Assembly: GCA_051005875.1 (NCBI GenBank)
Contig: JBPCIX010000021.1
Span: forward strand, 5,783 to 69,782
Origin: Actinomycetota bacterium
Lineage (GTDB): Bacteria > Actinomycetota > CADDZG01 > JAHWKV01
Length of the DNA: 64,000 nt
Direction: 5' to 3'
Part shown: positions 1 to 64,000 of the stretch, piece after piece
Layout: every line of letters starts with the position of its first letter
Numbering within the stretch: the stretch's first letter is position 1
Notes under the pieces: generated by a model
What the model saw: only the letters and a program-made list of their open reading frames with translations
Told to the model about the DNA's origin: nothing
Databases searched by the model: none
Made by a program: the position numbers and the translations under genes

Positions 1-176
1 ATTGGCTCGATTTCGATATGGGGCCGCGCCTTTTCATTCAGAAGGGTTCGGTGTCCCCCCTCGACTGGAAACTCAACGAAGGCAGCGGCGAAGTTATCGA
101 CCTGCATGCCGGCCGCGGCTAGGGCGGGCGCGATGAGCAACTCCCAGCTCGGCGCCATGTCGAGTTCAGAATTCAT
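1..176 (-). CDS. partial hypothetical protein running off the left edge
   Basis: Open frame from ATG 176 (MNSELDMAPSWELLIAPALAAAG...) to the window edge. An RBS-ATG at 282 may be the true start via a frameshift. No family recognised. Confidence 0.25.
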   Translation of the reverse strand, partial: MNSELDMAPSWELLIAPALAAAGMQVDNFAAAFVEFPVEGGHRTLLNEKARPHIEIEP

Positions 177-347
177 CACTAATCAGGGTAGTGGGGGATC
201 CGTTGAACTTCCAACTCCGATGATCATCATCGTCATTGAATTCCACAAGTATCGTCATTCGCCTTCTCAGTTATCTTGGGTGGAGGTTTGAGGTTGGCCC
301 TTTCAAACAAGTCCACGGCCCTTCGCTCAGGTCGCTGCTCGGGTTTT

Positions 348-369
348 TGTCGGCAGGCCTGTCTATCGT
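348..369 (+). promoter_or_regulatory. PafBC/RecA-NDp-type DNA-damage promoter motif
   Basis: TGTCGG(348-353)-N10-TATCGT(364-369), matching TGTCGG-N10-TA-N3-T, upstream of the gene at 433. Confidence 0.6.
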
Positions 370-432
370 ATTTTCCGCTTCCCCCACGCGCTGGCCCGAT
401 CAGGTTTGCCGGAGGGAAAGCGAGGAGGAACA

Positions 433-689
433 ATGGCAGTAACGGAAAGTTCAAGGCATCAGCTTTTAAGAAGCTCGAGAAGGTTCTAGGAATGGAAGAA
501 GCTGGGATCCTCATGGAGTTAGGCCCGCCCACGGGCTGGGGAGACATGGCCACTAAACGCGACCTCGACTATTTGGAGAGCAGATTGAAGGACGAATTGG
601 CCGCCAGGTTACGCGGCCTGTTCTTTGCAATCGCCGCCCTTTTTCTTGGGGCAGTCAGCCTTTTACTTGCGGCGCCGCACTTCTTTTAG
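433..689 (+). pseudogene. DUF1640/CCDC90-like small coiled-coil membrane protein, frameshifted (or sequencing indel)
   Basis: RBS GAGGAGG then ATG 433: MAVTESSRHQL. One T is missing in the run at 464-467; restoring it continues KKLEKVLGMEEAGILMELGPPTGWGDMATKRDLD to a C-terminal TM helix. Confidence 0.6.
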
Positions 690-693
690 ACCC

Positions 694-719
694 TTAATCC
701 AGGCCGTTAATCCAGGCCG
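694..719. repeat. 13-bp perfect tandem duplication
   Basis: TTAATCCAGGCCG x2. Confidence 0.9.
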
Positions 720-786
720 GCACGGGCGGGCACACTAAGCCTTTGCCTTGCCGCATGGGGCTAACACCTTACTCTACGATAATTGA

Positions 787-1012
787 ATGGTGAGGTTCGA
801 GCGGATCACTGTGGATCCCGAACAAATGGGCGGGGTGCCTTGCATCAGGGGTTACCGAGTTCCCGTTGCCCACGGTAGTAGGGCTGGTAGCCGACGGCCT
901 TTCAAACGGTGAAAATCTTGAGGCTCTTCCAGATTTAGGGGTTGAGGATATTTCTGGGGCCCTCCGTTATGCCGCGGAAACCGTTCTCGAAAGCGAGCTG
1001 CCGCTCAGGTAA
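787..1012 (+). pseudogene. DUF433 family antitoxin, +1 frameshift
   Basis: MVRFERITVDPEQMGGVPCIRGYRVPVA, then an extra C at 868-871, then TVVGLVADGLS...LPDLGVEDISGALRYAAE. Typical DUF433 signature. Confidence 0.85.
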
Positions 1013-1060
1013 GTAGTGGTGCGGTGACGCCCCGCGCGACGCGACATATGACCCCCAGCG

Positions 1061-1416
1061 TGGAGACGGCGGGAATCGAACCCGCGTGAGACGGTTCTTA
1101 CCTGGGGCATCTACGGGCGTAGCCTGCATTAGTCTCTCGGCTGGACGGGTGCCGCAGGCAAGCTCGTCGAAGCCCATCCGAACCCTGGCTCCTATCCTGT
1201 GACCCGTTCGGCGTAGATCACAAAGACCAGCCTGCTGCATGACGCCCTAGCCCGAACCGCAGACACTTCCGGGTAGAACGCCCACCTTTCTATAGGAAGG
1301 ACCTCGCTTTAAGCTGCGACGTTTCAGTTTAGTTTTCCAAGGTGTTTAACGAGGACCCAGGACCTCGACCCGCGTCCCACAGACAAGACGACCGACTGCG
1401 AAACCAGAACGTCCCC
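1061..1416 (-). ncRNA. ssrA: tmRNA (divergent)
   Basis: 5' GGGGACG pairs with 3' CGTCTCC-A (G3:U70). T arm GCGGG-TTCGATT-CCCGC, PK1-like GTCGAGG...CCTCGTTAAA, a GCA GCT TAA tag end, length 356 nt. CCA is not encoded. Confidence 0.9.
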
Positions 1417-1477
1417 GGTCGCTTGCGGTTCTATTTACTCCAATCCACACAACCCGACTCCCGGCCCGGGCGGGTCT

Positions 1478-1499
1478 TGTCGGCGCTCATCCTTATAGT
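1478..1499 (+). promoter_or_regulatory. PafBC/RecA-NDp-type promoter motif driving the tRNA-like RNA
   Basis: TTGTCGGCG-N8-TATAGT. The predicted +1 (~1506-1507) coincides with the start of the acceptor stem. Confidence 0.7.
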
Positions 1500-1508
1500 T
1501 CTCGGTGT

Positions 1509-1581
1509 CCCCTGGTAGCTCAACGGACAGAGCACCCCGCTCACTACGAGGGAGATGAGGGTTCAATTCCCTCCCAGGGGA
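1509..1581 (+). tRNA. atypical tRNA / tRNA-like RNA, anticodon undetermined (CAC by geometry, ACG in an alternative register)
   Basis: 7-bp acceptor CCCCTGG/CCAGGGG, U8A9, D stem GCTC/GAGC with GG loop, T arm GAGGG-TTCAATT-CCCTC, discriminator A. The anticodon stem has a C-A mismatch and the loop CTCACTA has U37. Confidence 0.65.
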
Positions 1582-1642
1582 CTCCCGTACCGGGATCGTT
1601 TATGCGAGAATGGCAAGTAGTGAGCGGGGAACGTTGAGCTCA

Positions 1643-1676
1643 GACAGAAGCCCTTTCGGGGGCTTCTGTCGCGTTT
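1643..1676 (+). terminator. intrinsic terminator hairpin
   Basis: 11-bp stem GACAGAAGCCC/GGGCTTCTGTC around T-TTCG-G, followed by GCGTTT. Confidence 0.8.
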
Positions 1677-1731
1677 GGACCTAGCGGCGACAGACCCCGA
1701 CGCGCCGCGCCCCTTTGGGCCGAGGCTTACT

Positions 1732-1849
1732 CTGCGCTTTCTCGTCGACAACAATCTCTCTCCCGCGCTCGCCGAAGCCCTTTCTGGCGCGGGCCACCAG
1801 GCCCATCCACGTCAGGCATTATTGATTGCAGCAGGCGAAAGAAAAATAA
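1732..1849 (+). pseudogene. DUF5615 PIN-like toxin remnant (5' fragment)
   Basis: LRFLVDNNLSPALAEALSGAGHQA, then +1 C at 1802-1804, then IHVRHY*LQQAKEK*. No ATG/GTG start and in-frame stops. Confidence 0.75.
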
Positions 1850-1886
1850 GAATTTCTTTCCCAAAAACTCCTATCAGGAGCCTCCT

Positions 1887-1908
1887 TGTCGGCTGTGTCT
1901 GATAGTAT
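1887..1908 (+). promoter_or_regulatory. PafBC/RecA-NDp-type promoter motif
   Basis: TTGTCGGCT-N8-TAGTAT, 7 nt before ATG 1916 (leaderless). Confidence 0.75.
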
Positions 1909-1923
1909 CGAACATATGTTCGA
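1908..1923. promoter_or_regulatory. LexA (SOS) box
   Basis: Perfect actinobacterial consensus TCGAAC-ATAT-GTTCGA; contains the start codon. Confidence 0.85.
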
Positions 1924-3129
1924 GATCGAGTTGAAACAGGCAGAATCCATCGTTGATCGGGTTATCAGCCAACTGGAACCGGAGGTACTTGACCCGGGTC
2001 TGGCGGTAAAGCTGTTCGAACGATTCGACAAACTGGGCCGCCTGATAGACGCCGGCAAGACCCTCACGACCCGCCAGGTCGAGCGCACCGGCGTTTGGCA
2101 AAACGACGGCGATCGCTCTGCCGCCCACTGGGTGGCTCGCAAGAGCGGCATGTCGGTGGGAAACGCCATTGGATTTGTTGACACGGCCAAAAAACTGGCC
2201 GATCTGCCGGCTACCGAACAGGCGATTCGCGAGGGCAAGCTCTCCGGCGTCCAGGCTAGAGAAATCGCCTCGGCGGCTTCTGCAAGCCCATCTTCTGAAA
2301 AGGACCTTTTGGATGCCGCCAAGACCGAAGGAGTAAAGGTCTTGCAGGGTCGCTGCGCCAAGGTCAAAGCTGCCGCATTGAAAGACGAGGTGTCCAGGTA
2401 TCGGGAAATTCACAGGAACCGATACCTTCGGCATTGGAGTGACTTCGATGGCGCAATTCGATTGGAGGGCCGCTTTACCCCGGACGCTGGAGCGGCTCTG
2501 TTGACAGTTCTCGAGCCGATCAAAAAGAAGATGATGGAAACCGCCCGGCAGCAAGGAAGACGAGAAAACGCATCGGCTCATGCTGCGGATGCTTTGATCC
2601 AAATGGCAGAGCACGTTAGGGATTGTCCCCAGACGCCTTCTCGTTCGGGGCCGTCCGCAACTGTGCAGGTACGAGTCGATCACTCGGCATTAATTCGAGG
2701 ATCGTGCATTGAAGGTGAGACTTGTGAATCCCTAGCATCGGCCCAATTCCGGTCGCGACCGCAAGGGCCATGGCCGAAGATGCCTTCTTGTCTGTGATCC
2801 TGACCGATGGCGCCGACATCAGGTCCGTCGTGAATCCCAAAAGGAACATACCCGCTTCGCTCCGTACCGCAGTAGAGGCCCGGGATCCCGTTTGCGTAAA
2901 GCCGGGCTGCGGATCCACAGAGCGATTGGAGATTGACCACATAATTCCGGTCGAGAATAAGGGCCCCACACAATTGTCCAATCTCGCAAGACTCTGCAAG
3001 TTCCACCATGACCAAAAGACCTACGAGTTCTACAAACTGAGCGGCGGGCCGGGGGCTTGGGTCTGGCAATCGCCGGAAGAAGCCCGCGCCCTAAAACGAC
3101 GCCCGCCGCCTTGCGAAGCACTCTTGTAG
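1916..3129 (+). pseudogene. DUF222 / HNH endonuclease (13E12-repeat-like), frameshifted at ~2727
   Basis: Alignable end to end with the intact paralogue at 48555. One A is missing at 2727-2728 (E-I-P-S-I-G-P-I-P-V-A-T restored). C-terminal CVKPGC...EIDHIIP...NLARLCKFHH HNH motif. Confidence 0.85.
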
Positions 3130-3148
3130 GACCCATTCCGGGCGTCGT

Positions 3149-3253
3149 TCGTCCGGGCGAGGTGATATCCGGATCCGCAATAGTCCTTTCCGCTTCATCA
3201 GCGGAAATCTGGCGCACAGTCATCTGCTTCGTGGCATGGTTGCTGTAAGTGGG
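3149..3253 (-). pseudogene. possible DUF4258 (RelE-like toxin family) fragment
   Basis: PTYSNHATKQMTVRQISADEAERTIADPD resembles the DUF4258 pattern (F/Y)SxHAxxxMxxRxIsxxEvxxxixxP. No start codon or C-terminus. Confidence 0.4.
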
Positions 3254-3300
3254 CCTGCCCTCCGGTTCCTTCGTCCAATGCCACTTGGCGCACCCCATTG

Positions 3301-3603
3301 CTAGCCCGGCTGGTTTTTTGCGCCCGCCGACTGCTTGGACCAACACCCGGTGTGATAATGCCGCCGGTCGGCCAGGCTTCCGGTCGGGTACGCGACCATG
3401 TGCATCGTGCCGGGCTCGATCGAGCCCTCGCAATAAGGACACCGGTAGCGCTTGTTCGCTGCTGTTGACGGCTGCACCGTGAACCCATCTCGCTTAGCCC
3501 CTGAGGGGCCTGTGATCTTTGCGGCTATCTCGGCGAGACTCGGCGGCTCTTCTTTCTTAGGACCCCGGGCCGCCGCCGGTTCACGACGATTCCGTCGGGG
3601 CAT
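3301..3603 (-). CDS. conserved actinobacterial hypothetical protein with putative Zn site
   Basis: MPRRNRR...KRYRCPYCEGSIEPGTMHMVAYP...DRRHYHTGCW pattern. Confidence 0.7.
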   Translation of the reverse strand: MPRRNRREPAAARGPKKEEPPSLAEIAAKITGPSGAKRDGFTVQPSTAANKRYRCPYCEGSIEPGTMHMVAYPTGSLADRRHYHTGCWSKQSAGAKNQPG

Positions 3604-4333
3604 CCGGCTCGGGCAAATCCTGGAAGTAGATGATCTTGAAGGACTCCGCGTATTTGTAGTCGTGGCCTGAAGTGGTCGCCGCCTGCGCGGCCCATTGCTT
3701 CATCCAGTCCGTCAGTCCTTCCCTGAACTCCGGCGTCTGGGAGTAGTGGCACATGATGGCCTCGATCTTCGTTTCGATGGTTTCGGTTATGTCCACGTAG
3801 TAATCCGCGTCGGGTGACATTCCAAAAAGAGCCGTCGTAACGCTGTGGGGCAAGAAGCCTTTGTCGTAAAGCTCTTCCCGGTAAATCGGCACTGTTGCCG
3901 CCCCCGGACTGAGCGCCGAGCAAAGCGCCTCGCCGACCTTTCGATGGTCGGAGTGATTGATGTATCGCTGAGCAAGAAAGAAAGCCGTCGGGTCGGGGCC
4001 CATAACAACGTCCGGCTTGATGCGGCGAATCTCGCGGATCATGTCGCAGCGCAGATCATGAGAATCTTCTACATGGCAGTCCTCATAGCCCAAAAACACG
4101 ATGTCGGAAACGCCGGTTACCTTCGCGGCTTGCTTTTGTTCATTTTGGCGGGCCTCGATCAGGTCCTCGCGCTTCACGTCGGGATCGTTGGAACCATGAG
4201 AACCGTTGGTAACCACGCAAAGAATGACTTCCTTGCCTTCTGCAGCCCATTTGGCAATCGATCCCCCGGCCATGAATTCACCGTCGTCAGGGTGGGCAAA
4301 GAAAACAAGAACCTTTTGAAAGTCAATATCCAT
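3581..4333 (-). CDS. PIG-L/LmbE family deacetylase
   Basis: FAHPDDGE and HSDH metal motifs; TNGSHGS; H-x-SQ near the C-terminus. Confidence 0.9.
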   Translation of the reverse strand: MDIDFQKVLVFFAHPDDGEFMAGGSIAKWAAEGKEVILCVVTNGSHGSNDPDVKREDLIEARQNEQKQAAKVTGVSDIVFLGYEDCHVEDSHDLRCDMIREIRRIKPDVVMGPDPTAFFLAQRYINHSDHRKVGEALCSALSPGAATVPIYREELYDKGFLPHSVTTALFGMSPDADYYVDITETIETKIEAIMCHYSQTPEFREGLTDWMKQWAAQAATTSGHDYKYAESFKIIYFQDLPEPDAPTESS

Positions 4334-4356
4334 AATTCACTCGTCCGTAGCCTTTC

Positions 4357-4378
4357 TGTCGGATCTCGTCTTTATAAT
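4357..4378 (+). promoter_or_regulatory. PafBC/RecA-NDp-type promoter motif upstream of thyX
   Basis: TGTCGG-N10-TATAAT. Confidence 0.6.
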
Positions 4379-4416
4379 CCTCTCATGATGAATCAAGCTG
4401 AGGACCAAAGCTAAGA

Positions 4417-5124
4417 ATGGAGCCAATTCGCCCAGGCGAGAATCCGAGCGAACTGAAGATTTTCGATCACGGCTTCGTGCGCCTGGACTCATCAATGGCC
4501 GACGACCTGTCTGTAGTCAATTCAGCAAGAGTGAGCTTCGCAGTCCGCAAAGAAGAAATGGACGACAAAGACAAGGGCTTGATCAAGTTCCTCATGCGCG
4601 AGCTTCACGGCAGCCCGTTCGAACATAACGCTTTCCGATTCCATATCCGGTGCCCGATCTTTGTCGCTCGTGAATGGTTTCGACATCGCATAGGGAGCTT
4701 TTCCGAGGAGAGTTCCCGTTACCATAAATTGGCAGACGATTTTTATTCCCCGGACCCCGCAGCCATCCGAACTCAGGTTGGAAAGCCGGGCTCCTACAGT
4801 TTTGAACCGGTTGCGGCAGAACTGGCGGAAGAAACTCTTGGTACCTTCGAAGATCAATACGCCAACGCTTACGAGGCCTACGCCGAGCTAGTAGAAAAAG
4901 GAGTGGCCAAGGAGCTTGCGCGGGCCTTGCTGCCCGTAGGTATCTACACGCAGTTTTACTGGACCCTCAATGCTCGTTCGCTGATGAACTTTCTCTCGCT
5001 TCGTAACTCGGAATTTGCACAATACGAAATAAGAACCTACGCCAAGGCAATTGAGCAATTCTTTGCGGAAAAAATGCCGATAACCCACGAATGCTTCAAA
5101 GAATCCGGAAGAAAAGCCCCGTAA
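4417..5124 (+). CDS. thyX: FAD-dependent thymidylate synthase
   Basis: HGSPFEH and the ThyX motif RHRIGSFSEESSRY; NARSLMNFLSLR. Confidence 0.97.
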   Translation: MEPIRPGENPSELKIFDHGFVRLDSSMADDLSVVNSARVSFAVRKEEMDDKDKGLIKFLMRELHGSPFEHNAFRFHIRCPIFVAREWFRHRIGSFSEESSRYHKLADDFYSPDPAAIRTQVGKPGSYSFEPVAAELAEETLGTFEDQYANAYEAYAELVEKGVAKELARALLPVGIYTQFYWTLNARSLMNFLSLRNSEFAQYEIRTYAKAIEQFFAEKMPITHECFKESGRKAP

Positions 5125-5147
5125 GGGGGAAGGTTGGGAGGGGGGAA

Positions 5148-5296
5148 GTTTAGGGCGCTCCTGAGCCCCGAGCGCAAGGCCCCGTAGGTTTAGGGCGCTC
5201 CTGAGCCCCGAGCGCAAGGCGCGGTGCTGCGCCGCGTGCTTAGGGCACGCAAGCAGTGCCGGAACGCAGCGATCGGCGCTCAGGTGCGTCCCAAAC
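5148..5296. repeat. MITE/REP-like structured intergenic element with partial tandem duplication
   Basis: 33-bp direct repeat (5148-5180, 5188-5220). 5188-5206 forms an imperfect inverted repeat (16/19) with 5278-5296. Inner hairpin GCGTGC/GCACGC. Confidence 0.7.
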
Positions 5297-5438
5297 AAAA
5301 AGTGCTCCGAGTGACCTTCAGGCCGAAGCCTTTCGGATCTCTCGGAGCAAGGGTTACTTTAAGCCCTGGCGGTCCGGCCCGTCAAGGCCGTTTTCGAGGT
5401 TTCTTCGCGACCTTGAATGATTTTTCGCGAGGCTCGGG

Positions 5439-5882
5439 CTACGACACCTTTCTGCGGGCGGCTTTCGCTGTTTCTTTCGCTTTCGCGGCCGCCCTTGAGC
5501 CCGACTTTGCAGCAGCATTGCTGGCGTTCTTTTTTGCTACCGCCGCCGATTTGCCGACCGCCGAGCCGGCAGCTTTCGCCGCCTTGACCGAAGACCGCGC
5601 TGCGGCTGAGGTTGTTTTCTTCGCCCGCTTGGCCTCTTTTGTGTTCGACATGGTCTTGGCCCCAGAGGTAGCCGTGTGCAGCGCTGCCTTGGCCGCAATT
5701 ATGATCGCCTCCAGGGCCTTGCTGCCTTCCTTGCGCGCTTGCTTAATTTCCTTGGATTTGCCTATCTCGATGCCGGTCTTGCGAGCTACAGTGGCGGCGC
5801 GGTCTGCGGCTTTTTTCAGGCTACGCGCGGCGTCTTTCACCAGATCTTGAGTTTCTTTGAATTCCTTGCTTACTTTTGCCAT
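5439..5882 (-). CDS. Lys/Ala-rich histone H1-like basic protein
   Basis: 147 aa dominated by K/A/S/R (AAKAAGSAVGKSAAVAKK); no HU fold seen. Confidence 0.65.
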   Translation of the reverse strand: MAKVSKEFKETQDLVKDAARSLKKAADRAATVARKTGIEIGKSKEIKQARKEGSKALEAIIIAAKAALHTATSGAKTMSNTKEAKRAKKTTSAAARSSVKAAKAAGSAVGKSAAVAKKNASNAAAKSGSRAAAKAKETAKAARRKVS

Positions 5883-5917
5883 GGCTTAGCCTCCTGGTTT
5901 ACGAGTGGACCTTCAAA

Positions 5918-7696
5918 TCAACGCAATTCGCTTGGCCGGCTTGCGGCAATCTGATCGGTAATTTCTTGCATCAAGTGCTCCAATTGGTCGCCGACAAGTT
6001 CTTCGCGCTCCAACAATTCGTCGCGAATCCGCTCGACGGCGAACCTGCGGCTTTCCAGCAGGGCCCTCACCTCGCTCTTGCATTGCTTGAGGATCATGTC
6101 TACTTCTTCCTTAACTTGCGTGTCGGAAAGCATCGCAGAGTAACGATCCCCACCGTAGCTGGGGGTTAAAACCTCATACGAGATTAAGCGCCGGCCCATC
6201 CCGTAGCGTCCCACGTAGTTGAGAGCCAAAATCGTGCACCAATAAAGGTCGCTTGAGGGGCCCGTCGTAGATGTTTTGAACCAGATTTCTTCCGCTACCT
6301 GACCGGCGAGGAAGACCTTCATTTCGCCGAGCATTTCTTCTTTGGTGTCGCTGAACCGCTCTTCGAGATCGACCGTGTGAACGACGCCGAGCGTGGACTC
6401 ACGCTTCACGATTGAGATCATCTGAATCTGCTTGTCCTTGGCTTGCAGTTCCCGGGAAACAACCGCGTGGCCGGCCTCGTGTACTGCCGTCATGACTTTT
6501 TCATCCGGGGTGTATTTCACTTTTTGCTTCAGACCGATGTCGTCGATCATCTTGGCTTGCCAAACATCCGCCCACGAAAGCGACTCGCGGCCATCTTGCA
6601 ACGCCACTATCAAGCCTTCGTTGATGATGTTCTTGATTCGGGCCGGTGAGTAGTGGATGGTCGCCTGAGCAAATTTTTCGAGATCGATCTCGTCGTGGCT
6701 TACTTTGTCCAGGTAGTACTTGATGACGTCTTTGCGCCCTTCTTTGTCGGGCAACCCGACATGAATCTTGCGGTCGAACCGCCCGGGCCTGAGCAAAGCG
6801 GGGTCAAGGTCGATCGCCCTGTTCGTGGCCCCGATAATCAAGATGTTGTAAGAAGGCACCTTCGGGGCCATGTGAAACAGGCGCCGCAGGTGGCGCTTCA
6901 AGCCCTTAGGCATGACCAGGCCGTCCATCTGAACTAATAGTTCGTTGATGATGCCCATGCCGCCACCGCCACCGCCCATGCCGCCCGGCACGACCATTTG
7001 CGCAAACCTGCCAAACCCTGGGGTGGACGCGGCAGCAGGCATCGCTCCGCGGGATCCAATGGCGTCGATTTCGTCGATGAAGATAACCGCCCCGTCATAG
7101 ATTCGGGCGAACTTTTTCGCCTTGCGAAATAGTTGGGCGACCCTCAGATTGCCGATCCCGAAAAACATATTTGCGAATCCGCTGGCGGGCGTGTAGATGA
7201 AGGGCACCCCAACTGTGCCTGCAACCGCCTTCGCCATCAAAGTCTTACCGGTACCGGGGGGGCCCTCGAACAGCAACCCATGAGGAGGATAGCCGCCGAT
7301 TTTCTTAAAGTCTCGATATCCCCTGAACAACTTAACAACTTCCTGCACGGACTCGACGACCGGCTCTTGCCCCCGGACATCCTCGAAAGTGACGTCGTAT
7401 TCCTTCGGATAGATCGTGTAGGAGCGCCCTCGAGACAGGAACCAAAACAAAGCTCCGAACTGCACAATCATGAAAAGAGCCGCGGCAAGGAATGTTCCGA
7501 ATAAGCTGAAGATGGTGCCCAGTGCATCGCTATGCCCGCACGGACGCACCGTTCCGGCCAACGCGTCGCCGCACTCCTTGACTTTGTCCCCCGGAAAAGG
7601 CGATCCGTAAATGACTATCGAGGCGAAAATTGAATATAGGAAAGTCACGACGACAATACGGGGGAGCCAAATGCGCAGCCTGTTAATAAAAGTCAT
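5918..7696 (-). CDS. ftsH: FtsH-family membrane AAA+ zinc protease (paralogue)
   Basis: Two N-terminal TM helices, Walker A GPPGTGKT, Walker B IFIDEID, SRH TNR...DPALLRPGRFDR, HEAGH zinc motif, SSDL. Confidence 0.88.
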   Translation of the reverse strand: MTFINRLRIWLPRIVVVTFLYSIFASIVIYGSPFPGDKVKECGDALAGTVRPCGHSDALGTIFSLFGTFLAAALFMIVQFGALFWFLSRGRSYTIYPKEYDVTFEDVRGQEPVVESVQEVVKLFRGYRDFKKIGGYPPHGLLFEGPPGTGKTLMAKAVAGTVGVPFIYTPASGFANMFFGIGNLRVAQLFRKAKKFARIYDGAVIFIDEIDAIGSRGAMPAAASTPGFGRFAQMVVPGGMGGGGGGMGIINELLVQMDGLVMPKGLKRHLRRLFHMAPKVPSYNILIIGATNRAIDLDPALLRPGRFDRKIHVGLPDKEGRKDVIKYYLDKVSHDEIDLEKFAQATIHYSPARIKNIINEGLIVALQDGRESLSWADVWQAKMIDDIGLKQKVKYTPDEKVMTAVHEAGHAVVSRELQAKDKQIQMISIVKRESTLGVVHTVDLEERFSDTKEEMLGEMKVFLAGQVAEEIWFKTSTTGPSSDLYWCTILALNYVGRYGMGRRLISYEVLTPSYGGDRYSAMLSDTQVKEEVDMILKQCKSEVRALLESRRFAVERIRDELLEREELVGDQLEHLMQEITDQIAASRPSELR

Positions 7697-7765
7697 GGCT
7701 TCCAATCTTAGAGGGCTTTTCAATTATAGGGCCGCGCTTGTTACAGCTATGGGGCTACGCCCTCG

Positions 7766-8365
7766 TCAGCTTTCCTCGCCGAGGCTCCCTCGAAACGGCC
7801 GATCGTGCGGCTCGACACCGAAAAGGGGCGGTTCAAGGCCGCTCTTTTCGAAAAGATCCTCGATGGCCTGCTTTTCCCACCCCAACTGCCTGAGTTGGTG
7901 GATGAGGTTGATGGGGGCCAGATCCTTCCCGCAGGCCGAGCAATACGAGGTCTGCTCGTCACGCTCGGGCAGCGGGCGGCCGCAATAGCCGCACCGGTCG
8001 CCCTGGGTCCTGCCTTCGGGATAGGTTTCGTACCCGTCAAGAAAGCCGCGGGCATAATCCCAGCTCACGTACTCGTCGGGGTCGGGCTCCCATGCGGGCT
8101 CATGGACGGGGGTTTTTCCGGATTCAAGAATTTGTTCGAGATTGCCCGCGAGCAGGTCCCACCCGAGGAAATGGTCATCTTCGCAATCTGGACAAAAAAC
8201 AACTACTCCTTTAATGCCCCGTGACCCAATCACGGACTTCAGGGTCTTAACATCCAAGAGATCCTGGTGGAGAGCCTCGCGCTCGGAGTCATCGATCGGG
8301 CCTACATCGTCGTCGTCGTCGGAGTCATCGAAGTCTGGTTCGTCTATATTCTGATCTCCGGCCAT
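7766..8365 (-). CDS. DUF5319 family protein with extra C-terminal zinc-ribbon-like region
   Basis: VFCPDCEDDHFLGWDLL...VHEPAWEPDPDEYVSWDYARGFLDG, then CGYCG...CSACG. Confidence 0.8.
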   Translation of the reverse strand: MAGDQNIDEPDFDDSDDDDDVGPIDDSEREALHQDLLDVKTLKSVIGSRGIKGVVVFCPDCEDDHFLGWDLLAGNLEQILESGKTPVHEPAWEPDPDEYVSWDYARGFLDGYETYPEGRTQGDRCGYCGRPLPERDEQTSYCSACGKDLAPINLIHQLRQLGWEKQAIEDLFEKSGLEPPLFGVEPHDRPFRGSLGEES

Positions 8366-8407
8366 TGCTCAAATCCTACCGCCGGCCGCGAAGATAAGGA
8401 GTGACAT

Positions 8408-8638
8408 TTGCTGGAATTGCGCATTGGCATCGTGGATTCACCGAAGGAGCTGTCGCTCGAAGTTGACCAAAAGCAAGACGAAGTCAAGGCTTCAGTCGAA
8501 GCTGCTGTAAACGAGGGCTCCAGCATTCTTTGGGTGACAGACCGCAAAGGCAAACAAGTTGGCGTACCGGCAGGCAAAGTGGCTTATGTTGAAATTGACA
8601 CCGAATCGGCCGCTCGCTCCGTAGGATTTACACCATGA
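8408..8638 (+). CDS. DUF3107 family protein
   Basis: RBS AGGAG plus TTG; ELRIGIVDSPKELSLE...LWVTDRKGKQVGVPAGKVAYVEI. Confidence 0.88.
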   Translation: MLELRIGIVDSPKELSLEVDQKQDEVKASVEAAVNEGSSILWVTDRKGKQVGVPAGKVAYVEIDTESAARSVGFTP

Positions 8639-9048
8639 CAGGGGGGCCTCCCGAGAATTTCGCCTCGTTGCTGCGTGCCCGCAGAGGTTACCTGGCCACC
8701 CTCGGCGCCGAGGGCTTCCCACATGTTTTGCCGGTTTGCTTCACATGGGCCGGCGACACAGTCTGGACTGCAATTGACGGCAAACGGAAAGCAGGTTCGC
8801 CCCTGCAAAGGCTGGCCGATGTCCAACCGAACTCTAAGGTGTCATTTATGGTCGACCGCTGGGACGAAGACTGGACCCGCCTGGCATGGTTGCAGGCACG
8901 GGGCAAGGCTCGCCAAATATCGAAGGGTCCGGAAGCCGAAAAAGCGATCGAGGCCCTGAAGAGTAAGTACTCGCAGTATTCGGACACGACCCTGGAAGGG
9001 CCGGTGCTTTCCATAGAAGTAGAGCGCTGGTTGTCCTGGGAGGCCTAA
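8635..9048 (+). CDS. PPOX class probable F420-dependent oxidoreductase
   Basis: LATLGAEGFPHVLPVCF...AIDGKRK...DRWDEDWTRLAWLQARG; ATGA overlap with DUF3107. Confidence 0.85.
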   Translation: MTGGPPENFASLLRARRGYLATLGAEGFPHVLPVCFTWAGDTVWTAIDGKRKAGSPLQRLADVQPNSKVSFMVDRWDEDWTRLAWLQARGKARQISKGPEAEKAIEALKSKYSQYSDTTLEGPVLSIEVERWLSWEA

Positions 9049-9075
9049 CAATATTTATTTAAAAGGGCTTTGCGG

Positions 9076-9104
9076 TTGTTCGCGGATTGGAAAAAGTCTA
9101 GAAT
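9076..9104 (+). promoter_or_regulatory. putative housekeeping sigma promoter of the copper-protein pair
   Basis: TTGTTC-N17-TAGAAT. Confidence 0.4.
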
Positions 9105-9181
9105 CCGCTTCACCTGAGCATCTCACTTAAGGTGTATCGGGGGGCCGATCATCATTAACCCAAGCACAAGGAGGGGGCACT

Positions 9182-10417
9182 ATGCGAAAAGTATTAGCGG
9201 CTTCATTTGCCGTTCTAGCGTTGCTGGCTTCAGGATGTACCCCGAAGGAATCCACCACCCCCGCGCCCAGCGCGACGACCGACGAAGGATCCGAAACGTT
9301 CACAGTCGATGTGGACGGTACGTCCGACAAGTTCGCCCTGGCTACGCTTTCGTTTTTTCCCAACGAACTGAGCGTGCATCCCGGCGACACTGTGGACTTT
9401 AAGGAAATCTTTACCGGCGAGCCCCACACGGCAGCGTTGGGAACCACAATTGATGCGGCAATGGCCGCCTTTGACAAGCTGACGCCAGAACAGAAGGAGG
9501 CCGAAGACACCCCACCGCCTCCGGAGTTCTTAAAGGTGCCTTTCGTCTTCCCCGATGACGAGGCTTCCGGTCCTCCTGCTGAAGGCCCTCCCGGTCCTCC
9601 CGCTTTGGAACAGTCCGCCGCTCAGCCCTGTTTCCTGGATACCGGGGACCCACCCGTCTCGAAGAATGGGAGCGCGCCTGCCTGCCCGAAGCGCGAACAA
9701 CCTGAATTCAACGGAACCCAAACCTTGTTCAGCAGCGGCTACCTGGCGGAGGACGACAACTTCCCTGTGAAATTTGCCAGCGACACCAAGCCGGGGACCT
9801 ACAACGTAATGTGCCTCGTCCACGGACCTGATATGACGGCAAAAATCACGGTCGCCGACAAGGGCACCAAAATAGCCACCCCCGACGAAGTCGCCGACAA
9901 GGGCAAAGAACAGGTCGAAAAGCTCGTCGCGGATCTTTCGCCCGATGTAGAAAAGGCCAAGAGCGCAACTGCCGACAAGGCCGTAGCCGGTACTGGATCA
10001 GAAAAGGTGAGAGGCGCTTTCGTCGCTGAGTTCCTGCCGAAGGAAGTCTCCGTTAAGGTCGGCGAAGCAGTATCGTGGACTACTTTCCATTTCCACACCA
10101 TTTCGTTTAACGCCCCCCAAGATGCGATCGGTGGGGCGCTTATTAAGGATTCGGATGGAACTGTGAAGATTGCAGTCAAGGCCGGCGAGACGACTAAGGG
10201 GGCCCCTGAAATTCCTCCGGACGTCGGCGGTGGCGAGGCGAAGAAGCCGACAACTCTCCAGGCCACCTACGATGGGTCCGGCTTCTTCAACTCCGGGATA
10301 TTCGGTTCGTTCCCCCCTAATCAGGTGACCTACAAGGTCAAATTCACCAAGGCCGGGACGTACGACCTTCAGTGCCTGGTTCACCCAGACATGAAGGGCA
10401 AGGTAACCGTAGGCTAA
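9182..10417 (+). CDS. lipoprotein with two cupredoxin (type-1 copper) domains
   Basis: Lipobox LLASGC. Site 1 EPHT...CLVHGPDM; site 2 FHTISF...CLVHPDM. Confidence 0.85.
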   Translation: MRKVLAASFAVLALLASGCTPKESTTPAPSATTDEGSETFTVDVDGTSDKFALATLSFFPNELSVHPGDTVDFKEIFTGEPHTAALGTTIDAAMAAFDKLTPEQKEAEDTPPPPEFLKVPFVFPDDEASGPPAEGPPGPPALEQSAAQPCFLDTGDPPVSKNGSAPACPKREQPEFNGTQTLFSSGYLAEDDNFPVKFASDTKPGTYNVMCLVHGPDMTAKITVADKGTKIATPDEVADKGKEQVEKLVADLSPDVEKAKSATADKAVAGTGSEKVRGAFVAEFLPKEVSVKVGEAVSWTTFHFHTISFNAPQDAIGGALIKDSDGTVKIAVKAGETTKGAPEIPPDVGGGEAKKPTTLQATYDGSGFFNSGIFGSFPPNQVTYKVKFTKAGTYDLQCLVHPDMKGKVTVG

Positions 10418-10424
10418 GGCGGTT

Positions 10425-10465
10425 CCTCCCCGGCCCACAGCGGTGATGGTTGCGGGCTGGGGAGG
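10425..10465. terminator. strong intergenic hairpin (terminator or mRNA stabiliser)
   Basis: CCTCCCCGGCCC/GGGCTGGGGAGG 12-bp stem; no U tract. Confidence 0.5.
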
Positions 10466-10492
10466 GTCAACCTCTTAGTCAGGGGTCAGAAA

Positions 10493-13400
10493 TTGAGGTA
10501 TCGCGGGGCACGGTCTGTGCGCCTGGCGTGGGTGTTGTTGGCCGTGGGGGCATTGTTGCTACCGCTCTCGCAGCCGGGAGCGGGCGCCGGGCCATCCAAG
10601 CCGGACGGACACAGGGATCACGTTCATAAGGCTTCGTCGACGGCCGGAAGCCCAAAACCTTCCGGACATGAATCAGCCGAAGGGCTGCGCCTCGCCCAAA
10701 CTAAGGGTGAATCTGTGGATCCAGGGCCGGGCTGTAAATCCGGAGCTGTCGTGCGCAATTACAAGGTTGCCGCCATCGATGTTGACATCTCGATTAACCG
10801 GTTCCTGGACCACGATCCCCAGGGGCGCATGTACGTTCTGGAAAAAGAACTGCCCAGAGTTCGCCGGGAAGAGGCGCAAAATGCCGCTGCCCGCGAGGCC
10901 TCGGCCAGCGGCTTAGAGCCCGCCGTCACGGTCGGCCTGCAAGGCGACGCCATCCAGCCGCTAACGCTACGAGTCAATCAAGGCGAATGCCTGAGGATTC
11001 GCCTCAGAAACGCAATGAAGACCCAGCCGGCCAGTCTGCACCTCCACGGCGCCTCCTTGCGCGTCCGGGGCGCTGGACCGGCCATTGCCAACAACCCCGC
11101 AGCCACCGCGCGCCGCGGCCAGTCGGTGACCTATGAGTGGATGGTGGACCGAGCCGAGCCCGAGGGCACCCACTACTTCCACAGTCATGGAGATCTGCGT
11201 GAGCAAACCTCTCACGGGCTGTTCGGCGCCGTGATAGTTGAGCCCGCAGGGTCGAAGTGGCTCGATCCACTCGATCCTAAGGGCGAGCGCCCGCTTGAAA
11301 GCGGCTGGGCGGCCATCATTCAAACCGGCAAGAAGGGCGGGAGCTTTCGCGAATTCGCACTCTACTACCACGAAATAGGCCACGAAAACTACCGCCTACT
11401 GGGCAAGGAAGGTGAGTTCGTCCCCCTTGTCGACACCCTTACCAACTCGTACAGGCCCGGCGCCAGGGCAATCAACTACCGCAGCGAGCCTTTCTCAAAC
11501 CGGCTGGAATTGCAGAACGCCATGATGGGCAAGTTTGACGAGGCAGTCGCCTACAGCTCGTACTCCTTCGGCGACCCTGCAACTCCTATCGGGAGAAGTT
11601 ATCTCGGCGACGCGACCCGCCAGCGAGTAATTCACGGCGGCAGTGAGGTAGCTCACGTGCACCACGTTCATGGCGGTTCCATTCGCTGGCGGCGCCAGCC
11701 GGGGGCCGAACCGCCGGGGGCCTCAGGCCTGCAAAAACATCCTCCGCTGCTGCCGAAGGTATCCGAGCGAACTGATTCTCAAACGATTGAGCCTTCCGAG
11801 AGCTTCGACGTCCAAAATGAGTGCGGAGCAGGAGGATGCCAGCAGAGCCCGGGCGACTTTTTGATTCATTGCCATGTCGCCCACCATTACTTTGCAGGCA
11901 TGTGGGGGCTGTGGCGCGTTTACAACACTCTGCAAGATGGGCCGGCCTCGACCGACGGACTCCCACCCCTGGCTGAACTGCCAGACGCGCGCGCCAAACA
12001 ACTGGCCGCCGTCGATTCGACGGGGCTGGTGGGAAAGACCATTGAATGGTCGGGAAACAAGCTTGTTGTCGATAAACCCGGCCTCGCCACCGTGGTTGAG
12101 GCGCAGCTGCCCCCGGCGGGCCGGGCGAAGGGCTACGACGCCTCGGTGCTCGATTGGACAAAGGAGGGCGAGCTTTATCTCAATGAACCCGACGCAACCC
12201 AGGCGTGGCCGGGTTACCGGCCCACAACTCCCGGCAGGCGCAGGCCCTTTCAGTTCGACCCCGCCACAGGCAAGCTTGCTTATCCTTTTTTGCGCCCCCA
12301 ACTAGGCAAGCGGCCGCCGTTTCCTCCCGATCACAGCCCCGCGCCGTTTCTGGATCCGGTCATGAGCGGCCCCGGTCGCACTGAGCCACCGCCGCCTGGG
12401 TCGAACGGGCCTGCGAGTGTCTGCCCAACCGGCGCCCAGGTCAAGCCGTTCCAGCTTCAGGCGATCACGCTGCCCATTGCTCTCAATCAGAAGACCAAAC
12501 TTGTTGATCCCAACGGCGAGATCTTCGTCCTTAAGGATCAGGAAGACGCAATCCGGGCGAACCCGGCCTTGCGTGCCCCGCTGACCATCAGGGCGAATGC
12601 AGCACAGGATTGTGTGGACATATTGCTGAGAAGCGAGCTTGAGGATTCTCCGGAAAATAACGGCTTCGCCAAAGTTAATGTCCATATTCACTTTGTTCAG
12701 TTTGATGTTCAGGCATCGGACGGCGTAATAGCCGGGTACAACTACGAACAGTCGGTGCGGCCATTTGCTATAGAAGGTGAGAAACTCGCCACAACGACGC
12801 CCGCTGGATCCACATCAATTGCTTTGACCTCGGCGGAGCGATTTCAGCCCGGCGTGCTTGTGGGGATAGGAATGGACCAGGGCGAAACCTTTGAAGCCGG
12901 GAAGGTCAAAGCGGTTGCGGACCGCTCGCTGATACTTGAATCGCCTCTTCAGCATCAGCACGCATCCGGCGAGTATGTGAGCACTGAGTTCATTAGGTCG
13001 CGCTGGTACCCCGACGTCCAGTTCGGCACCGCCTATTTCCACGACCACGTCAATGCGGTTTCGTCTTGGAAGCACGGGCTCTTCGGCGCGTTAATTTCCG
13101 AGCCCCCCGGTTCCTCTTATCACGATCCCCACAGCGGATCCGAGGTCCGAAGCGGCGCCATAGCCGACATCAGAACCGTGGGCAAGGTTTCCGCCGATGT
13201 GAAAGGAAGCTTCCGCGAGATGGTTTTGTTTATCCAGGACGACAACCCGATAACCCAAACCGGGGCCGATACGGGCGGTTCCTTCAACCTGCGGGTCAGC
13301 CCAATCGCCGATGGCTCCGCCGACCCGGGCAACCTTTTTAGCAGCAAGTTGCAGGGAGACCCAGAAACCCCCTTGGTCGAGGCGTTCCTCGGAGATCCGA

Positions 13401-14866
13401 TCGTCTTTCGAACCCTGGCGGCCGGATCGAACGAGGTGACCACCTTTCACATTGACGGCCATTGGTTCAGGGTTGAGCCGTTCAGCAAGACATCCCCCCC
13501 GACCGGGACGGTCCACCTGGGTATTTCCGAGCGTTACGACCTGATGGTTCCGCGGGCGGGGGGGCCGCAGGAGCGGTCGGGAGATTACCTTTACTACAGT
13601 GGAAGGGCGTCGAAGTTCAAAGCGGGCAATTGGGGGATTGTGCGAGTTCGCGACGCGAAGGATCCCTCCACCCTAAAGAAGTTGCCGGGCCGGTCACCCG
13701 CTCAGACGCCTGCGAGCTCTGTTTGTCCGACCTCGGCCCCCACCAAGCGCTTCGACGTGGCGGCGACGCACAGTGGCAAGGGCCTTCGATACGTTCTTAG
13801 CTCCGCCGCCGGGGCCAAGTCACCGGGGGCGCCCTTGGTCCTGCATGTGAATGTCGGCGACTGCATCAAGGTTGATCTGAACAACAAAACCGACGGCAAG
13901 GTTTCGTTTCACGCCGATATGCTGGCTTTCGACCCTGCCGATTCGGCCGGCGTGAACGCGGGCGTCAATCCGGACCAACTCGTCGAGGTCGGCGGCAAGA
14001 GGACATATACCTACTACGCCGATCCGCAGGTGGGCGAGACCACGGCGCTCATCCGCGACTGGGGAAACGTCTTAAAAAATCCTAAGCTCGGTCTTTACGG
14101 GGCCATCGTGGTTAGCCCCGCAGGAGCTACCTTTAGGACGCCGGCCACCGGCAAGAGTATCCCCGGCGGCGCGGGATGGGCGGTGGACGTTATCCCCCGC
14201 AAGGGTCGCCCTTACCGAGACCTCTCGCTGTTCATGCAAGACGAGGACGTCGCTATTGGATCCCACCGAATGCCTTATACGAGGGATGTAAAAGGTAATG
14301 CAACCATCAACTATTCTTCAGAGCCGATCGCGAAAAGGCTCGCCGACAACCCTGATCCGGCCTTGGCCTTCAGCACCAAGGCCCACGGCGTTCCCGCAAC
14401 GCCGTTGCTCGAAGCGGTTGCGGGAGACCGAGTCAAGGTTCACGTTTTGGCGCCTTACAGCGAGCAGGCCCAAGTCTTTTCAATTGAAGGGCACCGTTGG
14501 GCGTTCGAGCCCGGCCGGGCCGGTTCAAATGAATTAAGTTCCGTAGCAATTGGCGGGCTCGAGGCAATTACCCTTGATATTCAAAGCGCCGGCGGTAAAG
14601 AAAAATCGGCCGGCGACTACGTTTATGGAAACCATAGAGCGCCCTTCACTGAGGCCGGAATGTGGGGCATATTCCGCGTCCACGCCGCCGGAAGGCAGGG
14701 AAAATTAGAGGCCCTTCCAGGCTGCGATGAATCAGAGGTGAACGGGTGTGAGAGTAAAGTTTCGCCAATTACTTTGGTAACGATTGCTGCGGGCGCTGGG
14801 GTCTTGTTTCTCATCTTCGCCCGAATCCGGCGCATCGGCAGAAACCTAGCGCCCAACGGAACCTGA
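10493..14866 (+). CDS. very large secreted, membrane-anchored multicopper oxidase (MnxG-like six-domain type)
   Basis: Signal peptide; LHLHG, YFHSH, HVHHVHG, HCHVAHHYFAGM, VHIHF, YFHDH; degenerate later sites; C-terminal TM helix plus basic tail. Confidence 0.88.
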   Translation: MRYRGARSVRLAWVLLAVGALLLPLSQPGAGAGPSKPDGHRDHVHKASSTAGSPKPSGHESAEGLRLAQTKGESVDPGPGCKSGAVVRNYKVAAIDVDISINRFLDHDPQGRMYVLEKELPRVRREEAQNAAAREASASGLEPAVTVGLQGDAIQPLTLRVNQGECLRIRLRNAMKTQPASLHLHGASLRVRGAGPAIANNPAATARRGQSVTYEWMVDRAEPEGTHYFHSHGDLREQTSHGLFGAVIVEPAGSKWLDPLDPKGERPLESGWAAIIQTGKKGGSFREFALYYHEIGHENYRLLGKEGEFVPLVDTLTNSYRPGARAINYRSEPFSNRLELQNAMMGKFDEAVAYSSYSFGDPATPIGRSYLGDATRQRVIHGGSEVAHVHHVHGGSIRWRRQPGAEPPGASGLQKHPPLLPKVSERTDSQTIEPSESFDVQNECGAGGCQQSPGDFLIHCHVAHHYFAGMWGLWRVYNTLQDGPASTDGLPPLAELPDARAKQLAAVDSTGLVGKTIEWSGNKLVVDKPGLATVVEAQLPPAGRAKGYDASVLDWTKEGELYLNEPDATQAWPGYRPTTPGRRRPFQFDPATGKLAYPFLRPQLGKRPPFPPDHSPAPFLDPVMSGPGRTEPPPPGSNGPASVCPTGAQVKPFQLQAITLPIALNQKTKLVDPNGEIFVLKDQEDAIRANPALRAPLTIRANAAQDCVDILLRSELEDSPENNGFAKVNVHIHFVQFDVQASDGVIAGYNYEQSVRPFAIEGEKLATTTPAGSTSIALTSAERFQPGVLVGIGMDQGETFEAGKVKAVADRSLILESPLQHQHASGEYVSTEFIRSRWYPDVQFGTAYFHDHVNAVSSWKHGLFGALISEPPGSSYHDPHSGSEVRSGAIADIRTVGKVSADVKGSFREMVLFIQDDNPITQTGADTGGSFNLRVSPIADGSADPGNLFSSKLQGDPETPLVEAFLGDPIVFRTLAAGSNEVTTFHIDGHWFRVEPFSKTSPPTGTVHLGISERYDLMVPRAGGPQERSGDYLYYSGRASKFKAGNWGIVRVRDAKDPSTLKKLPGRSPAQTPASSVCPTSAPTKRFDVAATHSGKGLRYVLSSAAGAKSPGAPLVLHVNVGDCIKVDLNNKTDGKVSFHADMLAFDPADSAGVNAGVNPDQLVEVGGKRTYTYYADPQVGETTALIRDWGNVLKNPKLGLYGAIVVSPAGATFRTPATGKSIPGGAGWAVDVIPRKGRPYRDLSLFMQDEDVAIGSHRMPYTRDVKGNATINYSSEPIAKRLADNPDPALAFSTKAHGVPATPLLEAVAGDRVKVHVLAPYSEQAQVFSIEGHRWAFEPGRAGSNELSSVAIGGLEAITLDIQSAGGKEKSAGDYVYGNHRAPFTEAGMWGIFRVHAAGRQGKLEALPGCDESEVNGCESKVSPITLVTIAAGAGVLFLIFARIRRIGRNLAPNGT

Positions 14867-14876
14867 CCGTCTAAAC

Positions 14877-15257
14877 CTAACCGTCTAAGGGATGGCCGAT
14901 CAGCGCGCCGACGCGATCCATCAACTTGGTCGGCTCGAAGGGTTTCGGGAAAACGTTTTCGTCGCCCAACTGATCCTTCAACCGGTCTAGGGCTTCATAA
15001 CGCCCACTGACGATCAACACGGGTATTTGGCTCAGCTCAGGGTCGGTCTGCAACTGACGCAAGACTTTCTCGCCATCGAGGTCCGGCATCATGAGATCGA
15101 GGATCATCAAGTCGGGCTGATCGCTTTCGGCCTTGACCAAACCATCAAAGCCATCCACAGCCTCGATGATTTCGTACCCTTCGCCCTCGAGAAGAACGTG
15201 AATCAACTCCCGAACCGAAGAATTGTCCTCAACTAAAAGCACCTTCTTGGACAGCAT
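14877..15257 (-). CDS. single-domain response regulator (CheY-like)
   Basis: VLLVEDN, ILDLMMP, VSG, KPF. Confidence 0.93.
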   Translation of the reverse strand: MLSKKVLLVEDNSSVRELIHVLLEGEGYEIIEAVDGFDGLVKAESDQPDLMILDLMMPDLDGEKVLRQLQTDPELSQIPVLIVSGRYEALDRLKDQLGDENVFPKPFEPTKLMDRVGALIGHPLDG

Positions 15258-15393
15258 CCGACTAGAAGCGTATCCGATTCACGCTAGCGGGGAGGCCGTG
15301 GAGCGAGAATGAAAAAAGGCAAGTTTTTTATTATGCCCAGAGCGGCCTTTATCCAAACATCTCAAAACATCGCGTAGTAATGTTCTACCCCCT

Positions 15394-16635
15394 ATGAATC
15401 ATGCGTCGAAGTTGGTCTTTGCCCGCGGCCGAGTCTGGATGGCGCTCGCTCGCGCCGCCCTCGTGGCACTAGCGGTTTTAGCCGGCACCGGCTCGGCCTG
15501 GGCCCAGGAGACTGCAGTCCTTCCGGGACAAGGTTTTTCCCAGGGCGCGCCCGCTCGCAATACCCAGCCCCTCGTTGTGGCCGCGGGCTCGCCTAGATTC
15601 GATTCAGCGGCGGGAATCCTTTTCGATCAAGGCTCCGGCAAGATTTTATGGCAGCGGAGCGGCGAACAATTGCGGGCGCCTGCCAGCGTTACCAAAATCC
15701 TGACGGCTCTCGTTGTCCTTGAAAACGCCGATCTCAATGCGCCGGTCACAATTTCCCCGCAGGCCCGAGCCGCCCCCGGCGGCCGCATTTATGTCGAGGC
15801 GGGCTGGACCTTAACCGTAAAAGATCTTCTATATGGGCTACTACTCAGCTCCGGCAACGACGCCGCGGTTGCGTTGGCCGAGAAAGTAAGCCCCGACGGT
15901 ACGCTCGCCGGATTCATGGCCATGGCCAACAAGCGAGCCGCGGAATTAGGGGCAACCCGGACCCACTTCGTAAATCCACACGGGTACGATCAACCCGGAC
16001 ACGTGACGACGGCACGTGACCTTGCCCTCATCACCGCGACGGCACTGAAGAATCCGACCTTCGCTGAAATTGTGGGGACGAGGCAGTACCGGCTGACCTG
16101 GAGCAATGGGGTTCCACACACCTTCACCAACCACAACAAAATGCTAACGCGTTACCCCGGTACCGTCGGAGTCAAAACCGGTTATACGAATCAGGCTCGG
16201 CATACCCTCGTTTCGGCTGTGAACCGCAATGGCTCGACCCTGGTAGCGGTTACGCTGGGGTCGCCCGTCCAGTACACGGATTCCACTTCTTTGTTCGACT
16301 GGGGCTTTACACACCTAAACTCTTTGCGGGCGAGTTCAACCGACACCCTGGGTCAAAAAGCAGCGCCGGCGGTGCCCGAGCTAACCACTCCCCTCGGCTT
16401 CATCGACAGGGCCCTGCAAACACTACTGGGACCCAAGCCTTCTTCCTCAGGCCCGCCTAAACTTTCAATTCTTTTTCTTGCCATCGGCGTTCCAATGGCA
16501 GGAGGTGGCGCCTTCATTGCCGCAGGAAGGACCCGCACCCAGCGCAACTGGCTGAGTCGGAAACCACAGCCGAGCAGCGCAACTGTCGACTTTGAGCCTC
16601 CCCAAAGCGAAGCTATTCCCTACGTATCGAGGTAG
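15394..16635 (+). CDS. D-alanyl-D-alanine carboxypeptidase (peptidase S11)
   Basis: SVTK, SGN and KTG penicillin-binding motifs; signal peptide; C-terminal TM. Confidence 0.93.
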   Translation: MNHASKLVFARGRVWMALARAALVALAVLAGTGSAWAQETAVLPGQGFSQGAPARNTQPLVVAAGSPRFDSAAGILFDQGSGKILWQRSGEQLRAPASVTKILTALVVLENADLNAPVTISPQARAAPGGRIYVEAGWTLTVKDLLYGLLLSSGNDAAVALAEKVSPDGTLAGFMAMANKRAAELGATRTHFVNPHGYDQPGHVTTARDLALITATALKNPTFAEIVGTRQYRLTWSNGVPHTFTNHNKMLTRYPGTVGVKTGYTNQARHTLVSAVNRNGSTLVAVTLGSPVQYTDSTSLFDWGFTHLNSLRASSTDTLGQKAAPAVPELTTPLGFIDRALQTLLGPKPSSSGPPKLSILFLAIGVPMAGGGAFIAAGRTRTQRNWLSRKPQPSSATVDFEPPQSEAIPYVSR

Positions 16636-16679
16636 TTAGGGCACTTAGTCGTTTGGACCCGGGGGGGCTTGTGGGCCCA

Positions 16680-18455
16680 TCAAGATACGTAGAGAGTTGC
16701 CTCACGGCCTTTGCGAACAGTCGCTCCCGGCAGGGGGTCTTGAGCCAATACCTTGTTGCCACCGCATGTCGCCTCTCCGCCCCCGGACGACGTGACTTTT
16801 ACCGCCAGCCCCTGCGCTGCGAGCACCCCCCGTGCTTCGGAACACGCCTTGCCTTTTAAGTCCGGCATTGCAACGGGCTGCGGGCCTTTGCTCACCGAGA
16901 GGCGGACATCGGTACCCTGCAGCGCCATTTCGCCGGACTTGGGCGCTTGAAAAACCACCTGGCCGGCCGGGGCATCGCTGAAAGCGTCCTGCCGAGAAAC
17001 GGTGAACCCTTTTTGGACCAGGGCGGCCGAAGCCTCGTCATACTTTTTGCCGACGGTCTCGGGTAGGGGAAGATTTTCAGGCCCGCTCGAAACCACCAGG
17101 TTGACGGGGTCGTCGCGGCGAACCCTGCCGGGCTTGGGTGTCTGGTCAAGCACAATTCCCGCCGCCTGCCGGTCGTGGCGCTCCTCAATTTTGCCAAGGG
17201 ACAGCCCGCTTGCAGAAATCTGACGCTTCGCGGCGTTTAGGTCCAGGCCGGTCACCGAGGGAGCATCAGTAAGTTGCGGGCCCGCGCTCACAACAACCTT
17301 CACCTTGCCATCCTTCAATACCCAACCGCCCTGTCCCGGGCTCGTCTTGATCACCGACCCCTTGGGGGCGTCTGAAAAACTTTCAGCGAAAACGGGAGTC
17401 AGCCTGCTATTTACAAGTGTTTTGCTCGCCACGTTTCGGGGCAAACCGGCTATATCGGGGACCAGAGCCGGCCGGAAGAAAAAGCCGGCAGCCCCCAAAC
17501 CGACTGCCAGCAGCAGGAGCACGGCACGGCGGAAGGATCGTTTGCGCTTTTTTTGCTCCACCATCACCGTTGCCAGGGTGTCGGGCGATACATCTCCGGT
17601 GACCTCGCCCGTTAGGTCTGCAAGCGGAGGGGAACCCGGCAACGAAGCGCCGGCTGATATCAATTCCCTTCGCATCTCGGACGCCGAAGGGTATCGGTCC
17701 TTGGCCTCAGGCGCAGTCGCCCGCAGAATTATTGGATCCAAAGACGCGGTGCCGGGCTCCTGAATAGACGGCGCCGGCACCCGGTCGGTCAGGTGCTGGT
17801 GCAAGATGCTGACGGCATCGCCTTCATATGGCATCGAGCCGGTCAAAAGTTCGTAGAACACGCAGCCGGCCGAGTAAAGATCGGTCCGGCCGTCAATTTC
17901 GGCCCCCTTGGCCTGCTCGGGCGCCGCGTATGCGACGGTTCCCATCAGGCTGCCTGTTAATCCCGCGGCCTCGACCAGCCGGGCAATTCCGAAATCGGTA
18001 ACCTTTACGGTGCCGTCGACGGCTACCAGGATGTTCTCGGGCTTTATATCCCGGTGAACCAGTCCCTTGTCGTGCGCGGCGGCAAGGCCTGCCAAAATTT
18101 GGACCATCGCGTCGCATGCCTGCGCGGGCTCGAGGGGGCCGGCAGCGAGGATCTGACGAAGAGTGCGGCCCCGCACGTACTCCATGACCATGTAATAAGC
18201 GTCGTCTTCCTCGCCCCAATCGTGTACTTGCACGACATTCGGGTGAGAAACGCGCGCCGTGGCCTGGGCCTCAGCCCGGAAGCGTTCGACAACTCCGGGC
18301 TGGAGATGCATCCCAACCGGCAGAACCTTTAAGGCTACTGTCCGACCCAGCGTTGAGTCGCGGGCCCGAAGCACTTCGCCCATACCGCCCGAGCCAATTC
18401 GCCCGGTTATGACGTATCGGTCGCCAAAAGACTGTCTCGCCTCCATCGTTTTCAT
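16680..18455 (-). CDS. PASTA-domain Ser/Thr protein kinase (PknB/PknL-like)
   Basis: GSGGMG, VALK, HRDIKPEN, DFG, APE; TM helix; repeated PASTA units. Confidence 0.93.
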   Translation of the reverse strand: MKTMEARQSFGDRYVITGRIGSGGMGEVLRARDSTLGRTVALKVLPVGMHLQPGVVERFRAEAQATARVSHPNVVQVHDWGEEDDAYYMVMEYVRGRTLRQILAAGPLEPAQACDAMVQILAGLAAAHDKGLVHRDIKPENILVAVDGTVKVTDFGIARLVEAAGLTGSLMGTVAYAAPEQAKGAEIDGRTDLYSAGCVFYELLTGSMPYEGDAVSILHQHLTDRVPAPSIQEPGTASLDPIILRATAPEAKDRYPSASEMRRELISAGASLPGSPPLADLTGEVTGDVSPDTLATVMVEQKKRKRSFRRAVLLLLAVGLGAAGFFFRPALVPDIAGLPRNVASKTLVNSRLTPVFAESFSDAPKGSVIKTSPGQGGWVLKDGKVKVVVSAGPQLTDAPSVTGLDLNAAKRQISASGLSLGKIEERHDRQAAGIVLDQTPKPGRVRRDDPVNLVVSSGPENLPLPETVGKKYDEASAALVQKGFTVSRQDAFSDAPAGQVVFQAPKSGEMALQGTDVRLSVSKGPQPVAMPDLKGKACSEARGVLAAQGLAVKVTSSGGGEATCGGNKVLAQDPLPGATVRKGREATLYVS

Positions 18456-18457
18456 AC

Positions 18458-18934
18458 TTATCCGCCGCTGTGATATTTGCGCAAGTGATCGTCGTAACGA
18501 GTTTGCAAGAGGGATGATTTTTGCTCGACGGCCCCGATCCTTCCACTAAACGAGTCCACCTTGGTTGAAAGGGCCGACACCTTGGAGCTTAAATCGTCGG
18601 CCTTCTTCTTCAAATCGGCAGTCGCGCTCGTCGAGGAATTAACCTTGCCGTCGAAGTCTTCGACCTTGGCTTTTAGATCGGTCAGATCGCTTTGCAGGGT
18701 GGTGACCTGTCCCGACATTCCTTTTTCTTTGGTTTCGACCGCCGCCACCCGGCTTGCAACGCCGGCCACCTCGCCAACGGACGTCTCGACTTTACGAAGC
18801 CGCACATCGGTTCCGTCGGACCGGGCGCAAGCGCCCAGCACGGCTAAAGCGACGATCGGACCCAGCACCATGCACGTGCGACGTAGTTTCAACTTCAATC
18901 CAATCAACCTAGACACCTCCACCTTTTCGACCAT
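18458..18934 (-). CDS. coiled-coil lipoprotein, hypothetical
   Basis: Lipobox LGAC followed by a heptad-rich helix. Confidence 0.7.
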   Translation of the reverse strand: MVEKVEVSRLIGLKLKLRRTCMVLGPIVALAVLGACARSDGTDVRLRKVETSVGEVAGVASRVAAVETKEKGMSGQVTTLQSDLTDLKAKVEDFDGKVNSSTSATADLKKKADDLSSKVSALSTKVDSFSGRIGAVEQKSSLLQTRYDDHLRKYHSGG

Positions 18935-19015
18935 CTGATGATTAAGGTACCGTCTTGCCTGCGAATAATTGCGGATATTGCAGCGTGGAAGGTTCGGGGC
19001 TCCTAGCGTGGTGTC

Positions 19016-20098
19016 CTATTTGTTGAAGCGGTCTCTAAGAGCCATAACGGAATTCACGTACCGCTGAGTGCCTGGAGAAACTCCATTTTGCCAGACCGAA
19101 CGCAGACCCTGGAAATATCCAGCCACTGCGGTCCGCTCGTCACCCCCGGTCTTAGAAAGGTAATAAGCAAAGAAGCGAATTCCGGCCTTCACGTTTTGTT
19201 CCCTGTCGTTAAGGTTGACCGGCTCCTTCAGCAGCTGCCGTGAGATGAATTCTCCGGTCTGGGGCATCACCTGCATAATGCCGATTGCACCCGCCGAGCT
19301 GACGACATGTTGCTTCCAGCCAGATTCCTGCCAGGCCAAACCCTTCATTAGGGCCGGCTGGACGCCGTACTTTTCGCTGTATAACTGGATGAGGTCTTCC
19401 ACGCCGGCAGGCAGCGCAGAAGGAACGGTCGTTACCGGGGGCTTCGCAGGGAGAGCCGGCGGAAGAACCGGAACCGGGATGCTTGCCGCCGGGGGTATAA
19501 CCGGGGGCGCGGCTTGCGGCGGGGCGCCAGCCACCTTTAGTACCGCGGGGGCGGGAACATTCAGCATTTGCCCGACCCTGACAAGGCTTGGATTCTTAAT
19601 TTGATTAAGAGCCACCAGGTTTTGCACCGTGGTGCGATATCTGGAGGCAATCCGAGTCAAGTTTTCACCCGGGGCCACCCGGTGCTGAATCGTCCCCTGC
19701 GCCGGTCCGGCCAACCCTACCGGGGTCACCGGCGGTACGCCGCCGGGTATCTGCAAAAGACGTCCAACGCGGATTAGGTTGACGTTGCGGATACCGTTTG
19801 CTGCGGCAATAGCCCTCATGCTGACGCCATACTTGCTAGCAATTTTTGACAGGCTGTCACCCCGGGCCACCGTATATGCGGCATCGGCAAGGCCCGACAG
19901 GCCTAAAACCACTACTAGACCTAAAGCCCCAGCTTTGTGCCAAACCTTGCTATGTCCAACCTTGCCTTCAAGTGCTAACTGGCCTTCAAGTGCTAACTGG
20001 CCTTCAAGTGCTAACTGCTCTACCCGGCGCGGCCGAGAACGTGAGACCCCTCTGCTGACATAACTCAAGCCGGAGCCAAGCATGTCGTTTTCAGTCAT
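19016..20098 (-). CDS. LysM x2 + lytic transglycosylase (SLT) protein
   Basis: YTVARGDSLSKIA and HRVAPGENLTRIA LysM motifs; WQES catalytic Glu; AIGIMQVMP. Confidence 0.92.
   Translation of the reverse strand: MTENDMLGSGLSYVSRGVSRSRPRRVEQLALEGQLALEGQLALEGKVGHSKVWHKAGALGLVVVLGLSGLADAAYTVARGDSLSKIASKYGVSMRAIAAANGIRNVNLIRVGRLLQIPGGVPPVTPVGLAGPAQGTIQHRVAPGENLTRIASRYRTTVQNLVALNQIKNPSLVRVGQMLNVPAPAVLKVAGAPPQAAPPVIPPAASIPVPVLPPALPAKPPVTTVPSALPAGVEDLIQLYSEKYGVQPALMKGLAWQESGWKQHVVSSAGAIGIMQVMPQTGEFISRQLLKEPVNLNDREQNVKAGIRFFAYYLSKTGGDERTAVAGYFQGLRSVWQNGVSPGTQRYVNSVMALRDRFNK
19964..20017. repeat. 18-bp x3 perfect tandem repeat (QLALEG x3)
   Basis: GCCTTCAAGTGCTAACTG x3, in the N-terminal extension of the LysM-SLT gene. 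Confidence 0.95.
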
Positions 20099-20374
20099 GC
20101 TTTTCTCCGTTCATTAAATTGTGGCGGCAACCTCGTTTACACTACGGTCGCCAGCCTGTATCGTCACACAGGCCACCGAGCTTAACAACTCTTTGCAAAA
20201 CTAACAAGCTCTGATTGAGATTGATTGAGCTAAAGCTAACGTTTAGGTTTAGCTTTCTCGCCTGGCTTGAGGGGCAGCTCCGGCCACTAAGTACCCGTCA
20301 ACCGCAGCTTGTTGACAGCTTCGGGTTATTACTTCACACTAGGTTTATCCGTTTTTGCTATGGAGCTTAGGTAA

Positions 20375-20434
20375 ATGTCGCAGACGAATGGGAGAACCTC
20401 CGAGGTCCTGGACCTTACCCTCGTACTGCGGTAG
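20375..20434 (+). CDS. ilv operon leader peptide
   Basis: MSQTNGRTSEVLDLTLVLR*, with a Val/Leu cluster just before the attenuator hairpins. Confidence 0.7.
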   Translation: MSQTNGRTSEVLDLTLVLR

Positions 20435-20487
20435 CGCGCGCTGGTTTTCCGGCGTGCGCTACAAAGCCTCTCGAAAGAGAGGTTTTT
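20431..20487 (+). terminator. attenuator: pause hairpin plus intrinsic terminator
   Basis: GTAGCGCGCGCTGG/CCGGCGTGCGCTAC, then CCTCTC-GAAA-GAGAGG-TTTTT, ~90 nt before ilvB. Confidence 0.8.
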
Positions 20488-20579
20488 AGTTTCTCCGGCA
20501 AAATCACTGAGCGCTTCCGAAGCCCTGTAACCCTATTTGCGGGCAGTAACCTTAAAAGGAAGTGAGGCAAATAAAAAAG

Positions 20580-22406
20580 ATGAGCCAATCAAATGGCAGC
20601 GGATCACAGAAGGTGACCGGCGCCCAAGCGCTGATGCGCGCTTTGGAGGCGGCCGGAGTCACCGATATCTTTGGAATCCCCGGCGGGGCCATCCTGCCCG
20701 CCTACGATCCCCTGCTGGATTCCTCCATTCGCCATATCTTGACCCGCCATGAGCAAGGCGCCGCCCACGCTGCCGACGGCTTTGCCCAAGCATCGGGCAG
20801 AGTTGGGTGTTGTTGGGCCACGTCGGGCCCGGGGGCGACGAACCTTGTCACCGGCCTGGCGTCTTCGTATCTCGACTCGATTCCGGTTGTTGCGGTTACC
20901 GGCCAGGTGCCCCGCGCCGCAATCGGCGGCGACGCCTTCCAGGAGACCGACGCTACGGGAATCACCGTTCCGGTCACTAAACACAACTACCTGGTCATGG
21001 AGCCCGAGGACATCCCTTATACCATCGCCGAGGCGTTCCACGTCGCCGGCACCGGCAGGCCCGGCCCTGTGTTGGTGGACATCCCCAAGGACGTCCTGCA
21101 ATCCGAAATGAGCTACCGCGATGCGGGCCCCATCGACATGCCCGGCTACCAGCCGGTAGCCAAGCCCAACTCACGCCAAATAGCAGCCGCCGCAAAGTTA
21201 ATCATGGCCTCAAAGCGGCCGGTCATTTATGCCGGCGGCGGGTGCATAAAGGCAGGGGCGTCTGACGCCCTCAAGCGCTTGGCGGAGCTGACGGGAATTC
21301 ATGTTGTCACCACCTTGATGGCCAGAGGCATAATTTCCGATGACCATCCTTTGTGCCTCGGGATGCCCGGGATGCACGGCAATTACGCTGCGGTCACGTC
21401 GATGCAGAAATCGGATCTGTTGATCGCCCTCGCCCCAAGGTTCGACGACCGAGTCACCGGCAAGGTGAGCGCTTTTGCTCCAGAAGCCAAGGTCATCCAT
21501 GCCGACATCGACCCGGCAGAAATCGGCAAGATCCGCGCGGTCGATGTTCCCATCGTCGGCGACGCCAAGGCGGTGATCGAAGAATTGACCAAGGCCTTGC
21601 AGGCGGAAATCGCCCAATCGGGCGCTGCCGATTACACGGCCTGGACCAATGAACTGCAGGACTGGCAAAAGCGCTTTCCCTATCGTTACACTCAGCAACC
21701 TGACGGGCCGATCAAGCCGCAATATGCCATCGAGAGAATCGCCCACGCCACCGGCGGCAACGCAATTTTTGCAGCCGGTGTCGGCCAGCATCAAATGTGG
21801 GCTTCACAGTTTATTCGCTTTCAGCGCCCCAGGACCTGGCTGAATTCAGGCGGCCTAGGCGCAATGGGGTATGGAGTTCCGGCCGCGATGGGGGCCAAAG
21901 TCGCCATGCCGGGCGAAGAGGTCTGGTGCATCGACGGCGACGGCTGTTTCCAGATGACCTGTCAGGAACTGGCCACCATGACCGTTGAAAAAATCCCCGT
22001 GAAGATCGGCATCATGAACAACGGTTACCTCGGTATGGTTCGCCAATGGCAGGAACTTTTCTACGACAAGCGATATTCGGAAGTGGAATTCGGCTTTGAA
22101 GTTCCCGACTACGTCAAGCTGGCCGAGGCTTACGGCTGTGTCGGCTTGAGGGTTGATTCGCCTGATGAAGTCGACGCTGTTATTGAAAAAGCCCGGGGCA
22201 TAGACGACCGAACCGTCGTGATCGACTTTAGGTGCGATCCGGCCGAGATGTGCTTCCCAATGGTCCCTGCGGGCGCCTCAAATGACGATATCGTGCTCGG
22301 GCCCGAATTCGAGACGGCGCACGTAACTGATGAAGAGGGCACCCTCGGGGAATCCATGCTCGAAAACCTGCCCAAAATCGACTCCGAATCAAAGTCAACG
22401 TTTTGA
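20580..22406 (+). CDS. ilvB: acetolactate synthase large subunit
   Basis: RHEQGA, SGPGATN, TPP motif GDGCFQM...NNG. Confidence 0.97.
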
Positions 22407-22452
22407 GCCTCCGCGTGGGGTTGGGGGGAAGTCGGGGGGTGTCCCCCCGACT

Positions 22453-22965
22453 GTGAAACACACGATTGCGGTTCTGGTCGAAAACAAGCCTGGGGTTTTG
22501 TTCAGGGTCTCGGGGCTGTTCGCGAGGCGCGGATTCAACATCCACTCGCTCGCGGTGGGCACCACCGAGAATCCAAAAGTCTCGCGGATGACAATTGTCG
22601 TCGACCTGCCCGAGCGCCCGCTTGAGCATGTAACCAAGCAGCTCTACAAGCTGATCAACGTCTTGAAGGTAATCGAGCTGGAGCCCGGAGATTCAATCGA
22701 GCGCGAGATGATGTTGATCAAGGTCCGGGCCACTTCCGATACGAGGGCTCAAATTATCGAGCTGGTCGAGGTTTTTAGGGCCAAGATCGTCGATGTTGGC
22801 AACGAGGCCATGGCGATTGAAGTAACCGGCTCGCCCGAAAAAATCCAGGCTTTTGAAACGCTCATTGATTCGTACGGAATTGTCGAGATGGTTAAGACGG
22901 GGCGGATCGGCCTGACCCGCGGGGCAAAAGGTATCGCGGACCGAACCTTAAAAGTGGCCGGTTAA
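22453..22965 (+). CDS. ilvN: acetolactate synthase small subunit
   Basis: GTG start; VENKPGVLFRVSGLFARRGFNIHSL ACT domain. Confidence 0.96.
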   Translation: MKHTIAVLVENKPGVLFRVSGLFARRGFNIHSLAVGTTENPKVSRMTIVVDLPERPLEHVTKQLYKLINVLKVIELEPGDSIEREMMLIKVRATSDTRAQIIELVEVFRAKIVDVGNEAMAIEVTGSPEKIQAFETLIDSYGIVEMVKTGRIGLTRGAKGIADRTLKVAG

Positions 22966-22999
22966 TGCTTAAACAAACTCATTTGAAGGAGACTTTATA

Positions 23000-23995
23000 G
23001 TGGCAGCTACTACTTATTACGAAAAAGATGTTGATGCTTCAGTTCTCAAGAATCGCCCAATTGCCATTCTTGGTTTTGGATCACAGGGCCATGCCCATGC
23101 CATGAACCTGGCCGATTCGGGGTTTGATGTTCGAGTCGGCCTTCGCGAGGGCTCGTCTTCGTGGGAGAAGGCGGAGCGCGCCGGCCTCCGGGTTCTCGAG
23201 ACTGCCAAGGCGGTTGCCGACGCGGAGGTGACCATGGTGTTGCTGCCCGATCAGACAACCAAAGAAGCCTACGACGAGGCAATCGGACCGAATTTGTCGC
23301 CGGGTGGCGCCATTGCGTTTGCGCATGGCTTTAACATTCACTTCGGGCGCATCGCACCGCATGCGGAGGTTGATGTTTTCATGGTCGCGCCGAAGGGCCC
23401 CGGTCACCTGGTGAGGCGAACCTATACCGAGGGGATCGGCACTCCTGCCTTGATCGCTGTTAATCAAGATGCGAGCGGCAAGGCTAAAGCCACGGCTTTG
23501 GCCTACGCGTACGGCATCGGAGCGGCTCGCGCCGGGCTGATCGAGACCACTTTTGCCGAGGAGACCGAGACCGATCTGTTCGGCGAACAGGCCGTACTAT
23601 GCGGCGGACTGACGCGCCTCATCACCTCAGGCTTCGAGACTCTGGTCGACGCCGGCTACCAGCCCGAGATTGCATATTTCGAGTGTTTGCACGAGGTCAA
23701 GCTGATCGTCGACCTGATCTACGAAGGGGGCCTGGCAAAAATGCGGGACTCCATTTCAGACACGGCGGAATACGGCGACTTGACCCGCGGCGACAAGATA
23801 GTTACCGACGAAACCCGTGTGGCAATGCGAAAAGTTCTCTCTGACATCCAGGATGGGTCCTTCGCCAAGGAATGGGTGGCTGAGGCTGAAGCGGGCTCGC
23901 CTAAGTTCAACGAGTTGCGCCGCCAAGCCGCCGAACATCCAGTTGAAAAGGTCGGCGCAAAATTGCGGGCCATGATGCCGTGGCTGCAAAAATGA
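23000..23995 (+). CDS. ilvC: ketol-acid reductoisomerase
   Basis: [10 protein letters not shown]; [16 protein letters not shown]. Confidence 0.97.
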
Positions 23996-24054
23996 CCCTT
24001 TCTACTTTAGGAAGCCTCCTCCTCACGAGGCTCCGAGCCCTCCCGGCGTCCTAA
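23992..24054 (+). CDS. leu leader peptide, translationally coupled to ilvC
   Basis: [20 protein letters not shown] (6 Leu, CTC x3). The ATG overlaps the ilvC TGA. Confidence 0.7.
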
Positions 24055-24124
24055 CGGACCGGATGCGGCTCGGGGCAGCGGATAGCGCCGAGCAGCATTC
24101 TTTTCAGCCAGGAGGATCAATAAA

Positions 24125-25663
24125 ATGAAAACAAACAGCGACGTAGTAAGAATTTTCGACACCACGCTCAGAGATGGGGAGCAATCCCCCGGCATCAATC
24201 TGTCGGCCAAGGAAAAGGTCGAAATCGGCACGCAGTTGGCGCACCTGGGAGTCGACATCATCGAGGCCGGCTTTCCTATCAACTCCGATGCCGAGTTCCA
24301 CGCTGTGCGCGAAGTGGCCGCGAACGTAAAGGGCGCCGTAATTTGTGGCCTGGCCCGAATGAGTTTCGGCGATATCGACAGAGCGTGGGAAGCAATCCGC
24401 GACGCCGCCAAAACCAGGATCCACGTGTTCATAGCGACATCGCAGATCCATATGGAAAAGAAGCTGAAGATGACTCCCGACGAGGTCTTTACTTCCGCTG
24501 TAGCGGGGGTCGAGCGATCAAAGGGATACACCGACGATGTCGAGTTCTCAGCCGAGGACGCAACGCGAAGCGATCCGGACTTTCTGGTACGCATATACAA
24601 CGCAGCCATCAAGGCGGGCGCTACAACCTGCAACGTGCCCGACACAGTCGGCTACGCGCTTCCCCATGAGTATGCAGGGCTGTTCACTTACCTGATCGAA
24701 AACTGTGAGGGGGGCGATTCGGTAATTTGGTCAACCCACACCCACCAGGATCTGGGGCTGGCCGTGGCCAACGCCCTGGCCGGAGTGCAAGCCGGCGCCC
24801 GTCAGGTTGAGGGGGCCATGAACGCCATCGGTGAGCGCGCCGGCAATTGCTCGGTGGAAGAAGTGATCATGGCCATCAAGACCCGGGGGTCATCGCTCGG
24901 AGGAGTAACCACCAAGGCCGACTCAAAGCAAATCGTCAGAACCTCGCGGCTGGTTTCGGCCCTGACCGGCTACCAGGTCCCGCCTAACAAGGCCATTGTC
25001 GGGGCAAATGCGTTCGCCCACGAAGCCGGCATACATCAGCACGGAGTGTTGATGGAGCGCACCACCTACGAAATCATGGAGGCCGAATCAGTAGGCTGGG
25101 ATTCCAACCGAATCGTGTTGGGCAAACACTCCGGCCGGCATGCCTTCGCCAACAACCTGTCGGAATTGGGATTTCAACTGACCGCTCACGATCTGGATAG
25201 AGCCTGGTCTCGCTTTCGTGAGCTTGTCGACCGAAAGGTGCAATTGACTGAAGCCGATTTGGTTGCCATTGTGACCGACGAGCTGGGAACCTCAGACCAA
25301 GAATACGTTCTGGAATCCATTCAGGTTGCAGGCGGCACGCACCTTTCTCCCACCGCCACCGTCCGGGTCAGCCGAAACGGCGACGTTGTCGAGGAGTCGG
25401 CACACGGTGATGGAATGATCGATGCGACATGCGGCGCAATTCAACGAGCGGTAGGAATGGATTGCAAACTGGTGTCGTTTCACGCAGGGGCGGTCACCGG
25501 TGGCACCGACGCTGTTGGAGAAGTAACAGTTGGCGTTGAGGTCGGGGGCAAGATCTTCACAGGACGAGGGATCTCAACCGATGTCGTCGAGGGCTCAGCC
25601 CGGGCCTTTTTGAACGCGGTCAACCGGTCCTTGACTGGGCCGACAAAGGGGGCAAGCACATGA
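24125..25663 (+). CDS. leuA: 2-isopropylmalate synthase
   Basis: DTTLRDGEQ, HTHQDLG, GERAGN, HEAGIHQ, C-terminal allosteric domain. Confidence 0.96.
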   Translation: MKTNSDVVRIFDTTLRDGEQSPGINLSAKEKVEIGTQLAHLGVDIIEAGFPINSDAEFHAVREVAANVKGAVICGLARMSFGDIDRAWEAIRDAAKTRIHVFIATSQIHMEKKLKMTPDEVFTSAVAGVERSKGYTDDVEFSAEDATRSDPDFLVRIYNAAIKAGATTCNVPDTVGYALPHEYAGLFTYLIENCEGGDSVIWSTHTHQDLGLAVANALAGVQAGARQVEGAMNAIGERAGNCSVEEVIMAIKTRGSSLGGVTTKADSKQIVRTSRLVSALTGYQVPPNKAIVGANAFAHEAGIHQHGVLMERTTYEIMEAESVGWDSNRIVLGKHSGRHAFANNLSELGFQLTAHDLDRAWSRFRELVDRKVQLTEADLVAIVTDELGTSDQEYVLESIQVAGGTHLSPTATVRVSRNGDVVEESAHGDGMIDATCGAIQRAVGMDCKLVSFHAGAVTGGTDAVGEVTVGVEVGGKIFTGRGISTDVVEGSARAFLNAVNRSLTGPTKGAST

Positions 25664-26949
25664 ACTCAATGACGATCACCGAAAAGATTCTGGCTAAGGC
25701 GGCCGGGCGCGAAACAGTTTCGCCGGGGGAACTGATCATGGCCGATGTGGACTTGGCCATGGCCAACGATATAACGGCGCCGCTCGCTATTGAAGCCTTC
25801 GAAAAGATCGGGACGCCCAAGGTCTGGGATCGCGACAAGGTGGCTCTAGTACCTTCGCACTTCATGCCGGCGAAGGACATCGCCTCGGCCAAGATGGGCA
25901 CGCGGATGCGGAACTTTGCCCAGTCGCAGCAGATCACTCACTACTTCGAGGTGGGCCGGTCCGGCATCGAGCACATCTTGCTGCCCGAGCAGGCGTTGGT
26001 GTTGCCCGGTCAAGTTGTGATCGGCGCCGATTCACACTCCTGTACTTACGGCGCTGTCGGCTGCTTTTCAACCGGAGTCGGCTCGACCGACCTGGCAGGA
26101 ATCCTGGCCACCGGCAAGATTTGGCTGAAGGTTCCCGAGACGCTCAGAATCGTCTATTCCGGCAAGCCGCCAAAATGGGTCGTCGGCAAGGATCTCATTT
26201 TGAAAGTCATCTCTGAGATCAGCGATGACGGCGCCTTGTACATGGCGATGGAACACACCGGTGAGACCATGAAATACCTTTCAATGGAGAGCCGGCTGAC
26301 ATTGACTAACATGGCCATCGAAGGAGGCGGGAAGTCCGGCATCGTCCCGCCCGACGAAATAACGCTGGAATATGTTGAGTCGCGCCGCAAAGCCGCCGGG
26401 CGGACGACCCCCTACGAGGTCATGCTCTCCGACGCCGACGCGCATTTCGAGCGGACACTGGAAATCGATGTAAGCAAGTTGGAGCCCATGGTCGCTCAGC
26501 CGTCCTTGCCTTCGAAATCAGTCCCCGTTTCGGAAGTCGAGGGCCAGGAAGTGGACCAGGTTTTTATCGGCAGCTGTACGAACGCTCGCATGGAGGACCT
26601 ACGGGTGGCGGCCGCGCTTTTCAAAGGCCGCAAGGTACACCCGAGCATCCGCCTGATTGTGATCCCGGCAACCCAGGATCTCTACAACCAGGCCAACCGT
26701 GAGGGTCTGATCGAAATCTTCTCGGAAGCAGGCGCGGCGGTGAGCGCTGCTACTTGCGGGCCGTGTCTGGGGGGTTACATGGGCGTACTTGGCCCGGGCG
26801 AGCGATGCCTTTCGACAAGCAACCGCAACTACCGGGGCCGTATGGGCGACCCGACTGCCGAGGTTTGGTTGGCGAATCCGGCTGTAGCAGCAGCTACCGC
26901 AATTACGGGGCGGATTACGCATCCCGAATCGATCGGAGCTTTGGTATGA
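25660..26949 (+). CDS. leuC: 3-isopropylmalate dehydratase large subunit
   Basis: GADSHSC, FIGSCTN, CGPCLG; operon context. Confidence 0.93.
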
Positions 26950-27521
26950 GTATAAATAGAATTAAGGGGCGGGTGCATCGGTTTGGCGAGAATATTGATA
27001 CTGATGTCATTATTCCTGCCCGGTATTTGACGACTACCGATCCTGCTGAGCTTGCTTTGCATTGCATGGAGCCTATTGATCCCGAGTTTCCCAAAAGGGT
27101 GAAGCCCGGCGACATTATCGTGGCCGAGGCCAACTTTGGCTCAGGGTCCTCGCGTGAACACGCCCCGGTAGCCATCAAGGCCGCGGGAATTGCATGCGTC
27201 GTCGCATCTACCTTTGCTCGGATCTTTTACCGCAATTCAATCAATGTTGGGTTGCCGATTGTTGAATGCCCCGAGATCGTTGGCGTTACTGACGATGGCG
27301 ACGTGATTGAAGTTGACCTCGCCGCCGGAACCGTCACCAACGTCACCAAGGGGGGGATTTCAGCAACCGCAACGCCGTTTCCGGATTTCATGCGGGAACT
27401 GCTTGAAGCCGGAGGCCTTGTGCCCTATTTAAGGGCGCAGCTCAACGGGCACCCTGAGAATGACGATCCCTCGACTATTCAAGGAGCGGCGCCCAAAGAG
27501 GCCGATTTTCAGAATGACTGA
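26946..27521 (+). CDS. leuD: 3-isopropylmalate dehydratase small subunit
   Basis: [31 protein letters not shown]. Confidence 0.94.
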
Positions 27522-27552
27522 GGAGTTCCCTGACGCCGTGGTTATCAGGTAG

Positions 27553-28590
27553 TTGGCGGCGAGCAAGCGGCATCAGGTTGCCTTTATTCCGGGGGACGGA
27601 ATAGGTCCCGAAGTCATCGCCGAGGCTACCAAGGTCCTCGAGGCAGCTGCTTTACGGGGTAATTTCGAAATCGAAGGTGAGTTCCTTGATCTGGGAGCCG
27701 AAAGGTTTCTCAGAACGGGCGAGGTCCTTCCCGACAGCGTGATGGCTCACATTCAAAATTTCGATGCTGTTCTGCTGGGCGCGGTCGGAGACCCGCGCGT
27801 TCCGCCAGGGGTCCTGGAAGGTGGGTTGCTCCTTCGCCTTAGACAAGATCTGGATCTGTACGTCAACCTTCGACCGGCCAAGCTCTTTAAGGGAGTAACC
27901 GCGCCGCACAATGAAACTTCGGACTTCGATGTGGTAATCGTGAGAGAGAATACCGAAGGCTTATATTGCCGGCGCGGCTCTTCTGAAAAAACCGGCACCT
28001 CCCAAGAAACGGCCCTGGAACTATCGTTAAACACTGCCCCGGCGGTTGAGCGACTGCTTCGTTTCGCCTTCGAATTCGCAGCCAAGAACGAACGCGAGCT
28101 AACGCTTGTTCATAAACTCAACGTCCTGGAACATGCCGGCAACCTCTACCGCAGACTCTTCCTGGCTTTAGCTGAGGAGTACCCGCAGGTCAAAACGGAC
28201 TACCAACATGTGGACGCAGCCGCCCTGCTTTTGGTCCAAGACCCCAAGCGCTTTTCCGTGATTGCCACCGACAATCTTTTCGGCGACATATTGAGCGATC
28301 TGACTGCAGCGCTTGTTGGGGGTATCGGCCTTGTGGGCAGCGGAAATATTCACCCCGGGAGGGTCTCGATCTTCGAGCCGGTTCACGGCTCGGCCCCCGA
28401 TATCGCCGGGACTGGCAAAGCCAATCCGATTGGAGCAATACTTTCTTCAGCCCTGATGCTAAGGCACTTAGGAGAGACAAAAGCGGCCGAACGAGTTGAA
28501 CATGCAGTAGCAGAATCCGCCGCCAAGGCAGAGCGCGACCAGCTAACCTGCACCCAAATCGGGGATCTGGTAGCCCTAGCTGCCGGCTAG
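27553..28590 (+). CDS. leuB: 3-isopropylmalate dehydrogenase
   Basis: PGDGIGPE, VRENTEG, NLFGDILSD, FEPVHGSAPDIAG. Confidence 0.93.
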   Translation: MAASKRHQVAFIPGDGIGPEVIAEATKVLEAAALRGNFEIEGEFLDLGAERFLRTGEVLPDSVMAHIQNFDAVLLGAVGDPRVPPGVLEGGLLLRLRQDLDLYVNLRPAKLFKGVTAPHNETSDFDVVIVRENTEGLYCRRGSSEKTGTSQETALELSLNTAPAVERLLRFAFEFAAKNERELTLVHKLNVLEHAGNLYRRLFLALAEEYPQVKTDYQHVDAAALLLVQDPKRFSVIATDNLFGDILSDLTAALVGGIGLVGSGNIHPGRVSIFEPVHGSAPDIAGTGKANPIGAILSSALMLRHLGETKAAERVEHAVAESAAKAERDQLTCTQIGDLVALAAG

Positions 28591-28618
28591 AGCGGCAGAC
28601 CCGTTAAGCTCGTGGTGA

Positions 28619-31174
28619 ATGAGTGAAAACAAGTTACTAAGAACTGAAGCGCAAGTGCGGGCCGGGATTGTTTCCGAGGCCTCGTACCAGGTGCAGCTGG
28701 ACTTTACCAAGGGGAATGAAACCTTTGGGTGCGAAACGACAATTTCCTTCCAGGCAACGCCCGGATCGGCAACCTTCGTTGACTACACTGCCCCCCAGGT
28801 CGATTCGGTAAAACTAAACGGCGAGCCCATTGACCCGGCCAGCTTTAATGGGAATAGAATCGCTATCGAGGGTCTCGCCAACCGAAACACTCTCAGCGTC
28901 CATGGCGCAAGCGCCTACATGAACACCGGGGTGGGCCTTCACAGATTTGTCGACCCCGTTGACAACGCGGTGTACTTGCACACTCAGTTCGAGCCATTTG
29001 ACGCCCACAGAGTGTTTCCTTGTTTCGATCAACCCGACATAAAAGGCGCCTTTGACCTGTTCGTCACAGCCCCCGCGGGTTGGCAGGTCATCTCTAACTC
29101 TCCGCTTGCGGAATGGAAAGCGGTCGGCCCCCCGAGCCCTGCGGGCCAGGGAGGTCTGTTTAGATTTCATCCCACCAGGCCGATCAGCACCTATCTCGCT
29201 GCCATCATCGCCGGCCCCTTTGAAGCGATACGCGACAAGCACCGCGATATTGATCTCGGGCTAATGTGCCGAAAGTCGCTGCTCGAATACTTAGAGCCCG
29301 ATGCCGAAGAGCTTTTCACCATCACCAAACAAGGCTTCGACTTTTTCGAAGAAGCGTTCGACTACCCTTATGTTTTCGGAAAGTACGACCAGCTTTTCGT
29401 ACCGGAGTTCAACCATGGCGCCATGGAAAATATTGGGGCCGTCACATTCAATGAGGGTGCAATATTTCGGTCCCGGGTGACCGAGGCCCGGCGCGAAAGG
29501 CGCGGCCTGATAATCCTGCATGAAATGGCCCACATGTGGTTCGGCGACCTTGTGACCATGCGCTGGTGGAACGATCTGTGGCTGAATGAAAGCTTCGCCA
29601 CCTATCAGGGAACTCTGGCGCTGGCCGAAGCGACGCGATTCAAGCAGGCCTGGACAACCTTTGCCCAAGGGGAGAAGGCATCGGCCTACGCGCAGGATCA
29701 ACTTCCCACCACCCACCCCATCACGGCGAAGATTCCGGACACTGAAGCCACGCTTTCAAACTTCGATGCAATTACTTATTCGAAAGGGGCCTCGGTTCTG
29801 AAGCAGCTGGTCGCCTGGGTTGGCCGCGATGAGTTTGACCAGGGAGTGAAGAAGTACTTCCGTAAACATGAATATGGCAACACCGAGTTGGGCGACTTTC
29901 TCGCACCGCTGGAAGAAGCTTCAGGCCGCGATCTAAAAGCATGGTCGGGAGAATGGCTCGAGAAAGCCGGTGTCAACACGTTGTCCGCAGCCTTCGAAAC
30001 CGAGGCCGGTCACTTTACTTCGTTTTCGATCGTTCAAGATGCTCCCGAGGAGTGGCCCACGCTGAGGTCCCATCGTCTGGCCATCGGGCTCTACGACGAT
30101 GAATCGGACAAGCTGGTTCGACGCCGCCGCGTGGAAGCCGATGTAGTCGGCGCAAAGACTGATATCGCCGAGCTAGCCGGAGAGACCGTCCCTGCGCTCA
30201 TCGTTTTGAACGATGACGATCTGGCTTATGCGAAGGTCCGGCTCGACCCATTGTCCCTCAAGACGACGGTGGCACGAGTTGGTGATATCGCAGATCCGCT
30301 GGCCCGCGCTCTTTGCTGGTCCGCGGCGTGGCAAATGGTGCGCGATGCCGAGATGGCAGCGCGGGAATACCTGACCATGGTGCTGGGAAACATCGCGTCG
30401 GAAACGGACATTGGCATCGTGCAAACGCTCCTGGGTCAGGCAAAAAGAGCCATCACCGCCTACGGCGATCCTGCCAACAGACCGACGGCTCTCGGGGCTC
30501 TCGCGACTCACGCCAAAACTTCTCTAACCGAGGCCGAGCCCGGAGGAGATCTTCAGCGGGCATGGGCTGAGACATTAATTGGTGCTGCAACCGGCGCTGA
30601 AGATGCCCGGATTTTACGGGGTTTGCTCGACGGCCGGGTAGCTTATGACGGGCTCGCAGTGGATATTGGCCTTCGTTGGGCTATTGTCGGCGCCCTTTCT
30701 GAAGGAGGCGCCGGCGGCCAGGACCTAATCGACGAAGAACTAAAGCGCGACCCTACCGACGATGGTCGGCGTCAGGCCGTCGCGGCGAAAGCCTCGCGCC
30801 CGGTAAAAGGCGCCAAAGATGAGGCATGGGAAATGTTCGTCGGGGACCGCAGCATTCCGCTGGCCACACTGCGCGCAATCGTGGCCGGGTTCCAAAGATA
30901 CGACCAAATAGAAACGATCGAGCCTTTTGTTGAGAAGTACTTTGCCGAACTGGGCGGCGTTTGGTCGGAGCGCGAACCTGAGGTGGCAAGGACGTTTGCA
31001 GGCGGCATGTTCCCGCGCGTTACGGTGACCCAAGAACTTGTCGACCGCACCGCTGAGTACATAAACTCAAATGAGCTTCAGTACGCTTTGAAAAGAATTC
31101 TGCTCGAAGCCAAAGATGAGCTTGAGCGAGCCTTGCGTGCCCGCTCTCGTGACACTGCCGCCACGGGTGGCTGA
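28619..31174 (+). CDS. pepN: aminopeptidase N (M1)
   Basis: GAMEN; HEMAHMWFG...WLNESF. Confidence 0.96.
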   Translation: MSENKLLRTEAQVRAGIVSEASYQVQLDFTKGNETFGCETTISFQATPGSATFVDYTAPQVDSVKLNGEPIDPASFNGNRIAIEGLANRNTLSVHGASAYMNTGVGLHRFVDPVDNAVYLHTQFEPFDAHRVFPCFDQPDIKGAFDLFVTAPAGWQVISNSPLAEWKAVGPPSPAGQGGLFRFHPTRPISTYLAAIIAGPFEAIRDKHRDIDLGLMCRKSLLEYLEPDAEELFTITKQGFDFFEEAFDYPYVFGKYDQLFVPEFNHGAMENIGAVTFNEGAIFRSRVTEARRERRGLIILHEMAHMWFGDLVTMRWWNDLWLNESFATYQGTLALAEATRFKQAWTTFAQGEKASAYAQDQLPTTHPITAKIPDTEATLSNFDAITYSKGASVLKQLVAWVGRDEFDQGVKKYFRKHEYGNTELGDFLAPLEEASGRDLKAWSGEWLEKAGVNTLSAAFETEAGHFTSFSIVQDAPEEWPTLRSHRLAIGLYDDESDKLVRRRRVEADVVGAKTDIAELAGETVPALIVLNDDDLAYAKVRLDPLSLKTTVARVGDIADPLARALCWSAAWQMVRDAEMAAREYLTMVLGNIASETDIGIVQTLLGQAKRAITAYGDPANRPTALGALATHAKTSLTEAEPGGDLQRAWAETLIGAATGAEDARILRGLLDGRVAYDGLAVDIGLRWAIVGALSEGGAGGQDLIDEELKRDPTDDGRRQAVAAKASRPVKGAKDEAWEMFVGDRSIPLATLRAIVAGFQRYDQIETIEPFVEKYFAELGGVWSEREPEVARTFAGGMFPRVTVTQELVDRTAEYINSNELQYALKRILLEAKDELERALRARSRDTAATGG

Positions 31175-31526
31175 GACTCCCGAGCCAAAGCCATTTTCGG
31201 TATGGCTATCTGCCATGGCCCAACACGCGGGAGTAGCGGAGCCGGCAGCGCTGCAGGCCTTCCTTCAACGCAGCGCTTGCCATTGCACCGAAGAAAACGC
31301 CGAGGAATGGCTGAACGGGACGGCCGTCCCAGGCTACGATAAAAAGAGAGACATTATCAGGGCGTTTCATACCGCCCTGCCCGATATTGAGGTCTGGGAG
31401 GAATACCGCTTGTTCGTTAAAGGGGAACCATTCCTGCAAGGCAGGCGTGCCCGGGCAAGCTTCATCGACGAAACCCTCGATCAGATGCTGGGCCAGACGG
31501 GGCTACCCCCCGGCCTGCAGGACTGA
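31167..31526 (+). CDS. hypothetical protein, possible HTH-like fold
   Basis: GTG start overlaps the end of pepN; AEEWLNGTAVP resembles an XRE recognition-helix end. Confidence 0.5.
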   Translation: MAETPEPKPFSVWLSAMAQHAGVAEPAALQAFLQRSACHCTEENAEEWLNGTAVPGYDKKRDIIRAFHTALPDIEVWEEYRLFVKGEPFLQGRRARASFIDETLDQMLGQTGLPPGLQD

Positions 31527-31570
31527 GGGCTGTGTCGCGCGGGGCAGATATGGGAGTTGGCGCTTATTCC

Positions 31571-31641
31571 GGCGGTGTGGCCGAGTGGTTAGGCAGGGGC
31601 TCGCAAGGCCTCGTACTGTGGTTCGAATCCACGCACCGCCT
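31571..31641 (+). tRNA. tRNA-Cys(GCA)
   Basis: GGCGGTG/CACCGCC acceptor, U73 discriminator, 3-bp D stem, anticodon GCA, TTCGAAT loop. Confidence 0.93.
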
Positions 31642-31671
31642 CTTATCGTTTGCTTTGCCCGCGCTCTCGGA

Positions 31672-31959
31672 CTACGGCCGGTTGCCTGAGTCCTCCTCGT
31701 CGCAAAGGCCCATCGCGAATTCGTTCAGTCGATCGAGGGTGGCTGGATCGATTTGAGCTTCTAGCCTTCGCAAGCAATCCTTTAGCTCGGTAAAGGTCCG
31801 GGCTTCCATTTCGCACTCGCTGCAGGCTTCGAGATGCAAAGATATGTTTGCCGCAGTCGGCTCGTCGACCATTTCGCGGTCGAGGTAAGCCTGTAGCCTT
31901 CGGGCAACATTGTTGCATTCGCTAACTCGTGGGCCGCGGCCCAGCCCCCAAAATTTCAT
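31672..31959 (-). CDS. zf-HC2 (ZAS) anti-sigma factor
   Basis: C...LQAYLD...HLEACSEC; overlaps the sigma factor stop. Confidence 0.88.
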   Translation of the reverse strand: MKFWGLGRGPRVSECNNVARRLQAYLDREMVDEPTAANISLHLEACSECEMEARTFTELKDCLRRLEAQIDPATLDRLNEFAMGLCDEEDSGNRP

Positions 31960-32534
31960 GGCGGAGCACTCCCGGGAGCGATCCCCTGCGAGGCGAGGAC
32001 CTTGCGCAACCTGGCTCGGCCTCGGTGAAGCCTGCTCATTACCGTGCCTTGCGGGATAGACAGAAAAGCGGCTGCATCCTGGTAGCTCAGCCCATCGACA
32101 TCGACCAATTCGACGACAGAACGAAACTTATCGGGTAGCGCCTTAAATGCTGATGCAACCTCGGCGCCGAATGCATTGTTGAGGGCCGCCAGCTGCGTGG
32201 AATCCTCTGATGCATTGCCTGAGGCGTCGGTCACTGAAACCATCTCGTCGCCCGGCAATAGCAATTCGGGCTTGCGCTTGCGGGCCCGATTTATGTGGGT
32301 GTTTCTCAAAATCTTCAACAACCAGGCCCTCGGATACTTTCCGTCGAATCCATCAATTCCGCGAAACGCCCGTAACAGCGTGTCCTGCACCAAGTCCTCG
32401 GCGTCGGCCTGATTTCGGGTTAGGCCAAAAGCTACCCGGTACAAAAGACCGATCTCGGGAACGACAAATCGCTCAACTGCCTCCCTGCGCCGAATCTTAG
32501 ATGCGGCCAACTCGTTCGTAGATTCAGCCACCAT
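31956..32534 (-). CDS. ECF sigma-70 factor (SigH/SigR-like)
   Basis: DAEDLVQDTLLRAF, AWLLKILRNTHIN, GTVMSRLHRGR. Confidence 0.92.
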   Translation of the reverse strand: MVAESTNELAASKIRRREAVERFVVPEIGLLYRVAFGLTRNQADAEDLVQDTLLRAFRGIDGFDGKYPRAWLLKILRNTHINRARKRKPELLLPGDEMVSVTDASGNASEDSTQLAALNNAFGAEVASAFKALPDKFRSVVELVDVDGLSYQDAAAFLSIPQGTVMSRLHRGRARLRKVLASQGIAPGSAPP

Positions 32535-32545
32535 TAATCACTCGC

Positions 32546-32584
32546 TTTAGCAAACGCTCTTAAGCAAACGCTCTTTAGCAAACG
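32546..32584. repeat. 14-bp x3 tandem repeat in the sigma-factor 5' region
   Basis: TTTAGCAAACGCTC / TTAAGCAAACGCTC / TTTAGCAAACG. Confidence 0.85.
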
Positions 32585-32606
32585 TCCGGGAAGCCCACAT
32601 TATTCC
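32581..32606 (-). promoter_or_regulatory. SigH/SigR-type promoter (autoregulatory)
   Basis: GGAAT-N18-GTT on the minus strand upstream of the ECF sigma gene. Confidence 0.65.
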
Positions 32607-32621
32607 GCAGCTTACCCGAGA

Positions 32622-33092
32622 CTAAATTTTACAGGTGGCCAATCCTCGCTTTTCGAGGTACTGCTGGTGATAGTCCTCGGCCGGCCAAAAGGTCGTGGCC
32701 GCAACCAGTTGGGTGACGATTGGCTTCCGAAATTTGCCGGTGCGTTCCAGTTCTTCCATCGAAGCGGCCGCGCCCGCCTGTTGCTCTTCGTCGTGATAGA
32801 AGATCGCCGATCGGTATTGACTACCGACATCGGGCCCCTGCCGGTTGAGGGTCGTGGGGTTGTGATTGGTCCAGAAAACATCAAGCAGTTTTTCGTAAGA
32901 CACCCGGCTTGCGTCGTACGTAACCTCCACGGCCTCGGCGTGTGCCGTGCGCCCGGAGCACACGTCTTTGTAACTGGGATTTTCCAATTGGCCGCCCGTG
33001 TAACCGACCATGGTGGAGGTCACTCCCTCGACCATCCGGAATTCGGCTTCTACTCCCCAAAAACAACCCGCCGCAAATGTAGCTTTAGCCAC
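32622..33092 (-). CDS. msrA: peptide methionine sulfoxide reductase A
   Basis: GCFWG, GYTGG, AEDYHQQY; GTG start after GGAAGG. Confidence 0.96.
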   Translation of the reverse strand: MAKATFAAGCFWGVEAEFRMVEGVTSTMVGYTGGQLENPSYKDVCSGRTAHAEAVEVTYDASRVSYEKLLDVFWTNHNPTTLNRQGPDVGSQYRSAIFYHDEEQQAGAAASMEELERTGKFRKPIVTQLVAATTFWPAEDYHQQYLEKRGLATCKI

Positions 33093-33124
33093 GCTGTCAC
33101 CTTCCACTAGTTCGTCACTAATGG

Positions 33125-33150
33125 AACAACTTTAGTCCAGCTGCTATTCC
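33125..33150 (-). promoter_or_regulatory. SigH/SigR-type promoter of msrA
   Basis: GGAAT-N18-GTT on the minus strand. Confidence 0.6.
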
Positions 33151-33191
33151 TAATCGGCCAACCGCTCCCAAGGAACTCTCACTAGTGGCCA

Positions 33192-33902
33192 CTAAATCGG
33201 GGGCAGCCAATTGTTCCTTGAGAATATTCCAATCAAAGGATAGAAAAGCCGGTTCCAGTATCCGGTGACAAGCAATACGCCCATCACCACCAGCAGACCT
33301 CCGCCGGTTCTTTCGATCCCCAGGGCATGTTTTGTGAGAAACCGAAATGTGGCGCCCGCACGGGTGTACGCCAGAGCCATTAACAAGAATGGGACGGCCA
33401 TCCCGAGTGAGTAGATGGCAAGCAGAAGTGCGCCCTTCCACGCCGTCTGGGTTGCTCCCGCAAGCCCAAGGACTCCCCCCAGAATTGGACCTATGCATGG
33501 GGTCCAGCCAAAGGCGAATGCCATTCCGAGCGGCAAGGCGCCAAGGGGGCCGGGTCTTACCTTCCGAAAATCCATTCGTTTTTCCTTCATCAAGAAGGGT
33601 ATACGCAGGATTCCTAGCATCGAGAGGCCCATTACGATCACCGCCACTCCGGCTATTTTCAACAGCAGGGGCAGCTGTCCGAGCAGGAACCCGCCAATCA
33701 ACGAAGCGCTCAGGCCGAGCGCTGTGAAAATGAGAGCGAATCCCAACACAAACAGAAGGGCGCTGCCCATCACTCGTTTTCGCTCCGGACTTCCCGCTGA
33801 GACCCCGCTTATGTACGAAAGGTAGCCTGGGATCAATGGAAGGATGCAGGGCGTTACGATTGATAGCACCCCTGCAAGGAACGCAAGCGGGGCAAGTTGC
33901 AT
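33192..33902 (-). CDS. ccdA: cytochrome c biogenesis CcdA / DsbD-like disulfide transporter
   Basis: TPCILPLIPGY and GWTPCIGPILG. Confidence 0.9.
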   Translation of the reverse strand: MQLAPLAFLAGVLSIVTPCILPLIPGYLSYISGVSAGSPERKRVMGSALLFVLGFALIFTALGLSASLIGGFLLGQLPLLLKIAGVAVIVMGLSMLGILRIPFLMKEKRMDFRKVRPGPLGALPLGMAFAFGWTPCIGPILGGVLGLAGATQTAWKGALLLAIYSLGMAVPFLLMALAYTRAGATFRFLTKHALGIERTGGGLLVVMGVLLVTGYWNRLFYPLIGIFSRNNWLPPI

Positions 33903-33914
33903 CGGCGGGCAGGC

Positions 33915-36146
33915 TTACTGTGCCGGGGGCATGTGGGGGGAGGCCTGATGATTACGACCGAACCTGCGGAGCCTGAGCGAGTTCGTCACTACGCTTACCG
34001 ACGAAAAGGCCATGGTTGCCCCGGCGATAATTGGGTTAAGTAATCCAAAGGCGGCCAGCGGAATCGCCGCCACGTTGTAGGCGAATGCCCAGCCCAGGTT
34101 CTGGAGGATTACCCGGAAGGTCTTTTGCGATAGGTCCAGCGCGGTCACCACCGCGTGAAGGTCCCCGGAAATCAATGTGATGTCGGAAGATTCAATTGCG
34201 ACGTCGGTGCCGGTGCCGACCGCCATCCCGAGGTCGGCCTGAACCAGTGCCGGAGCGTCGTTAATTCCGTCGCCAACCATGGCTACAACGCGGCCCCCTT
34301 GTTGCAGGCGCCGCACTTCTTCGACTTTATTCTCGGGCAGGACTTCCGCCAGAACCTTATCAATCCCGAGTTCCTGGGCAATTGCTTGGGCGGTAGCACG
34401 GTTATCGCCTGTGATCATGGCCACTTCCAATCCTCTGGCCTTTAGCAACGCCACTTCATCGGCCGCATTTTCTTTCAGCGTATCGGCGACGGCAGCGACT
34501 CCCCGAACTTTGCCGGACCATCCGGCAAAAATCGCCGTCTTGCCGTTGGCCTCGAGACCTGCCGCTGCACTTTCAAGGCTGGGATCGAGATCCAGAGCGT
34601 TGGCGGCCATCAGGCCCCGGCGACCGACAAAAATAGTCCTGCCTGCTATTTCCGATCTAACGCCCATACCGGGCAGCGACTCAAAATCCTGGGCCGGACG
34701 AATCTCTGCCCCCCTGTCACCGGCAGCCTTTACGAGCGCCTCGGCCACCGGATGCTCCGACGAAGCCTCGGCGGAAGCAGCCAGCGACAGCATCTCAAGC
34801 TCATCCTGCCCGTCTAAGGCAACCACGTCGGTCAGCGACATAACGCCCTTGGTGAGGGTGCCGGTCTTGTCGAAAATCACCGTTTGGACCTTGTTTGATT
34901 TCTCGAGGACCTCGCCGCCCTTGATCAAAATTCCAAGCTCGGCTCCCCTGCCCGTGCCGACCATGATTGCCGTGGGCGTGGCAAGGCCCAGAGCGCAAGG
35001 GCATGCGATTATGAGCACGGCTACTGCGGCGCGGAACCCCTCGGTTGGGTTGCCGGCAAGCCACCAACCAGCGAAAGTCAGGGCCGCGATCGCTATCACG
35101 CACGGTACGAATATCGCTGCGATTTGGTCTGCGAGACGCTGCACGGGCGCCTTGCTGCCTTGGGCCTCGGCCACCAGGCGCACAATCTGCGAAAGCGCCG
35201 TGTCAGAGCCTACCCTTTCAGCTTCTACGGTCAGCACACCGTTCGTGTTCAAGGTGGCGCCGGCCACTTTCGAGCCGGTGGATTTCTCGACCGGTACCGA
35301 TTCTCCGGTCAGCATCGATTCGTTTACCGCCGAGTACCCACCTACAACGACGCCGTCGACCGGGATTTTTTCACCGGGCCGCACTCGAACAACATCACCG
35401 ACCTTGACCGCATCCGCCGGAACCATTTTCTCGATTCCATCGACGACGAGTCGCGCTTGCTTAGCGCCCATCTCAAGAAGTTTCGTGAGCGCCCCCGAAG
35501 CCCGCCCTTTGGCTCGCGCCTCGAGGTACCGGCCCAGCACCAGGAACGCGATGATCACCGCGGCGGTATCAAAATATAGATCCCCCATACCGAACAATTC
35601 GTACGTCGAGTAGAAAAACGCGGCAAGCGTGCCCAGCGCGATGAGCGAATCCATGTTGGCGCTCAACTTCAGCGTGCGTTCCCAGGCAGTGCGCAGGAAC
35701 GGCCAGCCGGAGTAGAACTGAACAGGAATGGTAAGTACGAACGCACTCCAGCGTACCCAGGGTGTGTGCATGTCCACAAGCAGCATTACCATCACAGCGG
35801 CTGCCAGGGGCCAGCTGATGAGGACTCTGGTGCGCCAGACCTGCTGATCCGATTCGTGATCATCAGATTGGATGTGGCCGCCCGTAATCGGTTTGATCGA
35901 GTAGCCGATTTTCGAGATAGCTTTTTGGAGTTCGGCGATGGTCACCGAGGCGGGCACGTAAGTGACGTTGGCCTGATTGGTGGCCAGGTTTACGTTGGCG
36001 TCTTCGACGCCGGGCTGGCGTGCCAATACTTTTTGAATCCGCGCCGCACAAGAACCGCAGGTCATGCCTTCGACGCTCAACTCCAGTTGCTCGGCAACCT
36101 CGGCGCTGCGACCGGTCGACCCTGCCGGGCTATCTACCTTAGACAC
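33915..36146 (-). CDS. copA: Cu(I)-translocating P1B-type ATPase
   Basis: MTCGSC HMA domain, [23 protein letters not shown] and MAFSS. Confidence 0.93.
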
Positions 36147-36274
36147 CTTTGTTAACCTCCGTCTCTTTTCCGTACCGCTGAACCCTCACCTAAGTAACGC
36201 TTTCGTATTCCTCTGCCTTCCAAGGATAGCGGTCTGCGGAATTACGGCCCCCCGGTGGGGTGCTCTAGTGTGGG

Positions 36275-37225
36275 CTAGTTTCGGACGATCCCCAGAGCAT
36301 CCTGAAGCGTTTTGGCGCCGCGAATTTTGACCTGATGCGGCGTTAACTGTTTGACTTCGGCTGTCGGAACCAGAAGCAGGGATGCTTTTGCCCGCTCGGC
36401 GGCCACTGCCTTTTCATCGAGCCCGCCCACTTCGCCCACTTCGCCGTCCAAGGAAATGGTCCCCGAGGCGGCAATCGTGCGGCCCCGGGCCAAATCGGCG
36501 GGGTCGAGCAAGTCGGCGACCGCAAGCGCGTACGAAAGCCCGGCTGACGGCCCCCCAATGTTGGGGTGCTTTTTGAAACGAATCTCAAAAGGCAGATCGA
36601 CCTTCAACCCGCGAGTTTCGGCCAAAACACCGATGGCGGCGGTGAGCACAGCCGCATTGGGGAGCTTGATTGTTGCAACCGAAACCTTGAGCGGCTTTCC
36701 CTTTCGCTCGATTAGAACGTTCAACCTGGTCCCCGGCGGACGCGACGAAATTATGGGCTTTAGGTCGGTCGCAAGCCCAACCTTTTTCCCTTCGATTTCG
36801 GTTATCACATCACCGGTGCGAAGCACTTTGCCTGCCGGGGCCGTTTTCACCACCTGCAGAATTTTTGCGCCCGTGCCGGTTGTGGTGACCGGGAGTCCTA
36901 CCGCCCTTGCAGCTGCCGCAGCAGCCAGCTGCTGGCTCTCCAGGAACATCCCCTTTTGCAGACGGTCGAACTCGGTCTCGGAGACGCCTTGTGGAACCAG
37001 AGCCGACAGAGGCAGGGACTGTTTCTTAGAATCGAGCATCGCCCAAAGGGCGCCAAAAGCATTGGGCTGGTGAAGCGTTACCGCAACGAGCAAATACTGC
37101 CCGTTCAGCTTTTTGGTGGGAACCCCGGTGACCTTGATGTCATTCGACAAATCGAGCGCCGGCGCCGGACCGATGATCGCAATTGGGGGACGGTACAGAA
37201 AACCCCCCGCCAAAATGAGAATCAA
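36275..37225 (-). CDS. YlbL-type PDZ + Lon-like (S16) protease; start uncertain
   Basis: PDZ segment; GGPSAGL catalytic Ser; GTISLDGEVGEVGGLDEK. Confidence 0.85.
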   Translation of the reverse strand: MILILAGGFLYRPPIAIIGPAPALDLSNDIKVTGVPTKKLNGQYLLVAVTLHQPNAFGALWAMLDSKKQSLPLSALVPQGVSETEFDRLQKGMFLESQQLAAAAAARAVGLPVTTTGTGAKILQVVKTAPAGKVLRTGDVITEIEGKKVGLATDLKPIISSRPPGTRLNVLIERKGKPLKVSVATIKLPNAAVLTAAIGVLAETRGLKVDLPFEIRFKKHPNIGGPSAGLSYALAVADLLDPADLARGRTIAASGTISLDGEVGEVGGLDEKAVAAERAKASLLLVPTAEVKQLTPHQVKIRGAKTLQDALGIVRN

Positions 37226-37256
37226 AATGGCCAGTACTTTGCTGCGCGGCCGGTAC

Positions 37257-37559
37257 TTAACCCTCCCGCGCCTTGTCGAGCTTTATCCTGGCCACCTTCA
37301 CATACTGGAGAGCAAGGGTCTCTTGATCGGCCTCGAGGGCATCTAGAGCCATCTTGAAAGTGTTGGCCGCAGCGCCGTAGATTCTTTCAGGAGTATCTTC
37401 GCTGCCGTCGTTGAACATGCCTCTCGGCCGAAACTCGGCGATCTCAAGGGAAGCCGCCCTGGCCTCGGCCAAAGTACCCTTTCCCTCAGCAGCAGCTTCG
37501 ATAGCCTTGGCGACCTTATCAAACAGTTCGTCGTCGATTAGTTCGTTGTCGTCTGCCAT
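37257..37559 (-). CDS. hypothetical helical protein
   Basis: 100-aa ORF, ATG start, fits between neighbours. Confidence 0.6.
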   Translation of the reverse strand: MADDNELIDDELFDKVAKAIEAAAEGKGTLAEARAASLEIAEFRPRGMFNDGSEDTPERIYGAAANTFKMALDALEADQETLALQYVKVARIKLDKAREG

Positions 37560-37576
37560 TAGCCCAGTGTACCGCC

Positions 37577-38911
37577 CTAGGCGTCGCCCACCGCGAGGAC
37601 GCCGCCATCTGACCGGGCAAGCCAGTATCCCTTTGCGGTGGCCGACGAGGCCATTCCAATAACGCCATCCGTCGAGCCGCTCCAGCCCAAAGGCCGCAAG
37701 CTAAATGCATCGCCAAAGGCGAATACGTCGCCTTTCGAAGAAACCAGCCAATAGCCCTTGCCCGAGGGCGTCGCTTCAATGCCGACAATCGGCTTAGCGG
37801 ATGAAGCCGGTGCGGGGGAAAGGACCGGGGCGTCGCCAAAGGACAGAACCTGGCCTTTCGACGTAGCAAGCCAGTAGCCTGCGCCCGTAAGAGTCGCTTC
37901 AATGCCCACGACGGCGCCGTCCAACTTCGGAACTTCAGCCGGGCCGAAATTGCCGGCATCGCCATAGGCGAAGAGTTCGCCATTCGATGCAGCCAGCCAG
38001 TAGCCCTTGCCTGAAGGAGTTGATTGCATTCCAATAATTGAAGTTCCGGCTTTAGGACGAGCGGAACCGAAATTGCGGGCGGCGCCAAATGAGAAGACAC
38101 CTCCGTCGCCCGCAACCAGCCAGCAGCCCTGGGCATCCGGCGTGCTTGCCCCGGCTACAACAAGGCGATCCGGCCGAAGCTCGCCCGCTTTCCCACAGGG
38201 GGCCGCATCCCCAACCCTGGTCAGCCCACCTGAGCCCGTCAGCGTCGAAAAACCTCCGGGTTTGGCTGAGAGCACCGAGGCGACGTCGACCCGTACCTGC
38301 CCGGCGCGAGCCGTCCCGCCGTCGCCTACCCATTCCCAATGCCAGGGCTCGGGACAGGGGCTACCTCCCGGCTCCGCCCAGCCGGGGTGGTTCCATCCGA
38401 ACCGGGCCGCCTCGCGTTTTAGCCATTTGTAGCTGGGAGAGTTGAAGTCGTTAACCGAACCGGTGGCGTCGCCGAAATCAACCGCCTTGCCCCATCCGTG
38501 CATCGATTTACCCGATCCTGCCGCACAGGCACAATTACCCCCGGTGCAGGCGCCGGTCTTCGCTGCGGACTGGGCTTCGGCAGGCCGGTAGCAATCGCGC
38601 CCCGTAAGAGAAATTCCTGCCGCGCGCGCTGCTGCAAGCAGCTTCGCCAGGCTGGGCGCTGCGGCCCTTGCCGGCGTGCACCCTTCCTCGATCTTAATCA
38701 GCGCCGCAGGGTTCATCATTCCGTTAGCCTCGCCGGCGACTGCGGTAGGGCGATTTTTTGGCCGAATTGGCGAGGCGCCCTTGGAAGGCCAGGCCGCAGC
38801 AGGCGGTTCAACCGCTGTGAGCCCCAGGGGGCCCGGCGCGGCAGCCTGGGCCGGGCCGGGCAAGACCAGTACGAATAATAGGGCAGCAAGAAGTACCGTG
38901 CTGTTTCTCAA
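37577..38911 (-). CDS. secreted M15B (VanY-like) D,D-peptidase with five GYWL-x5-G-x-V-x-x-FGDA repeats
   Basis: TTG start overlapping the upstream TGA; signal peptide; SMHGWGKAVD and EPWHWE zinc motifs. Confidence 0.85.
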   Translation of the reverse strand: MRNSTVLLAALLFVLVLPGPAQAAAPGPLGLTAVEPPAAAWPSKGASPIRPKNRPTAVAGEANGMMNPAALIKIEEGCTPARAAAPSLAKLLAAARAAGISLTGRDCYRPAEAQSAAKTGACTGGNCACAAGSGKSMHGWGKAVDFGDATGSVNDFNSPSYKWLKREAARFGWNHPGWAEPGGSPCPEPWHWEWVGDGGTARAGQVRVDVASVLSAKPGGFSTLTGSGGLTRVGDAAPCGKAGELRPDRLVVAGASTPDAQGCWLVAGDGGVFSFGAARNFGSARPKAGTSIIGMQSTPSGKGYWLAASNGELFAYGDAGNFGPAEVPKLDGAVVGIEATLTGAGYWLATSKGQVLSFGDAPVLSPAPASSAKPIVGIEATPSGKGYWLVSSKGDVFAFGDAFSLRPLGWSGSTDGVIGMASSATAKGYWLARSDGGVLAVGDA

Positions 38912-39597
38912 GAGCTTCGCAGGGCTCGAGCCGCCCGAAGCTCGCGCTTTACTTTCATCCAGTCGGAAGTCTTGGTGGAAAACAGGGCATCGGTTGCGAT
39001 CTGCAACAGGCCTACCCCCACGAGCAAAGCCACCGGCCACTTCCCAACATCAAACGAGATCGCAACGGGGATCAAGGCGAACGGTAGGATCTTGGTCACG
39101 ACCGCTCCCGAAGCATGCATTACTGCTCTCTTGCCGGGCGAGGTCCTCAAATAAGATTCGTAATCGCTTTTTGCGCCCGGTCTAGGCGGAGGCGGGCCGC
39201 CGAGAAAATAGTAGATGAACTTGATTCCCACCAAGCGGCCCACGACCCAGTGGGCCAGGCTGTGCGTCGAGACGATCAATAGACCAAAAGCAGCAAAGAA
39301 GGCAAGGGTGCGGACCTGCATATCGGCGAGTCTGCCGCCCAGAGCCAAAACCGCGAGGCCGCCAAGCGTCAACAGCGCGAGAATCGCGGTGCCCGCGGTC
39401 GCGGGGATACGCAGCCTAACGCCGGCTTCAAAGGCGGCCCGGTCAATTAACGAGATTCGATGACCCCACTGGGCTGCAAGACCGGGGTCCGAGCGAACCT
39501 TGCCGACCGCCTTCCAAAAGCCGGTGCCCTTCAATCCTCTTCCAGCAGCCAGGGCCCGCTCCGCGCGCTCAAGAGTTTCCTCGATGCCCGCACTCAT
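38908..39597 (-). CDS. membrane protein, degenerate site-2 protease (M50)-like
   Basis: Several TM helices; HSLAH in place of HExxH. Confidence 0.6.
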   Translation of the reverse strand: MSAGIEETLERAERALAAGRGLKGTGFWKAVGKVRSDPGLAAQWGHRISLIDRAAFEAGVRLRIPATAGTAILALLTLGGLAVLALGGRLADMQVRTLAFFAAFGLLIVSTHSLAHWVVGRLVGIKFIYYFLGGPPPPRPGAKSDYESYLRTSPGKRAVMHASGAVVTKILPFALIPVAISFDVGKWPVALLVGVGLLQIATDALFSTKTSDWMKVKRELRAARALRSS

Positions 39598-39681
39598 ATC
39601 GATAAGGATAACCGCGGCCCTGAATAAGAAATAGCATTAGCGAGCGAAATCACAAGAGGGCATTTGCCTAAGGGGACGTGC

Positions 39682-40305
39682 ATGAACGGAAAAGCAATTC
39701 GGCAGGAATGGAGCGACGCTGTCGCCGGTGTGATTCGCTGGGGAATTCATCGGGGCATCGCGACTATTTTGATAGTGGTGGGAGCAGCCCTGGTGGTTGC
39801 AGCCGGCAATCGGTTGCTACGGCGACTAGGAGAAAGGCTCTCCACGCAGGATGCAGAGTCGGGCCGCGGCGGCCACCGAGCGGCGACCCTGATGACGGTG
39901 TTGAAGAGCGTCATGTCGGTCACGGTGTGGGTGACCGCCGTTTTGCTTATCTTCAATCAAATCGGGTTGAACCTCGGCCCCCTGATCGCCGGTGCAGGAA
40001 TTGCAGGACTTGCGATTGGATTTGGGGCTCAGGCGATGGTCAAGGACTTTGTCACCGGCTTTTTCGTTTTGCTCGAAGACCAATTCCGTGTGGGCGACAC
40101 TATTGAGATCGACGGCGCCATCGGAGTGGTGGAATCATTCACGTTGCGGCTGACTTCGATTCGCACGAATGAAGGAAATTTGGTTCACATTGGCAACGGC
40201 GAAATAAAGAAAATATCCAACGCTTCCCATCATGGATTGAGGCCGGGGATCGAGGCACAGAGTGAGATAGCCGAGCTTAAAGAGCAAAGGGATCAGGGGG
40301 GATGA
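39682..40305 (+). CDS. small-conductance mechanosensitive channel (MscS family)
   Basis: AGIAGLAIGFGAQ...DFVTGFF...VGDTIEI. Confidence 0.9.
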   Translation: MNGKAIRQEWSDAVAGVIRWGIHRGIATILIVVGAALVVAAGNRLLRRLGERLSTQDAESGRGGHRAATLMTVLKSVMSVTVWVTAVLLIFNQIGLNLGPLIAGAGIAGLAIGFGAQAMVKDFVTGFFVLLEDQFRVGDTIEIDGAIGVVESFTLRLTSIRTNEGNLVHIGNGEIKKISNASHHGLRPGIEAQSEIAELKEQRDQGG

Positions 40306-41234
40306 ATCTTGAGGGCATTCACCACATCACCGCAATCACCGGTGACTCCCGCGCCAACCTAGATTTCTACTCGGGTGTGCTCGGGCTCAGGCTTGTTGCC
40401 AAGAGCATTAATCAAGACGATTCGCATCCTACCTACCACCTGTTTTATGCCGACGAAAAGGCTACGCCGGGGGCCGAGCTCACCTTCTTTGAATATCCGG
40501 GTGTGCCGCCCGGGTCGCCGGGGGCGGGGATGGTGCACCGCATCACGTGGCGGGTCGATTCTGAAGATGCCTTGAACTTTTGGGCCGAACGACTTCGAAC
40601 ACGCGGCGTTGACTCGGTATTGCTCGTAGACAAATTGCAATTCGAAGATTCCGAAGGCCTGGGTCTCGAGCTTACCGTGGCTGAGGTGAGCGATGAGCCC
40701 TTAAGGGCCGAGCATCCTGAAATCCCCGCTAAGTTTGCGCTCGGCGGCTTCCACGGGGTCCGAGCCTATTGCGCCCACCCCGAGCGCAGCCGAGATATCT
40801 TGGAGGAAACTCTGCACTTCCGGGCTCAAGACGACGACCTGTGGGAAGCGCGGGGCGCCATAAGGGGAAGCACATACTCCTACGACTTATTTCCGCCAAG
40901 ACCCGGCGTTCAAGGGGCAGGCACGGTCCACCACGTTGCTTGGCGAGCCGCGACCGACACCGAGCATTCAACCTGGCGCGACCAGCTTGAAACTGCGGGC
41001 GCCTCGCCCACTGCGGTGATCGACCGTTACTACTTCAAGTCGATCTACTTCCGCGAGCCCAGCGGGGTCTTGTTCGAAATCGCCTCGCCCGGCCCCGGCT
41101 TTACTCGCGACACCCCGCTGGAGCATCTTGGCGAGGCGATCGCCCTTCCGCCCTGGCTCGAATCGCAAAGAGAGTTGATCGAGAGCCAGCTGGCCAAGCT
41201 GCCCAACCCGCGCGAAGCCTGGACGGCCCAATAG
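40302..41234 (+). CDS. ring-cleaving dioxygenase (VOC, MhqO-like)
   Basis: GIHHITAI, HHVAWR, DRYYFKSIYFREPSGVLFEIAS. Confidence 0.92.
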   Translation: MNLEGIHHITAITGDSRANLDFYSGVLGLRLVAKSINQDDSHPTYHLFYADEKATPGAELTFFEYPGVPPGSPGAGMVHRITWRVDSEDALNFWAERLRTRGVDSVLLVDKLQFEDSEGLGLELTVAEVSDEPLRAEHPEIPAKFALGGFHGVRAYCAHPERSRDILEETLHFRAQDDDLWEARGAIRGSTYSYDLFPPRPGVQGAGTVHHVAWRAATDTEHSTWRDQLETAGASPTAVIDRYYFKSIYFREPSGVLFEIASPGPGFTRDTPLEHLGEAIALPPWLESQRELIESQLAKLPNPREAWTAQ

Positions 41235-42034
41235 GTTCACGGGGCCGCTGTAGTGCCCTCGCCATAGCTCTGGTTGCCGGGGTTTTGTCCGGCGGCTGCG
41301 GAAAGCCTGACGCTGCGCCGCCAACCGGACCGAAGGCCGCGGCATCTTCCGAGCAAAGCCTGTCTGGGCCGCTTACGATCTTCGCCGCCGCTTCGCTCGC
41401 CGGGGCATTAACCGATTTCAAGTCCCAGCTCACGAAAACCAATCCGCAGTTACAGATCACCTACAGCTTCAGCGGATCACAGATTCTGGTTGCCCAAATC
41501 ATGAACGGCGCCCCGGCAGACCTGGTTGCCACCGCCGACGAAACCAGCATGAGGGACCTGGTAGGCAAAGGGCTGGTAGAAACGCCGAGAATATTCGCTT
41601 CGAACAAACTCGCAATTATTACAGGCAAAGGGAACCCCCATCACATCCGTGGTCTCGACGATCTTTCGCGGCGGGATCTAAGGATAATTCTTGCAGATCC
41701 CTCGGTCCCCGCCGGGCGATACGCCCGGCTGGCTCTTGCCAAAAAGGGGCTCGAGGTCCGCCCTGATTCGCTGGAACTTGACGTGAAGTCCGAGGTTCAA
41801 AAGGTAGCCTCGGGCGAAGCCGATGCAGCAATTGTTTATCGTACCGATGTCCTGGCCGCCGGATCTGCGGTAACCGGCGTGGCCATTCCTGATGACCAAA
41901 ATGTCATTGTCCGGTACCACGCGGCGGTAATTAGTGCCGGTGCGAACCAGCAACGCGCAACCAATCTCCTAAGCCTCCTTCTTGGCTCGCCCGGCCGGAA
42001 AACCCTTAAGAAGGCGGGCTTCGGAAATCCATGA
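41231..42034 (+). CDS. modA: molybdate ABC transporter substrate-binding lipoprotein; start codon uncertain
   Basis: FAAASL, SGSQIL, VPAGRYA, EADAAIVYRTD; lipobox LSGGC. Confidence 0.88.
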   Translation: MGSRGRCSALAIALVAGVLSGGCGKPDAAPPTGPKAAASSEQSLSGPLTIFAAASLAGALTDFKSQLTKTNPQLQITYSFSGSQILVAQIMNGAPADLVATADETSMRDLVGKGLVETPRIFASNKLAIITGKGNPHHIRGLDDLSRRDLRIILADPSVPAGRYARLALAKKGLEVRPDSLELDVKSEVQKVASGEADAAIVYRTDVLAAGSAVTGVAIPDDQNVIVRYHAAVISAGANQQRATNLLSLLLGSPGRKTLKKAGFGNP

Positions 42035-42819
42035 GCCTCAAAAATCGGCCCCCTGCCGCCCTCTTGATTGCAGCCGGCCTGGGCATCGCGTTCGTGGTCG
42101 TCCCTTTGATCGGCCTGCTACAAAGGGCCGAATGGTCGAATATGTCCCGACAACTTACGTCCGACGAAGTGCTTCAAGCCCTTGGGCTGTCACTAATTTG
42201 TTCGTTCGCGGCGGCGTTAGTAGGAACAATTCTGGGGGTCCCGCTTGCCTGGGTACTTGCGAGGCTAAGTTTCCCTGGACGTTCGATTATTCGAGCTTTG
42301 GCGATTTTGCCGATGGTGCTCCCCCCCGTGGTTGGAGGCGTGGCGTTGCTGCAGGCATTTGGCCGGCAGGGATTTCTAGGCCGATACCTCGGCGGTCTTC
42401 CCGGGTTCCCGCTCCCTTTCACCACTGCCGGCGTTATTCTCGCCGAGACTTTTGTTGCAATGCCTTTTGTAGTCATGACGGTCGAAGCAGGATTTCGGCA
42501 AACCGACCTTGGGTTCGAAGAAGCCGCGGCCAGTTTGGGGGCAAACCCGTGGAGAAGGTTTCGGACGATCACGGCTCCCCTAGCAGCAACTTCTATTGCG
42601 GCCGGCGCCGCCCTTTGCTGGGCCCGGGCTCTCGGCGAGTTTGGGGCCACAATCACATTCGCCGGCAACCTTCCCGGGAGAACGGAAACCATGCCTACGG
42701 CGGTTTATACGTTGCTACAGACAAACCCCGGCGCTGCCATCTCGCTGTCGGTGCTTCTACTGGCAATCTCGCTGGGCGTCCTGGTCGGCCTGCGGGACAG
42801 TTGGATTCGCCCCAGATAA
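42031..42819 (+). CDS. modB: molybdate ABC transporter permease
   Basis: LPMVLPPVVGG, EEAAASLGA, RALGEFGAT. Confidence 0.93.
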   Translation: MSLKNRPPAALLIAAGLGIAFVVVPLIGLLQRAEWSNMSRQLTSDEVLQALGLSLICSFAAALVGTILGVPLAWVLARLSFPGRSIIRALAILPMVLPPVVGGVALLQAFGRQGFLGRYLGGLPGFPLPFTTAGVILAETFVAMPFVVMTVEAGFRQTDLGFEEAAASLGANPWRRFRTITAPLAATSIAAGAALCWARALGEFGATITFAGNLPGRTETMPTAVYTLLQTNPGAAISLSVLLLAISLGVLVGLRDSWIRPR

Positions 42820-43913
42820 TGCTCAAAGCAGACTTTACCGTGAGGCTTGGTGAATTTGAGGTTACGGTCAATCTGACAGCCGGTGAAGGGGAAGTGGTGG
42901 CCATCGTCGGGCCCAACGGGGCGGGCAAGACAACAATGCTGCGAGCCTTGGCCGGGCTTGTACCAATTGAAGCCGGCCGAATAGAGCTTGGGGGCCGAGT
43001 GCTCAACGATTCGGCTACGGGCGTAAACATCCCGCCGGAGCACAGAAGAATCGGATTTGCCTTTCAGGATTATCTCCTGTTTCCACACCTTTCAGCTCTT
43101 GATAACGTTGCTTACGGTTTGAGGGCGACCGGCGCCTCGAAGGCCAAAGCGCGGCTCGAGGCGCAATATTGGCTCGAACGTTTCGGGCTGTCGGACGAAG
43201 GCGGAAATAAGCCCCACGCCCTGTCCGGAGGTCAGTCTCAGAGGGTCGCACTGGCACGCGCGTTGGCTATCAAGCCGGCCCTGCTTGCGCTGGACGAACC
43301 GCTGGCCGCGGTCGATCCGCCGCAAAGACCTGAACTGCGTCGCTTGATGCGAAGCGCACTAAACGAGCATTCCGGTACCCAGCTTTTGGTGACCCACGAC
43401 CCCGTCGATGCCCTGGCCTCCGGCGACCGGGTGGCCGTCCTTGAACGCGGCCGGCTAACCCAGGTCGGTACCGTCGCTGAGGTAGCTGCCCAGCCTCGGT
43501 CCCGATGGGTGGCGGAACTCGTTGGAGTGAATCTTTACCATGGGGAGTCGGCGGATGGCCGTTTCACCTTGGATAACGACGGGGGGGCCGCAGGGACTGG
43601 ACAGATGCTGCCCGGCGCCGGGCCTCGCCGCTTCGCGGTGGTGACTGAGGCAAGGGGCCGGGCCATGGCCGTAATTCATCCACGGGCCGTAACGCTCCAT
43701 CGGGTCCGCCCGGAAGGCAGCGCGCGAAACGTTTGGACGGCGAGCGTGGACGGTGTGGACGAACAGAACGAACGAGCCAGAGTGCGAATCGGCGGCGTGA
43801 TTCCAATCGTCGCGGAGGTTACCCCCGCCGCCGCGGCTGAATTAGGCTTGGCTCAAGGAGTGCAGGTCTGGATATCGGTTAAGGCCACCGAGATCTCGGT
43901 TTTCGAGGAGTGA
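42819..43913 (+). CDS. modC: molybdate ABC transporter ATPase with TOBE domain
   Basis: GPNGAGKT, LSGGQ, LDEP; TAATG overlap with modB. Confidence 0.92.
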   Translation: MLKADFTVRLGEFEVTVNLTAGEGEVVAIVGPNGAGKTTMLRALAGLVPIEAGRIELGGRVLNDSATGVNIPPEHRRIGFAFQDYLLFPHLSALDNVAYGLRATGASKAKARLEAQYWLERFGLSDEGGNKPHALSGGQSQRVALARALAIKPALLALDEPLAAVDPPQRPELRRLMRSALNEHSGTQLLVTHDPVDALASGDRVAVLERGRLTQVGTVAEVAAQPRSRWVAELVGVNLYHGESADGRFTLDNDGGAAGTGQMLPGAGPRRFAVVTEARGRAMAVIHPRAVTLHRVRPEGSARNVWTASVDGVDEQNERARVRIGGVIPIVAEVTPAAAAELGLAQGVQVWISVKATEISVFEE

Positions 43914-43925
43914 CCGGCCGGACCG

Positions 43926-44447
43926 TCAGTCGGCAGAGCCTTCCTCGACTTCTGAGGTTTCATGGGCCGGAGTGGGCTCTGTGCGGGCGGTCTGCCGAAC
44001 CAGAAAGATCGTTAGGCCCAGGATTAGGACCGAGCCCATCAGGATGCTCATTTCCATCATCAAGTCATCGAATTTAGGTTTACCCGCTTCGCTACCGGCT
44101 TCGGCGGTGATCACGATCACTCGCCTGATCGCCGCCACAATGCCGACGATCAGGAATGGCTCGGTCCTTAGAACGTTCTCTTTGATCACGGCCTGGACCG
44201 TATGGATCAGCTCCGCGGTGATGAAAACCAACAGCAAGCCATCGAGAAATTTCAAAATCGACGGCAACGAATCGCCCGCCGACAAGTCTTTGACGAATCT
44301 GTAAACCACCAGAACAAACAGGATTGCTCCGGCTACGGCTAGGGCGAGAGCCACGATGACGTAGAAAAATTGCTCGATATACCGGAATAGATCTGCGGTG
44401 TTACGGCGGGCTTTTTTCTTGGTAGTCGCCTTCTTGGTAGTCGCCAT
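43926..44447 (-). CDS. phosphate-starvation-inducible PsiE family membrane protein
   Basis: LLLVFITAELIHTV...EPFLIVGIVAAIRRVI. Confidence 0.85.
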   Translation of the reverse strand: MATTKKATTKKKARRNTADLFRYIEQFFYVIVALALAVAGAILFVLVVYRFVKDLSAGDSLPSILKFLDGLLLVFITAELIHTVQAVIKENVLRTEPFLIVGIVAAIRRVIVITAEAGSEAGKPKFDDLMMEMSILMGSVLILGLTIFLVRQTARTEPTPAHETSEVEEGSAD

Positions 44448-44658
44448 GGAGGAGTTCCCTGTTCTTACCTGCTGGTCGGCGCCTTGGGTTTAAGGCTCCT
44501 GGGTGCTCTTGGTTTTGTGGTGCCAGGCGTGCCCGAAGCATCCTCACGCCGGGCGTAAACCTCGGGCCTTACCGAGGCCAACATAAGCAGCACTCGTTCG
44601 CTTTAGCTGATTTCATGATTATTTCCTCCCGTTACGATGAAAGCCCTTAGAGCGAACA

Positions 44659-46467
44659 CTAGCCCAAACGCTTACGCAATGCCTCTAGCTCGGAGTGCAA
44701 GGCTTCAGGCACGTTTGCGCCCAGCAACTTGAAGTGCTCTTCTATCGAGGGCACCTCGGCCCTCCACTCATCGACGTTTACTGCGAGCAGGGTTTCCATG
44801 TCCTCATCGCTTACACCGCTCAGGCCCTCAGTTGAAAGAGCGCTTTTCGGCGGCACCAGCCCGATGGGGGTCTCGTCGGCGCTTGAGCGGCCGGCCACTC
44901 TTTCGCAAATCCACGCCAGAACCCGGCTGTTTTCGCCAAATCCGGGCCACAAAAAACTGCCTTCGGCGTTCTTGCGGAACCAGTTCACGAAGAAAATCTT
45001 TGGGAGCTTGGCCGGATCAGTTTTGCTACCGACCTCCAGCCAGTGGCCCAGGTAGTCGGCCATGTTGTATCCGCAAAAAGGCAGCATGGCGAATGGGTCG
45101 CGGCGGATAGCGCCGACCGCCCCCGCCGCCGCCGCCGTTGTTTCAGAAGCCATGATTGAGCCGAGGAAAATGCCATGTTCCCAGTTGAACGCCTCAGTCA
45201 CAAGCGGCACCACCGAGCCGCGGCGGCCGCCGACGAGGATGGCCGAAATGGGCACTCCCGCCGGATCTTCCCATTCAGAAGCAATCACCGGGCACTGGCT
45301 TGCGGGGGCGGTGAACCGGGCGTTGGGGTGAGCCGAAGGAGCGCCCTTTGCGGGAGTCCACGACTCGCGATGCCAGTCGGTAAGGTGATCGGGCACATCG
45401 TCGGTCATGCCTTCCCACCACACATCGCCGTCGTCGGTCAGGGCAGTGTTGGTGAACAGACTGTTTTCTTCAAGCGTGCGCATGACATTGGGATTGGTTT
45501 TGTTGGAGGTCCCCGGCGCTACGCCGAAGAAACCGGCCTCTGGATTCATTGCCCACAGGCGGCCGTCTTCACCGAACCGCATCCAGCAAATGTCATCGCC
45601 CAAGGTTTCGACCTTCCACCCCGGCAGCGTTGGGACGAGCATTGCAAGGTTCGTCTTGCCGCAAGCGGAAGGAAACGCTCCGGTTAAGTAGTTGACCTCG
45701 CCTTCGGGAGACGTCATTTTGAGGATCAGCATGTGTTCGGCAAGCCAGCCGTCGTCGCGAGCCATGATCGAAGCAATCCGCAGAGCGAAGCACTTCTTGC
45801 CGAGCAAAGCGTTGCCGCCGTAGCCCGAGCCGAAAGACCAAATTTCTCTGGTGTTGGGGAAGTGAACTATGTACTTTTGGTCGGGGTTACAAGGCCATGC
45901 AACATCGGCCTGCTCCGGCTCGAGTGGCGAGCCTACCGAGTGAATGCAGGGAACAAATTCTCCGTCTGTTCCGAGCGCATCAAGGGCCGCCTTCCCCATG
46001 CGGGTCATTATTCGCATATTGACGGCGACGTAAGGTGAGTCGGTTAGCTCAACGCCGATGTGAGCGATGGGCGAGCCGATAGGGCCCATAGAAAAGGGGA
46101 CCACATACATGGTGCGCCCCCGCATCGAACCTTTGAACAGGCCCTTCAGCGTTCCGCGCATCTCGGCAGGGTCCCGCCAGTTATTCGTAGGGCCTGCTTC
46201 GTCGGCCGTATCCGAACATATATAGGTGCGATCCTCGACCCGCGCCACATCGCCCGGTTCCGAAGCGCACCAGTAGCTGTTCGGGCGCTTGGCATCGGAA
46301 AGGCGTGTGAACGTTCCTACCTCGACAAGCAGACCGCACAACCGGTCATATTCTTCGGCGGAGCCGTCGCACCAGTGAATTTTGTCGGGCGTGGTCAATT
46401 CAGCGACCTCAGCAACCCATGCGAGCAGGGAAGAATGATTGGTTAAAGATGTAGTTATATCGGCCAT
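44659..46467 (-). CDS. pckG: phosphoenolpyruvate carboxykinase (GTP)
   Basis: [37 protein letters not shown]-like motif. Confidence 0.96.
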
Positions 46468-46585
46468 GTTCGTTTCGCTCCTGTGGAAGTCAAAGGTTAA
46501 GTGCTACAGGGAAACAGAATAGTAGCCTGCGGCCGCGCGTGTGGGGCAGTGGGTATCGTTCGCCCCGCTAGGGTCAGGGCACTCA

Positions 46586-47512
46586 CTAGATCCATTTCTT
46601 CCAACGGAAGTACCACAGCTGGCCGACGGTGGTAATGAGAATTATTGCCCAAGAGAAGGCATAGCCGGTCACCCAGTGCAGCTCCGGCATGTGGTCGAAG
46701 TTCTGCCCGTACACCCCCACGATGAAGGTGGGCACGAGCAGGAGCGAGGCGACAACCGTCAGCCGCTTCATCACCTCATTTTGTTCGTGGGCGACCTTAG
46801 CCTGGTGGTAATCACGGACTCCGGAAATGAGGTCGCGGGCAAGTTCAAGGCCCTCGCCAGCTCTCAGCAGCTTGTCGAAGGCGTCGCCGAAGTGCAGCTC
46901 AGTCTCCCTGGGGAACAGGTCTCCACTCTCCAACTCGACTCTGTCGTCAAGGACTCTGCGGGCGGCGTCTCGGGTCGGGCCCAGCGTCCGGCGGATCTGA
47001 AGAAGGTCGTGCCTAAGTTCAGACAGTCGTCGGCGCACCTGCTGGTGTGACCACTGCTCGACGTGGTCCTCCAACTCATCGATTTCATCTTGAACAGAAT
47101 CGATTAGGTCCAAAAATCCTTCCGCCACCGCATCGACAACCAGGTGAGCGGCCATGCCCGGCGAGCCATTCGCCCGAGACGACTCACGGACCGAGCTGAG
47201 GTCCAAAGGATCGCCGTTGGGCGGAGTCTTGCGCACTGTAAGAATGAGGTCCACATCCAGAATCAGGTCTACCTCCTGGTAATAGACGCGGTCCTCTTCA
47301 ACCACGGCCACCGGCAGAAGCAAAATTCCGAATGCGTATGACCCATGGGTTTCCAGTTTGGGGCGCGGCTCGTCGCCCTCAGCCGGCTTGCTGAGCAGGG
47401 TTGCCAGAGCATTGGGATGAAGCTCGTGCGGCCATGCCTCGCGAAGAGCCGCCTCGTCGGGGTCGAGCAGGTCGATCCACCGAGATTTCGATTCCGCCAT
47501 CGATTCCGCCAT
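46586..47512 (-). CDS. corA: CorA family Mg/Co transporter
   Basis: YGQNF (GMN-like) motif between two C-terminal TMs; start duplicated (MAES x2). Confidence 0.88.
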   Translation of the reverse strand: MAESMAESKSRWIDLLDPDEAALREAWPHELHPNALATLLSKPAEGDEPRPKLETHGSYAFGILLLPVAVVEEDRVYYQEVDLILDVDLILTVRKTPPNGDPLDLSSVRESSRANGSPGMAAHLVVDAVAEGFLDLIDSVQDEIDELEDHVEQWSHQQVRRRLSELRHDLLQIRRTLGPTRDAARRVLDDRVELESGDLFPRETELHFGDAFDKLLRAGEGLELARDLISGVRDYHQAKVAHEQNEVMKRLTVVASLLLVPTFIVGVYGQNFDHMPELHWVTGYAFSWAIILITTVGQLWYFRWKKWI

Positions 47513-47612
47513 GACGCCTACCTTACGACAGGCAGCTGTAGGCGGAATCGGGTACCGTCTTTTTCGTCGCATACCATTTACCTCTACCAACTAGTGCGCT
47601 AGGAGATTTAAG

Positions 47613-48377
47613 CTGGAGTTTCTCTCGGACCCAGACATTTGGATCGGCTTCTTCACCCTGTTGGCGCTTGAAATCGTCCTCGGCATCGACAACGTCGTGT
47701 TTATTTCGATCCTTGCCGGGAAACTGCCCCAGGCACAGCAGGGGCGGGCACGAACGGTCGGACTCAGCCTGGCGCTTATCACGCGCCTGCTGCTCCTTCT
47801 GTCTCTTTCCTGGGTGATAGGGCTCACCGAACCGTTGTTCACTATTTTCGGACAGGAACTTTCAGGCCGGGACCTCATCCTCATCCTGGGAGGCTTGTTC
47901 TTGCTCGGCAAGAGCACCTACGAGATTCATGATCGCCTGGAAGGCGAGACGGGGCACGCGACCAAGAGCGCCGCCGCGTCATTTGGGGGCGTGATCGTTC
48001 AGATCCTTATTCTCGACATGGTCTTCTCGCTCGACTCGGTGATCACCGCGGTGGGTATGGTTGACGAGCTGGGTGTGATGGTAGCGGCGGTCGTGGTGGC
48101 CGTCGGCGTCATGCTGCTGGCGGCGGGCGCAATTAGCAAGTTTGTGGACGGCCACCCGACGGTCAAGATGCTGGCGCTCAGCTTTCTATTGCTGATCGGC
48201 CTCGCCCTGCTGGCCGACGGGTTCGAAAGGCATATCCCCAAGGGCTACATCTACTTTGCAATGAGTTTTTCGCTCTTCGTTGAGTTGCTGAACCTGCGAA
48301 TCCGCTCAAAACGAGCCGACCCAGTGCACCTTCACAGCCGGTACGAAGGCCCGGAAGAAGTCCCGCCCAGCCACTAG
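47613..48377 (+). CDS. TerC family membrane protein (probable CTG start)
   Basis: LEIVLGIDNVVF, DMVFSLDSVITAVG; AGGAG 7 nt before CTG 47613. Confidence 0.9.
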   Translation: MEFLSDPDIWIGFFTLLALEIVLGIDNVVFISILAGKLPQAQQGRARTVGLSLALITRLLLLLSLSWVIGLTEPLFTIFGQELSGRDLILILGGLFLLGKSTYEIHDRLEGETGHATKSAAASFGGVIVQILILDMVFSLDSVITAVGMVDELGVMVAAVVVAVGVMLLAAGAISKFVDGHPTVKMLALSFLLLIGLALLADGFERHIPKGYIYFAMSFSLFVELLNLRIRSKRADPVHLHSRYEGPEEVPPSH

Positions 48378-48526
48378 TTTCTGATTAGGTTCCAAGCCGC
48401 GCCAGGGTGAGTTCGTCAACGTAGGAGTGAATGCCCGACTTTTCCCAGAATGTTGCGGATGTGCACTTTTCCGTGGTCAAGAAATTCTTTGAAATTTTGC
48501 CGGGACGGCCCTCGATTGGGCACTTT

Positions 48527-48548
48527 TGTCGGTCCCTCTCTTTAGAAT
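48527..48548 (+). promoter_or_regulatory. PafBC/RecA-NDp-type promoter motif
   Basis: TTGTCGGTC-N8-TAGAAT, 6 nt before ATG 48555. Confidence 0.75.
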
Positions 48549-48554
48549 TTAGTT

Positions 48555-49751
48555 ATGTTGAATTCCGTAAATGAACTGGAAGATTCAGCCCTCGCCGGCG
48601 CAATTGCGGCTGAAATTGAGGAGTTTGCAGGCAGGATCGACTACGAAATCCTTGAGCCCAACTACGCCGAGCGCCTAGTCGAGACCTTTGCCAAAATCGA
48701 ACACATAGCGGCCCATGTAAAGGCAATGGCAGCCCGGCGTGTCGAGAGCACAGGCGCTTGGCGGCTTCAGGGATACAGGACCCCCGGTCAATGGATGGCA
48801 CGCAAGGCCGGCATATCGGTCCCCCAAGCCGAAAGAGTCCTGGAAACAGCCAAGCTGCTGGAAGAGCTTCCTAAAACCGAGCAGGCTGTGCGGGAAGGCA
48901 AGCTGTCTGAAGTTCAAGCGGGCCACATTGCTCAAGCAGCCAAAGCCAGCCCATCGTCTGAGTCCGACCTTCTTGAAGCAGCAAAGACTGAAGGAGTGGG
49001 TCAGCTAAAGGATCGCTGCGCCAAGGTGAAGGCAGCCGCTTTGGCTGATGACGTGGCCCGCCATAACGCTGTTCACAAGTCCCGTTACCTCAGACACTGG
49101 ACCGATCAGATGGGAGCTTTTCGCCTTGAAGCCAAGATGACCCCTGAGGCGGGAGCGATAGTTCTTGCAGCATTGGAGCCCCATAAGCAGCGCCTGTTTC
49201 GTGAAGCGAAAAAAGCAGGCCCGAAGGAGTCCTACGATGCGTGTGCCGTAGATGCACTCCTGTCGATATCCGAGCACTCTCGCCAATGCACCCAGGAGGG
49301 CAAAGCCCTTGGCCCCGGAACCATGGTTCACGTACGGGTGGATCACTCAGCTTTAGTAAGAGGCCGCCTTAAGCCCGGGGAAGTTTGTGAGATACCAGGA
49401 ATTGGTCCTATCCCTGTAGCCACCGCCCAGGCAATGGCCGGCGACGCCTTTTTGGCAGCTGTACTGACCGATGGGGCGGATGTGCAGTCGGTAACCCATA
49501 TGGGCCGCAATATCCCTTCACGGTTCTACACCGCTCTCAGGGAACGAGACCCCTGTTGCGTTGTTCCCGGATGCGGAAACAGAAACGATCTTCAGATTGA
49601 TCACAACCAACCGGTCTACCAACAAGGCCCCACAAAGATGGACAACTTAGCCAGACTCTGCCGATGGCATCACCATCTTAAAACTTATTATCGGTACCAG
49701 CTTTCGGGGAAGCCGGGGGCATGGGAGTGGAATCCACCCGATCGGATTTAG
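48555..49751 (+). CDS. DUF222 / HNH endonuclease (intact)
   Basis: CVVPGC...QIDHNQP...NLARLCRWHH; paralogue of 1916-3129. Confidence 0.9.
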   Translation: MLNSVNELEDSALAGAIAAEIEEFAGRIDYEILEPNYAERLVETFAKIEHIAAHVKAMAARRVESTGAWRLQGYRTPGQWMARKAGISVPQAERVLETAKLLEELPKTEQAVREGKLSEVQAGHIAQAAKASPSSESDLLEAAKTEGVGQLKDRCAKVKAAALADDVARHNAVHKSRYLRHWTDQMGAFRLEAKMTPEAGAIVLAALEPHKQRLFREAKKAGPKESYDACAVDALLSISEHSRQCTQEGKALGPGTMVHVRVDHSALVRGRLKPGEVCEIPGIGPIPVATAQAMAGDAFLAAVLTDGADVQSVTHMGRNIPSRFYTALRERDPCCVVPGCGNRNDLQIDHNQPVYQQGPTKMDNLARLCRWHHHLKTYYRYQLSGKPGAWEWNPPDRI

Positions 49752-49825
49752 ACAGACTCGGGCCGTCGCACAATTAGCCGAACATCGCGAACCAAGTTTG
49801 TGGACGTAGCCGCTAGGCGGGAAAA

Positions 49826-49846
49826 GGGTATGATGATGGGTATGAT
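49826..49846. promoter_or_regulatory. probable antitoxin operator / -10 duplication
   Basis: GGGTATGAT direct repeat, 12-bp period, at the antitoxin start. Confidence 0.4.
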
Positions 49847-50075
49847 AAAGAAATCCAAGATCGCAATCACGCTTCCCCCTCATCTGGTCGCCCAGGCCAA
49901 TTTGGCCGTCAAAGATGGACGGGCCAGGAGCGTGAGCGCCTACGTCGCTGATGCGCTCTCCGAAAAGGTCAAGCTCGACACTCTGGATCGGATGTTGTCC
50001 GAAATGCTCGAAGAAACCGGGGGGCCGCTCACCGACGACGAAAAGCAACGGGCCGACAGGATTTTAGGACGGTGA
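49842..50075 (+). CDS. ribbon-helix-helix antitoxin (VapB-like)
   Basis: KIAITLPPHLV...SVSAYVADAL; overlaps the toxin start. Confidence 0.82.
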   Translation: MIKKSKIAITLPPHLVAQANLAVKDGRARSVSAYVADALSEKVKLDTLDRMLSEMLEETGGPLTDDEKQRADRILGR

Positions 50076-50449
50076 AGGGCGCCACATTTGATTCAGGGGC
50101 CCTCATTGCCTTCGAGCGCAACGACCGGGCGGTGGTTGCCGTCGTGGCAAGGGCCTGCGAGGCGGGCGACCTTTTGGCGGTGCCGGCCGGAGTTGTTGCC
50201 CAGGTATGGCGAGACGGAAGGCGTCAAGCCCGGCTGGCCAAGCTTCTGCGTTCTTCGTGCATAAAGGTCATACCCCTGGACGATGAACAGGCACGAGCGG
50301 TCGGGCAGCTTTGTGGCGTTTCGGGGACCGAAGACATCGTTGACGCCTCCGTCGCCTTCTGTGCCCGGCAAAAGGGCCAAACGGTTCTAACGAGCGATGC
50401 CGAGGACATTCGCCGGATAGACCCAACTCTGAACGTCATTCCGATCTAA
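50072..50449 (+). CDS. PIN-domain toxin (VapC-like)
   Basis: FDSGALIA, AQVW, DIVDASV, LTSD. Confidence 0.87.
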   Translation: MKGATFDSGALIAFERNDRAVVAVVARACEAGDLLAVPAGVVAQVWRDGRRQARLAKLLRSSCIKVIPLDDEQARAVGQLCGVSGTEDIVDASVAFCARQKGQTVLTSDAEDIRRIDPTLNVIPI

Positions 50450-50564
50450 GGAAGCGTATTTACGGAAGGGGGACGGCGTCGGCCACCATCACTGTGATTT
50501 TGCCGTAGTGCACCCGTTAGGCTGGTGGAATGCCTAATCGTTTTGGTCCACACGTGGGATCCAG

Positions 50565-51839
50565 GTGACTGATAGCCAAATTCAACTGACCACAACCGAT
50601 GCGGCCGATACAAGACCCCACCTGGTGATCGTTGGTGGGGGCTTTGGTGGCCTATATGCAGCGCGGGCCTTGGCCGGTACACCGCTGCGCATCTCTTTGG
50701 TGGACCGGCAGAATTACCACCTGTTCCAACCCTTGCTTTACCAGGTGGCTACCGCGCTGCTCAGCCCGTCGGACATCGCAAGTCCCATCCGACAGATCGT
50801 TCGGCGGCAACGCAACGTGCGCTCCTTTCTGGGCGAGGTCGTCGATGTCAAGCCGGATGCCAAGCAGGTCATCCTTGAGGATGGAGTCATGGACTTCGAT
50901 TATTTGATTGTGGCGACGGGCTCGACCCACGCCTATTTTGGCCACGATGAATGGGCGCAGTTCGCGCCGGGCCTGAAAACAGTGGAAGATGCTTTGAGAA
51001 TCCGCCACAGGATCCTGCATTCTTACGAGGCCGCCGAGAAAAAGAGTGACTACCCCGGCAGCCGCCCGTTGCTAACTTATGTGATCGTCGGGGGAGGACC
51101 GACAGGGGTGGAGTTGGCCGGGGCCCTATCGGACCTGGCAGATGCGATTTCCCAGGATTTTCGGCACGTAAACCGAGATTTGGTGCGGGTCGTCTTGGTC
51201 GAGGCCGGCGAGCGAATCTTGCCGGGGTTTCCGCTGGCGTCGTCCAACTGGGCCAAGGCCCGGCTTACCCAGCGCCGAGTGGAAGTTCGGACCGGAGCGA
51301 GCGTGACCAGCATCGACGGGAAGGGCGTAATGATTGGCGATGACCGAATCGAGACGCAGAATGTTGTTTGGGCCGCAGGGGTAAGCGCCTCGCCGCTTGG
51401 GCGGGCATTGGCAGCGCCTCTCGATGGGGCCGGCCGGGTTTTGGTCGGCGAAGACCTGACGGCGCCCGGTCACCCGAACATCTTCGTTGTCGGCGATTTG
51501 GCCGTAGTCTTCAATGACGGGGCCCAGGTACCAGGCGTGGCGACGGCCGCGATCCAGCAAGGCCAGGCTGCCGCCGCCAATATCATCCGGACTCTCGAGG
51601 GCTGGCCGACCCAGCCTTTCATTTACAAGGACAAAGGAATACTGGCCACCATCAGCCGGAGAAATGCAGTGGCCGTATTTCCTAAATTTCAGCTAACCGG
51701 TTTCCCGGCAAAGTTGGTATGGCTCGTGGTGCACATCTACTTTTTGATTGGTTTTAGGAACCGACTGATAGTCATGATCCAATGGTTTTGGGCTTCGGCT
51801 ACGCGCCAGCGCGGCGCAAGGCTAATAACCGAAAAGTAA
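50565..51839 (+). CDS. ndh: type II NADH:quinone oxidoreductase
   Basis: GGGFGG, FQPLLYQVAT, GGGPTGVELAG, WAAGV. Confidence 0.92.
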   Translation: MTDSQIQLTTTDAADTRPHLVIVGGGFGGLYAARALAGTPLRISLVDRQNYHLFQPLLYQVATALLSPSDIASPIRQIVRRQRNVRSFLGEVVDVKPDAKQVILEDGVMDFDYLIVATGSTHAYFGHDEWAQFAPGLKTVEDALRIRHRILHSYEAAEKKSDYPGSRPLLTYVIVGGGPTGVELAGALSDLADAISQDFRHVNRDLVRVVLVEAGERILPGFPLASSNWAKARLTQRRVEVRTGASVTSIDGKGVMIGDDRIETQNVVWAAGVSASPLGRALAAPLDGAGRVLVGEDLTAPGHPNIFVVGDLAVVFNDGAQVPGVATAAIQQGQAAAANIIRTLEGWPTQPFIYKDKGILATISRRNAVAVFPKFQLTGFPAKLVWLVVHIYFLIGFRNRLIVMIQWFWASATRQRGARLITEK

Positions 51840-52114
51840 GATTCGCCGGGCGACCCGGCCTGCAGGTTCTTGCTTAGCGTCATGGCACTAACCGAGGATC
51901 CTCAATCCGGCCAGAACCAAAAAGACAAGCGGGAAACTTGCTTGCATAGCGGCCCTTCGAATCATTAGTAGTGGCTACATCACTGGTAGTTCTAGTGCTG
52001 GGAATGCTCTGGTCGGGCCTTAACCTGCGGGACTACTACTCGCACCTCACGGTCGCCTACGGCGCCGGCGCGTCTACAATTAATCTGAACATCGCGGACC
52101 ATCTGGAGGACGAC

Positions 52115-52384
52115 ATGTGCCGGAATATCAGAACTCTTTTTAACTTCGACCCGCCTGCCACCGACGAGGAGATTGAAAACGCCTCGCTGCAATTTGTCAG
52201 AAAAATCTCGGGTTCAAGCAAGCCTTCGAAAGTCAACGAAGCCCCATTCAATCAAGCCGTGGCCGAGGTCTCTGTCGCGGCCCGCAGGCTGCTGGATTCC
52301 TTGGTGACAAACGCCGAGCCGCGCGATCGCGAAGTTGAAGCAGCCCGAGCTCGAGCCAGATCAGCGGAAAGGTTCGGCACCTAG
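52115..52384 (+). CDS. DUF2277 family protein
   Basis: GGAGG RBS; MCRNIRTLFNFDPPATDEEI...QFVRKISG. Confidence 0.9.
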   Translation: MCRNIRTLFNFDPPATDEEIENASLQFVRKISGSSKPSKVNEAPFNQAVAEVSVAARRLLDSLVTNAEPRDREVEAARARARSAERFGT

Positions 52385-52385
52385 G

Positions 52386-53855
52386 GTGGATATCAGCAGG
52401 CGTACCTTTGAGGGTCTGCGCGAGTTAGACAAGCTACTTTTCAAGAAGGTCTCGCGCACCCGAATACCGATGGTGGACAAGACCCTGCTTCCACTTTCCC
52501 GCGTGGCGAACAAGTCGGTTTTGTGGATGATGTTGGCCGCTGCATTAGCTGCTTGGGGTGGGCGATTTCACCGAAGGGCGGCGATGCGCGGGGTTATGGC
52601 TGTTGCTGCTACCTCGGCAATCGCCAATATCCCAATAAAGATGATCGCGCGGCGTGCTCGACCGGCCGGCAATCTGGTTCCCAAAACAAGACGCCTGAGG
52701 AATGTACCCACCTCGTATTCGTTTCCTTCTGGCCATGCCGCGTCCGCTGCGGCGTTTGCGACCGGGGCCGGCTTGGAATCGCCGGTGTTGGCCGCTCCAC
52801 TGGGTTTGCTTGCTGCAGCCGTGGGATATTCACGGGTCCACACAGGAGTTCACTACCCTAGCGACGTGATCGCGGGGGCGGCGATAGGGGCTGGGGTCGG
52901 CTTGGTCACCCGCAAGTTCTGGCCGATGGCCCTTCGCGAGCCGGCGAGGCTGCGCGGTGTCCTGACTCCAATTGAGGCCGAACCGAGACAACGAGGCGAG
53001 GGGACGGTCATTGTCGTCAATCCTTCGGCGGGGCCGGCTCTTTCAGCGAACCCCTCGGACGAACTGCGCGAAAAGCTGCCCGAAGCCGAGGTCATCGAAG
53101 CCGCCGAGGGCGAAGAGCTGCTGCCGCTGCTTCGGAAGGCCTCTCGCGAGGCCGATGTGGTGGGAGTGGCAGGCGGTGATGGCACTGTGGGGGCTGCGGC
53201 GGACGCTGCCATCAAAGCCGGCAAGCCGTTGATGGTTGTCCCTTCGGGCACCCTTAATCACCTCGGCCGGGATCTGGGCCTGTTCTCAGTCGACGACGCA
53301 GTAACTGCAGTTCAGCGGGGCGAAATCGCCGCGGTAGACGCAGCAACCATAGACGGAAAACTTTTTCTGAACACTGCTAGTTTTGGAGCCTATTCGGAAC
53401 TGGTCGATGCCCGCGAAAAGCTGGAGTCCAAAATAGGAAAGTGGCCTGCCCTGTTGATGGCGCTGGTCAAAGTGCTAAGAACCTCGGAACCTTTGGACGT
53501 TGAGGTCAACGGCCGCTCTCGAAAGATCTGGATGATCTTCATCGGCAATTGCCGATATCAGCCGAGCGGGTTCGCGCCGAGTCGGCGCGAAAGAATGGAC
53601 GACGGGCTGCTCGATGTGAGGCTTGTTGACGGAACCCAGCCGCGGGCTCGAATAAGACTTCTGGCGGCAGTTTTGACGGGCACACTTTCGAAAAGTGGGG
53701 TTTACGAACAGTGGACTGATCGCAAGATAACAATCAAGTCTCGGCAGGGACCGCTCCGATTGGCCCGTGACGGCGAAACCTTTGACGGATCCAGCGAATT
53801 TGTAATCCAGAAAAAGGGCAAACCCCTTGCCGTCTACGCGCCATTAACCCCGTGA
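52386..53855 (+). CDS. bifunctional PAP2 phosphatase / diacylglycerol-kinase family protein
   Basis: SFPSGH...SRVHTGVHYPSDV, then GGDGT...GTLNH. Confidence 0.9.
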   Translation: MDISRRTFEGLRELDKLLFKKVSRTRIPMVDKTLLPLSRVANKSVLWMMLAAALAAWGGRFHRRAAMRGVMAVAATSAIANIPIKMIARRARPAGNLVPKTRRLRNVPTSYSFPSGHAASAAAFATGAGLESPVLAAPLGLLAAAVGYSRVHTGVHYPSDVIAGAAIGAGVGLVTRKFWPMALREPARLRGVLTPIEAEPRQRGEGTVIVVNPSAGPALSANPSDELREKLPEAEVIEAAEGEELLPLLRKASREADVVGVAGGDGTVGAAADAAIKAGKPLMVVPSGTLNHLGRDLGLFSVDDAVTAVQRGEIAAVDAATIDGKLFLNTASFGAYSELVDAREKLESKIGKWPALLMALVKVLRTSEPLDVEVNGRSRKIWMIFIGNCRYQPSGFAPSRRERMDDGLLDVRLVDGTQPRARIRLLAAVLTGTLSKSGVYEQWTDRKITIKSRQGPLRLARDGETFDGSSEFVIQKKGKPLAVYAPLTP

Positions 53856-53863
53856 CCCATGAG

Positions 53864-54508
53864 CTACTCCTTGCTCAGGTATTTTCCCAACAGGAAGAAC
53901 AAGGCGAAAAGCGCCGCTACCCCGAACCCCGTAATTATCCAGGACGTTTTGGGGTCGTCGGGATTGAAGATGGTACCGAACACATACCCAGCGGCGATGA
54001 CTTCACCGATTCCGGCAAGCGCGCCCAACCCATCCGCCGGTAGGAATTTTCTCGATTTCATGTCGGAAGACCCGGCGGCCGCTCCCACCAAGGCCGAAGG
54101 AAACGCTGCAAGCCTGCCTAAAAAGACGAGCTTGGGCCCTTTTTTCTTGAGAACTTTTTGCAGTTTGTGAATCTTTTCTGTCGGCAAGAGTCGACCTGCT
54201 ACACCAGGCAGTTCACCCTTTTTGATTTCGGACGAATATAAGCGCCCGAGGTAGTAAAAGTGCCAGACTCCGAGGATGCTAAGCGGAATAGCGGCAAGGA
54301 CGATTTGGAGCAAAAGGGCCGGGTCGGACTGCTTTTTGGCGAGAAACGCTCCGGCAAGAATCACTTCCTTAGTCGGGCGCATCAGCACCAGAAAAAGAAA
54401 ATGGTCCTCATACAAAAATTTGGCCAGCAGTATGGCGGCGATTCCGAGCAGGAGCCTGACTCCGGCCAGCCACAGAAGCATCTTCTTCAGGTTGTTAGTT
54501 TTGTCCAT
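53864..54508 (-). CDS. DedA/VTT family membrane protein
   Basis: YYLGR...VFLGRL...AAAGSS pattern; several TMs. Confidence 0.7.
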   Translation of the reverse strand: MDKTNNLKKMLLWLAGVRLLLGIAAILLAKFLYEDHFLFLVLMRPTKEVILAGAFLAKKQSDPALLLQIVLAAIPLSILGVWHFYYLGRLYSSEIKKGELPGVAGRLLPTEKIHKLQKVLKKKGPKLVFLGRLAAFPSALVGAAAGSSDMKSRKFLPADGLGALAGIGEVIAAGYVFGTIFNPDDPKTSWIITGFGVAALFALFFLLGKYLSKE

Positions 54509-54598
54509 TAAGAGCCCTAGTCGTCAAGTGCCAAGATAATACTTTCGAAAATTCTTCCGGCCTTTATCGCGGTCTTGATCCTGCTCAACGGTATCCCA

Positions 54599-54627
54599 TT
54601 GACAAGAAATTCGTGTAACACGATAAT
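54599..54627 (+). promoter_or_regulatory. sigma-A promoter with palindromic operator
   Basis: TTGACA-N17-GATAAT; TCGTGT-A-ACACGA palindrome at 54611-54623. Confidence 0.7.
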
Positions 54628-54633
54628 AGTGTC

Positions 54634-54873
54634 GTGAAGAACCTGACCATCACCCTGGATGAAGAGACTGTTCGATGGGCGCGCGTCGAAGCCGCCCGTC
54701 GAGAGGTCAGCGTTTCTGGACTCGTCCGAAACTTACTTCGCGATCACATGACAACCGAGCAAGGGTATGAAGCAGCGATGATCAGATACCTAGGCCGGCC
54801 GCCCGTGCCGCTTAAAACCGGCGGCCCCTACCCCGGTCGCGACGATCTCCACGACCGTGCGAATTTTCGTTGA
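54634..54873 (+). CDS. RHH/CopG-like antitoxin
   Basis: KNLTITLDEETVRWARVEAARREVSVSGLV. Confidence 0.85.
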   Translation: MKNLTITLDEETVRWARVEAARREVSVSGLVRNLLRDHMTTEQGYEAAMIRYLGRPPVPLKTGGPYPGRDDLHDRANFR

Positions 54874-55300
54874 TTCAAACGTCCTTGTCTACGCCAAGGA
54901 CTCGTCGGAGGCGACGAAACAGGAACGGGCACTGGCCTGGGTTGAACACCTTTGGAGAAATCGATCCGGACGAATCAGCATCCAGGTCCTCGAAGAGTAT
55001 TACGTGACGGTAACCAGCAAGCTCAAGCCGGGTATCGTTGCAAACCAGGCGCGAAGCGATGTCCGGGACCTCCTTGCTTGGCGGCCCCTGCCTGTCGACC
55101 ACCTACTGGTGGAAAAGGCCTGGGCTTTCGAGGAACGTTTTCAGCTCTCTTTTTGGGATGCGCTCATCGTCTCGGCCGCCAAGCTAACGGATTGCGAGTT
55201 TCTCCTAACCGAAGACCTTCAGAGCGGACAAGATTTCGACGGCCTAACCATCGTCAACCCCTTCGAAGTTGCGCCAACCGAGATCTTCCGGCCGTCCTGA
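54857..55300 (+). CDS. PIN-domain toxin (VapC-like)
   Basis: FVDSNVLVY, QVLEEY, SFWDALI, LLTEDLQ. Confidence 0.9.
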   Translation: MRIFVDSNVLVYAKDSSEATKQERALAWVEHLWRNRSGRISIQVLEEYYVTVTSKLKPGIVANQARSDVRDLLAWRPLPVDHLLVEKAWAFEERFQLSFWDALIVSAAKLTDCEFLLTEDLQSGQDFDGLTIVNPFEVAPTEIFRPS

Positions 55301-55387
55301 GCCGACGAACTGACCGGCCGGGAGCCCACTAGGCAGTTGCAATACCCGACTAGGCGAACTCGCTGGCGCAGTCGTAAAGTCTAGGAG

Positions 55388-56155
55388 ATGATTCTTCCAA
55401 AGATTCTTCCGGCCTTTATCAAGCGCAGACTTGATCCTGCTCAACGATATGGACTTCGCCTAACTCTTTTTATTGCGGCAGTCTCGCTGGCCGGCATTCC
55501 CTTCGCCTATTTACTGGTCGAGATTACCAGCGGCGCCAGAATGGTTCGCGTTGATCGCGCCATATCCGAGCAACTTTTTGAACTCAAGGCAGGCAACCGA
55601 TGGCTGTCGACAGTTTTCAACGGCATCAGCTTTCTGGGCTTCCCCCCATGGTTTTGGGTTTTGGTCGGCGGGGTCAGCCTCTACCTTCTGAAGCGATCAG
55701 AGCGCCGGCTGATGATATATCTGCTGAGTTCGACCATCGGAGGGTCGATCGTGAACACGATCGTGAAGGAGACCGTAAACAGGCCCCGGCCCACCTTCAA
55801 AGATCCCTCGGCAGTCACTTTTCAGTCGGGCAAGAGTTTCCCCTCCGGCCATGCGATGAGCTCGACAATCGCTTACGGCGCCTTGCTTTTGATCTTCTTG
55901 CCGCTGATCCCGAAGCGCTACCGCAAGGCGGCTATCGCCGGAACGGTCTCATTGGTGCTGGTGATAGGCCTCGCCCGGTTGGGCCTCGGCGTGCACTATC
56001 TGAGCGACGTTATCGGCGGATACATTCTCGGCCTAGCCTGGCTGGCCGCCTCGACGGCAGCCTTCAGCATCTGGCGCATTGAGCGCGGAGCTAAACCGGT
56101 CCACCCGCTTGAAGCTGGAGTCGAGCCCGAAGCGGCCGCTACGCTACATCCCTAG
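55388..56155 (+). CDS. PAP2 family membrane phosphatase
   Basis: K-x6-RPRP, SFPSGH, ARLGLGVHYLSDV. Confidence 0.92.
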   Translation: MILPKILPAFIKRRLDPAQRYGLRLTLFIAAVSLAGIPFAYLLVEITSGARMVRVDRAISEQLFELKAGNRWLSTVFNGISFLGFPPWFWVLVGGVSLYLLKRSERRLMIYLLSSTIGGSIVNTIVKETVNRPRPTFKDPSAVTFQSGKSFPSGHAMSSTIAYGALLLIFLPLIPKRYRKAAIAGTVSLVLVIGLARLGLGVHYLSDVIGGYILGLAWLAASTAAFSIWRIERGAKPVHPLEAGVEPEAAATLHP

Positions 56156-56168
56156 CGAACCCGCTGAT

Positions 56169-56498
56169 TTATAGCAGGCAGATGTCGTAGGTCCAGATGA
56201 TCGGAGGGGCCCCAGGGTCGGGGGGCGGCTCGTTGCGGGAAACTCTAAGGCACCGCCTGGCCGCTTTGTCGCCGGTCGCGGCCTGGTCTTCGAAGACGAT
56301 TTCAAGCGTTTGGGGAACGTCGATATTCTTGCTTCGCAGTAGACCTGCGGGGTCACTCTTGGCGCTTTCCCACTCTGCGGGGTCCCCGGCCGCCTGCTGA
56401 AAGGCGGCGAGAACCTCTTCGGTAGCGAAAGCACCTACTTCTTCAAGGGAGCGCCTTACCCAGGCGCTCAATACCTGCGGAACCGCCTGCTCGGCCAT
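56169..56498 (-). CDS. hypothetical protein with nitrile-hydratase-like leader (NHLP) resemblance
   Basis: AAGDPAEWESAKSDPAGLLRSKNIDVPQTLEIVFED, followed by a 2-Cys C-terminal tail. Confidence 0.55.
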   Translation of the reverse strand: MAEQAVPQVLSAWVRRSLEEVGAFATEEVLAAFQQAAGDPAEWESAKSDPAGLLRSKNIDVPQTLEIVFEDQAATGDKAARRCLRVSRNEPPPDPGAPPIIWTYDICLL

Positions 56499-56832
56499 GG
56501 GCTTCGATCCTCCTGTTCCAAAATAAGCGAATGTACCTACAAGGACTAATCCTTTAGCCCAATGATATCCGAGGAGGGACCCCCGGTCGCGCGTCGGCTC
56601 GTACTCCGTACCTGCTGACTTAACAAACCCTTTCCCGGCCCAGCCCCCACCTGAAGGGTCTTTCAGGGTCTTTCAGTCTTCCTTCAGGGACCGTCCCTTA
56701 GTTTCATCCCATCGAGCCGCCGTCGGGGCGGACCGTATGAAAGGGGAACCCAATGCCGAGTTCTTAAGGGCGGAACCGAAGTTCAAGTTTCTGCTGCATT
56801 GGTGATGGACTAAGAATTGAAAGGGGTAATCC

Positions 56833-57562
56833 ATGAAAAAACGTTTCAGGGCCAAGCACCTACTCATAGCTGGTTTGATCCCGCTTTTGATACCGGCCGC
56901 CGGATTCGCTGGGGCCAACAGCACCACAACCACCTTCAAAGACGCCCGATTGAAAATCGAGTACAACTCCACGGACGGCGACGCGGGCCTTCAGGTCCTT
57001 CGTCGACGCAGAGCCGTGGCGAGAGATAAGCATTTCGAATCCGAAGGGCAAATTGGTGGTCGATGTAGAGGCTGAGAAGGTGATCAGGAACTACGGGTTA
57101 ACTGAGGTCTTCTCAGAAAGTAGCGAGCCGCCTTTTGAGGAGTTCCCCTTCGATAAGTTTAAAAGGCTCTTTCCCGAAGGTAAGTACACGTTCAGGGGCA
57201 AGACGATCGAAGGTCAGAACCTCAAAAGCACGTTCAACTTCACCCACAAGGTGCCCGACGGCCCCAAGATCCTGGCGCCCCTCGATGGCGCCACCGTTGC
57301 TCGCGACTCGTTGGTGGTTGAATGGGCGCCGGTCACTTCGCCCAGCGGTATCAATATCGCCGCTTACGAGGTTTTGGTGGTTGCAGATACTCCGGGACTC
57401 GGCAATCCCAAGCGCGTGCTCGACGCCACAGTTAATGGCTCGGTAAACCGCCTGCCGATTCCATCAGAGTTTCTGGACCCGGGGACCTATAAGGCAGAGG
57501 TGCTGGCAATAGAGGTGGGCGGCAACCAAACGCTTACCGAGGCTGCATTCACGGTCGAGTAA
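56833..57562 (+). pseudogene. secreted beta-rich (Fn3-like) protein, +1 frameshift at ~56997 (or sequencing indel)
   Basis: Signal peptide ORF 56833. Removing one C at 56997-56998 joins it to ORF 57053-57562 (GLQVFVDAEPW...). Confidence 0.7.
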
Positions 57563-57577
57563 GGAAAACTGGCTTGC

Positions 57578-57612
57578 CGGGGTAGTCCGTTCAGCGGAAG
57601 CGGCTACTCCGG
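57578..57612. terminator. hairpin between convergent genes
   Basis: GCCGGGGTAGTCC / GGCTACTCCGGC imperfect stem. Confidence 0.5.
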
Positions 57613-60042
57613 CTTTAGGGAGCGGGCCACAAGCGCCAGCAGGGCATCCTTCTTAACCGGTTTTGCAAGGTAACTGTCCATCCCCTCGGCCAGGCAGCGA
57701 TCCCGGTCTTCTGGTCGCGCGCCGGCAGTCAGGGCGATGATGGAAGTGTGGCGGCCCGGCCCTTCCTGGGCTCTAATGGCGGCCGTAGCTTCGTAGCCGT
57801 TCAATTCCGGCATCTGGCAGTCCATCAATATGGCGTCGTAGTCGTTGGCCGCAGCGGCCTGCACCGCCAATAACCCATTGAGCGCGGTGTCCACGCGGTA
57901 ACCCGCGCCGGATAGGATCGCGACCGCAACTTTCTGGTTGATTAGATTGTCTTCGGCGAGCAATAGCCAGCCCCCTTGCGCTTGGCCCGGCAATGAAGAG
58001 CTCAGTGCCGTTGGTTGATGGGCATCGACCTCCGGCCCCTGCAAGCCCAATGCCATTCTCAGGCCCGCTTGTAATCGATCCGGGTGGATTGGCTTGAAAA
58101 CAATGGCGCAGACGCCAGTCTCGGCTGCCGCCCCCAGGTCTCGGTCCTGTCCCAAGTTGGTCATTAGCACTAAATACGAGGTAAGAGCAGGGTCGTCGCG
58201 TATGGCATCCATTAATTCCAGGCCGTCCATCCCGGGCATGGATCTATCAATCAAGACAACGGCAAACGGGTTGCCTTGCACGGCTGCCCGCCGCATCGCC
58301 GCCAGAGCAACCTGACCGGACTCAGCGGTCTCGACCGTCATGCCCCATCCGCTTAGATACTCGGCCAATACGCCGCGCTGAGTGGCGTTGTCGTCCACGA
58401 TCAGGGCGGTGACGCCGGCAAGCCCCGAGTCGGGTGACTCCGGGGAACGCCCCGCCTGCCCAGCGTCGGCGGTAACGCCGATCGTGAACCAGAACTTGCT
58501 TCCAAGCCCCAGCCGGCTTGACGCTCCGCAACTGCCACCCATAAGGCCGATCAGCTGGGCGCTGATGGCCAGCCCCAGTCCGGTGCCCCCGTACTTGCGG
58601 GAAGTCGAGGAGTCGGCCTGCGTGAACGGCTGAAAGACGGTGTCAAGCTTGTCCGGGGGGATTCCATCGCCGGTATCGGAGACCTCAAAGCGGACCACGC
58701 TTTTTGTGCCTTCAGCGCGGGCCTCGGCCCGCACGACAATCTCGCCCGCCTGCGTGAACTTGATCGCGTTGCCTATTAGGTTGGTAAGCACCTGGCGGAC
58801 CCGGCCGGGGTCGCCACCAACCGTAACCGGCAGAGACTCTTCGAAAACCGCCACCAGTTCAAGCCCCTTAGCCTGCGCCGAACCGGCCAGCAAGTCCACA
58901 ACATCACCGACCACGGTTGCCGGGCTGAATTCGATGTCCTCGATTTCAAGCCTCCCGGCTTCGATTTTGGAGAAATCGAGGATTCCGTTGATAGTACTCA
59001 GCAGAGCCTCGCCCGAGTTGCGCACGGTCTGTGCGTAGTCGCGCTGGCGTGTATCGAGGTTGGTTTCCAGCAATAGATCCGTCATTCCGATGACACCGTT
59101 CATAGGAGTACGAATCTCGTGGCTCATGTTGGCCAGAAACTCCGACTTTAGGCGCGACGCCTCGTTCGCGGCGTCTCGGGCGTCCGACATAGCGACTTCC
59201 ACTCCGGCCTCGGCCGTGACGTCGGCGAGCGTTCCCACCCAGCCCGCTATTTCACCGTCTCGGTTGGGTATTGACTTAGATGTGACAAGCACGACCTTTG
59301 AAGGAGATCCCGGTGAATTCATTAGGAACCGTTGGCAGACCTCCGCTTTGTCCTGGGGACCCCCGGCCAAAGCGGCGATAAGGTCCGATTGCTGTTCCGG
59401 GCCGATAATGAAGTCCCAGACGCGTCCGGCCGCTTCATTGGCTTGCACGCCGGTGATCTCCGACCATCGCGGATTGGTGTAGATGTATTTGTTTTCGGCG
59501 TCAGTCTGGAAGATCCCTATGGGAGCGGCCTCGGTAAGAAACCTCAACTGGTCGGCGGACGCTTGCACTTCCCGAGCGGTTGTTGCGAGTTCCTCGGCTC
59601 TAATGAAAAGCTTGGCAAAGACCGAGACTTTGGCCCGAAGCTCATCGGCGGGGACCGGAGCAAAGATGAAGTCGACCGCGCCTCCAGCGTAGTAGCGGTC
59701 GATGTCAGCAATATCGCGGCTCCCGTAGGCAGTGACGAAGATAATCGGGGTCACCTCTGACTGCCTGCGCTGGCGGATTTGTGCAGCAGTTTCGAACCCG
59801 TCCATATTGGGCATGCGGACATCGAGAAGGATGACTGCAAAATCCTGCGCCATCAGGCAACGCAAGGCAGCGATGCCCGAGTCGGCTTCGACGATGCAAT
59901 AGCCGAGCGGCGCCAAAATAGCCCTCAGTGCCAATCGCTTCGATGCGCTGTCGTCGACCACCAGGACGGGAACCTGGGCCTTTTTCGCGTCCGTAAGGAC
60001 GTTGGCGGCTTTTGCTCCCACTACATGCTGAGCGGGATTCAC
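57604..60042 (-). CDS. hybrid histidine kinase REC-PAS-HisKA-HATPase-REC-REC
   Basis: LLDVRMP; FLANMSHEIRTPMNG; NLIGNAIKF; GTGLGL; two C-terminal receiver domains. Confidence 0.93.
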   Translation of the reverse strand: MNPAQHVVGAKAANVLTDAKKAQVPVLVVDDSASKRLALRAILAPLGYCIVEADSGIAALRCLMAQDFAVILLDVRMPNMDGFETAAQIRQRRQSEVTPIIFVTAYGSRDIADIDRYYAGGAVDFIFAPVPADELRAKVSVFAKLFIRAEELATTAREVQASADQLRFLTEAAPIGIFQTDAENKYIYTNPRWSEITGVQANEAAGRVWDFIIGPEQQSDLIAALAGGPQDKAEVCQRFLMNSPGSPSKVVLVTSKSIPNRDGEIAGWVGTLADVTAEAGVEVAMSDARDAANEASRLKSEFLANMSHEIRTPMNGVIGMTDLLLETNLDTRQRDYAQTVRNSGEALLSTINGILDFSKIEAGRLEIEDIEFSPATVVGDVVDLLAGSAQAKGLELVAVFEESLPVTVGGDPGRVRQVLTNLIGNAIKFTQAGEIVVRAEARAEGTKSVVRFEVSDTGDGIPPDKLDTVFQPFTQADSSTSRKYGGTGLGLAISAQLIGLMGGSCGASSRLGLGSKFWFTIGVTADAGQAGRSPESPDSGLAGVTALIVDDNATQRGVLAEYLSGWGMTVETAESGQVALAAMRRAAVQGNPFAVVLIDRSMPGMDGLELMDAIRDDPALTSYLVLMTNLGQDRDLGAAAETGVCAIVFKPIHPDRLQAGLRMALGLQGPEVDAHQPTALSSSLPGQAQGGWLLLAEDNLINQKVAVAILSGAGYRVDTALNGLLAVQAAAANDYDAILMDCQMPELNGYEATAAIRAQEGPGRHTSIIALTAGARPEDRDRCLAEGMDSYLAKPVKKDALLALVARSLKPE

Positions 60043-63000
60043 CTAGGGGCCGGTGCAATCAGCGACAACCACGGCGTGAGGACGCCACTAAGCTCGGCGC
60101 CGTCGACCGGTTTGGGAACGTAGTCATTGGCGCCGGCATCGAGGCAGCGCTCGCGCTCGCCGGGCATAACCTTGCCCGTGACGGCAATGATGCACAGATC
60201 CTTGAATTCATCGATCTGCCTAATGGCCCGCATGGTTTCGTAGCCATCCATGATAGGCATCATGATGTCCATCAGGACTATGTCGATGTCGGGCTGGCGC
60301 TTCAAGCTCGCGATGGCTTCGCTTCCGCTCTCCGCGACCGTGACGACGGCGCGACCGCGCTCGAGGAGCGCCGACAGAGCGAAAATATTGCGGAAGTCGT
60401 CATCAACCAACAGGATTTTGGCCCCGGCGAGGCTCCCATTGTCTTGGGTTTCCGACAAGTCTCGGCCCGGCCACACGCCGGTTTTCTGGGCCAGCCACTC
60501 GTCGCTAGCAACATGCGGAGTGGGGTCCTTCTCGGCAGCAACATGCGGAGCGGGGTCCTTCGCGATAGCAAGATGCGGAGCGGGGTCCTTCGCGGGGTCC
60601 GCACTCGGGGCAATCGACGTTGGCACTGCTGCCGGCGTAGGCCGGTCCGATGGAAGGTAAACGGTGAAGGTGCTGCCCTGGCCGGGCACGCTGGAACAGG
60701 TGATCTCACCGCCGAGGAGGCCGGCGAGTTCCCGGCTTATCGAAAGACCGAGACCCGTTCCGCCGTAAAGGCGCGCGGTGCTACCGTCGGCCTGGGCGAA
60801 TGCCTCGAAAATTCTGGGCTGCTGGTCTTGTTCGATGCCGATGCCGGTGTCACCGACGGCAATCGACACAACCGACTGCGCGTTGCGGAGCGACTCTGTG
60901 TCGGCCCTCCAACCTTTTTCGGCCAAGCCTATTTTTACCTGCACCCCGCCTTCCTCGGTGAACTTAAATGCGTTGGCGAGCAAGTTCTTGAGTATTTGGC
61001 TGAGGCGTTGGAGGTCGGTGGCGATGGATCGAGGCACATCGGGCGCCACCTCGACTGAGTAGGCAAGGCCCATCTCTTGAGCCAGCGGTTCAAAGTCGCG
61101 CAACAAAGCGCTACGCAATTCCTCCAGAGAGAACTCATGCATCTCCACCGTGACGGTGCCCGACTCGACCTTGGCCAGGTCAAGAATGTTGTTCACCAGA
61201 TTCAATATGTCCTTACCTGAAGAGCGAATCACGCTGGCGTACTGCACCTGAGTGTCGGTCATGTTGTGGTCGGGGTTTTCCTCGAGTTGGCCCGCAAGGA
61301 TCAACAGGGAATTCAGCGGGGTGCGAAGCTCGTGCGACATATTCGCTATGAACTCGGACTTGTACTTCGAGGAGACGGTAAGTTGGCCGGCCTTTTCCTC
61401 GACCAAGCGCTTGGACTCCTCCACCTGGGCGTTGCGTTTCTCTGCCTCAATATTTTGCTCGGCCAAAAGGGCGGCCTGGCGTCCAAGGTCCTCGTTGGTC
61501 TCGCGCAGTTCCTCCTGCTGGGACCGGAGTTCTTCGGCCTGAGACTGAGACTGCTTGAGCAGGTTCTCAGTGAGGGTGTTGGCTTCAATAGTGTTGAGGA
61601 CGAGACCGATGCTTTCCGGGAGCCTGTCGAGAAAGGCTTGATGGGTGAGACTGAATGGCGAAAAAGAGGCAAGTTCAACCACGGCCCGCACCGACCCCTC
61701 GAACAGGATCGGCAGGACGATAATGTTGAGGGGAGCAGATTCACCGAGTCCAGAGTTGATTTTCACGTAGTCGCCGGGCACTTCCGTGAGGAGAATCCGT
61801 TTCTTCTCCTTGGCGCATTGCCCGACCAAGCCTTCACCCAGACGAAAGGAAGCACCGAGATGCTTTCGCTCTTCGTAGCCGTATCCGGCCTGGAACTCAA
61901 GTACAGGTTGGGTGCCATCCGAAGGGCTGTTCATGGCGTAGAACACACCGTGTTGGGCTGAAACAAGCGGCGCGAGCTCCGACAGGATCATGCTCGACAC
62001 CTCGGCAAGATCGCGCTGACCCTGGAGCATGCGCGTAAAGCGCTCGAGGTTCGTTTTCAGCCAGTCTTGCTCTATGTTTTGCCTGGTCGTCTCACGCAGG
62101 TTGCGGATCATCTCGTTGAGCTTGTCCTTCAAGACGGCGACCTCCCCGCTCGCCTCGACCGAAACTTGCCTTGTGAGGTCGCCCTCGGTGACCGCAGTAG
62201 CCACCTCGGCAATGGCTCGCACCTGGTTAGTAAGGTTGGCGGCCAACTGGTTGACGTTATCGGTCAGGTCCTTCCAAACGCCACCGACTTCTTTCGATTG
62301 GGCCTGGCCGCCTAACTTGCCTTCCACCCCGACTTCGCGGGCGACACGGGTAACCTCTCCGGCAAAGGCGTTCAACTGGTCGACCATGGCGTTGACGGTG
62401 TTCTTCAGCTCCAGGAATTCACCCTTGACATCAATCGAAATCTTCTTGCTCAGGTCCCCGTTGGCCACGGCGGTAGTTACCTCGGCTATGTTGCGCACCT
62501 GCCCTGTAAGGTTTCCGGCCATAAGGTTGACGTTGTCGGTAAGGTCCTTCCAAACGCCACCGACTTCAATGGTGACTGCCGCCGCTTGACCAAGCTTGCC
62601 CTCGGTCCCGACCTCGCGGGCCACTCGTGTCACCTCGGAAACGAATCCGTTTAGCTGGTCGACCATGGCGTTGATGGTGTTCTTCAGCTCCAGCATCTCG
62701 CCACGGACGTCGGCAGACACTTTCTTGCTCAGGTCCCCGTCGGCGACCGCACCGATTACGCGTTGCATCTCGCTGGTGGGACGCACCAAGTCCTCGATCA
62801 AACTGTTGACCGATTCCACACTGCTCGACCAGCTTTGTGTCGTCGCACCGAGCCCCAAGCGCTGCGAAAGCTCGCCCTGTTTGCCCACCACCCGGCTGAC
62901 CCGGGCTAATTCGGCCTCAAGTGACTGGTTAGCGATGATGACATCGTTGAGGCCGTCGGCCACCTTGCCTGCCACGCCCGTCCATTCAAGCGGCATGCGG

Positions 63001-63092
63001 GCGGTAAAATCGCCTTCCTTTACCTGGGCCAAAAAGCTCAGGAGCACCTTGGAATCGACCGTATCGGCGACGGTCGTCGCTGAATCTGACAT
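60039..63092 (-). CDS. soluble poly-HAMP-GAF hybrid histidine kinase (OsaA / fungal group III-like)
   Basis: 92-aa repeats ([11 protein letters not shown]), GAF domain, [10 protein letters not shown], HATPase, REC; no TM. Confidence 0.92.
60506..60595. repeat. 30-bp x3 tandem repeat in the kinase-receiver linker
   Basis: Encodes (A/E)KDP(A/T)PH(L/V)A(I/A/S) x3. Confidence 0.9.
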
Positions 63093-63102
63093 TGTGCCCC
63101 TC

Positions 63103-63144
63103 CTATTGGGATCGGGCTATTGGGATCGTGCTATTGGGATCGTG
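63103..63144. repeat. 14-bp x3 tandem repeat abutting the RBS
   Basis: CTATTGGGATCG(G/T)G x3. Confidence 0.92.
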
Positions 63145-63250
63145 AGATCCATAGCCCGTTGAGTGTCCCCTTCTAGTCATCGGCACGCGAGCCACAGCCC
63201 TGTACTTTTGTACCCCTATTGTACTCCTATTGTACCTCGTGCATATATCG

Positions 63251-63275
63251 GGCCCCCGCTTCCGTAGCGGGGGCC
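63251..63275. terminator. hairpin downstream of the partial kinase gene
   Basis: GGCCCCCGCT-TCCGT-AGCGGGGGCC perfect 10-bp stem. Confidence 0.6.
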
Positions 63276-63358
63276 AATCAACCAGCTCGGTTTCAGAAAA
63301 GCACCACCCGGTCACGCAGCTTGGGGGTAACGGCCCATTCGCACGCCGCGCTGCGTGG

Positions 63359-64000
63359 TCAGGATGCCGGAATCCACCGATTCAGGGTGGCCGCCAAGTC
63401 GGCTCTTCGAACCGGCTTAGAAATGTAATCGTCCATGCCCGCAGCCAGGCAGCGCTCGCGGTCTCCCTCCATGGCCGAAGCCGTCATCGCAATAATTGGG
63501 GTATGGCCTTTGCCCTCCTCGCGACTTCGGATCTCACCAGTTGCCGCGTAACCGTCCATCTCCGGCATCTGGCAGTCCATCAGCACCGCCGCGTATGAGA
63601 TGGCCGAAAGCGCATTGACGGCTTCGAGGCCGTTGGCGACCACGTCTGGCCTGTACCCGAGTCGTTTAACGATGTTCGCCGCGACAACCTGATTCACAGC
63701 GTTGTCCTCGACGATCAGCACCCGGGGAGGAGGTCCCGAGCGCGCTTGGTTTGTCTCGTGGCCCTCCCCCTCTTGGCGCTGCACAAATCCCTGGGCGTGG
63801 GGAGTTTGCCGGTCCCCCGGCGGGCTGTCGACAGCTGCCTCGAAGCGTGCCGTGAACCAAAATGTGCTTCCCTCAGCTATCTCGCTGGTCACCCCAATCT
63901 CACCCCCCATTATAGAAACTAGTTGTTTTGAAATTGCCAGTCCAAGTCCTGTCCCGCCGAATTTGCGGGTGTTAGACGAATCCACCTGAGAAAAGGACTC
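63359..64000 (-). CDS. hybrid histidine kinase, 3' part (HATPase end + REC), begins outside the window
   Basis: [36 protein letters not shown]. Confidence 0.9.

Follow-up and report, generated by a model that had tools for sequence, protein, structure and literature searches.

In the SOS-controlled type I toxin–antitoxin pairs (tisB/istR-1, symE/symR, dinQ/agrB), a damage-induced effector is encoded alongside a short dedicated antisense RNA, specificity is achieved by pairing over approximately 10–20 nt, and the distribution is patchy. The effector in these pairs is an mRNA for a toxic peptide. tRNA-like domains with a closed terminal helix occur in bacterial Y RNAs (YrlA), which are associated with Ro/Rsr and RtcB, and the YrlA operon of Salmonella is induced by DNA damage. 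Natural hybrid-identity tRNAs, i.e., extra tRNAs whose body and anticodon belong to different identity classes and whose acceptor length is unusual, are said to have been described by Mukai et al. in 2017 and reportedly include tRNAProX of Streptomyces and allo-tRNAs with 8/4 or 9/3 helices. In T-box riboswitches, the leader of a regulated gene reads a tRNA through an anticodon pairing of 3–4 nt, and the tRNA stays folded. Finally, in 3′ETS-leuZ, a stretch adjoining a tRNA gene acts via RNA–RNA pairing with unrelated small RNAs.

We know of no tRNA or tRNA mimic with a dedicated antisense partner, nor, to our knowledge, has a tRNA-like RNA been reported in a PafBC regulon; a literature search yielded no description of a tRNA-shaped RNA with a cognate antisense RNA. 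Here, we analyze a locus in a 64,000-nt stretch of DNA from an Actinomycetota bacterium (the window). On balance, we favor the reading that this locus is a two-part RNA module, consisting of a tRNA-shaped RNA (tRNA*) and a downstream antisense that inactivates it, and that the same design occurs in a few other lineages.

The locus resembles the SOS pairs in the short dedicated antisense encoded alongside the effector, in the pairing length, and in the patchy distribution, while damage induction of the effector is predicted here from the promoter. It differs in that the effector is a tRNA-shaped non-coding RNA, whose toxicity is hypothetical, and in that the antisense is encoded downstream of it in the same orientation. 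Moreover, the toxic small ORF in the target RNA that defines type I systems has no counterpart: no conserved ORF was found, and the GUG frames of the seed region are short, vary in length, and are absent from GAC-type modules. With the Y RNAs it shares the tRNA-like domain and the closed terminal helix, but it lacks a Ro-binding module and has a complete anticodon arm and a private antisense partner; Rfam finds no Y RNA in the window at the gathering threshold, and rsr and rtcB are absent from the nine ORFs searched between 276 and 7723 (within approximately 6 kb). The hybrid-identity tRNAs do not combine an Arg body with a Val anticodon, nor do they show a 9-bp acceptor beside a normal 5-bp T stem or have a cognate antisense. 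In contrast to T-boxes, pairing here takes in 13–16 nt as well as the D arm, so that the tRNA fold would be lost, and there is no regulated downstream gene; Rfam reports no T-box match, the terminator comes directly after, and a pseudogene remnant lies downstream. Unlike 3′ETS-leuZ, the segment pairs with its own tRNA. At the gathering threshold, the unit matches no Rfam family beyond tRNA, and the expectation that the tRNA*/antisense design belongs to no family already described thus held.

Structure of the tRNA-shaped RNA

The features of the locus and its surroundings are as follows:
1058–1416, minus strand: ssrA (tmRNA), a second copy outside the syntenic locus, oriented divergently to the tRNA* unit (Rfam tmRNA, 114.4 bits)
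1478–1499, plus strand: predicted PafBC-type DNA-damage promoter (−26 element and −10), TGTCGGCGCTCATCCTTATAGT, an exact match to tGTCgg(N10)tA(N3)T
1507–1582, plus strand: tRNA-shaped RNA (tRNA*), cloverleaf at 1509–1581 (ARAGORN, Rfam RF00005)
1583–1595, plus strand: small hairpin TCCCG-TAC-CGGGA followed by TCGTTTAT, a terminator-like match
1603–1611, plus strand: possible weak extended −10 (TGcGAGAAT), imperfect, read by sequence only, ending 5 nt before G1617
1617–1629, plus strand: antisense block 1, GTAGTGAGCGGGG, a perfect 13-nt inverted repeat with 1535–1547
1632–1640, plus strand: antisense block 2, CGTTGAGCT, a perfect 9-nt inverted repeat with 1517–1525
1643–1678, plus strand: intrinsic terminator with an 11-bp GC-rich stem GACAGAAGCCC/GGGCTTCTGTC (arms 1643–1653 and 1660–1670), a 6-nt loop, then GCGTTTGG
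1887–1923, plus strand: second predicted PafBC-type promoter (1887–1908) and a LexA-type palindrome TCGAACATATGTTCGA, before a frameshifted DUF222-HNH gene (1886–3129)

ARAGORN calls a tRNA-Val(CAC) at 1509–1582, and the Rfam tRNA model gives 55.9 bits against a cut-off of 29 bits, which places tRNA* in the tRNA family and bears out the well-formed cloverleaf of the first-pass annotation. The core is canonical, with U8-A14, A15-U48, G18G19, T54-A58, and G53-C61 all present. The anticodon arm, already described there as odd, is real in the sequence: the stem CCCCG/CGAGG carries a C29*A41 mismatch, and the loop CTCACTA contains the anticodon CAC and U37. A pyrimidine at position 37 is very unusual among tRNAs generally. 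CCA is not encoded. Instead of a free end, G1507 and U1508 pair with C1582 and A1581 to form a closed 9-bp acceptor helix (G-2:C74, U-1:A73). Both the −1:73 and −2:74 pairs are found in 13 of 14 modules, compared with 1 of 43 other tRNAs, and the leader pairs change from U:A to C:G between lineages. Such a helix argues against ordinary aminoacylation, and we infer that the closed acceptor end keeps tRNA* out of it.

The body is of the Arg-tRNA type (A20, C3:G70, and the acceptor CCCCTGG with C1:G72). The nearest tRNAs of the genome are Arg-TCT (76% identity) and Arg-ACG (74%), whereas Val-CAC is only 65% identical. The canonical Val-CAC, Val-TAC, and Val-GAC of the genome have a GGGCGC acceptor and A37; tRNA* is an extra gene beside this normal tRNA-Val set, and it has neither the body nor the A37 nor the free 3′ end of the host's elongator tRNA-Val. 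It does contain A35, C36, and A73, which we take to be the main ValRS identity elements.

The canonical core with its Rfam score, together with the conservation of A35, C36, and A73 in the family, would suit an ordinary, active extra tRNA-Val, a conditional GUG decoder under stress that matures late owing to a self-complementary trailer or small RNA. We consider this quite improbable given the Arg-type body, the pairing of −1 and −2 with 73 and 74, and the CCA end, which is incomplete in relatives whose host tRNAs encode CCA. Position 37 is U or G, never A, across the 14 antisense-paired units, although several of them were found with this base as part of the query (CTCACTA at first, K37 later), so that the observation is only partly independent. 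In addition, a full Val set already exists in every host: all eight Dehalococcoidia module genomes checked have canonical Val tRNAs with A37 and CCA, all three Val anticodons being recovered in six of them, and one canonical Val-GAC was recovered in the Nitrospirales module genome.

The PafBC-type promoter

The PafBC motif as published is tGTCgg(N10)tA(N3)T (PMC8635444), in a paper that makes no mention of tRNA. The sequence at 1478–1499 is TGTCGG-N10-TATAGT. This motif occurs 62 times in the genome against approximately 18 expected, and about 25 of the 62 sites have a start codon 6–10 nt past the −10. The genes downstream of the motifs, named by eye from their N-termini, include radA, ruvC, dnaN, UvrD-like helicases, a RecB-like nuclease, comM, and five DUF222-HNH genes, and the genome encodes tandem pafB/pafC-like WYL proteins of 319 and 331 aa. 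Judged by the exact motif, these repair genes, and the pafB/pafC-like genes, TGTCGG-N10-TATAGT is in this genome a genuine damage promoter of the PafBC type, the RecA-independent class, as had been proposed. Since it drives the unit, tRNA* should be made after DNA damage. The earlier placement of the start at tRNA position 1 was right as to promoter and cloverleaf and wrong in detail, as transcription is predicted to begin 1–3 nt ahead of this position, probably at G1507. Among the known modules, a PafBC promoter is found only at this copy.

The antisense segment

Both blocks of complementarity proposed at first are perfect inverted repeats. Block 1 begins 36 nt beyond the tRNA end and is complementary to nt 27–39 of tRNA*, i.e., the 5′ strand of the anticodon stem, the entire loop, and C39, whereas block 2 is complementary to nt 9–17, which comprise A9, the D stem's 5′ strand, and the beginning of the D loop. 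Nucleotides 18–26 are skipped precisely. By a rough estimate, two perfect matches in collinear order, 13 and 9 nt long, have an expectation of roughly 1e-8 by chance within approximately 170 nt. The fold of the whole transcript has z = −6.2, and the antisense-paired fold (−84.7 kcal/mol) is favored by 15 kcal/mol over the forced cloverleaf (−69.5 kcal/mol). As the 13 + 9 bp pairing is incompatible with the cloverleaf, the antisense would either hold the tRNA-shaped RNA unfolded or mark the duplex for cleavage.

Between tRNA* and the antisense part, the hairpin at 1583–1595 possibly serves for processing or as a weak terminator; a direct repeat of it (13/15) is present at 1456–1470. The 35-nt spacer between tRNA* and the antisense block contains no TAnnnT hexamer, and a clear separate promoter for the antisense part was not seen in the spacer sequence of this window. 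The antisense RNA here consists of the seed and the terminator only, the latter with the 11-bp stem found previously.

Relatives of the module

We defined a module by complementarity of at least 11 nt to the anticodon loop and stem of its own tRNA, located at most approximately 140 nt downstream on the same strand, and by an extra tRNA gene having an Arg-type body with A20, an N-A-C anticodon, U or G at position 37, and −1/−2 paired with 73/74. The locus in the window shows the marks of body, anticodon, position 37, and acceptor and has a 13-nt block 36 nt past the tRNA end. A further mark of the class is a promoter belonging to the antisense RNA, with its start at the first antisense base, for which the window offers the imperfect extended −10 before G1617 as a weak candidate. 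We identified 13 further units, located in Dehalococcoidia, Nitrospirales, and two viral contigs, and every downstream RNA is complementary to the anticodon loop and stem of its own tRNA. The branch, found in Actinomycetota, Chloroflexota, and Nitrospirota, has an Arg-type body, a loop of 7 nt, and an N-A-C anticodon throughout. When Val(CAC) tRNAs with the CTCACTA loop were sought genome-wide, nine loci emerged, four of which have an 11–13 nt antisense to their own anticodon arm 43–79 nt downstream. A D-arm complement of 6–8 nt follows the seed in six units (L044a, L048, L094, L054, L056, L050) and is broken up in L042 and L043.

In most relatives from Dehalococcoidia, Nitrospirales, and viral contigs, promoter-like boxes, read by eye, are located 5–7 nt before the antisense segment: a TTGACA-like −35, approximately 17 nt, and a TAnnnT-like −10, some of them imperfect. 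Judging from these boxes, most relatives appear to encode the antisense part as a small RNA gene in its own right, with a promoter of its own. The first-pass annotation had treated it as a trailer of the tRNA; its complementarity is upheld, whereas in most relatives the boxes do not agree with a trailer, and in the window the segment may be either.

Other searches were less productive. No match came from a pattern search of genome contigs with all loops fixed or from scanning viral sequences for the exact T arm and acceptor, and a metagenome scan with CCGCTCACTAC-N55-85-GTAGTGAGCGG gave five matches, all unrelated palindromes. The candidate relative L034 was discarded as an unrelated intron-containing phage tRNA.

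The distribution of the module is patchy: it is present in 1 of 113 species of this bacterium's class and in 2 of 301 of a Dehalococcoidia sample, while around genome G041 BLAST matches occur in 18 of 151 genomes, about 10 of which carry the module or its small RNA. Modules are also duplicated, in tandem or within one genome (L044a/b, L048/L094), and two copies reside on viral contigs. In three genomes (L053, L055, L057), tRNA* is truncated or lost and the antisense RNA is retained as an orphan. These features, together with an effector behind a damage promoter and an adjoining antisense, are what one would expect of an RNA-only toxin–antitoxin pair comparable to the SOS type I pairs tisB/istR-1 and symE/symR, in which free tRNA* is harmful, the antisense is the antidote, and damage tips the balance; the decay is in the expected direction. 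The harm might be miscoding at GUN codons, jamming of ValRS, ArgRS, or the ribosome, or an uncharged-tRNA signal. We nevertheless regard such a pair as unlikely. Firstly, intact look-alike tRNAs without an antisense within 1 kb are found (L040, L046, L146, and most viral matches). Secondly, the closed acceptor end argues against charging and hence against miscoding. Thirdly, the Dehalococcoidia copies are located in stable syntenic housekeeping contexts. The existence of solo tRNA* and solo antisense RNAs implies that the two parts are not strictly interdependent.

The orphan small RNAs retain promoter-like boxes, downstream sequence, and the terminator, and the small RNA of the L042 group has approximately 80 nt conserved beyond the seed. 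Both observations fit a scheme in which the small RNA is a true regulator with other targets and tRNA* is its dedicated sponge or decoy, as 3′ETS is for RyhB and RybB. This seems to us distinctly unlikely, because the seed changes fast and always matches the private tRNA* loop, so that an mRNA target would need the same changes, and because the antisense RNA in the window is merely seed plus terminator.

Covariation of the anticodon arm and the antisense seed

The loop and seed change together between units: CTCACTA/TAGTGAG, CTCACGA/TCGTGAG, TTGACGA/TCGTCAA, TTGACTG/CAGTCAA, and CTAACGA/TCGTTAG. The block-1 helix holds in 14 modules and covaries in 12. In a formal count, 89.2% of cells are paired, compared with 68.6% in shuffles (none of 500 shuffles reaches the observed value) and 35–46% in slid controls; the alignment of the helix was anchored on the 5-nt complement of positions 33–37, and hence only the remaining columns are independent. 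Changes on both sides, i.e., compensatory ones, were observed for 12 of 17 pairs. The mean duplex energy is −48.9 kcal/mol for cognate and −33.6 kcal/mol for non-cognate combinations. As no close relative carries the module (1 of 113 class species), the covariation rests on distant or analogous modules.

Compensating mutations across three phyla are the strongest evidence for a functional RNA–RNA interaction that sequences alone can offer. The complementarity had been claimed to be functional rather than accidental, and its failure to recur with covariation had been named beforehand as the finding that would count against this; it recurs with compensatory changes in other phyla. An origin by chance or from a pseudogene was rejected on account of this recurrence of the design with covariation. 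We also rejected two other candidates: a small RNA aimed at the host's canonical tRNA-Val, as the seeds match just 4–5 nt of those loops, and a small ORF in the antisense RNA, which is not conserved.

Covariation alone cannot separate RNA pairing from homogenization of repeat arms, and the region is a patchwork of the second ssrA, toxin–antitoxin pseudogenes, and restriction–modification genes. This would leave room for a DNA-level feature without any RNA function: the repeat might be a site for a recombinase, an att site, or an operator, or a decaying tRNA pseudogene might by chance have undergone inverted duplication. Such an explanation is very hard to reconcile with several observations, and we give it hardly any credence. 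The design recurs in three phyla with different sequences, and in most relatives the antisense block is flanked by a −10-like box 5–7 nt before its start and by a terminator after it. No recombinase was found beside the copies among the neighboring ORFs read (by Pfam search in this window), and nt 18–26 are left out of the repeat. Finally, the helix core contains 182 Watson–Crick, 15 G.U, and 1 A.C pairs; although seven of the 15 G.U pairs represent a single inherited position in related Dehalococcoidia, the 15:1 ratio of G.U to A.C agrees with pairing between RNAs made from this strand.

Proposed mechanism

In the favored two-part module, the first part is an extra tRNA-shaped RNA with an Arg body, a Val-type NAC anticodon, a base other than A at position 37, and a 9-bp acceptor closed by a two-base leader. 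The second is a downstream segment of the same strand; its initial 24 bases are complementary to the anticodon and D arms of the first. Both parts are presumably transcribed, and pairing presumably inactivates tRNA*, the antisense-paired duplex being its off state.

A wider generalization is conceivable, if rather doubtful: the modules could form a cross-phylum class of self-contained RNA switches, in which a private co-evolving antisense controls a non-decoding or hybrid tRNA, with PafBC wiring in this case. After damage, tRNA* would outpace its antisense and take effect on translation or on the machinery that handles tRNAs. If this is true, the effects of freed tRNA* would be growth arrest, translational reprogramming, or synthetase titration. 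Confirmation of the pairing between tRNA* and its antisense would establish a new kind of regulatory RNA pair and a natural on/off switching of the tRNA fold by strand invasion, and it would link the actinobacterial PafBC damage response, in this genome, to a tRNA-like effector.

Genomic context

Both neighbors of the unit named in the first-pass annotation were recovered, namely the divergent ssrA (1058–1416), which matches the Rfam tmRNA model, and a PIN remnant (PIN_10, E = 0.002). The roles suggested there for the RNA, namely as bait for anticodon nucleases, as a substrate of RtcB or Ro, or in controlling ssrA rescue, gained no support: in the relatives examined (by Pfam or by eye, for some only), no ssrA, PIN, Ro, or RtcB neighbor is present. 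A common protein partner was likewise rejected, as the neighbors read differ between lineages (a thioredoxin-like lipoprotein, aroQ, glycine-cleavage, and mtnA-like genes, named by eye from ORFs). The possibility that contig C21 is a binning contaminant was dismissed, no near-identical duplicated core genes having been found. Conserved synteny with ssrA was also rejected: a tRNA beside ssrA was found at none of the 31 tmRNA loci of 30 related genomes, and the adjoining ssrA is an additional copy out of synteny, the native smpB-ssrA locus being on contig C41. The two ssrA copies are sister sequences with 81% identity.

Structure of the focal unit

The RNA at the center of the focal unit (1478–1676) is identified as tRNA-Val(CAC) by ARAGORN and scores 55.9 bits with the Rfam tRNA model. 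It is followed by two stretches exactly complementary to its own anticodon and D arms.

Features of the focal unit
1478–1499, + strand: TGTCGG-N10-TATAGT motif
1509–1581, + strand: 73-nt cloverleaf of the tRNA-shaped RNA
1617–1629, + strand: antisense block 1, exact reverse complement of tRNA nucleotides 27–39
1632–1640, + strand: antisense block 2, exact reverse complement of nucleotides 9–17, after a 2-base gap
1643–1670, + strand: terminator with an 11-bp GC-rich stem, 3' of antisense block 2

The acceptor, D, and T arms follow the canonical pattern, as do the tertiary positions U8-A14, A15-U48, G18G19, G53-C61, and T54-A58. The anticodon stem (CCCCG/CGAGG) contains a C29-A41 mismatch, and the loop is CUCACUA, with U at position 37. 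The anatomy proposed in the first-pass annotation, i.e., the promoter motif, the cloverleaf with its C29-A41 mismatch and U37, both antisense blocks, and the terminator, was recovered in full. Compared with shuffled sequences, the whole transcript has a folding z-score of −6.2. With the trailer invading the D and anticodon arms, folding reaches −84.7 kcal/mol, 15 kcal/mol below the most stable structure that retains the cloverleaf (−69.5 kcal/mol). The reading with the best support is that of a two-RNA module whose antisense segment would sequester and unfold the tRNA-shaped RNA. Neither the window nor six related loci yielded any Rfam 15 match besides tRNA (E ≤ 1), and full-text literature searches returned no account of a tRNA paired with its own cognate antisense RNA.

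Recurrence and covariation of the module

None of 41 relatives has the focal unit, and the focal species is the only one of the 113 in its class to carry it; neither set contains a close homologue. When 185,579 species genomes were scanned for a tRNA combining a GCTC/GAGC D arm with a CTCACTA loop, nine tRNA-Val(CAC) genes with U37 were obtained. Four of them (three in Dehalococcoidia, one in Nitrospirales) are followed, 43–79 nt downstream on the same strand, by a perfect antisense match of 11–13 nt to the anticodon arm of the same gene. Searches around those genomes added further modules, and two more were found on IMG/VR contigs. Changes in the loop are matched by changes in the antisense, including in two paralogous modules of one Nitrospirales genome and in a tandem pair of one Dehalococcoidia genome.

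Anticodon loops and the matching downstream antisense
CTCACTA: TAGTGAG
CTCACGA: TCGTGAG
TTGACGA: TCGTCAA
TTGACTG: CAGTCAA
TTGACTA: TAGTCAA
CTAACGA: TCGTTAG

In an alignment of 12 modules over a 17-pair helix, anchored on the complement of positions 33–37 and hence independent only in the other 12 columns, 89.2% of cells are paired vs. 68.6% in column shuffles, a control that takes no account of relatedness among modules; none of 500 shuffles reached the observed value. Changes on both sides were observed for 12 of the 17 pairs, and sliding the partner strand by 1–3 columns reduces pairing to 35–46%. The mean duplex energy is −48.9 kcal/mol for cognate tRNA/small-RNA combinations vs. −33.6 kcal/mol for non-cognate ones. 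The complementarity might instead reflect a DNA-level repeat, an explanation ranked below sequestration. The helix core of 14 modules contains 182 Watson–Crick pairs, 15 G-U (seven of them at a single inherited position), one A-C, and 12 other combinations; such an excess of G-U over A-C is consistent with pairing at the RNA level, with this strand as the one transcribed, and inconsistent with a DNA palindrome.

The seed, i.e., the stretch antisense to the anticodon arm, is followed by a further block, complementary to the D arm, in the focal unit (9 nt) and in six other modules (6–8 nt); this block is interrupted in one group of loci (L042). In most relatives, the antisense block begins 5–7 nt past a TTGACA-N17-TAnnnT-like −35/−10 element (identified by eye, with some −10 boxes imperfect) and ends in a terminator, so that there it resembles an independent small RNA of 60–100 nt rather than the trailer described in the first-pass annotation. 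In the focal unit, co-transcription as a trailer is possible because the spacer offers no more than a weak hairpin and an imperfect extended −10 (TGcGAGAAT).

Ordinary tRNAs of the same loci (Trp, Arg, Ala, Lys, Glu, and most Met) have no comparable antisense. The exception is a Nitrospirales tRNA-Met(CAT) (locus L079, 1496–1570), 31 nt downstream of which lies a contiguous perfect 30-nt antisense of nucleotides 10–39; it may represent either a different type of tRNA-antisense unit or a fragment that was inverted. In the tandem locus L044, the second module lies about 265 nt past the first. Its tRNA is of the Val-GAC type with U37 and a GC-rich T-loop insertion of about 24 nt, and its small RNA pairs via several G-U and has a terminator nearly identical to that of the first (same hairpin and U-tract). 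An unrelated 19-nt inverted repeat on metagenome contig Ga0196965_1000014 (locus L037, 343–444; TTCCCCGCTCACTACGCTC / GAGCGTAGTGAGCGGGGAA), with no tRNA between its arms, has 15 nt in common with the focal seed, probably by chance.

The tRNA-shaped RNA as an extra gene

The host's own valine set is normal and comprises Val-CAC (contig C22), Val-TAC, and Val-GAC, each with a GGGCGC acceptor and A37. The focal RNA is 65% identical to Val-CAC, 76% to tRNA-Arg(TCT), and 74% to tRNA-Arg(ACG); its D arm is nearly identical to those of the two arginine tRNAs and contains A20, the main mark recognized by ArgRS. By sequence, the gene is additional to the valine set, and its body is of the arginine type. 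All eight Dehalococcoidia module genomes tested likewise retain canonical valine tRNAs with A37 and encoded CCA (six of them yielded all three anticodons). The extra tRNA of the relatives has an Arg-like acceptor (GCCCCGG or GCCCTCG), A20, and an incomplete CCA, and its position 37 is U or G, an observation only partly independent, as U/G was built into the search patterns for several members. Across modules, A35 and C36 are invariant, and positions 32, 34, 37, and 38 vary.

Leader nucleotides −1/−2 are paired with 73/74 in 13 of 14 modules, and only one of 43 other tRNAs in the focal genome has both pairs. The −1:73 pair covaries (U:A or C:G), and −2:74 is G:C or G-U. A primary transcript starting 1–3 nt before position 1 would open with a closed 9-bp acceptor helix, which would be expected to impede RNase P and to leave the RNA without a free NCCA end. 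Ordinary decoding is probably not the role of the tRNA-shaped RNA; the alternative of an extra tRNA-Val with conditional maturation ranks below sequestration by the antisense part.

Among the valine tRNAs, tRNA-Val(TAC) has one intact copy (C78:18232–18304). A second copy (C13:73575–73648) has a foreign 5' half, with a 3' half and downstream flank nearly identical to those of the intact gene, and looks like an att duplication from an integrated element.

Promoter and DNA-damage regulon

The 22-nt motif at 1478–1499 matches the in vivo PafBC consensus tGTCgg(N10)tA(N3)T (PMC8635444). The 1.8-Mb focal genome contains 62 such sites vs. about 18 expected from base composition, and about 25 of them have a start codon 6–10 nt past the −10, a signature of predicted leaderless transcripts. 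Genes behind the motif (N-termini read by eye) include radA, ruvC, dnaN, comM, comF, thyX, two UvrD/AdnB-like helicases, a RecB-like nuclease, and five DUF222-HNH ("13E12-like") genes; Pfam confirms thyX and a DUF222-HNH copy in the window. A LexA-type box, GAAC-N4-GTTC, is also present at several of these genes. Two tandem WYL-domain genes (319 and 331 aa) have the pafB-pafC arrangement. Given the consensus match, the motif excess, the repair genes behind it, and the WYL pair, the damage-promoter assignment made in the first-pass annotation stands, and would place the focal module under the PafBC regulon. The transcript had been thought to start at tRNA position 1; the −10 spacing predicts a start at the seventh or eighth base past it, T1506 or G1507.

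The motif of thyX (4417–5124) is located at 4357–4378 (TGTCGGATCTCGTCTTTATAAT). Each DUF222-HNH gene (1886–3129, 48555–49751, and copies on contigs C38, C48, and C68) combines a PafBC-type promoter with a leaderless start, several having a LexA-type box; the copy adjoining the focal unit (1886–3129) is split by a frameshift. A small-protein family with the consensus M.V.ERSRH.L..KLEKVLG.E.A...M.L.PP.GWG..ATKRDLD... also lies behind such promoters (348–689, frameshifted; C54:17547; C71:1873).

Distribution and genomic neighborhood

In the genomes sampled, the module is rare and patchy: it was found in 1 of 113 species of the focal class and in 2 of 301 Dehalococcoidia sampled evenly, and one Nitrospirales genome has two copies. 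Around one module genome (G041), BLAST matches were obtained in 18 of 151 genomes, about 10 with the module or its small RNA and the rest with ordinary Arg/Trp tRNAs. In three Dehalococcoidia genomes, the small RNA is seemingly intact, and the partner tRNA is absent or 5'-truncated, with the seed match lost. Several look-alike tRNAs, conversely, are intact and lack any antisense within 1 kb. Among the copies whose neighbors were read, no protein gene accompanies the module. An RNA-only toxin–antitoxin pair, with tisB/istR-1 as the nearest analog, and a tRNA-shaped sponge for a regulatory small RNA both rank below sequestration of the tRNA-shaped RNA.

Neighbors of the focal unit
787–1013: DUF433 antitoxin gene, frameshifted, left of the RNA cassette
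1058–1416, − strand: ssrA-2, second ssrA copy, adjoining the focal unit
about 1735–1809: PIN_10/DUF5615 toxin remnant, right of the RNA cassette

A 718-bp cassette comprising ssrA-2, the tRNA-shaped RNA, and the antisense trailer splits the DUF433 gene from the PIN_10 remnant, usually adjacent toxin–antitoxin partners. A VapC-like gene and a type I restriction-modification system lie to the left of DUF433. To the right of the focal unit is the frameshifted DUF222-HNH gene, which has a PafBC-type promoter and a LexA-type box of its own; the surroundings read as a patchwork, accessory region. The native ssrA (C41:27865–28220) lies 3' of smpB, an order common to all relatives compared, and ends exactly at the contig end; the flanks of ssrA-2 are shared with none of them. 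The two full-length copies are sister sequences (81–84% identity). None of 31 loci scanned (tmRNA loci of 30 related genomes and one other) has a tRNA beside ssrA, and the proposed link to ssrA, like the suggested roles as an anticodon-nuclease decoy or an RtcB/Ro substrate, finds no support in relatives.

Both ssrA copies retain G3:U70 and the tag end GTC GCA GC(A/T) TAA, with one synonymous difference and an in-frame TGA four codons upstream. Imperfect 17-nt inverted repeats are located near the cassette ends (1039–1055 / 1658–1674).

Follow-up and report, generated by a model that had tools for sequence, protein, structure and literature searches.

Among the biological makers of manganese oxides, MnxG-type multicopper oxidases (MCOs) are understood best and, to our knowledge, only the enzymes of Bacillus and Pseudomonas have been characterised. 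In Bacillus sp. PL-12, MnxG works together with MnxE3F3 in the Mnx complex (PDB 9bxa), whose oxidase is a ring of six cupredoxin domains with a single type-1 (T1) copper in domain 2 and the trinuclear cluster at domains 2/3; this complex acts outside the cell, and MnxG needs copper-binding accessory proteins, possibly redox-active (PMC5622069). For the MnxG of Pseudomonas putida (NCBIfam NF041487), genetics has proven Mn(II) oxidation (PMC13689576); this protein of ~1950 aa belongs to a Gram-negative host, is exported by type II secretion and has been described without a cupredoxin partner. According to the published rule for bacterial six-domain MCOs, T1 belongs to domain 2, and domains 2 and 3 hold the cluster between them, whereas the six-domain ferroxidases of the ceruloplasmin/hephaestin type possess three T1 sites and a cluster at domains 1/6 (PMC3600357). 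Metagenome surveys already call genes of this kind "manganese oxidase" on homology alone (e.g. PMC13439051), and JGI names genes like the one described here in the same way.

We analysed a window of 64,000 nucleotides from an Actinomycetota bacterium, in which a double cupredoxin lipoprotein (P0001) and a six-domain MnxG-type oxidase (P0002) are encoded one after the other (Table 1). We consider it rather probable that they form a copper redox module on the outer face of the membrane, composed of an O2-reducing metal oxidase and its dedicated blue-copper redox partner. Both reading frames have exactly the coordinates proposed in an earlier note on this DNA; the public gene call of the oxidase begins 8 codons downstream at GTG 10517 and gives 1449 aa. 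The intergenic window 10415-10495, containing the main hairpin and a second small one, folds at -40.9 kcal/mol (z = -3.9 versus shuffles), and possibly affects transcript stability or sets the ratio of both proteins.

Table 1. Features of the cupredoxin/oxidase locus, numbered from the first nucleotide of the window.
Feature	Position	Strand	Details
Shine-Dalgarno-like GGAGGG	9166..9171	+	Read from sequence; 10 nt 5' of the cupredoxin-gene ATG
Di-cupredoxin lipoprotein gene, P0001	9182..10417	+	411 aa; ORF, translation, Pfam Copper-bind, AF2 model
P0001 signal peptide and lipobox LLASG-C19	9182..9238	+	Cys19 nearly invariant in 35 homologs
P0001 cupredoxin domain 1, ~residues 38-225	9293..9856	+	T1 ligands H82, C211, H214, M218
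P0001 long helix linking both cupredoxin domains, residues 234-260	9881..9961	+	AF2 secondary structure, pLDDT >90
P0001 cupredoxin domain 2, ~residues 266-411	9977..10414	+	T1 ligands H305, C398, H401, M404
Stable hairpin between the two genes	10425..10465	+	No T-run after the hairpin
Six-domain MnxG-type multicopper oxidase gene, P0002	10493..14866	+	1457 aa from TTG 10493
Oxidase domain 1	10733..11278	+	H183-x-H185 and H230-x-H232, absent from Bacillus MnxG
Oxidase domain 2	11279..11950	+	T1 ligands H388, C460, H465, M470; cluster ligands H391, H393, H459, H461
Conserved subdomain between domains 2 and 3	11951..12421	+	~150 residues; absent from Bacillus MnxG
Oxidase domain 3	12422..13171	+	Cluster ligands H731, H733, H850, H852
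Oxidase domains 4 and 5	13172..14146	+	No T1 site, no cluster; retain H986, D988, H990, H1140, D1142, R1188
Oxidase domain 6	14147..14692	+	No T1 site; keeps E1332, H1334, H1381
C-terminal transmembrane anchor, then basic tail RIRRIGR	14762..14824	+	Translation; helix in 51/120 homologs

We looked for the copper ligands of the oxidase. Results showed that all four MCO copper motifs are present, H731xH733, H850xH852, H388xxH391xH393 and H459-C460-H461xxxH465xxxxM470, the last of them being the T1 motif HCHVAHHYFAGM (residues 459-470), and that the protein scores above the cutoffs of Pfam Cu-oxidase_3 and Cu-oxidase_2 (72.3 and 58.5 bits). One complete T1 motif and HxH pairs in the first three domains had been claimed before, and all of them were found: H183/H185 and H230/H232 in domain 1, H388/H391/H393 and H459/H461 in domain 2, H731/H733 and H850/H852 in domain 3. 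As these residues are conserved at 97-100% in 120 homologs (H232 at 89%), the motifs are not a product of chance; the T1 and cluster ligands reach 100% in the same homologs and are also present in almost all of the superfamily. Motif order and conservation across 88 superfamily members place T1 in domain 2 only and the trinuclear cluster at domains 2/3, which fits the rule for bacterial six-domain MCOs (PMC3600357), and together with the homology to the solved Mnx structure they establish the predicted copper layout of this oxidase. Six stretches of the protein match 9bxa_A, and a conserved Cys pair, repeated three times, marks domains 1, 3 and 5. The earlier description of the later domains as degenerate holds insofar as domains 4-6 are without a T1 site and without complete cluster ligands, but not for the invariant H986, D988, H990, E1332, H1334 and H1381, which are kept.

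The oxidase is a true homolog of Bacillus MnxG, its closest solved relative by sequence (phmmer against 9bxa_A, E 1.5e-97), in line with the term "MnxG-like" used previously. Structure prediction, proposed as a check in the earlier note, pointed in the same direction: 9bxa_A was the top Foldseek match of an AF2 model covering domains 1-5 (E 1.1e-78, TM 0.67; model pLDDT 84.6, pTM 0.87; domain 6 was followed from sequence only), and ceruloplasmin came next (E ~1e-33, TM 0.46), in agreement with the six-domain ring fold shared with the ceruloplasmin/hephaestin ferroxidases. Identity to MnxG is 32% over D1-D2 (BLASTP) and 23% over the structural alignment. Phylogeny, another of the checks proposed there, separated the two families. 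In a tree of 89 superfamily sequences the clade of our oxidase lies outside the Firmicutes MnxG clade and in the opposite half, while Bacillus MnxG clusters with proteins of ~1210-1280 aa in the other half. The oxidase fell far short of the model for the Pseudomonas-type MnxG (137.4 bits versus an equivalog cutoff of 3100 for NF041487); that enzyme shares with it the very large size, the superfamily and the arrangement of the cluster. As judged from sequence, the oxidase is no ortholog of the Mn oxidases proven so far, and the half of the superfamily tree to which it belongs is a separate and uncharacterised one. Compared with Bacillus MnxG, it adds a signal peptide, a membrane anchor, the subdomain between domains 2 and 3, which is unaligned in the HMMER alignment to 9bxa, mostly confident in AF2 and rich in invariant residues, and a beta-rich insert of ~75 residues in domain 3.

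Another difference concerns the four domain 1 histidines, which the oxidase keeps and Bacillus MnxG has lost. H183, H185, H230, H232, H1381 and E1332, five His and one Glu, are placed by prediction at the domain 1/6 interface, where E1332, H1334 and H1381 of domain 6 would face the domain 1 histidines in the closed six-domain ring. H1381 was found in 25/27 superfamily members having the four histidines versus 6/46 of those without them; phylogenetically independent pairs gave 7:1, a borderline co-variation (median p ~0.07). These residues probably bind a further metal, at an interface where ceruloplasmin and hephaestin carry their cluster and our oxidase only a partial His/Glu site.

Both proteins are predicted to reside outside the cytoplasmic membrane, considering the signal peptide, the lipobox and the C-terminal anchor. 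The oxidase begins with a hydrophobic N-terminal signal and ends with a transmembrane helix followed by RIRRIGR; this C-terminal hydrophobic helix is shared by 51 of the 120 homologs, and several others have an N-terminal lipobox instead. The signal peptide of P0001 ends in the lipobox MRKVLAASFAVLALLASG-C19 of a bacterial lipoprotein, with predicted lipidation of the cysteine, and most lipoboxes of its homologs are of the AACG/AACS type. These predicted signals agree with the idea of a secreted, C-terminally anchored oxidase accompanied by a surface lipoprotein.

P0001 matches Pfam Copper-bind (PF00127, plastocyanin/azurin family) with 40.7 bits against a cutoff of 21.2, and the His, Cys, His, Met ligand set of that family is found twice, in site 1 as H82, then C211-x2-H214-x3-M218 and in site 2 as H305, then C398-x2-H401-x2-M404, whose C-x2-H-x2-M loop has the length of amicyanin. 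Across 35 aligned homologs both sets and Cys19 hardly vary, so the two complete T1 sites attributed to the lipoprotein preceding the oxidase are indeed there. The ligand sets correspond to the His...Cys-x2-His-x2/3-Met of amicyanin, plastocyanin and auracyanin, yet P0001 did not reach the amicyanin equivalog TIGR02657 (48.1 versus 110.2 bits), the match being limited to the C-terminal copper loop. In the AF2 model (pLDDT 90.2, pTM 0.86), the single domains superpose on plastocyanin (TM 0.73, target-normalised) and auracyanin (~0.6), the latter also being similar in its membrane tethering. Unlike single-domain cupredoxins, P0001 combines in one lipoprotein two domains, a long joining helix and a large insert of ~100 residues in domain 1 with C150 and C168. 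More than 300 homologs of ~400 aa exist, annotated only as "plastocyanin" or hypothetical. As a whole chain P0001 matches no solved structure (Foldseek TM <=0.22), the weak top match being 9cck, an MCO of Nitrosopumilus maritimus that is likewise coupled to an extra T1 cupredoxin module and that PMC11761707 ties to nitroxyl and N2O production; there, a small two-domain-type MCO carries the C-terminal cupredoxin fused in cis, while here a separate gene encodes the partner of a six-domain oxidase. The analogy with the small accessory proteins of MnxG, suggested earlier, is a loose one. Extracellular action and a copper-binding accessory protein would be common to both systems (PMC5622069), but the partner here is a single 411-aa double T1 cupredoxin lipoprotein, apparently unrelated to the MnxE3F3 ring, as no 9bxa chain resembles it detectably in sequence or fold.

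We also asked whether the two genes travel together, conservation of the pairing having been named beforehand as a test able to refute the proposal. It proved strong: among the 46 loci with at least 2 kb of flank on both sides, 44 had a cupredoxin gene within 1.5 kb of the oxidase, and the distance matrices of both proteins correlate (Mantel r 0.65; 0/2000 permutations as high). Paired loci span at least four phyla (Chloroflexota, Actinomycetota, Dormibacterota and others) in bacteria from soil, sediment and ocean. No other conserved neighbour was found in 80 loci among ORFs of at least 90 aa, and the literature searched makes no mention of a double type-1 copper lipoprotein accompanying the oxidase of this clade. 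The host order was rightly called little-studied, as it is known here from 27 draft-grade genomes only; the oxidase gene is present in 2/27, and the second of these genomes has the same pair. In addition, the host genome encodes further di-cupredoxin paralogs without oxidase, one of which adjoins a histidine kinase. Therefore, this type of protein is not exclusive to the oxidase and could have a sensing role. One protein of a sister clade carries a di-haem CCP/MauG domain as a fusion. Downstream of one distant relative, copper chaperones of the SCO1/SenC and LpqE-like kinds are encoded.

These chaperones, with weak domain-level matches of the oxidase to CopA and CueO models, would suit a function in copper homeostasis, in which a CueO/PcoA-type cuprous oxidase works with the cupredoxin as copper-binding buffer. 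We regard this as highly improbable. The scores are far below the cutoffs of the copper-resistance oxidases (36 versus 479 bits for CopA, 26 versus 525 bits for CueO) and the methionine-rich segment is absent; moreover, no copper ATPase, CopC/CopD or copper regulator conservedly adjoins the pair, and the sites of the partner are classic electron-transfer T1 centres, not Cu(I) buffering sites.

The oxidase carriers include SAR202, other Dehalococcoidia, Acidimicrobiales and soil Actinomycetota, oligotrophs associated with refractory organic matter. By considering that (i) MCOs are promiscuous enzymes and (ii) domains 1 and 6 show weak two-domain laccase matches, this distribution could indicate a laccase-like oxidase attacking phenolics, humic matter or recalcitrant dissolved organic carbon, with the cupredoxin as mediator or relay. 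However, the fold search ranks MnxG (E 1e-78) and ceruloplasmin (~1e-33) far above the best laccase (~1e-18), and no conserved catabolic or aromatic-degradation genes are found nearby. The T1 site of two-domain-type and ring MCOs lies inside the ring (PMC13151041; for the Mnx tunnel, PMC13689576), a geometry suited better to small ions than to bulky phenolics. Such a role therefore appears improbable.

We return to the metal oxidase with a dedicated redox partner. The oxidase would be held to the membrane by its C-terminal helix, with a catalytic core formed by the single T1 copper of domain 2, which would be wired through the H459-C460-H461 triad to the trinuclear cluster at the domain 2/3 interface, where O2 would be reduced to water in four one-electron steps. 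The di-cupredoxin lipoprotein, with its two amicyanin/plastocyanin-like T1 domains and helical spacer, may exchange single electrons with the oxidase. Typical potentials of such cupredoxins favour a flow from cupredoxin to oxidase, and we infer this direction from them. As for the reductant, a metal cation, with Mn(II) as the likeliest, that is oxidised on the surface of the cell seems plausible, if somewhat short of an even chance; electrons of the membrane chain delivered via the cupredoxin are a rather unlikely source, and what is left falls to Fe(II), organic substrates or other donors. Mn(II) is the most likely, though unproven, substrate.

Electrons of the membrane chain would make the pair a non-pumping respiratory exit, leading from a quinol-oxidising complex through the di-cupredoxin and the MnxG-type oxidase to O2 with no metal substrate. 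In the partner, two conserved T1 centres of the amicyanin/plastocyanin-like kind sit on a membrane tether, and its single domains resemble auracyanin, the membrane-tethered respiratory and photosynthetic carrier of Chloroflexota; the oxidase has the full O2-reducing cluster, and the sister-clade fusion to a di-haem CCP/MauG domain ties such oxidases to electron carriers. Since a di-haem cytochrome c and a haem-copper oxidase are encoded in the genome, a chain is present that can reduce carriers outside the cytoplasm. On the contrary, a two- or three-domain MCO would suffice for this task, leaving three strictly conserved copper-poor domains and the Mnx-like ring unexplained. Besides, reducing O2 on the outer side of the membrane brings no gain in energy, the locus has no link to a quinol-oxidising complex, and the module occurs patchily (2/27 genomes of the order). 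We hold this route to be unlikely, although worth keeping in mind, and any link of the pair to respiration is speculative.

The opposite flow had been suggested in the earlier note, which saw the pair as potentially feeding respiration: electrons taken from Mn(II) or Fe(II) by the oxidase would reach the haem-copper oxidase by way of the di-cupredoxin, with energy conserved. The pairing of a surface oxidase with a blue-copper carrier that is both mobile and membrane-tethered is consistent with it, as is the presence of the haem-copper oxidase, whose adjoining reading frame holds a cytochrome c domain, and the rusticyanin pathway of acidophilic iron oxidisers offers a conceptual precedent. As stated, this is unlikely: the oxidase has retained its own complete trinuclear cluster for O2 reduction, wired to the only T1 site, and electrons should pass directly to O2. 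Amicyanin-type cupredoxins are usually lower in potential than MCO T1 sites, so that the flow from oxidase to cupredoxin would run uphill. The examined parts of the 1.8-Mb genome gave no pointer to autotrophy (carbon-fixation genes were not searched), and the distribution within the order is patchy. Overall, we consider lithotrophy of this kind very unlikely.

In conclusion, the putative metal oxidase with its blue-copper partner belongs to a clade of Chloroflexota, Actinomycetota and neighbours that is separate from the proven enzymes, membrane-tethered by prediction and almost always accompanied by a double T1 copper lipoprotein. We tentatively suggest, as a bolder proposal that is doubtful as a whole, that abundant bacteria so far uncultured (SAR202, other Chloroflexota, Acidimicrobiia, Dormibacterota) possess here a distinct enzyme system not described before, in which the dedicated lipoprotein ties the surface six-domain oxidase to the electron flow of the cell. 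It would serve these lineages either as their main Mn(II) oxidase or as a new copper-only respiratory branch, with the domain 1/6 His/Glu residues forming a second catalytic or substrate-binding metal centre missing in Bacillus MnxG. Whichever reading is true, the pair is small enough for co-expression. If the pair oxidises Mn(II), a reaction of environmental importance would find its place in uncultured lineages of very high abundance, and a Mn oxidase that depends on an accessory protein could be studied in a second and simpler model; if electrons instead enter the oxidase from the cupredoxin, O2 would be reached by a new route that uses copper alone.

Both open reading frames of the gene pair lie exactly where the earlier note had placed them (see the table); the public gene call of the oxidase starts at a GTG at 10517, 8 codons downstream of 10493. 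The spacer between the genes measures 75 nt and contains a stable hairpin that no T-run follows, suggesting that cupredoxin and oxidase are expressed from a single transcript. Folding of the intergenic window 10415-10495, which includes a second small hairpin, gave -40.9 kcal/mol (z = -3.9). The intergenic hairpin may set the ratio of both proteins or stabilise the upstream message.

Features of the oxidase-cupredoxin locus and di-cupredoxin paralogs in the host genome
Feature	Position	Strand	Remark
FtsH-like AAA + M41 protease gene	5918-7723	-	601 aa
DUF5319 gene	7766-8365		followed by PNPOx-like gene
PNPOx-like gene	8635-9048
Ribosome-binding site GGAGGG	5' of cupredoxin gene		strong
Di-cupredoxin lipoprotein gene (P0001)	9182-10417	same as oxidase gene	ORF, 411 aa
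GC-rich hairpin	10425-10465		stable, no T-run after; between cupredoxin stop codon and oxidase start
Oxidase gene (P0002)	10493-14866	same as cupredoxin gene	ORF, 1457 aa
Stand-alone response-regulator receiver gene	14877-15257	-	126 aa; converges on oxidase gene end
Di-cupredoxin paralogs, 33-38% identity	C54:30049-31236; C72:10-1308; C20:2-118		other contigs of the host genome

Pairing of the two genes, whose absence the earlier note had named among the refutations of its proposal, proved to be conserved. Of 80 loci, 65 have a di-cupredoxin homolog beside the oxidase, and the others mostly lack flanking sequence; a cupredoxin gene lies within 1.5 kb of the oxidase in 44 of the 46 loci having at least 2 kb of flank on each side. 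Most loci carry the partner gene upstream of the oxidase gene and in the same orientation; one Dehalococcoidia clade has it downstream and co-directional, and four Actinomycetota loci, three of them labelled Acidimicrobiales or Acidimicrobiaceae, have it downstream and convergent. Moreover, the distance matrices of oxidase and partner are correlated (Mantel r 0.65, with 0/2000 permutations as high). Clustering of every flank ORF of at least 90 aa from the 80 loci recovered both genes and their shadow ORFs, and no further conserved neighbour, whether chaperone, regulator, transporter or cytochrome. The FtsH-like, DUF5319, PNPOx-like, response-regulator, D-Ala carboxypeptidase, PknB and ThyX genes of the window are not conserved with the pair; the first three look like an ordinary housekeeping context, unlinked to the copper module in relatives, and receiver-domain genes occur in just 4 of the 80 loci, none immediately beside the oxidase. 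No fusion of oxidase and di-cupredoxin turned up when P0001 was compared by BLASTP with the representative and cluster-member proteins P0123-P0304.

Results also showed that the sister-clade locus L088 (oxidase P0275) has two cupredoxin-domain genes 3' of the oxidase, and that the sister protein P0126, with an N-terminal DUF3347, has a di-haem CCP/MauG domain fused at its C-terminus. Together with the conserved pairing, these cases show that a link to one-electron carriers recurs in this region of the tree. Also in neighbouring clades, P0133 carries cadherin and Big_9 repeats, and copper chaperone genes of the SCO1/SenC and LpqE-like types lie 3' of the oxidase gene of L091 (P0137).

Full-length homologs of P0002 at 55-66% identity occur in many uncultured lineages, all represented by metagenome-assembled genomes, including Chloroflexota (Dehalococcoidia with SAR202, Anaerolineae, Caldilineaceae, Limnocylindria), Actinomycetota (Acidimicrobiales, Mycobacteriales, Nitriliruptorales), Dormibacterota, Rokubacteria, Bipolaricaulia and Entotheonellaceae. 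Metagenome bins labelled Litorilinea aerophila, a cultured species, are among the carriers of the module (L048, L064). The window sequence itself was found in DNA runs only, from sediment and soil metagenomes. The oxidase tree mostly tracks phyla with a few cross-phylum placements, and P0002 sits on a deep branch of unresolved position that does not belong to the main actinobacterial clade. As just 2 of 27 genomes of the host order have the gene, the oxidase is an accessory trait there; the sole other carrier has the same pair, with a partner 40% identical.

Cluster representatives returned as related by an exhaustive profile-free search numbered 2581, including 559 with E below 1e-30. In a tree of 89 representatives, Bacillus MnxG and its Firmicutes relatives occupy one half and the P0002 family the other, among unnamed proteins of 1400-2200 aa; the nearest outgroup clusters consist mostly of unnamed proteins from metagenome-assembled genomes. 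P0002 also fails the Pseudomonas MnxG equivalog model (137 vs 3100 bits). Its top sequence match among solved structures is MnxG of the Bacillus sp. PL-12 Mnx complex (9bxa_A, E 1.5e-97, in six stretches), all other solved multicopper oxidases (MCOs) scoring E 1e-8 or worse. The MnxG-like build claimed in the earlier note is therefore right as to superfamily and closest structure, but tree position and the failed model place P0002, as judged from its sequence, as an ortholog of neither proven Mn oxidase.

The AF2 model of P0002 (pLDDT 84.6, pTM 0.87) spans residues 81-1280 and covers domains 1-5. Foldseek matched it best to 9bxa_A (E 1.1e-78, TM 0.67), followed by ceruloplasmin (E about 1e-33, TM 0.46) and coagulation factors V and VIII, with three-domain laccases much lower. 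Conserved cysteine pairs recur at the starts of domains 1, 3 and 5 (C81/C166, C644/C707, C1078/C1124). The N-terminus of P0002 is a hydrophobic signal, and near its C-terminus a transmembrane helix is followed by a basic tail; the protein has no twin-arginine motif for Tat export, and a Tat-like motif was found in just 11 of 120 homologs. Two modes of membrane tethering appear among the homologs (P0004-P0122): 51 of 120 have a hydrophobic helix at the C-terminus, and several of those lacking it carry an N-terminal lipobox. Compared to Bacillus MnxG, P0002 has in addition the signal peptide and membrane anchor; its domains 2 and 3 are separated by a conserved, mostly well modelled subdomain of some 150 residues, and domain 3 is extended by an insert of some 75 residues. 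The cupredoxin partner has no sequence or fold match to any 9bxa chain.

The canonical copper motifs of P0002 are found in domain 2 (H388-x2-H391-x-H393; H459-C460-H461-x3-H465-x4-M470) and domain 3 (H731-x-H733; H850-x-H852). They follow the order usual for six-domain MCOs of bacteria, and are 100% conserved in 120 homologs and present in nearly all of 88 sampled superfamily members. Their placement and conservation predict that domain 2 binds a single type-1 (T1) copper and that the trinuclear cluster, where O2 is reduced, lies between domains 2 and 3, the arrangement that Vasin et al. described for all bacterial six-domain MCOs (PMC3600357).

The HxH pairs reported in the earlier note for the first three domains are all present. 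Its description of the later domains as degenerate applies to domains 4-6 insofar as they have no T1 site or full cluster, but domain 6 retains E1332, H1334 and H1381, of which E1332 and H1381 fall at cluster-ligand positions in the internal-repeat alignment. Domain 1 retains H183-x-H185 and H230-x-H232 (89-100% conserved), where Bacillus MnxG reads HFQ and CFFTDL. H1381 is present in 25 of 27 superfamily proteins with the four domain 1 histidines vs 6 of 46 without them (Fisher p 9e-12, for sequences that are not independent); phylogenetically independent pairs gave 7:1, with a median p of about 0.07, and the tree implies 14 or more changes of the trait. We read these residues as a putative second, partial interdomain metal site. 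A role of the cupredoxin as in-trans supplier of the T1 copper that this site lacks was considered and found unsupported: outside the near family, only one of six contexts of proteins keeping the four histidines has cupredoxin neighbours (L088; not those of P0134, P0130, P0137, P0160 and P0149).

P0001 has an N-terminal signal peptide with the lipobox LLASG-C19 at its end, and two complete T1 ligand sets (H82, C211, H214, M218 and H305, C398, H401, M404). It scores above the Pfam plastocyanin/azurin threshold and below the cutoff of each of the amicyanin, plastocyanin and pseudoazurin equivalog models. The confident AF2 model (pLDDT 90.2, pTM 0.86) shows two cupredoxin domains linked by a long helix (234-260); the individual domains superpose on plastocyanin and auracyanin, and no solved structure resembles the whole chain (TM 0.22 at most). 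Homologs of this size (about 400 aa) number over 300 and are labelled just "plastocyanin" or "hypothetical"; the lipobox cysteine and both ligand sets are nearly invariant in the 35 homologs aligned. At the SAR202 and other Chloroflexota/Dehalococcoidia loci L004, L012, L022, L027 and L078 the partner genes are far larger, at 669-996 aa, and seem to encode more than two cupredoxin domains; some loci have two or three consecutive partner genes.

The 1.8 Mb host genome has a single large oxidase and at least two more full-length di-cupredoxin paralogs, as well as a C-terminal fragment at the end of contig C20. The C54 paralog neighbours genes for a HisKA_3 histidine kinase, a receiver-adenylate cyclase and a cNMP-binding protein, and the C72 paralog adjoins a Na+/H+ antiporter gene. 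With paralogs found away from any large oxidase, one of them beside a histidine kinase, this type of protein is a general-purpose extracytoplasmic module that has several partners, and the oxidase-linked member may have a sensing role.

Overall, the retained residues and anchors show a predicted surface-tethered MCO whose intact T1-to-cluster path would be able to reduce O2 to water, next to a lipoprotein predicted to carry two electron-transfer-type copper centres. The two proteins would exchange electrons, likely from cupredoxin to oxidase considering the amicyanin-like copper loops and the typical potentials of such cupredoxins. As to the physiological reductant, Mn(II) is the leading candidate, although a tentative one, since all characterised relatives of the enzyme oxidise Mn and strong constraint maintains the six-domain ring. 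That the pair serves as a respiratory exit is a less likely reading; the enzyme's own O2 site makes energy-conserving lithotrophy unlikely, and little supports a copper resistance or laccase-type role.

The oxidase type itself is already known, its genes being labelled "manganese oxidase" in surveys (PMC13439051). In the literature searched, we found no description of the distinctness of P0002's clade from the proven enzymes, of the near-obligate pairing of the oxidase with a double type-1 copper lipoprotein, or of the co-varying putative domain 1/6 site. The oxidase-cupredoxin pair is directly testable by co-expression.
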